Assembly: GCF_013177435.1 (NCBI RefSeq)
Contig: NZ_CP053627.1
Span: forward strand, 1-32,000
Source: Xylella taiwanensis
Lineage (GTDB): Bacteria > Pseudomonadota > Gammaproteobacteria > Xanthomonadales > Xanthomonadaceae
Direction: 5' to 3'
DNA length: 32,000 nucleotides
Under the pieces are notes generated by a model. The model did no database searches and was not told the DNA's origin. It saw only the letters and a program-made list of their open reading frames with translations. Both the position numbers and the translations under genes were made by a program. How positions within the stretch are numbered: the stretch's first letter is position 1; the number at the start of each line of letters is the position of its first letter. Shown here piece by piece: positions 1-32,000 of this stretch.

Positions 1-1314
1 ATGGAAGCTTGGTCCCGTTGCCTGGAGCGTCTTGAAACTGAATTCCCACCAGAAGACGTTCATACTTGGTTGAGACCTTTACAGGCTGACCAACGTGGCG
101 ACAGTGTGGTCCTTTACGCACCCAACCCTTTTGTTATTGAACTAGTACAAGAACGATACCTAGCACGTCTTCGCGAATTGTTATCTTATTTTGCAGGCAT
201 TGGTGAGGTAGTGCTGGCGATTGGTTCACGGCCTAAAACAACAGAACTACCCGTAGAAACTACAGACCGTGTCTCTTCGACAGTACCATTTAATGGGAAC
301 CTGGACACACATTATAATTTTGACAATTTTGTTGAAGGTCGAAGCAATCAACTCGCTCGCGCTGCGGCTTGGCAAGCTGCACAAAAGCCGGGAGACCGTA
401 CTCACAATCCATTATTACTCTATGGCGGCACTGGTTTGGGTAAAACTCACTTGATGTTTGCTGCAGGTAATGTAATGAGGCAGATAAATCCGATTTCTAA
501 AGTAATGTATCTCCGTTCTGAACAGTTTTTTAGCGCCATGATAAGAGCTCTACAGGATAAAAGTATGGACCAGTTTAAACGTCAGTTCCACCAAATTGAC
601 GCACTGCTGATTGATGATATCCAATTCTTCGCTGGCAAAGATCGTACCCAAGAAGAATTCTTCCATACTTTTAATGCCTTGTTCGACGGAAAACAACAAA
701 TTATCCTAACGTGTGATCGTTATCCCAGAGAAGTAAATGGTTTAGAGCCACGATTGAAATCGCGTTTAGCTTGGGGGCTTTCCGTAGCTATTGATCCTCC
801 TGACTTTGAAACTCGAGCAGCAATTGTATTGGCTAAAGCACGCGAACGTGGTGCTACAATCCCAGATGAAGTTGCATTCTTAATTGCAAAAAAAATGCAT
901 AGTAATGTCCGTGATTTAGAAGGTGCATTAAATACCTTGGTGGCACGTGCAAACTTTACAGGGCGTGCTGTAACTATTGAATTCTCACAAGAAACTTTGA
1001 GAGATTTATTACGTGCACAGCAGCAAACAATTGGAATCCCTAATATTCAAAAGACCGTAGCTGACTATTATGGTTTACAGATCAAAGATTTACTTTCAAA
1101 ACGTCGTACTCGTTCATTAGCACGCCCAAGACAGGTGGCAATGGCATTAGCAAAAGAGCTGACTGAACATAGCTTACCTGAAATTGGAGATGCTTTTGCT
1201 GGTAGAGACCATACAACGGTTTTACATGCTTGCCGTCAAATCAAGTTATTGATGGAAACTGAAACTAAATTACGAGATGACTGGGACAAACTTATACGTA
1301 AGTTTAGTGAATAA
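1..1314 (+). CDS. dnaA: chromosomal replication initiator protein DnaA (complete; ATG is base 1 of the window)
   Basis: 437-aa ORF with AAA+ Walker [11 protein letters not shown], Walker B/sensor block [24 protein letters not shown] and C-terminal DNA-binding block [20 protein letters not shown]. Followed by dnaN-recF-gyrB. Confidence 0.97.
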
Positions 1315-1385
1315 ATGCGCTTTCAACCCTATATTTGATCACCATTTACAAAAATGAATGGTCTTTCTTAAGAGATGTAAAAGCT

Positions 1386-1394
1386 TGTGGATAA
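1386..1394 (-). promoter_or_regulatory. perfect DnaA box (TGTGGATAA = reverse complement of TTATCCACA)
   Basis: Exact 9/9 match to the consensus, read directly. Confidence 0.8.
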
Positions 1395-1421
1395 AAGAAG
1401 ATATAGATTGTATATAGAAAT

Positions 1422-1430
1422 TTATCCACA
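1422..1430 (+). promoter_or_regulatory. perfect DnaA box TTATCCACA
   Basis: Exact 9/9 match to the consensus, read directly. Confidence 0.8.
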
Positions 1431-1585
1431 AATTCTCCAAATCATCTAAACATGATGACCAAGAATTTATGACGGAGAAAAAGAACAAACTAAACAACAC
1501 GTTAGATACGTTTCCCACACAAAAGTCTAACACCACCACCACATAGCTTATATATTTACTAAAAAGCATAGAGGCACGGAATCAG

Positions 1586-2695
1586 ATGCGTTTTACATTA
1601 CAGCGCGAAACTTTCCTAAAACCATTAACTCACGTTGTAAACGTGGTAGAACGACGTCAAACACGTTCTATTTTGGCTAATCTTCTAATACAAGTGGATG
1701 AAGATAAATTATCGTTAACTGGCACCGATCTTGAAGTTGAAATGATTTCACGAATAATAATTGAAGATGCAGAGAAGGGGGAAATTACTATCCCAGCGCG
1801 TAAACTTTTTGATATTGTTCGAGCTTTACCAGAAGGTAGTGAAGTAACTGTATCTCAATCGGACAACAAGATTAGTTTACAAGCGGGTCGGAGTCGGTTT
1901 ACGTTGACTACCCTGCCAGCTAATGACTTTCCTTTTATAGATAAAGTAGAAGCAACGGAACATATTATTATTGCTGAAGTTTTATTGAAGGAATTGATTG
2001 AACGTACTGCTTTTGCCATGGCTCAACAAGATGTACGCTATTACTTAAATGGTTTATTGTTTGATTTACGTGATACTGCATTACGTTGTGTAGCTACTGA
2101 CGGTCATCGTTTAGCGCTGTGTGAAACTGAACTGGAACAAGGTAAAGAAGGTAAACATTTTAAACGCCAGATTATTCTGCCGCGTAAAGGTGTAATTGAA
2201 TTACAACGTTTGTTGGAGGGTGGCGATCGCCAAATTGAATTAGAAATTGCTCGTAATCATCTTCGAGTAAAATGTTTTGACGTAACGTTTACTTCAAAAT
2301 TAATTGATGGTCGTTTTCCAGATTATGAAGGTGTAATACCAATCGGTGCTGATCGTGAGGTAAAAGTTGATCGTGAAGTTTTACGTGCAGCTCTTCAACG
2401 TGCGGCAATTTTATCTAATGAAAAATATCGTGGTGTGCGTATTGAAGTTTCACCAGGGCAGTTAAAAATTAATGCACATAATCCAGAGCAAGAAGAGGCA
2501 CAAGAAGAAATTGAGGCCCAAACTACTGTCGATGGCTTAGCAATTGGTTTTAATGTAAACTATTTATTGGATGCTTTGTCAGCATTGCGTGATGAATTTG
2601 TTATTATTAAACTACGTGACTCAAGCTCTTCTGCTTTAATTCATGAAGTTAAAAGTGAAAAGTCACTTCAAGTAGTGATGCCATTACGATTGTGA
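1586..2695 (+). CDS. dnaN: DNA polymerase III beta sliding clamp
   Basis: 369-aa ORF directly after dnaA. Family blocks LSLTGTDLEVE, VRYYLNGLLFD, ATDGHRLA, LIDGRFPDYEGVIP and C-terminal VVMPLRL. Confidence 0.97.
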   Translation: MRFTLQRETFLKPLTHVVNVVERRQTRSILANLLIQVDEDKLSLTGTDLEVEMISRIIIEDAEKGEITIPARKLFDIVRALPEGSEVTVSQSDNKISLQAGRSRFTLTTLPANDFPFIDKVEATEHIIIAEVLLKELIERTAFAMAQQDVRYYLNGLLFDLRDTALRCVATDGHRLALCETELEQGKEGKHFKRQIILPRKGVIELQRLLEGGDRQIELEIARNHLRVKCFDVTFTSKLIDGRFPDYEGVIPIGADREVKVDREVLRAALQRAAILSNEKYRGVRIEVSPGQLKINAHNPEQEEAQEEIEAQTTVDGLAIGFNVNYLLDALSALRDEFVIIKLRDSSSSALIHEVKSEKSLQVVMPLRL

Positions 2696-2720
2696 TTTTT
2701 TTGAAATTGAATATAAGTAC

Positions 2721-2745
2721 GCCTGATAAGTGTCGGGCACTTTTT
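2721..2745 (+). terminator. possible intrinsic terminator after dnaN
   Basis: Hairpin GCCTGA-TAAGTG-TCGGGC (6 bp including one G-U), then AC and TTTTT, starting 26 nt after the dnaN stop. The stem is short. Confidence 0.4.
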
Positions 2746-3189
2746 GTCGAGATATTGAATTTTAAGTTAAATGGATAATAAATATCTTGATTTGAATCAT
2801 TAATTTCATATGTATTTATTATTCACTGAAAATGATGAAAGATTGATACGAACTTTTTATATAGATCTTCATTTTTTATTGAGTTCTCCTTCAGAGTATT
2901 ACTCAAATAGAGCTTATAGTTTGTAACCATGTAGTATGAAGTAAAATTCGAGGTCCAAAACGTGGATATGCAGGTTATTGATCACTTCATGTAGTTTTAT
3001 CTTGATAATCGTCAATCAATTGCAAATTAAGTCTATTTGTTAAATCAGATTCTCATGGAATTCATGTTTTTTATTGATTTTGCAGGGTAGCGTAAAGGTG
3101 AAATTATCTTGAAAGGTTTTATTTAAGCTTTTTTTGTTAATTGTTTGGACCTTTCAAAAATTTGCCCAAGAAATCTTAAATATTTTTGA

Positions 3190-3200
3190 GGGGGGGGGGG
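3190..3200 (+). repeat. G11 homopolymer inside an AT-rich spacer
   Basis: Counted directly: GAG then GGGGGGGGGG gives 11 consecutive G. Followed 6 nt later by ATG ATA TTA ATG TGA. Confidence 0.95.
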
Positions 3201-3379
3201 TATTTTATGATATTAATGTGATTTGCTCTTTAGTCCTTTGTGAATAATATTTATTAATTGATGCTGATGGGTTTTCTTTTACTTTTTCTAAGTATCATTA
3301 TTTTCATATTCTTAATATCCTGATCATATTGCCCACTCTGCGTTGTTTCGTTGGGCATACTATTGTGTCAGTGAATCTG

Positions 3380-4474
3380 ATGCACATCACTCATATTGTA
3401 TTACGTCATTTTCGCTGTTTTAATGCGATTGATTTATTTCCGTTACCTGGATTGAATCTTTTTATTGGTAAGAATGGTTCAGGTAAGACCAGTGTGCTTG
3501 AAGCTGTACATTTAATGGGTTACGGGCGTAGCTTCCGTGGCAGAGTTCGTGATGGTTTGATCCGACATGGCTCTGAAAATCTAGAAATTTTTATGGAGTG
3601 GCAAGAGACGGTCGCAATTAATGCGCGTCGGCGTCGTGCAGGTTTGTGTCACTATGGACAAGAATGGACAGGACGTTTAGATGGCCAAAAGATAATGCAC
3701 TTGGCTACTTTATGTGCTGCATTGGCAGTGATTACTTTTGAAGCAAGTAGTTACCCGTTGATTAACGGTAATGCTGACTTACGCCGTCGGTTCTTGGACT
3801 GGGGATTGTTCCACGTGGAACCCGATTTTTTAGAGTTATGGCGTTGTTATACGCATGTCCTTAAACAGCGTAATTCTTTACTCAAGCAGAAAATAGAACC
3901 AGCGATGTTAGATGCTTGGGATCAAAAAATGAGTGAAGTCGGTGAACAATTGACTTTTCGCCGTCTTCAATATTTAGAGAGATTAAAGGAACGAGTAACC
4001 CCTTTGATTTTACGAGTAGTGCCTGATCTAAAAATACATAATTTCAGCTTTAATCATGGGTGGCGTCGCCATGAATTACCTTTGATTGATGCCTTGTTTA
4101 TGGCGCGTGAACGTGACTGTCAGTATGGTTATACTTCATTAGGGCCACATCGTGCGGATTGGACTCCATTGTTTGTCAGTATTCCTGGAGTTGATGTTTT
4201 GTCTCGTGGACAAGGAAAACTTCTAACTTTGATGTGCTTACTAGCTCAGGCGCAGGATTTTTTTGATCAACGTGGTGAATGGCCTGTTATTGCTTTAGAT
4301 GATTTGGCTTCAGAGTTAGATCATCAACATCAGGGGCGCGTGTTGGAGATATTAGCTGAAATCCCAGCGCAGGTATTAATCACGGGGAATGAAGTTCCGC
4401 AAGGATTTAAACTGGATTTTCCAGGGAGTGCGATGTTTCACGTGGAACACGGCGTCGTCACGCGGAGATTCTGA
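3380..4474 (+). CDS. recF: DNA replication and repair protein RecF
   Basis: Walker [14 protein letters not shown], conserved [16 protein letters not shown] and GPHRADW blocks, signature-like [11 protein letters not shown], Walker [16 protein letters not shown] 3380 ([14 protein letters not shown]) fits the usual RecF N-terminus better than the TTG 3329 start of the ORF track. Confidence 0.92.
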
Positions 4475-5019
4475 GGCGATTTTTTGGGGGATTGGGTGAC
4501 AACTGTTTGATAGTTTTAAGGGCTTTTTAAAAGAAATATTGATATTAAGGCGAATTTTTTTGTGCATATATTCGCCAGAGTTAATGGATTCTTTCTATCT
4601 AAATACGTTGCGATTTTGGTTGATCTAATGCATGCGCTGCGTGTCAATATCTAACCTAATTATTGTTGTGGTGTTATATGTTGAAGTTGGTTTGTCGATT
4701 ACACAACATTGATAAGGTTAAGTTAAACATTTTCTTTAGTTAAAGGGCTTTTTTCTCAGCTTGGAAGAGATGGGTAGATAAATTTCTCCAGTTTGGGATG
4801 TGGGATGCAAATTGAGAGTAAACCGTCATAAGTGGATATTAGAATAATGGTTTGAGTTTTTCGGGATTGTTCTTGAGGATGTTAAGGTGTTATTTTTCTT
4901 GAATTGAATCAATATTCTTTGTGTTGTACTCCCTGAAATTCCACGAAGAATTTATAATTTCAAGGTTATCTTCTTCTCTTTTTTAGCAGTTTAGTACACC
5001 TGAAGTTTGCCATAATTGA

Positions 5020-7485
<2,466 letters not shown>

Positions 7486-7533
7486 TGTTATTACGCACGG
7501 ATAGCTGTTGCTGTTCTATCAGAAAACGATGCT

Positions 7534-8364
7534 ATGTCTAATCTGTTTTCTCCAGCAACTACGTCGACTCACCGTATCACGCGTTTGTCAGCTGTACTGA
7601 TCCCTTTTGGTATTGATGTACTGCTGAGTTTCGTCACGATAGTGTTGATCAGCACTGCTGTGATGTTGCTGTGGGCTACATACCGCGGCGTGATGCTTAC
7701 AATGCACGTACAACAGCAAACCCAGAAGCTGGACTCGCAATCAATTTCTGTTTTGATTGGCCAGCCTGATGTGTTGGTACAAATGTTGGTGGCGCTGATC
7801 GCCATTGGGGGTACGGCGTTGTTGTTGTATTTTTGGCGCTGCCCCGCCACTGTTGATGAACGTTATCATGCACGCTTGGCGTTGTGCCGAACGTTTACTT
7901 GGAATTGGATTATCGGTGTTGCTCTCTTAACGTTTCTGTTCAGTGTTCTGTCTGGAGTGCTAGCTGAACAATTGGGCATTCGGATCGTGCCTAGTAACCA
8001 AGCATTGATACAAGAAGGTTTAGTGCGCTGGCCGTTATTCGTTGTGTTGTTCGTCGTATTGTTGGTGCCAGCCTATGAGGAATTATTGTTTCGGCGTGTG
8101 TTGTTGAGTCGTTTCTTGGTTGCCGATCGGCCAGTATTAGGCATCACTTTAAGTAGTTTAGCGTTTGCCTTTTTGCACGAAATTCCAGGGTTGAGTAGCA
8201 ATAGCTGGCTGGCGGTTCTTTACCTGTGGTTGGTTTATATGATCTTGGGTGCGGCTTTTGGCTGGGTGTACTGGCGCACTGGCAGTTTGTGGGCTTCGAT
8301 CGTAACCCATGGCTTTAACAATATTTGTGCACTCATTGGATTGTATTTTTGGGGAATTCAATAA
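7534..8364 (+). CDS. CPBP-family (CAAX/Abi-type) intramembrane glutamic protease
   Basis: 276-aa protein made almost entirely of hydrophobic segments. The three CPBP motifs are present: YEELLFRR, FAFLHE and HGFNN. Confidence 0.8.
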   Translation: MSNLFSPATTSTHRITRLSAVLIPFGIDVLLSFVTIVLISTAVMLLWATYRGVMLTMHVQQQTQKLDSQSISVLIGQPDVLVQMLVALIAIGGTALLLYFWRCPATVDERYHARLALCRTFTWNWIIGVALLTFLFSVLSGVLAEQLGIRIVPSNQALIQEGLVRWPLFVVLFVVLLVPAYEELLFRRVLLSRFLVADRPVLGITLSSLAFAFLHEIPGLSSNSWLAVLYLWLVYMILGAAFGWVYWRTGSLWASIVTHGFNNICALIGLYFWGIQ

Positions 8365-8426
8365 TTCTTACTCAAAATTAAACTTATTTAACAAATGCTT
8401 GCAACTCTTGTAGGAGTCGGCAATCG

Positions 8427-9242
8427 ATGAAAAAACTAGTGTTTTGCTTGATAACGGCACTGTTACTTTGTGCTTGTTCGACTGATATCTCTCCAACTGG
8501 TCGACATCAAGTTTTCGGTGGTGTCTCGCAACGCCAGCTCGATCAGCTCGGTGAGCAGGCGTTTTCCCAGACGAAGGCCAAGGAAAAAATCAGTGGCAAT
8601 GTACGTCAGAATGCTTACGTACGTTGCGTGGTTGATGCTTTGGTCGCAGAACTGCCGTTGCAGTGGCGACAAACAAAGTGGGAGACTGCATTATTTATTA
8701 ATGATGAACCGAATGCCTTTGCGCTACCGGGTGGTAAGGTTGGGGTCAATACTGGAATCTTCCGTGCGGCGAAAAATCAAGAACAACTGGCGGCAGTGTT
8801 GGGGCACGAAATTGGCCACGTTGTCTCCCGTCATCATGAGGAGCGTATTACTTGGCAGCTGGGTACTCAGGCCGGCTTAGGGCTACTTGGTGTACTGGCA
8901 GGTACTGCTTACGGAGACAGCGCTGCCACTGCGGTTAACCAGATTGGTGGCTTGACTGCACAAGCTGCGTTTCTGTTGCCAGGCTCGCGTACTCAGGAGC
9001 GTGAGGCCGATGTTGTTGGTCAGCGTCTCATGGCGCAGGCTGGCTTTGATCCAGTCGAAGCAGTCCATCTTTGGAAGAACATGTTGGCTATTGCAGGTCA
9101 GAGAGCCCCACAGTGGTTGTCTACTCACCCAGATCCGACCAATCGTATCCGTCAATTGGAGCAGCAGAGCACAATATTAGCATCGGTGTATGCGCAAGCG
9201 CGTGAGTCTGGACGTGTGCCGCATTGCAGTCCTACAGCATAA
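8427..9242 (+). CDS. M48-family zinc metalloprotease, lipoprotein
   Basis: AGGAG 10 nt upstream of the ATG. Signal peptide with lipobox LLLCAC-S. HEIGHVVSRHH (HExxH) plus a downstream glutamate in QEREADVVG. Layout resembles the small periplasmic M48 peptidases. Confidence 0.85.
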   Translation: MKKLVFCLITALLLCACSTDISPTGRHQVFGGVSQRQLDQLGEQAFSQTKAKEKISGNVRQNAYVRCVVDALVAELPLQWRQTKWETALFINDEPNAFALPGGKVGVNTGIFRAAKNQEQLAAVLGHEIGHVVSRHHEERITWQLGTQAGLGLLGVLAGTAYGDSAATAVNQIGGLTAQAAFLLPGSRTQEREADVVGQRLMAQAGFDPVEAVHLWKNMLAIAGQRAPQWLSTHPDPTNRIRQLEQQSTILASVYAQARESGRVPHCSPTA

Positions 9243-9327
9243 AAAACCAATGTTCGATTTCAAACAGATTGAGCATCTGAATATTGGCATATAAATTTTT
9301 TCTATTACACAGACTAATGAGGTTAGA

Positions 9328-10518
9328 GTGAAACGGCTGAACTACAAGAAAGACCTGTTGTCCTTGTTTATTCCTATGTTCCTGGGGAACGCAATCGCTG
9401 TGCATGCAACGGTGCAGTCCAACAATACGTCTTTGAGCCATTATGTTGATAAGAAGGGTAACCCTGAGAACCTCTATCCCCAGGCCACGCGTCAGGAACC
9501 CAAGATTAAAACTTCATCTAGATTGGCGGGTTACCTACAGAAACTAGTAGATGCCTACAACAAGGGCCAAGATGATGTTGCGGTACGTGCACAGGCTGAT
9601 GAGATTTTGGCCAACAGTAATGCTAATGAGGCTGATAAATCGTTAGCCGCGCAACTTGCTGCGCAGACTGCCTATAAGGTTGAAGATTTAGTCGCTGCAC
9701 AGCATTACTTGAAGCAAGCGATCGCTTTTAATGGTTTGGACAATAACAACCACTACCAGTCGCTGCTACTACTTGCCCAGTTACAACTGCAGGAAGGAAA
9801 ATATTCTGAGGGCTTGGCAACACTTGATAAGTACTTGGTTGAAACCCAATCAAAGCGTCCTGAGGACCTGATTCTCAAGGGTCAAGCCTTGTATCAGGCA
9901 GAGAAGTACCGCGAAGCGATCCCATTTATTAAACAGGCAATTGCCACTTCTCCTGAACCGAAAGCGAGCTGGGAACAGTTGTTAATAGCTACCTATTCGG
10001 AGGCCGGACAGACAGGTGAAGCCATCGCCATGGCTGAGACACTGGCCGCTAAAGCACCGAACGATAAGAAGGTCAAGATCAATTTGGCAAGCATATACAT
10101 GCAAGCCGATCAAATGGACAAAGCGGCAGCCGTACTGGAACAGTTGCGCACCACGGGTAAGCTTACCGAAGAACGCGAATACAAACAGTTGTACTCGATT
10201 TACGCCAATACGGACAACAAAGAAAAGGATGTTATCGCTGTCATTAACGAGGGAATCCACAAAGGGATCTTAAAACCAGACTATCAAACCTATCTTGCGT
10301 TGGCGCAGTCTTATTACTATACAGATCAGATCACGCAAGCGATCCAGAATTGGCAGAAAGCTGCTCCATTATCTAAAGATGGTGAGACATATCTCAACTT
10401 AGCTAAAGTCTTGTTCCAACATGGCCGCACTGCTGAAGCGAAACAGGCCGCTCAGCAAGCATTGGTCAAGGGGATAAAAAAGCAAGAAGAAGCCAAGAAA
10501 ATTATCAACATCCAGTAA
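9328..10518 (+). CDS. secreted tetratricopeptide-repeat (TPR) protein
   Basis: GTG start with GAGG 7 nt upstream and a signal-like N-terminus LLSLFIPMFLGNAIAVHA. Repeated A/L/Y-rich helical-pair units, e.g. AEKYREAIPFIKQAIATSP and GRTAEAKQAAQQALVKG. No catalytic motif seen. Confidence 0.7.
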   Translation: MKRLNYKKDLLSLFIPMFLGNAIAVHATVQSNNTSLSHYVDKKGNPENLYPQATRQEPKIKTSSRLAGYLQKLVDAYNKGQDDVAVRAQADEILANSNANEADKSLAAQLAAQTAYKVEDLVAAQHYLKQAIAFNGLDNNNHYQSLLLLAQLQLQEGKYSEGLATLDKYLVETQSKRPEDLILKGQALYQAEKYREAIPFIKQAIATSPEPKASWEQLLIATYSEAGQTGEAIAMAETLAAKAPNDKKVKINLASIYMQADQMDKAAAVLEQLRTTGKLTEEREYKQLYSIYANTDNKEKDVIAVINEGIHKGILKPDYQTYLALAQSYYYTDQITQAIQNWQKAAPLSKDGETYLNLAKVLFQHGRTAEAKQAAQQALVKGIKKQEEAKKIINIQ

Positions 10519-11078
10519 CCAAAGCGGGCCATGCTTTCCAACAGATGTTGTAGTCGCTTAGGAGCGTCATTCTAACTAATGGTTATCGCAGATGGGCTTT
10601 ATCAGCTTGAGTCCTAGTCGTGAATGCCTTTAACCTGGCTACAGGTACTTTACTTACGGTTTTTCGGGTTTTTGTTGAACGCAACCGTAACATTTAAAAT
10701 GCTCAGGTATTGCGATTGCAATGGTGTGATCCCATTAATTCACCATCGCTACGGCAATATCAGGCGGTAACTTAAACACCTGTTAAAGGTTCAGTGTGCC
10801 AAAGCATATAGCGTTGCTGCAGGTTATCCTGTTCAGTGTTTAGATCTGACCATATAATCTAGCTTGTTGCTGTCTGTTCCAGAGTCTTGCTCTAAATCCG
10901 GCAACTTCCGTGGTTTGGCATAATGTTGTTCTCTCTCGTGCTATGGGAAAAGTTAAAAATACATGGTGGTAAGCGCGCCTATTGGTATAAGCTTAGAAAC
11001 TGCTGCGGTGTCAATCACTGCTTGATTCATGGATCGCTTTAGCGGTCCGTGCCTCCACTGTATAGAGCCCATTGGCAC

Positions 11079-11738
11079 ATGACGGAACAACTTATTGTCC
11101 ATAGGCATGACCAAGAAGATGCGAGCGATGCTTTAAATTGGCCTCGTATCGTTGGTATTGCCTTTGTAATCGCCTTACATCTTGCTGCTTTGATGCTGTT
11201 ACTGATTCCTGCAGTGGCACCCAAGGCACCGCCCGAGAAGCAGCGCGTCACGGCGGTAACAATCGTGGATGTGCCTCCCCCCCCCCCGCCCCCACCGCCG
11301 CCGCAGGACAAGCCACCTTTGCCGGTCAAGAATCTGGCACCACCGCGTCCTTCGCCGGTGCCACCGCCGCCACAAGCGCCAGTCGTTGATGTTCCCGAAC
11401 CTCGTCCAAACGACGTTGTCATACCACCTGCGCCGCCTCCACAGCTGGCTCCCCCGAGCGACATTGGTGCCAGCGTGGATATCTCGTCAAAGAAAATGAA
11501 CCCACCAAAGTACCCACCAGCTGCTTTGCGTGCTGGTATCACAGGTGAGGTCGTTTTAATCATTGACGTGGATGCTAACGGAAACGTCACTAACGTGTCT
11601 GTCGAGAAATCTAGCCGAAATCGGGATCTTGATCGTGCTGCAATGGAGGCCGCCACCAAATGGAACTTTAATCCTTCCGTGATCAATGGAAAGAAATCGC
11701 CTGGTCGTGTCCGCGTACCGGTCAATTTTGCACTATAG
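11079..11738 (+). CDS. tonB: TonB energy-transducer protein
   Basis: N-terminal anchor WPRIVGIAFVIALHLAALMLLLIP, a proline-rich spacer (PPPPPPPPPPQDKPPLPVKNLAPPRPSPVPPPP) and a C-terminal TonB domain (PPKYPPAALRAGITGEVVLIIDVDANGNV...VPVNF). ATG 11079 is preferred over the GTG 11049 of the ORF track. Followed by exbB-exbD. Confidence 0.9.
   Translation: MTEQLIVHRHDQEDASDALNWPRIVGIAFVIALHLAALMLLLIPAVAPKAPPEKQRVTAVTIVDVPPPPPPPPPPQDKPPLPVKNLAPPRPSPVPPPPQAPVVDVPEPRPNDVVIPPAPPPQLAPPSDIGASVDISSKKMNPPKYPPAALRAGITGEVVLIIDVDANGNVTNVSVEKSSRNRDLDRAAMEAATKWNFNPSVINGKKSPGRVRVPVNFAL
11277..11287 (+). repeat. C11 homopolymer inside the tonB proline-rich region
   Basis: Counted directly: CCT CCC CCC CCC CCG contains 11 consecutive C and is in frame here. 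Confidence 0.95.
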
Positions 11739-11814
11739 GCCTAATGCTGTGGACTGGACTGCCCAGTCCCGGTTATCTGTGCTTCCCTATCAACAACATT
11801 AAAAGGTAAGTGTC

Positions 11815-12579
11815 ATGTTGCAGAATCTTTTCATCGTCGCCACAGCAGGGGGTTCTAATCCGTCGAATGCCCTTTCAAAAATGGGCGTTTGGCACCTCAT
11901 TGGCGAAATGACTGCGTCACCGGCCGAATTTGCAGTTTCCTGGGCTGTCTTGATTATTCTGATCACCATGTCCGCTCTTTCGTGGTACTGGACAGTGATT
12001 AACATCTTACGTGCTGTGCGCTTGAAGAGCGGAGGCTATTTGGTCATTAACGCGTTCTGGAAGGCTAAAAATGCCCAAGATGCAATCCGTGCGATGGAAA
12101 AACAATCAGCTTCCGAACCGTTTTCCAAAATTGCTTTGGATGCTGCTCAAGCAGCGGCCCATCATCAGCGAACAGAAGGTGGTAATGCTGCGGGCCTAGG
12201 GGAAAGGCTGAGTCTTTCGGAGTTCGTCGATCGTGCGTTACGCCAAGCCGTCACTCGTGAAAGTAGCAGGCTGCAATCAGGGATGACTCTGCTGGCGACC
12301 GTGGGTGCAACCGCCCCATTCGTAGGTTTGCTGGGTACCGTGTGGGGTATCTACAATGCGTTGATCACCATCGGCGCTACTGGTTCGGCATCGATTGATG
12401 CTGTCGCCGGCCCGGTAGGCGAGGCACTCATTATGACCGCCATTGGATTATTCGTTGCGATCCCGGCTGTATTTGCTTTTAACTTCTTCTCGAAGATCAA
12501 TAATTCTACGATTGCTAAATTCGATACGTTTGCACATGACTTGCATGACTTCTTTGCTACGGGCTCACGGGTACGCTGA
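11815..12579 (+). CDS. exbB: ExbB (MotA/TolQ/ExbB proton-channel family)
   Basis: 254-aa ORF with the conserved channel block LATVGATAPFVGLLGTVWGI and GPVGEALIMTAIGLFVAIPAVFAFNFF. Sits between tonB and exbD. Confidence 0.93.
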   Translation: MLQNLFIVATAGGSNPSNALSKMGVWHLIGEMTASPAEFAVSWAVLIILITMSALSWYWTVINILRAVRLKSGGYLVINAFWKAKNAQDAIRAMEKQSASEPFSKIALDAAQAAAHHQRTEGGNAAGLGERLSLSEFVDRALRQAVTRESSRLQSGMTLLATVGATAPFVGLLGTVWGIYNALITIGATGSASIDAVAGPVGEALIMTAIGLFVAIPAVFAFNFFSKINNSTIAKFDTFAHDLHDFFATGSRVR

Positions 12580-12632
12580 TCCTGTCACCTGATTTCAAGC
12601 AATCATCGCAATACTATTAGACGGAGTCCGTT

Positions 12633-13055
12633 ATGGCCTTTAGTAATGGAAACAGTAGTGGTCCGATGTCTGATATCAACGTCACGCCACTTGTGGATGT
12701 GATGTTGGTGCTCCTGATCATCTTCATCATTACGGCGCCGCTGATGTCTCACAAGATTAAGGTGGAACTGCCTCAGGCTAATCTGGTCAAGAAGGACAAT
12801 GAAGAAAAACGCTCTAGTCCGATCACCTTGGCTGTGAAGGAGGATGGGACGCTTTACTGGAACGACGAGCCAATCACCGACAAGGAATTGGAATCGCGTT
12901 TTTCGGTCGCTGCGCAAAAAACCCCACAGCCGCCTCTCAACTTGCGTGGTGATCGCACCACTAAGATGGGCAAGATCAACGAGATCATCAAGGTCGCCCA
13001 AGGGCAAGGTATTCTGGACATTGGTTTCATTGCAACCAAAGAAAAGGGGCAGTAG
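12633..13055 (+). CDS. exbD: ExbD/TolR family protein, copy 1
   Basis: 140 aa with the canonical N-terminus [25 protein letters not shown] and a periplasmic domain. Confidence 0.9.
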   Translation: MAFSNGNSSGPMSDINVTPLVDVMLVLLIIFIITAPLMSHKIKVELPQANLVKKDNEEKRSSPITLAVKEDGTLYWNDEPITDKELESRFSVAAQKTPQPPLNLRGDRTTKMGKINEIIKVAQGQGILDIGFIATKEKGQ

Positions 13056-13058
13056 GCC

Positions 13059-13478
13059 ATGGCATTCAGTAGTGGTAGCAACCGTGGCCCGATGGCCGAT
13101 ATCAATGTCACTCCTCTTGTGGATGTGATGCTGGTGTTGTTAATTATCTTTATCGTCACTGCGCCGATCATGACTTATCCGATTGCCGTGGATTTACCGC
13201 AGAACGTGCTGAATCCGCCACCGGTGGATCATGAACCGCCGCCGCCGATTGAATTGAAGATCGATGCCAGCAACCAAGTCTATTGGAACAACACTCTTAT
13301 TGCGGTTAGCCAGTTGCAACAGCGTATGGAGGAGGAAGTCCAGAAAGATCCAACCAACCAGCCGCAACTGCAGATTGATGCTAATCCAGACTCAGAATAC
13401 GAAGTGATCGCCAAAGTGCTGGCGGCTGCTAAAAACGCCGACATGAAGAAGATTGGGTTTCGTAAGCAGACAGAGTAA
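13059..13478 (+). CDS. exbD: ExbD/TolR family protein, copy 2 (tandem paralogue)
   Basis: 139 aa starting 3 nt after the copy 1 stop. The N-terminus [25 protein letters not shown] is nearly identical to copy 1, while the periplasmic part is divergent. Confidence 0.9.
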
Positions 13479-13526
13479 ATAGCCTTTGCAGCGCATGGCC
13501 TATCCAATCCCGCAGGATATCACCAC

Positions 13527-13556
13527 AAAAACGCCACTTGATGTGGCGTTTTTTTT
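13527..13556. terminator. intrinsic terminator after exbD2, possibly bidirectional
   Basis: AAAAACGCCAC-TTGAT-GTGGCGTTTTTTTT. A perfect GC-rich stem flanked by an A-run upstream and a T-run downstream, about 50 nt after the exbD2 stop. Confidence 0.8.
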
Positions 13557-14264
13557 AATATCTTAAGCAAAGCGTACTTGCCACGAAATGAGCATCTGCT
13601 ACTCGTCCGATGAATAAATATCAATGATGTTCCGTCAGCATCTGCATCTTCTATACCGATCTGGAATAGATACAGTTACTACTCTTCCCGCATGACGGAT
13701 GGCCCAGCTAGTGATCTCAAACACGTCGATGACTTTTCCAATGAAGCGGTATAAGTAAATGCATTGGAGTGCCCATACACGTGGTTCCTCACGTGGGAGT
13801 GATCCTTGTAGAAGGAACCGCTTGTTATGTCGTCGACGTATTGGTGGCAGTGTCTAACGTAAACCCAGCATCCATAATGAATGCATTGATCGATGGCCTG
13901 ACATACACAATGCCTTCCGGAATAGAAGTGACATCGTTTAGTGCGTTGGATGATGTCAACCCTGAATATCTGAGGATCAAGGGCAGCTTGTCATTCCTAT
14001 TGTCAGATGTCATTGATTCCCTGAAATACATCATTCAATCGCAAGAACAAACGGACAAGATCCACTATACCGCTCCATCTGGTTCAAGCCGCTGCAACTT
14101 TGTGTAGTGCTTTATTGGATCAGGCATAACGATATCCAGCAAGGTGATTCGCAGTGCACCCATGACACCCAGCATGACAACAGTGCCTGGTGTGAAATTT
14201 GATTTATCTGGATGTTGTTTGATTGGATCAGATAGTGACAAGAAGTATCTGCAGATTGGCATCG

Positions 14265-14284
14265 AATTCTCGCATGCGAGAATT
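14265..14284. repeat. perfect 20-bp palindrome AATTCTCGCATGCGAGAATT
   Basis: The reverse complement is identical (checked base by base). Lies about 165 nt upstream of the S9 peptidase start. Confidence 0.95.
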
Positions 14285-14444
14285 GTAGTCCCCTGTGCAC
14301 TGGGGTGATGTCCGTGCGTGAGTTGAGGATCGACATTTGCGACATCGCTTAATTTTTAAGCAACGATGAGAACTGCTGGATTAGGACGAACCCGCAGCGA
14401 GATTCCAACGCTGCTACGCTTGCGGTTTTTCTGCTATCGCCACC

Positions 14445-16823
14445 TTGACTATGTCCCGGTTGTTTTTCCTGTCCATCTGTCTACTGACTGCCAGCGTATC
14501 CGCCCAAACCACCTCCACGCCATTGACGATCGAACAGATCATGGCTGACCCTGATTGGATCGGTTCCAGTGTCGACGTTGCTTGGTGGAAGTGGGATAGC
14601 CATGAAGTGCAATACGAACGCAAGCGTGAAAACAGTCCGGTGCATGAGATCTACCGCCAACCGTTACGCAGTAACGCTGCTCATGTTGTGAGCGATACTC
14701 TGCTCACTGATCTGGATGCACCTAACCCCGTCTACGACCGACAGCGCCGGCGTATGCTGTTCGTGCGTCATGGGGATATCTTCTTGCGTGACTTGCGCAA
14801 GGGTGTGTTGGTCCAGCTGACCCGCAGTAATCAGAACAAAGGCCGCCCCCAGTTTGCTACCGATGGTGGTGTCATCTGGCACGTTGGCAACGATTGGTAT
14901 CATTGGATGCCGCAAGGCGGCGTGGTGCAGCTGACGGATATTCACGCCGGGCCTGATCCTGATACCGCCCCCAAGAGCGATCCGCTTCGCGATCAGCAAC
15001 TGAAGCATCTAGCCACATTACGTAACGAGCGTGCCGAACACGAGGCGCTCAAACAACAGGACCAAATATGGCGTGCTGCGGATCCAAGCCGCGCCACAGC
15101 CCCTGTCTACCTTGGCGAAGAGGTAGTGATGGTTGATAGCAGCTTGTCGCCTGATGGACGGCATCTTTTGTTGGTCACCAAACCTAAGAACGTTGACGAG
15201 GGACAGGTCGGGAAGATGCCCCGTTACGTCACGGAGTCCGGTTATGAGGAATTCCAAGAAGTACGTACCCGAGTAGGCCGCAACATGCCGGTACCGCATA
15301 CCCTCTGGTTAATCAATGTGATTGCTGGTACTGCGCACAAGCTGAGTTTCTCGTCACTGCCGGGTATAACCGATGATCCCTTAGCCGCGTTGCGCAAAGC
15401 GAATGGTAAAGCCCCCTTAAGAGGGGAACGCCCAGTGCGGATTGAGAACGATGCCGATAGCAATGGGCCAGCGATTCGCTGGAGTGAGGACGGCCACAAC
15501 GTTGCAGTGGAGATTCGCACCATTGACAACAAAGATCGTTGGATTGCTGCCGTCGACCTGGAGCAAGCCACGCTTAATGCACGTCACCGCCTGCATGACA
15601 GTGCTTGGATTAATTGGGACTTCAACGACTTCGGTTGGTTACCGGATAACCGTACCTTGTGGCTACTGTCGGAAGAATCTGGTTACTCCCACCTCTATAC
15701 GGTCGAAGGCACAGGGACCCCCAAACAGCGCACCTTTGGTCAGTGGGAGGTGTCCGCACCGCAGCTCAGCGTCGATGGGCGCAGTGTCTACTTTGTATGT
15801 AATCCAACCTGGCCCGGTGGCTATGAGATATGCAAGCTCGATTTGGGCAGCGGTCATCTCGACACGTTGACCGCATTGGAAGGCGTGGAGGACTTCAGCC
15901 TTTCCCCGGATGGGCGCCAGCTGCTGGTGCGTTATTCCGGTCGCTATTTGCCACCGCAGCTGGCGTTGATATCAACCAAAGGTGGCCAAGCGCGCGTGCT
16001 CACCGATACCCGCAGTACCACGTTCAAAGCACAGCAGTGGATCCAGCCGGAGTACGTCCAGATACCTTCTAAACATGGCGCCGGTGTCATTTGGGGCAAG
16101 TACTACGGTCCAGCATCGCTGGAGCCAGACAGGCGCTATCCAATCGTCATGTTCGTCCATGGCGCTGGTTATCTGCAGAATGTTTCCGCCCGCTATACCT
16201 CTTACTTTCGTGAGCAAATGTTCCATACCCTGCTCGTGCAGAAGGGCTACATCGTGCTTGATCTCGACTACCGTGCTTCGGCTGGTTACGGGCGTCATTG
16301 GCGCACCGCGATCTATCGCAACATGGGCCATCCAGAATTGGAAGACTATCTGGACGGCTTGGACTGGCTAGTTGCCCATAAGCAGGGCGACCTTGGTCGC
16401 GCTGGCATCTATGGAGGTTCTTACGGTGGCTTCATGACCTACATGGCGATGTTCCGCGCTGCGGGTACCTTCAAAGCGGGCGCGGCACTGCGTCCGGTGG
16501 GCAACTGGATGCAATACAACCACGAGTACACGTCCAACATTCTCAACACTCCGGAGCTGGATCCGGAGGCGTATCAACGCTCCTCACCGATGAATTACGT
16601 TGAGGCCTTGCAGGGTCATTTGCTGATCGTGCACGGCATGATAGACGACAACGTATTTTTCAAGGATTCCGTTGACATGGTGCAAAAGCTGATCGAGTTG
16701 CGAAAAGACAACTGGGAGATCGTCCCGTATCCGCTGGAGCGCCACGGGTTCATCCACGCCGATGCCTGGGTGGACGAATACAAGCGCATCCTTAAACTGT
16801 TCGAAACACAGTTGCAGCCATGA
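14445..16823 (+). CDS. S9-family serine peptidase (prolyl oligopeptidase / dipeptidyl-peptidase type), secreted
   Basis: Signal peptide SRLFFLSICLLTASVSAQT. Long N-terminal propeller-like region. C-terminal alpha/beta hydrolase with nucleophile elbow IYGGSYGGFM, then GMIDDNV and ERHGF, consistent with a Ser-Asp-His triad. The real start is probably ATG 14451, two codons inside the TTG 14445 of the ORF track. Confidence 0.9.
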   Translation: MTMSRLFFLSICLLTASVSAQTTSTPLTIEQIMADPDWIGSSVDVAWWKWDSHEVQYERKRENSPVHEIYRQPLRSNAAHVVSDTLLTDLDAPNPVYDRQRRRMLFVRHGDIFLRDLRKGVLVQLTRSNQNKGRPQFATDGGVIWHVGNDWYHWMPQGGVVQLTDIHAGPDPDTAPKSDPLRDQQLKHLATLRNERAEHEALKQQDQIWRAADPSRATAPVYLGEEVVMVDSSLSPDGRHLLLVTKPKNVDEGQVGKMPRYVTESGYEEFQEVRTRVGRNMPVPHTLWLINVIAGTAHKLSFSSLPGITDDPLAALRKANGKAPLRGERPVRIENDADSNGPAIRWSEDGHNVAVEIRTIDNKDRWIAAVDLEQATLNARHRLHDSAWINWDFNDFGWLPDNRTLWLLSEESGYSHLYTVEGTGTPKQRTFGQWEVSAPQLSVDGRSVYFVCNPTWPGGYEICKLDLGSGHLDTLTALEGVEDFSLSPDGRQLLVRYSGRYLPPQLALISTKGGQARVLTDTRSTTFKAQQWIQPEYVQIPSKHGAGVIWGKYYGPASLEPDRRYPIVMFVHGAGYLQNVSARYTSYFREQMFHTLLVQKGYIVLDLDYRASAGYGRHWRTAIYRNMGHPELEDYLDGLDWLVAHKQGDLGRAGIYGGSYGGFMTYMAMFRAAGTFKAGAALRPVGNWMQYNHEYTSNILNTPELDPEAYQRSSPMNYVEALQGHLLIVHGMIDDNVFFKDSVDMVQKLIELRKDNWEIVPYPLERHGFIHADAWVDEYKRILKLFETQLQP

Positions 16824-16878
16824 ACCCAATCCGATCAGTGTTTTGATATTCGCCGCGCGTTATTGTCGGATCCTTCCC

Positions 16879-17421
16879 ATGTCCACTCCTGCGTCCGCTC
16901 GTACCTTTGTCAAAGTGATGGCTTTCATGTGCCTTGGTTTAGGTGTGCCGAGCATGTTGGCGAATCTGCTGTCGATCGTGCACCTCTTGCTGGTTCCTGA
17001 CGGTGATCCTGCAACGTTGCAGGGCATACTGGGGGTACCCATGCCGCCCCAGTTTGCTTGGATGTTCAGGCATACCCTGGCACTTTCGCTGGCCAATGGT
17101 GCACTGTCATTACTGTTTGTCTGTGTCGGTTCGGGACTGTGGCATCAGCGTGAATGGGCGCGGCGTGGAATCATAGCTCTGCTGCTGGCCGTGACCATTG
17201 TTAGTCTCGCGGCCTTGCCCTTGATTGGACCACTATTCGATGGGGTGATGATGTTGCTGCCACCGGAGATGATCACCACGCCGGACATCACCACACAGCT
17301 GCATACGGCCCGGCTGGCGGTATGGGGCATTGGTGGGGTTGCCGCAATCGCCATGGTGGCACTGCACGGCTGGTTAATCTGGCGCTTTCAGACGCCGGAA
17401 ATACGCGCGCAGTTCCATTGA
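16879..17421 (+). CDS. hypothetical small integral membrane protein
   Basis: ATG 16879 (MSTPASARTF...) avoids overlap with the peptidase gene. Four long hydrophobic segments. No recognisable family. Confidence 0.5.
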   Translation: MSTPASARTFVKVMAFMCLGLGVPSMLANLLSIVHLLLVPDGDPATLQGILGVPMPPQFAWMFRHTLALSLANGALSLLFVCVGSGLWHQREWARRGIIALLLAVTIVSLAALPLIGPLFDGVMMLLPPEMITTPDITTQLHTARLAVWGIGGVAAIAMVALHGWLIWRFQTPEIRAQFH

Positions 17422-17646
17422 GCCTGTGCTGTGAGCCGATACAAGTACAGTGACGGTTTGCGTCGCATTGAGCTTTTGTGTCAAGCAGGGTCGATGCACT
17501 GTGACGTCATCCCTGTCTGGTGACATTGACAGCATTCAGTATGGGTGCAATCGCCCGTGCGACGGCATAATCACTGTCCAAGCTGTTGTAGGTTGCCTGC
17601 ACTGTGCGCGTGGCGCGACGGCTTCTTTTCTTTCATCCAGGCTGCT

Positions 17647-18561
17647 ATGAGCGATTTCGACCGCGTCCGCGATTATCTCACTACCCTGCAGGATCGCATT
17701 TGCACGGCGGTCGAGACCATCGACGGCCAAGCCCATTTCCAAGAAGATCAGTGGCAGCGTACTGAGGGTGGTGGTGGACGCACCCGTCTCCTGCGCGATG
17801 GTGCTGTATTCGAACAGGCAGGCATTGGCTTCTCCGATGTCTCCGGTACTCACTTACCACCATCGGCCAGCGTGCACCGCCCCGAACTGGCGGGTGCCAG
17901 TTGGCATGCCTGCGGTGTGTCATTGGTGTTCCATCCACACAATCCTTTCGTGCCTACGACACATCTCAATGTGCGCTACTTTCGTGCCGAACGTGATGGG
18001 AAACAGGTTGCGGCTTGGTTTGGTGGCGGGTTTGACCTCACCCCGTTTTATCCGTTCGACGAAGATGTATTGCACTGGCATAGCGTCGCCCATGACCTAT
18101 GTGCCCCGTTTGGCGAGGAACGCTATGCAATGCATAAACGCTGGTGTGACGAATACTTCGTACTGCGTCACCGGAATGAAACGCGCGGCATCGGAGGATT
18201 GTTCTTTGATGACCTGGATCAGGATTTTGAGCGCGACTTTGCTTACCAGCGTGCGGTGGGTGATGGCTTCCTCGACGCTTATTTGCCGATTGTGGAGCGT
18301 CGTCATGACACCCCTTACGGCGATCGCGAGCGTGCGTTTCAGCTTTATCGACGTGGCCGCTACGTCGAGTTCAATTTGTTGTTCGACCGCGGCACATTAT
18401 TCGGCCTACAAAGTGGCGGGCGTGCGGAAAGCATTTTGATCAGCCTGCCGCCGTTGGTACGCTGGGAATATGGTTACCAACCCATACCAGGCAGTGCCGA
18501 AGCACGTTTGGCTGACTATTTACGTCCGCGTGACTGGCTGGATGAAAGCCGCCGTTCCTGA
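17647..18561 (+). CDS. hemF: oxygen-dependent coproporphyrinogen III oxidase
   Basis: Family blocks [65 protein letters not shown] and [23 protein letters not shown] 17647 ([11 protein letters not shown]) gives the usual length of about 300 aa. Confidence 0.94.
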
Positions 18562-19298
18562 TGAGGTCTGAGCGTATCCAGTCCGGTGAGAATGACCGTG
18601 ATTGCAGTATCCCGCTACGCCGATACGTCATCGTGTGCAGCGTCATCATTTATAGATCAAACGACCGCATTGGCCCAGGCAGCGTTTGTCTGTGTTCCTG
18701 GTGAATCCTGCAAACAGTGCGGCGCATGGTTTTCATGCAGGGTAGCAGGTTCCTAGAGGACGCTGAGAACAGCATTGGTTGAGTCGCCAATATTGCGTGA
18801 AGTATCAGCCACAGCGTGCGGATGGCACGTGGAATCAAGCGTGCTTGTTTCGCTGCTTATCGATCGATGCATGCGGTGTTGTATTGCAGGTGCGCCGTTT
18901 AAACCAGCAGAACACCACGCTGGTGAAATCACACGCCGGTTGAAGTGATGCAACCGTCAATTTCTATGTCCAACATGCTGATAAGGGGCTGTCTGGTTGC
19001 AAGTATCTTCAGGTCGTCATGATGATTGGCTTCGGATTCGGACAGGATTGATGAAGACACCAGGACAAAGCGCTGCTGGTGATTTGGAGCGGCTGGTGAC
19101 GTGAGGGGCTGCCAGTTTTAATGGCTGAGATAAAGGCCGGTATGTCGCTTGCGATGTTTTGTTGAGCGGGTGAGCGCTATGCACCAGGTGCGGTTTGACT
19201 CAATAGTGAGGCCTTGTGGTGCAGGAGGCTGGAACTCGCCTTGTTTGGGTCGTTGTTCACTGTGGCACTCTGACATGCCTGGCTTGAATGTCTGTCCT

Positions 19299-19358
19299 CG
19301 GGACTAGCACCTAGAGGAAACCATCAGCTTGAAACCAAAGGATAAAGAAAACGCTGCT
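19299..19358 (+). repeat. inverted repeat, left copy (59/60 identical to 21432-21491)
   Basis: Aligned base by base against the reverse complement of 21432-21491. The only mismatch is at 19316 / 21474. Weaker similarity continues outward (19271-19292 vs 21499-21520, 19/22). Confidence 0.95.
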
Positions 19359-19492
19359 AGTCGCCGCTGATTGGAATGCGTGCTCCATCCAAGTCGCTGA
19401 ATACTTTTGCTCGATGAGCGAGCAATCTTAACAGGCTCATCTGGTGAGCCAGTGAGCGTCGAACATGGCAGTACCGATCCAAGAGGTGCACC

Positions 19493-20313
19493 ATGAAGAC
19501 GAATCAAGTGCAGTTTCAGCCTGGGCTGTCGCTGCATGAGTGCTATGAGCGATACGGAAGTGAAGCGTAGTGCCGTGAGAGGCGTGGAGATGTCACGTTG
19601 GTTCGGTCTGCGGAGGCGCGGCTCGTAGCCGCTTTGAGCGCAGCGGATGGTGCTATTGGCAGTGCAGCTTGATCAACGGCACCATCTTCGAGTCCAGTAA
19701 GTTGCCGCTGTCGGCTTAGTTGTTGACCTAGGTCAAGAACAACGTTGCGGCGCTCGACCTCATGTGCCAGCACGGTGTCAGCGACCGGATCGCTTGGCCG
19801 ATGCAGCACAAAATCATGGAAGAGATACGCCTCCGCGAGGATTGGCGTGAACTCACCGGGCGTGTGGAGATCAACTCCGCTTTCCGCGGCGGCAACCTCT
19901 CCGTCGGCAAAGCCGGCCACAGTGTGTAGAACAAGGGGCCCTGCATCGCATCTGTGCAAACCACTCCCAGGGGCAGCCCGTTGTCGCGTGCCTGCGCCGC
20001 CAGGCACATACCGAGCAGGAGGTTGCCATCTTGCACTGCCAGCCGCATCGTCCTATCAGCCAGCGTCATCTCCGACGGGCTTTGGTGCTTCGGTACCATT
20101 AGCACTGGAAGGGTCGCACACGAGGAGCATGTCACCAGCGGCGGTGAGTGTGCAGTGCCTCAGTTCCAGGTAGTCGACACGTTGCTGGGTAACCTCAAGA
20201 TTGCGATGAGCGGCTCGTACCTCGCTTTAGCATGCTTGTTGCTTGAATGGTCGAATGATCAAACAGAAATGCCTGCCACTGGGTTGGCGGCGTTGTGGGG
20301 TCGTGCTGCGTAA
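19493..20313 (+). pseudogene. IS1595-family (ISXO2-like) transposase pseudogene
   Basis: The N-terminus MKTNQVQFQPGLSLHECYERYGSEA stops after 25 codons. After at least one frameshift, the frame from 19678 reads GTIFESSKLPLS.., VKNNVAALDLMCQHGVSDRIAWPMQHKIMEEIRLREDWRELTGRVEINSAFRGGN..GKAGHS and HEEHVTSGGECAVPQFQVVDTLLGNLKIAMSGSY. These match conserved IS1595 blocks as I recall them. There are three in-frame TAG stops (19717, 19729, 19927), and the zinc-ribbon cysteines are lost. Confidence 0.7.
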
Positions 20314-20464
20314 ATGCCTCATTTTGTAGAGTTTGGTTTGCGGTGTGAGGATGAGTTGATCGAGGTACTTTGAGGTCAGGTGCCCATCGATACGTTGCGT
20401 TGTGAAGCCGCTATGCGGTTCTGCTTTGACGACAGCGATTACGGTTAGCGCACATGTTTTCAAG

Positions 20465-21960
20465 GACTACGACGATGTTGCTCAGGATGCCGCAGTTGTT
20501 GTGTTGGGTTGCTGCCAGTGGTTTGGCAATGCGCTGTGCAAGGCTGATGCAGGGGATAGCGTTCTCTTAGGTTTCGATCATCTCTTTGGCTTTGTGCTGT
20601 CACTTCCGGTGGCATCGATCATTATTTCAATGCTGCGAGAGGATTTTCTAAGTATGTCGGTGATGCGTGTTTTGAGGGTATTTTTGGCATTGTGCTCCAG
20701 TGTCAAAACGCAGTCTCCGTAAAGAGGAGGCATCAAAATTTTATCTGCACGTGGTGCAGAGATCGCGTAGATGAGTCGTACAGCCATGGGGATGTTTGCA
20801 AAGGGCATGGTGTGTCGTTTCTTTCGTGTATCCCAAATGCAATGCAAGGTGTTCTCAAAGTACATTGCGATGGCAAGTGTCATCGTTGCGTCTTCGCGAG
20901 AGACGTGCATGGGTGTTTGATCGTTGCTGCAAGTGTGTACCGTAACGGCGATGCTTGCCGGGTGCCAGGTGCTGTTAACCGATCCGCAGTGTGGTGATAT
21001 GTGGAGCCTTTCAACAGTTGCATTGATGTGTGCTCGCTGATGGTCTATCTCTTGGGAGGTATTCGGATCTGCTTCCAGGATGTGGCTGACGGTTTTATGT
21101 GCGGGACGTGAAGTCAGCAATCCTCGTGGACCAGCTCATAGGCTGTTCAATGTTTCGCCAGCGGTACGGCTGTGGGTGAGAGCGTGTCTTTGCCAGGTGT
21201 GCCGCAGCAATGCATCCGGTATGCGAAGAGAAGTGCTGGATGGGTGGGCGCTGCAATCAGGCTGTGGTTTCGTCCGGGTGCGGAAAGGTGGTTTTGGTTT
21301 CGATGGAATACACCAAACACTCGGGGCAATGGGTATCGTTAGGATGCGGTGTTAGTCATCTGCGATGGGCGTATTGCAGTCTCGATGGTGGTGCGCATGG
21401 TGCAATCAAGGAATCTGTGGCCACGACGGTAAGCAGCGTTTTCTTTATCCTTTGGTTTCAAGCTGATGGTTTCGTCTAGGTGCTAGTCCCGGGTGGTTGA
21501 TATTCAAGGCAAGCATGTCAATCGGAGGCAACTTCGGCTTCTTGAGCGTCGTGGTGAACCAGGACCTAAGCAAGGTGGGTTCAAGAGGGCACGGTCTTGG
21601 TAGCACCATCGATTTGTTCCGAGTGTCTTCGCAGTGTTTGCCCGCCAAAGCCTGTGTTTCAGTGTGACCTGGTCAGTTCAGGGGTGACCGTTGCAAGTGA
21701 ATATTTTCCGAAAAATCTGGATTAATCGGAGCGATGGCTGTGTTCGCCTGTCTGGGTGCAAGGGCGCTTGGGTAAGGTTGTCTTTGCGAGATGGCATTGC
21801 ATGGCCTTCTTCAGAGCCAGTCGTTCGGATGGTATGCGTTGTACGAACAGATCACGTGTCATCTTGTGTTTGGTGTGATACGCCCGATGTGGAGTATCTC
21901 GTTTCAGTGAAAAGGGCTTGGGAGTCCGTCTGACAGATAACGGTTTTTCAGGGCTACAAA
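20465..21960 (-). pseudogene. probable P4-type tyrosine integrase remnant (heavily decayed)
   Basis: Minus-strand fragments in shifting frames resemble conserved integrase blocks. They are NRYLSDG (21925-21951), IPSERLALKKA (21803-21835, compare YPxxSLAxAR), LETKG.RKRC (inside 21432-21491, compare IExRGAxExAxRxxQRC), NTPIADD (21355-21375, compare NPAxDL), KKRHTMPF..AVRLI, AKNTLKT and CTAH...EQHRR (about 20470-20540). Many stops and frameshifts. Similarity was judged by eye only. Confidence 0.4.
21432..21491 (-). repeat. inverted repeat, right copy
   Basis: The reverse complement matches 19299-19358 at 59/60 positions. Confidence 0.95.
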
Positions 21961-22043
21961 GGCATCCTGACGATCGTGATCATCGGGTTTCAATACAGTA
22001 CTTGCAGACTATTGCTGCATCGAAACGATCATTGTTGAGTGTT

Positions 22044-22120
<77 letters not shown>

Positions 22121-22976
22121 TTGTTTTGTGTTTGAGGGGCGTCTAGGTGATCGTCCCGGATGACTGCTGCTTCACTGGCTGCTTTAACAGGCGGAGTTAA
22201 CAGTTTTTACTATTTTCGACGCGTGTTTTGGTCTGGTGGCTCATGTGGTTACCCAGGGGTGCTATTGCCCTGGTGTCATCCGTCATGAATGTGCTACTAA
22301 CGTCGTGTACTGGTGATGATGTGTAATTTTAGTCATCTGATATTGATTGAGCGATGCGGCGTCCTGGTGGCTACCCATGCCGATATTTGTTTCTTATCTT
22401 ATTATTTTTTATTTAAGAGTTACGATACGAATGTGCGACATCGCTCTGTTAGGGAAGTGAAAGTATCGCTGCATCTGTTCTGAATAAAAAAAGAAAGGGA
22501 TGATGTGTCGGGACCTTAGCATAATCTCGGGATATCTGGGGAAACTTGTTTCCTGACGATGGTTTGCAGTGTTCCGTCTCGAAGTCATTGCGTCATCTCT
22601 CTTTTGTCTCATTCTCAAGAGAGAATGCGTTTTTATTGTGATTGGTACCGTGGTTTTTCAGGGTGCACTCAATGGAGCACCCTTTGCCCAAGGGAGGGAG
22701 TTCCACTGGGTGACACAAGTATGTTGCATGGTGTCCTGTATCTACTGCGTATCGGGATCTCTTGAGAACATTGATTGCAGCAAGCCGCAATGAGGGAGAG
22801 CCATCACATCACCTGCTGGCATCGGTGGTTGGATGAGAGGTCATGCTGTGGGTGATCTTGATTCCTTCAGAGATTGCTGGTTGAGCTGACTTGCCAAGTG
22901 TCTAATAGGGAAGCGAGTTGAGGATGGTTGGAGCGAAACGCGCGTGACACGATGATCATTGGTTGGGTGTGTGGTT

Positions 22977-24080
22977 TCATCTGGTTACGTTGGTTTCGGG
23001 TGTTTTGTGAGCTGTAGCGGGCCTTGGTAGGGTCTGCCTGATGCGCACTGCCCGAGCGAGCTGCTCCAGCATTGCCACTGAGGTATCCCAGTCGATGCAA
23101 CCATCGGTAATACTCTGCCCATAGGTGAGTGTGCTGCCAGGTACCAAGTCTTGCCGACCACCAACAATGTGGCTTTCGATCATCACACCGACGATGCGGC
23201 GTTCACCGGCTTCGAGCTGCTCAACGATGTTCTCAATGACCTTGGGTTGATTGTTTGGATTTTTGCCACTATTAGCATGGCTCGCGTCAACCATCAGACG
23301 TACTGGTAGCTTGGATTTAAGCAATGTTTGGCTGGCCGCTTCGACACTGTTCGCGTCGTAGTTTGGGACCTTGCCTCCACGCAGGATCACGTGGCAATCG
23401 GGATTACCCTGAGTGGCGACGACTGCGGCGATACCCGTCTTTGTCACTGACAGGAAATGGTGTGGATGCGAAGCGGCCTTGATCGCGTCAGCAGCAATCT
23501 TCACATCACCGCTGGTACTGTTTTTAAAGCCAATTGGGCACGACAGACCTGAAGCCATCTCACGGTGTATCTGGCTCTCGGTGGTGCGTGCACCGATGGC
23601 GCCCCAAGCCACTAAATCAGCCAGGTACTGTGGCGAAATTGTGTCTAGAAATTCCACGCCAGCCGGTAAACCCAGATGATTGATGTCGCGCAGCAGGTTG
23701 CGCGCGATGTACAGACCTTTATTGATCTGGAAGCTGCCATCCAGATCCGGGTCGTTGACCAAGCCCTTCCAACCAATGGTGGTGCGCGGTTTCTGAAAGT
23801 AAACCCGCATGATGATCTCCAGTGCGTCGCCATAGGTCTCGCGCAATGGGCGTAGACGCTGCGCGTAATCAATCGCTGCAATTGGGTCATGGATTGAGCA
23901 TGGGCCGATTACCACTGCTAAACGGTCGTTGTGGCCGTGCAGGATATCGTGCAGTGCGGTGCGTGAGGCTGCTACAGTCAGTGACGCCTGTTCATCGCAG
24001 GAGAGTTGCAAGAGGAGCTGTGCAGGAGGTGCCAGTGGTTCAATCTTGCGGATGCGGAGGTCATCGGTAAATGGTGGCAT
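22977..24080 (-). CDS. aroG: class I (AroF/G/H-type) 3-deoxy-D-arabino-heptulosonate-7-phosphate synthase
   Basis: 367 aa from ATG 24080 (MPPFTDDLRIRKIEPL). Blocks VVIGPCSIHD, RVYFQKPRTTIGWKGLVNDP, WGAIGARTTESQIHREMASGLSCPIGFKN, ILRGG and DASHANS. The isozyme or feedback specificity cannot be assigned from sequence. The GTG 24197 start of the ORF track would read through the upstream terminator and was rejected. Confidence 0.95.
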   Translation of the reverse strand: MPPFTDDLRIRKIEPLAPPAQLLLQLSCDEQASLTVAASRTALHDILHGHNDRLAVVIGPCSIHDPIAAIDYAQRLRPLRETYGDALEIIMRVYFQKPRTTIGWKGLVNDPDLDGSFQINKGLYIARNLLRDINHLGLPAGVEFLDTISPQYLADLVAWGAIGARTTESQIHREMASGLSCPIGFKNSTSGDVKIAADAIKAASHPHHFLSVTKTGIAAVVATQGNPDCHVILRGGKVPNYDANSVEAASQTLLKSKLPVRLMVDASHANSGKNPNNQPKVIENIVEQLEAGERRIVGVMIESHIVGGRQDLVPGSTLTYGQSITDGCIDWDTSVAMLEQLARAVRIRQTLPRPATAHKTPETNVTR

Positions 24081-24130
24081 GGGATGTAATCTCAGAAAAA
24101 AATTTAGGCATAGGTCAAGTGAGGGTGGGC

Positions 24131-24164
24131 AATAAAAAAGCCGCCAAAATATGTTGGCGGCTTT
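24131..24164 (-). terminator. intrinsic terminator between the leader ORF and the DAHP synthase gene (attenuator terminator)
   Basis: The minus strand reads AAAGCCGCCAA-CATATT-TTGGCGGCTTT followed by TTTATT, so with the TTT of the 3' arm the U-run reads TTTTTTATT. The 11-bp stem is perfect. It ends 51 nt upstream of the DAHP synthase ATG. Confidence 0.8.
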
Positions 24165-24216
24165 CAAGGATGCGAAGAAGTTTCCTTCAGATAGCACGCA
24201 ATCCTTCCTCCGCCAA
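24154..24216 (-). promoter_or_regulatory. candidate antiterminator helix competing with the terminator
   Basis: The minus-strand segment TTGGCGGAGGAAGGATTGCG (24197-24216, inside the leader ORF) pairs with CGCATCCTTGAAAGCCGCCAA (24154-24174). The second segment is the 5' arm of the terminator plus 10 upstream nt. Pairing is 7+5+4 bp with one internal loop and one bulged U. Confidence 0.6.
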
Positions 24217-24315
24217 TGGCATTGGAAATGCGTAGTACCAAAAATAAAAGCTGTCGCGATTAAAGTTCATCGCTTCATTAATAGCACGCTCATACGACAT
24301 GCACCACTGTTTCAT
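24187..24315 (-). CDS. candidate attenuator leader peptide rich in Phe/Tyr/Trp codons
   Basis: MKQWCMSYERAINEAMNFNRDSFYFWYYAFPMPLAEEGLRAI (42 aa). A 27-aa version starts from the internal ATG 24270. Codons 24226-24249 encode F Y F W Y Y A F. The stop lies 22 nt before the terminator stem. The start codon and SD are uncertain. Confidence 0.55.
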   Translation of the reverse strand: MKQWCMSYERAINEAMNFNRDSFYFWYYAFPMPLAEEGLRAI

Positions 24316-25744
24316 TCGTAACTCTATTTCAGGTGACAAATGTACAAGACAACTCGAATTACAACGTTTGGGGCGTATCACTTAGGCGGTCAACCAGTGC
24401 CCACGATCAGGCACATGAACACAATACAGTCAAGTGATACAGCGGCACCGACAGTTTAGTGTGTCCTTTATATGAAACGTTTTGAAATTGCATTGGCAGA
24501 ATATTGTTGAATTGCGATCAGCACAAAGTGTTCTCTACTTGGCGCATGACTCTCCTTGGAAGAGCAGCCTAGTTTTGATCGTATCCCAACCGTAGAGATT
24601 CGATTTCATCAATCGGCAGTAACGACTCTGTCATATGTGGCGAAGGATGAGGTGTGGTCAGCTGGTGTTGATGTTGTCTCGCATTACATTCAAATGAGCT
24701 TCACTAACGACGCATGCTTTCATATCAATTTATGTGGATGCCTAGCTAAAGCGAATGCGCAAATCGGCTTGTTGAGCAATAGGTGAAGATTCCGACAAGG
24801 CCCATATTGCTTGGTCCGTTCGATCGAAGCTCAGCCACAGAGCGCTGATCCTTGATGTGTTTGCACATGGGACCCACAGAGTGAGTATCTCGATGGCTGG
24901 GACGTAGTGAATGTGTGCATGGTTGTGCAGTATCCCGTGTGTGTGGCGTTGCTATGAGAGATTTTTGTCTTGAGCACGGGCTTCAAAGTATTGGTGAAGA
25001 TCAATGGGTCGATGCGAACTAAACGTCGTTCACTGAAGACCGTCCTCAATGTCTCCATAAACCAAGAACATCACACACTTGAGCAGCGTTTACTGACCAG
25101 CGGGTGTTGTAATGCGTGCTGCAAATTCTCGGCAGAGCACGTGATACCCAGCTGTGCATGAATTTTCATCACCATAACATCATGCTGCACATCGGCTAAC
25201 AACATCAGCTTCTGATGCAACATGTTTATATGGAGCACATGCATTGTTTGAGGTGAGAACGGCATCAGTGAAGTCTGTGCAGCAACGGGAGGTGATATAT
25301 GCCGGATTGTCACAATGCTTGTGTCATTCACACTATACTCTGTTACGCCGTACATACGGTGGCCGCAATATTTCTTGGATACTCATCGTATGAGTAGGCG
25401 AAACGTCGATCTCTCAATGATCGAAGGTACCTTGCAAAAAGGTCGAAGAGAATAGACGAAGCCGTTTTAATTGCTTTCTGTAAGTAGATGAAAAACGCTG
25501 GTCACAGGCTGTGGTCTCATTCTGGTAAGGGCTAATATATTTTCCTAAATATATTTCTGCTCATAGCGATCCGAGAAAATGCATTGAGCTAGCGTGTCTA
25601 TCATTCGAGCCAGAATTGGTTGGCGCGACGCGCCCAAGAGACTCAACATGAGGGTCCGTATACAGCATGAGTCAGCGTGTGCCGCAGCATATCCAGCGTT
25701 GATCTGAAACTTGGATGAGGTATTGGTCATTAGGTTCTGTTGAC

Positions 25745-25761
25745 ATTCGCGTAACGCGAAT
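25745..25761. repeat. 17-nt palindrome ATTCGCGT-A-ACGCGAAT with an extra ACGCGAA half-site
   Basis: 8+1+8 palindrome checked base by base. The half-site ACGCGAA recurs at 25762-25768. A TTGACA hexamer overlaps its left edge (25740-25745). Confidence 0.9.
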
Positions 25762-26062
25762 ACGCGAAGATAGTACTTACAGTGCTGAGCGATAAGGGTG
25801 AAGCAGAACGTAGGGAGCATGCAGGGCAATGCAGGCCGTCTGGATTTAAAGGCAGTTGATCACCACGATTTCTTCAAGCCCTTGCGATGGACGGTACGCA
25901 CCGGCTTCTGTGGCATCGCTTGACGGTGGATATTGAATCCTGGGCACGTTGTATAAATACGTTTTTTCCGATCCTGGCGATTACGCATAAAATTTTAGAG
26001 ATTTATATCGCATCATAACCTCGCCTATAATTGTGATATAAATCACCTTTCGTCCGCGGTGT

Positions 26063-26638
26063 ATGTATCGAAAGATGAGCCAATGGAAGTCGACCCCACC
26101 TGCCCCTGCGTATGGTTTCACGGTGGTCGAGTTAATGGTAACAATCGCCATCCTGGCAATTCTTGCAGGCCTTGCTTATCCGAGCTTTATTAATCTGATT
26201 AATAGCGAGCGCTTGACGAGTAGTGCTAACGAGTTGGTTGCTTCTTTACAACTGGCCAGGACAGAAGCAATCCGGCTTGGTTCTTCGGTTGCCGTATGCC
26301 GCAGTGACAATGGTCGTGATTGTGTTGCCGGCACCCCTTGGCGACGCTGGGTGACCGTGGCCAATGGGAGCACAGAGATCCTAAGGGTAAACAATGCCAT
26401 CACCAACGTTATTGTTCAGAGTAGCCCCACAATCGCCCGTTTAAACGACCAAATTGTGTTCAACCCGGATGGGCTGGCGCGCGACTCTGACGGCGCATTG
26501 CTCACGGCGCAATTGTCGATATGTATGGCCAATGCCAGCCTAGCCAACAATCTTCGTTTTGTCAGCATTAATGGCGGCAGCCGAATTCGCGTCTCGCCCG
26601 GATCTACACCCCAATGTTCTCAGCCTAGAGACGAATAA
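26063..26638 (+). CDS. fimT: type IV pilus minor pilin, FimT/GspH family
   Basis: Prepilin-type N-terminus YG-FTVVELMVTIAILAILAGLAYPSF. GspH/FimT-like body. First gene of a pilV-pilW-pilX-pilY1 cluster. The start could instead be ATG 26075. Confidence 0.8.
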   Translation: MYRKMSQWKSTPPAPAYGFTVVELMVTIAILAILAGLAYPSFINLINSERLTSSANELVASLQLARTEAIRLGSSVAVCRSDNGRDCVAGTPWRRWVTVANGSTEILRVNNAITNVIVQSSPTIARLNDQIVFNPDGLARDSDGALLTAQLSICMANASLANNLRFVSINGGSRIRVSPGSTPQCSQPRDE

Positions 26639-26647
26639 AACATTGCT

Positions 26648-27124
26648 ATGTCCATCGCAAGCAAAAAAGCTACTGCCGGCGTTAGTTTGATCGAGGTGTT
26701 GATTTCGGTATTCATTCTGGCTGTTGGCATGTTAGGTATCGCAGCAATGCAAGTCATGGCCCTACGCAATAATGACAGTGCCATGCAGCGCAGCCATGCG
26801 GTGATCCAGTCATACGCGATTCTTGAGGCGATGCGTGCCAATCGCAGCGAAGCGATCCAAGGCAGCTACAACACCAATGGAATGATTTGTACTGCGCCGC
26901 AAGCAACCAGTCTGGTTGATGTTGATCGCCGTGATTGGATTAGTAACCTCAAGGCGGCGCTCGGCGATTCTGAACACACCTGTGGTTCAATCCTTTGCGA
27001 TGCCAATGGATGCAAGATCGAGGTGCAGTGGGACGAGAGTCGTGCGAGTAATGGGCGTTCCCCAACCGGTCAATTGATATCTTCCACGCAGAAGCAAATC
27101 TTTGAAGTGAGGAGCAAACTTTGA
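26648..27124 (+). CDS. pilV: type IV pilus minor pilin / modification protein PilV
   Basis: N-terminus KKATAG-VSLIEVLISVFILAVGMLGIAAMQ is typical of PilV. 158 aa. Confidence 0.85.
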   Translation: MSIASKKATAGVSLIEVLISVFILAVGMLGIAAMQVMALRNNDSAMQRSHAVIQSYAILEAMRANRSEAIQGSYNTNGMICTAPQATSLVDVDRRDWISNLKAALGDSEHTCGSILCDANGCKIEVQWDESRASNGRSPTGQLISSTQKQIFEVRSKL

Positions 27125-28077
27125 ACCGTCGCTTTGCGCTGCAACGTGTCCAGCGTGGTTTCAATCTGATCGAGCTGATGATCACATTGCTTCTTGGGTT
27201 ACTGGTCGTCCTCGCTGCAATTTCAATGTTTATATCCAGTCGTCGGCTTTATACAACGACGGAGAACATGAGCCGCCTGCAAGAGTCGGCGCGCGTGGCG
27301 TTTGAGCTGATGGCGCGTGATCTACGCGAGGCCGGTGGTAATGCCTGTGATAACACCTTACCCGTTGCCAATGTACTCAGAGTCAGAGATCCCACCACAG
27401 AGTGGTCGCGTAATTGGAGCGTACCGCTCATCGGTGTTGATGGCGGTACCCTTCTTGGGGGCCTTCAAGGAACGGATGCAATCCGCATTTTGTCTGCAGG
27501 TACGAGTGGAGGTACGGTCGTAGCGCACGATCCGGTGGCCAACAGAATAACGCTGGATAAGTCAGTACCCAATTTGCGCACCAACGGGATCATGATGGTG
27601 TGCGACCTCCAACAGCTTTCAATCTTTCAGGCCAGTAACATTGCCGGCGCGACCGTCGATTATGGCAACGGCCCATTAAATGCCTGCACTCACTTTGGTC
27701 GTCTCCCATCCGTGTGCAATGCGAATCCTCCCAATTACCAGCACCAAGCCAATTCGATCATCACCGAATTGCGTGCAGTTCAGTGGTATGTCAAAACCAA
27801 TGGGCGCGGTGGGACATCACTCTATCAGGAGATTCTCGGTTCCAATGGTGTGGTCAGTGCTGGCGAAGTCGCTGAATCAATCAGCGCTATGCAAATGACT
27901 TACCTGTTAAGAGGTGCCGCAAAATACGTCAAAGCTTCCGAGGTATCGGAATGGAAAAATGTCATTGCGGTTAGGGTTGCGTTGACTATCCAAACGACCG
28001 ACAGAGTGGGTGTCGATAACAGGGTGGTAGCGCGCACGCTCACATCGGTTATCAGCTTGCGGAACAGAAATTTATGA
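27121..28077 (+). CDS. pilW: type IV pilus assembly protein PilW
   Basis: The TTG start overlaps the pilV stop (TTGA). N-terminus QRG-FNLIELMITLLLGLLVVLAAISMF. 318 aa. Position is between pilV and pilX. Confidence 0.85.
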   Translation: MNRRFALQRVQRGFNLIELMITLLLGLLVVLAAISMFISSRRLYTTTENMSRLQESARVAFELMARDLREAGGNACDNTLPVANVLRVRDPTTEWSRNWSVPLIGVDGGTLLGGLQGTDAIRILSAGTSGGTVVAHDPVANRITLDKSVPNLRTNGIMMVCDLQQLSIFQASNIAGATVDYGNGPLNACTHFGRLPSVCNANPPNYQHQANSIITELRAVQWYVKTNGRGGTSLYQEILGSNGVVSAGEVAESISAMQMTYLLRGAAKYVKASEVSEWKNVIAVRVALTIQTTDRVGVDNRVVARTLTSVISLRNRNL

Positions 28078-28661
28078 GCATGAGCAACGTCGGGCCGTGC
28101 AGGCAGCGCGGCATCTCTCTGATCGTCATATTACTCCTGCTGCTGGTGATGACGTTGATTGGTTTAGCCGTGCTACGCACCACGGTACTTCAAGAGCGCA
28201 TGAGCGCTAATCTGCGTGATCGTAGCTTGAGTTTTCAAACCGCAGAAGCAGCGCTTCGCGACGCTGAGGAGTTCATCAGGACAGAGAGCGCCAATGGCAG
28301 AGCACCTGGCTACGACTGTACGCCAGCGGGACGAATATGTCCGGCGATTCCGGACAATACTTATACCGGCAATGCATCCGGGTGTAGCCGCGGTAGCGAA
28401 AATTGTTGGATCAATGCTACTACGCGCAGCCAAGCAGTCACCGGCATGATTGGACAGTACTACATCCAGTACATAGGAGAGCGCACTGGGGTCAACCAAG
28501 AGGCACTTGGTGCTGGTTCCAGCGCCAGCCAGAATCAATATGGTTCTGTTGAAGATACCTCCTCGGAAAAGTATTACCGCATCCTTGCGCGCAGCAGCGA
28601 TCCCTCTGGAAAAGATGGGCGGGCGTTCGTTGTCCTGCAAACTGCTGTCATCGTTAATTAA
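28074..28661 (+). CDS. pilX: type IV pilus minor pilin PilX
   Basis: The ATG overlaps the pilW stop (ATGA). PilX N-terminal block QRGISLIVILLLLLVMTLIGLAVLRTTVLQERMSAN. Confidence 0.8.
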   Translation: MSMSNVGPCRQRGISLIVILLLLLVMTLIGLAVLRTTVLQERMSANLRDRSLSFQTAEAALRDAEEFIRTESANGRAPGYDCTPAGRICPAIPDNTYTGNASGCSRGSENCWINATTRSQAVTGMIGQYYIQYIGERTGVNQEALGAGSSASQNQYGSVEDTSSEKYYRILARSSDPSGKDGRAFVVLQTAVIVN

Positions 28662-28686
28662 TCGGTCTTCTTAATTAAGAATCGAC

Positions 28687-31600
28687 ATGAAAAAGACTGT
28701 TCTCAATGCTGCTTTGAATCGGGTGATGGCGATACTTATCGGTACACTCGCTGGTATAAGCGGTGCGGTGCAGGCGGGAGTGGAGATCTCTCAGTCCCCG
28801 TTGTATGTTGGCAGCGAAGTGCCTGGCAATCTTGCCATTGTTGCGTCTGTCGAGTATCCCACGTTGGTCAGTGTGGCTAACCTTGCCAGCACCTACACGC
28901 AAGGAGTTAGGTATGTTGGGTACTTCGATTCCAACAAGTGCTACCAATACAATTACAGTGCTGATGAGCGCCAGCGTTACTTCTATCCCGTTGCGTCTCC
29001 AAGGCCTAAAGCCGATTACAGTTGCGATACCTCCCGGGGTGCGTGGGCCGGGAATTTTCTGAACTGGGCCGCCACCCAGACGATCGATCCGTTCCGCTCC
29101 GCATTGACCGGCGGTTATCGCGTGCGCGACACGACCAACGAGACAATTCTGGAAAAAGCAGACATGGATCGCCCGTATCAGGTGAATTACCCGCGTCGCA
29201 CGCTCGAAGGCCGGAATTTGCTCGCCGCTTCAGTGCCTGCGCAGTGGGGCAGATTCCGTATCCGCATCGATGGCCTCGGCAACACAATGCGGTTTACTCA
29301 GGCGACCCCCGCCTTCTCCAATTGGTGGCAAGAACCTTTAGAGAAGGACGGTCAATTTTACGATCCTTCCAAGCACGCATTGAACTGGAATGATAATGGC
29401 ATTTACGAAGTCAGCGTCCGGGTCAAGGTGTGTGATCCATTGGTCGGCCTGGAGCCCAACTGTGTGGCCTATCCCAGTGGCTCCTACAAGCCCGAGGGGC
29501 TGATCCAGCAATATTCCAAGCGCATCCGATATAGCATTTTCGGTTATAAAAATGATGACAGTACTGTGGTGGACGGAGGCGTGTTGCGTGCCAATCAGAA
29601 GTTTGTCGGACCCAAGACCTACTATCCGAATGAAGGCGAGAAAACCAATCCCTATGCGGAATGGGATGCGCAGACCGGCATCTTCTATCCCAATCCCAAT
29701 CCTGCTGATGCCGCGGCGACCACCCAGCGGGTGGGCCGTACGATCGCTCATTCCGGTGTGATCAACTATTTGAATAGATTTTCTCAGATGAATACCGGTA
29801 AGAGCGCAAAAGGGTATGACCCTGTCAGTGAGCTCTACTACACGGTAGTTCGCTATTTCAAAGGGTTGGGCGATATTCCAGAATATTCAGTATTGACCGG
29901 TTCGGTAAACGAAAAGTACCAGCAGGCCGATGCCTTCCCGGTGATTACGACCTGGGATGATCCTATCCGTTATGCCTGCCAGAGCAATGTTGTCCTTGGA
30001 ATTGGTGACACTCACACCAATTTTGACAAGAATCTGCCCGGTGATACCAACACCGAGGGAGAGCCTGCCAAACCGCAATTGGTCAGAAACGATACAAGCG
30101 TTGACGTGGTTAAACGTATGGCGCAGATCTTCCAGATGGAGGGCAGGAGCCGGGCTGATGCGCTGGCGGCGGCCCGGGCATCTACTTTCAACTTTCATAA
30201 TAAAAATTCGGCTTATATTGCAGCGCTGGCTTACGATGCCCATACCAAGGACATGCGTCCTGATCTTGAAGGGGATCAGTTTTTAACGACCTACTGGGTC
30301 GACGTGGTGGAGGCTGAGGACTACAAAAATCCAGTAGAAACTAACCAATACTGGTTGGCCGCGAAATATGGCGGATTTCAAGTGCCTGCCGGTTACGATC
30401 CGGATAAGACGCTCAAAGCTCTGCCAGAGGCTACCTGGTGGAGTAGCCGCGAGTACTTCACTGACGATAAAAACAATCGTACCTTCAAGCGTGCGGACAA
30501 TTTCTACATTGCTGCTGACGCAGAAAAGATGGTGTCCAGCCTGAACAAAGCATTCTCGCGGATCGTGGCCGAGACAAAGGGCTCAGGCACCGGATTGTCC
30601 AGTAATGGTGCCAGGCTTGAAACCGGCGCCGTCACCTACCAGACACAGTTTTTCAGCGGCACCTGGCGTGGCGATCTGAGCGCCTATCACGTGGACAAAG
30701 TGACCGGTGCGCTCACTCCGTTTTGGAGCGCGAACGCGAACTTCCCGGCGTGGGACCGGCGCGTCATCAAGTTTTCTAGTGCCGCCACACTGAAAGACTT
30801 CACCAAAAACAACCTAAGCCAAACGCCACTGGCATCGGCCAGTGCCGCGCAGATTGATTACCTGCGCGGTAATCGTAGCCAGGAGGGCAGCGGGCCGGGC
30901 AAGCTCCGGGTACGCAGCGGCCTCATGGGGGATATTGTCAACTCCCAGCCGTTGTATGTGGGCGCGCCCAACCCCCGGCTATACACAGCGGCGCGCTTCA
31001 GCGGGGCGTCGGCTTATGCAGCGTTCGCCGCCGTGCAGGCCAACCGCGTGCCGGTGATCTACGTGGGGGCCAATGACGGCATGCTGCATGCCTTCAATGC
31101 CAATAACGGTACAGAGATCTTTGCCTTTGTCCCTCAAGCGGCGATGCCCAGATTGCTTGAGTACACCGATCAGAACTACGTACACCAGTATTACGTTGAT
31201 GGGGAGCTGACCGCGGCCGATATTTACGACACGACTTTACGGACGTGGCGTTCGGTGCTGGTGGGGACCCTGGGCCGTGGCGGGACAGGCGTGTTCGCCT
31301 TGGATGTGACCGACCCTTCCAATATTGGTGTGCTATGGGACAAAACGTCTACGGACATCAGCGGTCTGGGAAATATCCTAAACAAACCCATGATTGTTCA
31401 GACGTCTGATGGGACATGGTCCGTTTTGCTTGGCAATGGTCCCAACAGCACCGCAGACAACGCCCAACTGATCGTGATCAACCTGCTGACTGGCCAAGCA
31501 ACCCAAATAGCTGTGAGCAAGGCTTCAAGCAATGGACTGTCGGGTGTGCTGCCTTGGTCCAGTCAGGGCAACGGCATCACGGATCGCGTGTATGCCGGGG

Positions 31601-32000
31601 ACCTGCTGGGCACGCTGTGGCGCTTCAGTCTTACCGATCGCGTGTGGAAGGCGGAGCCGATGTTCAATGCCGAGTATCAGGGAAAGGCGCAGCCGATCAC
31701 CGCAACGCCGCTGGGGGCCATCGAGCGATCCACTGGACGCACGTGGATCTTCTTTGGGACGGGCCGTGCGTTGTCTTCGCATGATCTGGGTAACAAGGAG
31801 GTCCAGAGCTGGTATGGCTTGATTGACCAGGGGACGACGATCAAAGGGCGCAGCACGCTCAGCCAGGTGCAGATTCTTGATGAGGGCGAAGTCAATCATG
31901 ATGCCGTTCGTGTGGTGGCCGATCCTGGCAATGTTGGTGCTGATGGCTGGTACATGGATTTGATCTCGCCGCAGTCCGGCAAGCAGGGAGAACGGATGAT
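28687..32000 (+). CDS. pilY1: type IV pilus tip adhesin / biogenesis factor PilY1 (5' part, continues beyond the window)
   Basis: Judged open from ATG 28687 to base 32000 (about 1104 codons) on hand translation of stretches. Not listed in the ORF track, probably because it has no stop in the window. Signal peptide [30 protein letters not shown]. Blocks [75 protein letters not shown] and DGWYMDL. Confidence 0.9.

Follow-up and report, generated by a model that had tools for sequence, protein, structure and literature searches.

The DAHP synthase gene of Xylella taiwanensis is most probably controlled by a ribosome-mediated transcription attenuator of the trp/pheA type, a reading to which we give a probability of about 85% and which draws on the elements present, their alternative folds and energies, and their conservation, spacing and covariation among relatives. 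Within the 32,000 nucleotides of DNA analysed here (the window), the minus strand ahead of the gene holds a short ORF, a cluster of codons for the end products of the pathway, an intrinsic terminator and an antiterminator that excludes it, which together are the defining parts of attenuators of the trp, pheA and his type; occlusion of the antiterminator by a ribosome at the stop codon is only partial. By its sequence, the Xylella leader would be a well-supported new case of a known form of regulation.

DAHP synthase catalyses the committed step towards Phe, Tyr and Trp, as well as many plant-pathogen metabolites, and in the enteric model its genes are under the TyrR and TrpR repressors. The Xylella enzyme scores 525 bits against the AroG equivalog model, below its cut-off of 568, and 490 bits against the AroH subfamily model, above its cut-off of 463; it is 79% identical to the Xanthomonas orthologue, starting from residue 1. 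A longer ORF of 406 aa from GTG 24197 was rejected, as homology to the orthologues begins at residue 1 of the ATG 24080 form. Upstream of this ATG, a sequence-only reading of the same DNA had placed a minus-strand ORF closing with the TGA at 24187-24189, and our re-check of the sequence agrees, its 3' end reading ...NFNRDSFYFWYYAFPMPLAEEGLRAI with the TGA at 24189-24187. The features discussed below are collected in Table 1.

Table 1. Features of the DAHP synthase leader region in the X. taiwanensis window, in the order of transcription.
Feature	Position	Strand	Description
Conserved box GTTACGAATGAAAC	24309..24322	minus	39-52 nt upstream of the leader ATG; includes ATG 24315
Putative extended -10 element TGCTATTAAT	24277..24286	minus	TATTAA hexamer, ending 7 nt ahead of the leader ATG
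Leader ORF MNFNRDSFYFWYYAFPMPLAEEGLRAI	24187..24270	minus	27 codons plus TGA; start, frame and stop kept in 72 aligned relatives
Regulatory codon run F Y F W Y Y A F	24226..24249	minus	3 Phe, 3 Tyr, 1 Trp; 7 of 8 codons aromatic
Region 1 ACGCAUUUCC	24224..24233	minus	Forms the 1:2 hairpin with the 3' part of region 2
Region 2 UUGGCGGAGGAAGGAUUGCGU	24196..24216	minus	Last leader codons; antiterminator 5' strand
Small hairpin GAAG-GAAA-CUUC	24177..24188	minus	Overlaps the stop codon, inside the antiterminator loop
Region 3 CGCAUCCUUGAAAGCCGCCAA	24154..24174	minus	Antiterminator 3' strand plus terminator 5' arm
Intrinsic terminator	24131..24165	minus	12-bp stem, 6-nt loop, U-tract UUUUUUAUU; -18.3 kcal/mol
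Class I DAHP synthase (aroG/aroH-like)	22977..24080	minus	367 aa, ATG 24080; TIGR00034, 518 bits

The codon run was also part of the sequence-only reading, and its count of seven Phe, Tyr or Trp codons among the eight at 24226-24249 is confirmed on the minus strand. Indeed, the run is the sole 8-codon window with at least six aromatic residues in all six frames of the 32 kb. In the related loci (1.04 Mb, both strands), such runs occur 72 times on the strand of the DAHP synthase gene and within 400 nt 5' of it, and twice elsewhere; the family norm is six to seven aromatic codons per run, and the Phe codons are 78% UUU in family leaders against 14% in the adjacent genes. Indels in the coding part of the leader come in multiples of three across the 72 aligned relatives. 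Considering that the X. taiwanensis leader carries a single Trp codon, that this codon is missing from 39 of 75 relatives, and that it is placed less favourably than the Tyr and Phe codons 3' of it, the leader probably senses mainly Phe and Tyr, and a response to Trp is doubtful. A 42-aa version of the ORF is annotated merely as a 'hypothetical protein' (WP_267903164.1).

Two starts had been proposed for this ORF, ATG 24315 and the internal ATG 24270. The latter is the conserved start; the former falls inside the conserved box, and in relatives its position is out of frame, soon runs into a stop, or is not an ATG. Longer versions of the ORF, from GTG 24381 or ATG 24315, were likewise rejected, their upstream part not being conserved as coding in relatives. 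The window has a single copy of the box (pattern GTTRCNRMTGAAAC), and so, at the corresponding position, do 15 Xanthomonadaceae loci and the Xylella loci, with no conservation in the sequence 5' of it; the box is probably a DNA-level element, putatively promoter-proximal. A role as a -35 element was discarded because, counted on the sequence, 25 nt separate it from the -10, which is too distant. Closer to the start, the leader ATG of 55 of 75 family members is preceded by a -10-like hexamer whose end lies 6-9 nt away, with an upstream TGn in 48 of these; of 3176 random ATGs taken from these loci, 108 show such an arrangement. We infer a promoter role for the X. taiwanensis element at this place. 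A sigma-70 scanner that requires both hexamers found no site here. An SD-like motif stands upstream of the leader ORF in just 8 of the 75 members, and no Shine-Dalgarno sequence precedes the ORF in X. taiwanensis. With a conserved extended -10 only 7 nt upstream of ATG 24270, the leader ORF is probably leaderless, its transcription start being read solely from the position of the -10.

Downstream of the ORF, the terminator hairpin GAAAGCCGCCAA / CATATT / UUGGCGGCUUUU occupies 24165-24136 and its U-tract ends at 24131, so that the stem, loop and U-run named in the sequence-only reading are all recovered, now with 12 bp. A simple terminator scanner called no site at 24131..24165, a miss that we judge to be an artefact of the scanner's rules, as the longest stem seems to absorb four U residues of the tail. 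The last leader codons do pair with the 5' arm of this terminator, as had been claimed: 24216-24196 and 24174-24154 form 6+6+3 bp around a small internal hairpin, at -24.5 kcal/mol against -18.3 kcal/mol for the terminator, and the antiterminator energy is matched by 0.1% of 1000 shuffles. The small hairpin has an equivalent, CUGAAG...CUUCAG, that can be read by eye in Xanthomonas and Stenotrophomonas sequences; elsewhere it is poorly conserved (36% paired). A further structure, the 1:2 hairpin, adds to the two helices described before and reaches -14.0 to -14.9 kcal/mol in the window, whilst the fold of the 250-nt leader as a whole has a z of -3.5. When a ribosome is set on any aromatic codon before the 3' arm of the terminator has been transcribed, the antiterminator is the fold of lowest energy; once the 3' arm is present, the terminator fold is more stable, even with a stalled ribosome, and the switch must therefore be kinetic, as in trp.

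The geometry of the leader suits such a switch. From the last aromatic codon to GGCGG there are 11 nt in 57 of 75 members, a gap in keeping with where a stalled ribosome would have its 3' edge. In the sequence of events that we propose, transcription would start at ATG 24270 or 1-2 nt from it, and the 27-codon leader would be translated leaderless. Were Phe- and Tyr-tRNA (and perhaps Trp-tRNA) scarce, the ribosome would be expected to stall in the FYFWYYAF run, covering region 1 and halting just before UUGGCGG; region 2 could then pair with region 3 as it emerges, the terminator 5' arm would be sequestered, and RNA polymerase would read through into the DAHP synthase gene. With plentiful charged tRNAs, the ribosome would instead reach the UGA and either block most of region 2 or let it refold on region 1, leaving region 3 to pair with region 4 and transcription to terminate at the U-tract, around 24131-24139. 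In this scheme the transcription start, the stalling and the dependence on amino-acid supply are inferred. The sequence-only reading had a ribosome at the stop codon covering the antiterminator strand, and a footprint of -15 to +12 bears this out for the 3' two-thirds of that strand but not for UUGGCGG; in silico, a 7-bp helix is still able to form across the ribosome. The contrast between on and off must then come from losing the remaining 9-12 bp, from steric effects and from a local hairpin.

Far from being lost in relatives, the leader ORF and both helices are widely kept: the element precedes the orthologous gene in 76 of the 78 loci with upstream sequence, drawn from Xanthomonadales, Burkholderiales and Alphaproteobacteria, across three proteobacterial classes. 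The alignment and the covariance model R1 rest on 72 sequences, and counts per member on 75. A model built without L049 and L052 recovers both at 73-74 bits; L057 and L076 give no match to the covariance model. R1 scores the window at 106.5 bits at 24134-24270, a value that holds by construction since the window is in the seed alignment, and detects no second copy in it. From ATG to U-tract, all members measure 128-148 nt.

Aligned across these loci, the upstream regions keep the aromatic run, the GGCGG:CCGCC core and the terminator, with both compensatory and three-way changes. The blocks GGCGG / CCGCC / GGCGG are invariant at 14 of 15 positions in the 72 sequences, the remaining one, C59, being kept in at least 90%; in the GGCGG of region 2, four of five positions are invariant and the fifth is found in at least 90% of sequences. 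Third codon positions G57 and G60 never change, even though codon 19 can specify L, T, K, Q, M, P or A: the nucleotides are kept where the amino acid is not, which indicates selection at the level of the RNA. The terminator is paired in 94.9% of cells (72 sequences) and shows a compensatory change from G-C to A-U that divides 49 sequences from the 23 that carry it. A three-way change at one position links regions 2, 3 and 4, with U/A/U in Xylella and C/G/C in 36 relatives. The GGCGG:CCGCC core pairs never vary and so carry no covariation signal, and the RNAalifold consensus consists of the terminator and a 2-bp stem, nothing else. On the cross-class MAFFT alignment, antiterminator helices 2 and 3 are paired in 43% and 36%, reflecting either lineage-specific helices or a misaligned variable spacer. 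As the spacer is too variable for a cross-class alignment, we replaced the latter by folding each sequence separately: in 72 of 75 members, compared with about 20% of shuffles, the whole CCGCC core finds an upstream partner when a ribosome is stalled within the run and the 3' arm is left out, and this partner is typically the in-ORF GGCGG, 21-25 nt before the stop. The 1:2 hairpin is paired in 66.9% of cells overall (helix 2, 81.8%; helix 3, 73.2%; outer helix, 44.5%).

No Rfam family reaches threshold at the leader. A permissive Rfam 15 search of 23000-25500 returned just a sub-threshold hit to Phe_leader (RF01859; 22.2 bits, E = 1.2, gathering 55), in which the terminator hairpin alone aligns and 75 internal model positions are skipped; no match to a Trp leader family was reported, and in gathering mode the whole window yielded tRNA-Met only. 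Full-text literature searches found no description of the proteobacterial element and zero matches to peptide strings such as FYFWYY; a prior prediction may still exist in Vitreschak et al. 2004, RegPrecise or the Merino attenuator database. The E. coli pheA leader (pheL, RF01859) shares the short ORF with product codons, the mutually exclusive terminator and antiterminator hairpins and a similar terminator stem (AAAGCCnCC...GGnGGCUUUUUU). It differs in controlling chorismate mutase/prephenate dehydratase rather than DAHP synthase and in having Phe codons only; the Xylella leader mixes F, Y and W, has no Shine-Dalgarno sequence, and its putative promoter abuts the ATG. With E. coli trpL, the Xylella leader shares the four-region 1:2 / 2:3 / 3:4 logic, including a predicted 1:2 hairpin, and an antiterminator that is less stable than the terminator state and must act kinetically. 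Unlike in trpL, region 2 lies wholly inside the ORF with the stop codon 3' of it, so that a terminating ribosome covers part of region 2, and the regulatory codons are of three kinds.

Aromatic leaders ahead of DAHP synthase genes have appeared elsewhere; the next two were compared by description only. In Corynebacterium glutamicum, the aroR leader (Phe-Tyr-Phe) attenuates aroF, and stalling under Phe limitation enhances read-through, according to Neshat et al. 2014 as summarised in PMC11802643; Tyr supply was without effect in C. glutamicum, which cautions that a codon type may be present without being sensed. As described there, aroR too is an aromatic-codon leader upstream of an operon with a DAHP synthase gene, in another phylum and with a run of three codons against the six to seven of the Xylella-type family. 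In Acholeplasma, the uORFC-13-1 motif that precedes aroF (Brewer et al. 2021, PMC8632094) is a uORF predicted by computation and containing Phe codons; it likewise has a terminator beside it and a DAHP synthase gene downstream. It is confined to Acholeplasma and environmental sequences (24 representatives), has an RBS, and codes for at least one Phe through a U-run, as opposed to a mixed aromatic run. A further parallel is the trpL of Sinorhizobium meliloti, a proteobacterial attenuator whose leader ORF stands at the 5' end of the transcript as a leaderless small mRNA (PMC10117765), an arrangement that the position of the -10 suggests for Xylella. That leader regulates trpE(G) and encodes a 14-aa peptide with Trp codons, and trans functions have been demonstrated for both its RNA, rnTrpL, and its peptide.

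Taken together, these comparisons allow a broader reading, which we put forward tentatively and rate at somewhat under even odds: an uncatalogued, widespread RNA family could act as a leaderless attenuator for Phe and Tyr, with or without Trp, and, in Xanthomonadales, many Burkholderiales and some Alphaproteobacteria, as the principal control that transcription exerts on entry into the shikimate pathway. It would be marked by the three fixed blocks GGCGG / CCGCC / GGCGG and by a Trp codon that tracks the subtype of DAHP synthase, with the option that a ~135-nt RNA or the peptide acts in trans like rnTrpL/peTrpL. If this were so, the composition of a leader could read out both the allosteric and the regulatory specificity of the enzyme. 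These sequences predict that, unlike in the enteric model, the gene of Xylella, Xanthomonas, Stenotrophomonas, Bordetella, Achromobacter and others is gated by a leader that reads two to three tRNA chargings at once, which would close a gap in the regulons reconstructed for these groups. The leader also suggests itself as a candidate new family for Rfam, offers a compact natural sensor for engineering the production of aromatic compounds, and may serve as a test bed for a mixed-codon, apparently leaderless attenuator that integrates several amino-acid signals. Mechanistically it follows the textbook, so that the surprise for a specialist is moderate.

Could the short transcript do something else, beside attenuation in cis or instead of it? 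A role in trans, as a dual-function sRNA or small protein of the rnTrpL/peTrpL kind, is the alternative that fares best, and we consider it unlikely. The terminated RNA would be discrete, leaderless and about 135 nt long, the C-terminal part of the peptide keeps the motif P-x-P-L-A-E-E-G-x-R in different classes, and S. meliloti offers a precedent (PMC10117765, PMC6614838). Against this, RNA pairing explains the conserved residues, as the invariant third-position G under changing amino acids attests; the element is found nowhere but directly ahead of DAHP synthase; and six leader peptides, taken from six clades, had no match at E <= 10 in either NCBIfam 20.0 or Pfam-A. A function in trans would, in any case, leave the role in cis in place.

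The same terminator and antiterminator might also be flipped by a protein or a small-molecule ligand, in the manner of TRAP, a riboswitch or a T-box, with the ORF being incidental. Alternative folds and an ORF without a Shine-Dalgarno sequence would fit such a switch, which we nonetheless hold to be very improbable: the conserved ATG, frame and stop, the multiple-of-three indels, the aromatic run with its 11-nt spacing and the skew towards UUU all speak against it, and the RNAalifold consensus contains, beyond the hairpins, no conserved structure resembling a ligand pocket, just as Rfam contains no match. Fainter still is the prospect of a TnaC-like arrest peptide that senses free aromatic amino acids in the ribosome tunnel rather than hungry codons. 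An aromatic-rich peptide with a conserved P-x-P followed by acidic residues could suit it, but the logic would be inverted, with abundance leading to stalling and so to read-through of a biosynthetic gene; moreover, the order and identity of the aromatic residues (F, Y, W) are free to vary between clades while the RNA blocks are invariant, and the footprint-matched spacing suits stalling at hungry codons. Finally, a chance ORF beside an ordinary terminator or insulator hairpin, for which the silence of the simple promoter and terminator scanners might be cited, is effectively refuted by the comparative data, given an element kept at 76 of 78 loci in three classes, aromatic runs at 72 to 2 in favour of the upstream position, a fold z of -3.5, and a terminator that would have no other obvious purpose between a promoter and the only gene downstream of it.

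A short ORF rich in Phe, Tyr and Trp codons, followed by a terminator/antiterminator switch, had been proposed to precede the DAHP synthase gene of Xylella taiwanensis, and this interpretation is supported, with amendments to the start of the leader, the coverage by the stop-codon ribosome, the 1:2 hairpin and the role of Trp. From the sequence features and their conservation, we put the probability that the leader works as a ribosome-mediated attenuator at roughly 85%. The end of the ORF, its stop codon and its aromatic run read as claimed, and the run is not an artefact of composition: it is the sole stretch with at least six aromatic residues per eight codons in the six frames of the whole 32-kb window, and the fold of the 250-nt leader beats 200 of 200 shuffles (z = -3.5). 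Exact matches to the DAHP synthase are found on chromosomes CP087686.1 and CP011800.1, where "hypothetical protein" is the sole annotation of the leader ORF, in its 42-aa form.

Features of the aromatic leader and of the gene behind it
Feature	Position	Strand	Details
Class I DAHP synthase gene	22977-24080, ATG 24080	minus	TIGR00034, 518 bits
U-tract	end 24131	minus	UUUUUUAUU, directly 3' of the terminator hairpin
Terminator hairpin (regions 3:4)	24165-24136	minus	GAAAGCCGCCAA-CAUAUU-UUGGCGGCUUUU
Antiterminator (regions 2:3)	24216-24196 with 24174-24154	minus	UUGGCGGAGGAAGGAUUGCGU with CGCAUCCUUGAAAGCCGCCAA
Leader ORF, 3' end	TGA 24189-24187	minus	...NFNRDSFYFWYYAFPMPLAEEGLRAI, read from sequence
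Local hairpin	24190-24216	minus	UUCCAAUGCC/GGCGGAGGAA
Region 1	24233-24224	minus	ACGCAUUUCC, within the aromatic run; 1:2 hairpin partner GGAAGGAUUGCGU
Aromatic codon run	24249-24226	minus	3 Phe, 3 Tyr, 1 Trp codons
Putative extended -10	24286-24277	minus	TGCTATTAAT; hexamer ends 7 nt before ATG 24270
Conserved box	24322-24309	minus	GTTACGAATGAAAC, pattern GTTRCnRMTGAAAC; 39-52 nt upstream of the leader ATG; contains ATG 24315

Both alternative helices are predicted, albeit with other pairs than first counted: the terminator, with its U-tract, has a stem of 12 bp rather than 11, and the antiterminator consists of 6+6+3 bp rather than 7+5+4, enclosing a small hairpin across the stop codon. Folding gives -18.3 kcal/mol for the terminator against -24.5 kcal/mol for the antiterminator, the latter equalled by 0.1% of 1000 shuffles. 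The two are mutually exclusive, since the antiterminator uses the 5' arm of the terminator. The sequence-only reading lacked the 1:2 hairpin (-14.0 to -14.9 kcal/mol). When stalling was simulated with the A site on each aromatic codon, masking 13 nt from the codon's first base and folding the RNA as made before the terminator 3' arm, the antiterminator formed at every aromatic codon (-25 to -28 kcal/mol); with the 3' arm added, the terminator state was more stable than the antiterminator, so the switch must be kinetic, as it likewise is in the trp operon. A consensus terminator scanner found no site in 23800-25200 despite the 12-bp hairpin and U-tract, seemingly because the longest stem absorbs four U residues, so that the tail window is short of T.

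A DAHP synthase protein query against a single genome from each species gave 80 loci (63-79% identity), drawn from Xanthomonadales (Xanthomonas, Stenotrophomonas, Pseudoxanthomonas, Rhodanobacter, Dyella), Burkholderiales (Bordetella, Achromobacter, Pusillimonas, Duganella, Rugamonas and others) and Alphaproteobacteria (Inquilinus, Kaistia, Devosia and one Bradyrhizobium MAG). The leader ORF and terminator recur in 76 of the 78 loci having upstream sequence, over three classes, as an ORF of 21-30 codons, 4-9 of them aromatic (usually 6-7), and then the terminator; the unit lies ~80-150 nt from the gene in nearly all loci, and ATG to U-tract spans 128-148 nt in every member. Two loci initially missed by the pattern (L049, L052) scored 73-74 bits with a covariance model built without them, whereas a covariance model search of the two loci without the element (L057, L076) returned nothing. 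Within 1.04 Mb of related loci, 72 aromatic runs lie upstream of DAHP synthase versus 2 elsewhere. The Oxalobacteraceae leaders (L037-L039, L045, L050-L055, L058-L072) are a structurally distinct sub-type of the family: their C-terminus reads ...SNSNPKAVE before the stop codon, which falls 6-10 nt past GGCGG, the last aromatic codon lies 17 nt rather than 11 nt from GGCGG, and the promoter, TTGCCA-17-TATAGT, is followed by a 5' UTR of 25-40 nt.

Across the 72-sequence alignment, GGCGG in the leader and CCGCC and GGCGG in the terminator arms are invariant except at leader position C59, which at least 90% of sequences still share. Among the invariant leader bases are the third bases of codons 19 and 20, and the amino acid at codon 19 varies among relatives (L, T, K, Q, M, P or A); we take this as evidence that selection acts on the leader RNA, not on the peptide. 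Compensatory changes were found in both helices. Pairing in the terminator reaches 94.9%; next to its core, a pair changes from G-C to A-U in 23 sequences, in 16 of which the leader base that would lengthen the antiterminator is also U, and at one position of regions 2/3/4 Xylella has U/A/U against C/G/C in 36 relatives, a three-way change predicted to keep both helices. The invariant core, having no variation, yields no covariation signal. Folded one by one, 72 of 75 members have the CCGCC core fully paired upstream, versus ~20% of shuffled controls, the usual partner being the GGCGG within the ORF, 21-25 nt ahead of the stop codon; mean energies over the family are -21.8 (antiterminator) and -18.7 kcal/mol (terminator). 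Antiterminator helices 2 and 3 are paired in 43% and 36% of the cross-class alignment, and the outer 1:2 helix in 44.5% across the family; these weakly paired helices are specific to certain lineages or else badly aligned.

In 57 of 75 members GGCGG follows the last aromatic codon at a distance of exactly 11 nt, and in a further 14 the distance is 17 nt; a spacing of 11 nt is what one would expect were the edge of a stalled ribosome required to fall just before region 2. A ribosome at the stop codon had been thought to cover the antiterminator strand, and with a footprint of -15 to +12 it does cover part of region 2, but it leaves UUGGCGG (24216-24210) exposed behind it, able in silico to pair with CCGCCAA across the ribosome in a 7-bp helix. 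Discrimination must therefore rest on the 9-12 bp lost, on sterics and on the local hairpin that forms behind the stop-codon ribosome, which may be what sequesters UUGGCGG. Codon choice also differs: in the leaders (L001-L080 and the window) 78% of Phe codons are UUU and 47% of Tyr codons UAU, versus 14% and 26% in the adjacent DAHP synthase genes, a bias, opposite to genomic usage, that is consistent with selection on decoding.

Of the two starts originally offered, ATG 24270 is the conserved one; ATG 24315 falls within the box, which is conserved as DNA and not as coding sequence, relatives having other frames, stops after it, or CTG there. Each of 15 Xanthomonadaceae loci, and Xylella too, has a single copy of the box, which the beta and alpha clades among the collected loci lack. 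Counted on the sequence, it lies 25 nt from the -10, too far for a -35 element; a regulator may bind there. In 55 of 75 members (48 with TGn) the leader ATG is preceded by a -10-like hexamer whose end is 6-9 nt away, compared with 3.4% of random ATGs, and an SD-like motif is seen in just 8 of 75 leaders; the exceptions to the ATG-adjacent -10 are mostly Oxalobacteraceae, with a 5' UTR of 25-40 nt. We infer little or no 5' UTR ahead of the leader ORF, a leaderless arrangement for which Sinorhizobium trpL provides a proteobacterial precedent (PMC10117765). Relevant to leaderless initiation are three start-codon variants: Pseudoxanthomonas locus L008 (2812-2959) has ACG at the leader ATG position and an in-frame ATG 9 nt upstream, in the -10 region, whilst L011 (2819-2955) and L019 (2809-2947) have GTG.

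All three codon types occur in the run, but a response to Trp is doubtful. Leaders have on average 3.8 codons for Phe, 2.4 for Tyr and 0.5 for Trp, 39 of 75 lack a Trp codon, and a ribosome stalled at the Trp codon would, counted from coordinates, cover part of region 1 only; moreover, in Corynebacterium aroR (Phe-Tyr-Phe) the effect comes from Phe limitation only (PMC11802643). Given these sparse Trp codons, their position and the aroR precedent, we expect the leader to sense mainly Phe and Tyr, with weak Trp sensing possible. Leader and enzyme were compared for the window and ten relatives (L001, L012, L020, L022, L029, L042, L044, L053, L065, L077) on the NCBIfam AroG equivalog (cut-off 568 bits): enzymes behind Trp-less leaders (Bordetella, Achromobacter, L065) score 572-581 bits, with L042 borderline at 567.6, and those behind one-Trp leaders 525-546 bits, under the cut-off, the exception being L053 (Trp codon, 579 bits). 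The Trp codon thus appears mostly to accompany a sub-cut-off enzyme, in a phylogenetically confounded sample of n=11 with one exception.

The Xylella leader probably shares its mechanism with the classical attenuators. It falls outside Rfam Phe_leader, scoring 22 bits where the threshold is 55 and aligning through the terminator alone; no other Rfam 15 family reached threshold, nor did any NCBIfam or Pfam leader-peptide family for the leader peptides. A DAHP synthase gene has been shown to be under leader-peptide control in Corynebacterium glutamicum (PMC11802643) and predicted to be so in Acholeplasma (PMC8632094), and an E. coli aroF attenuator was hypothesised in 1980. Full-text literature searches, peptide strings included, did not turn up the proteobacterial leader family, and an earlier computational prediction is possible. 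The leader is apparently an uncatalogued addition to a well-known kind of regulator, notable for spanning three classes, for the mixture of its regulatory codons and for a start that is probably leaderless.

Elsewhere in the window, R1, the covariance model of the aromatic leader built from 72 loci, gave a partial match (17.6 bits, terminator portion only) at 13488-13554 on the plus strand, probably an intrinsic terminator that resembles the leader's in its stem but is unrelated to it. Between the leader promoter and a divergent pilin-like gene (26063-26638, plus strand; GspH and N_methyl domains), the stretch 24390-26060 runs for ~1.7 kb without an ORF of at least 120 aa, at a GC content of 0.44-0.48 versus 0.52-0.55 in flanking genes; its two 94-aa ORFs have no Pfam match. 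A tRNA-Met (CAT) gene (22044-22120, minus strand) lies on the same strand as DAHP synthase, ~860 nt downstream of its stop codon.
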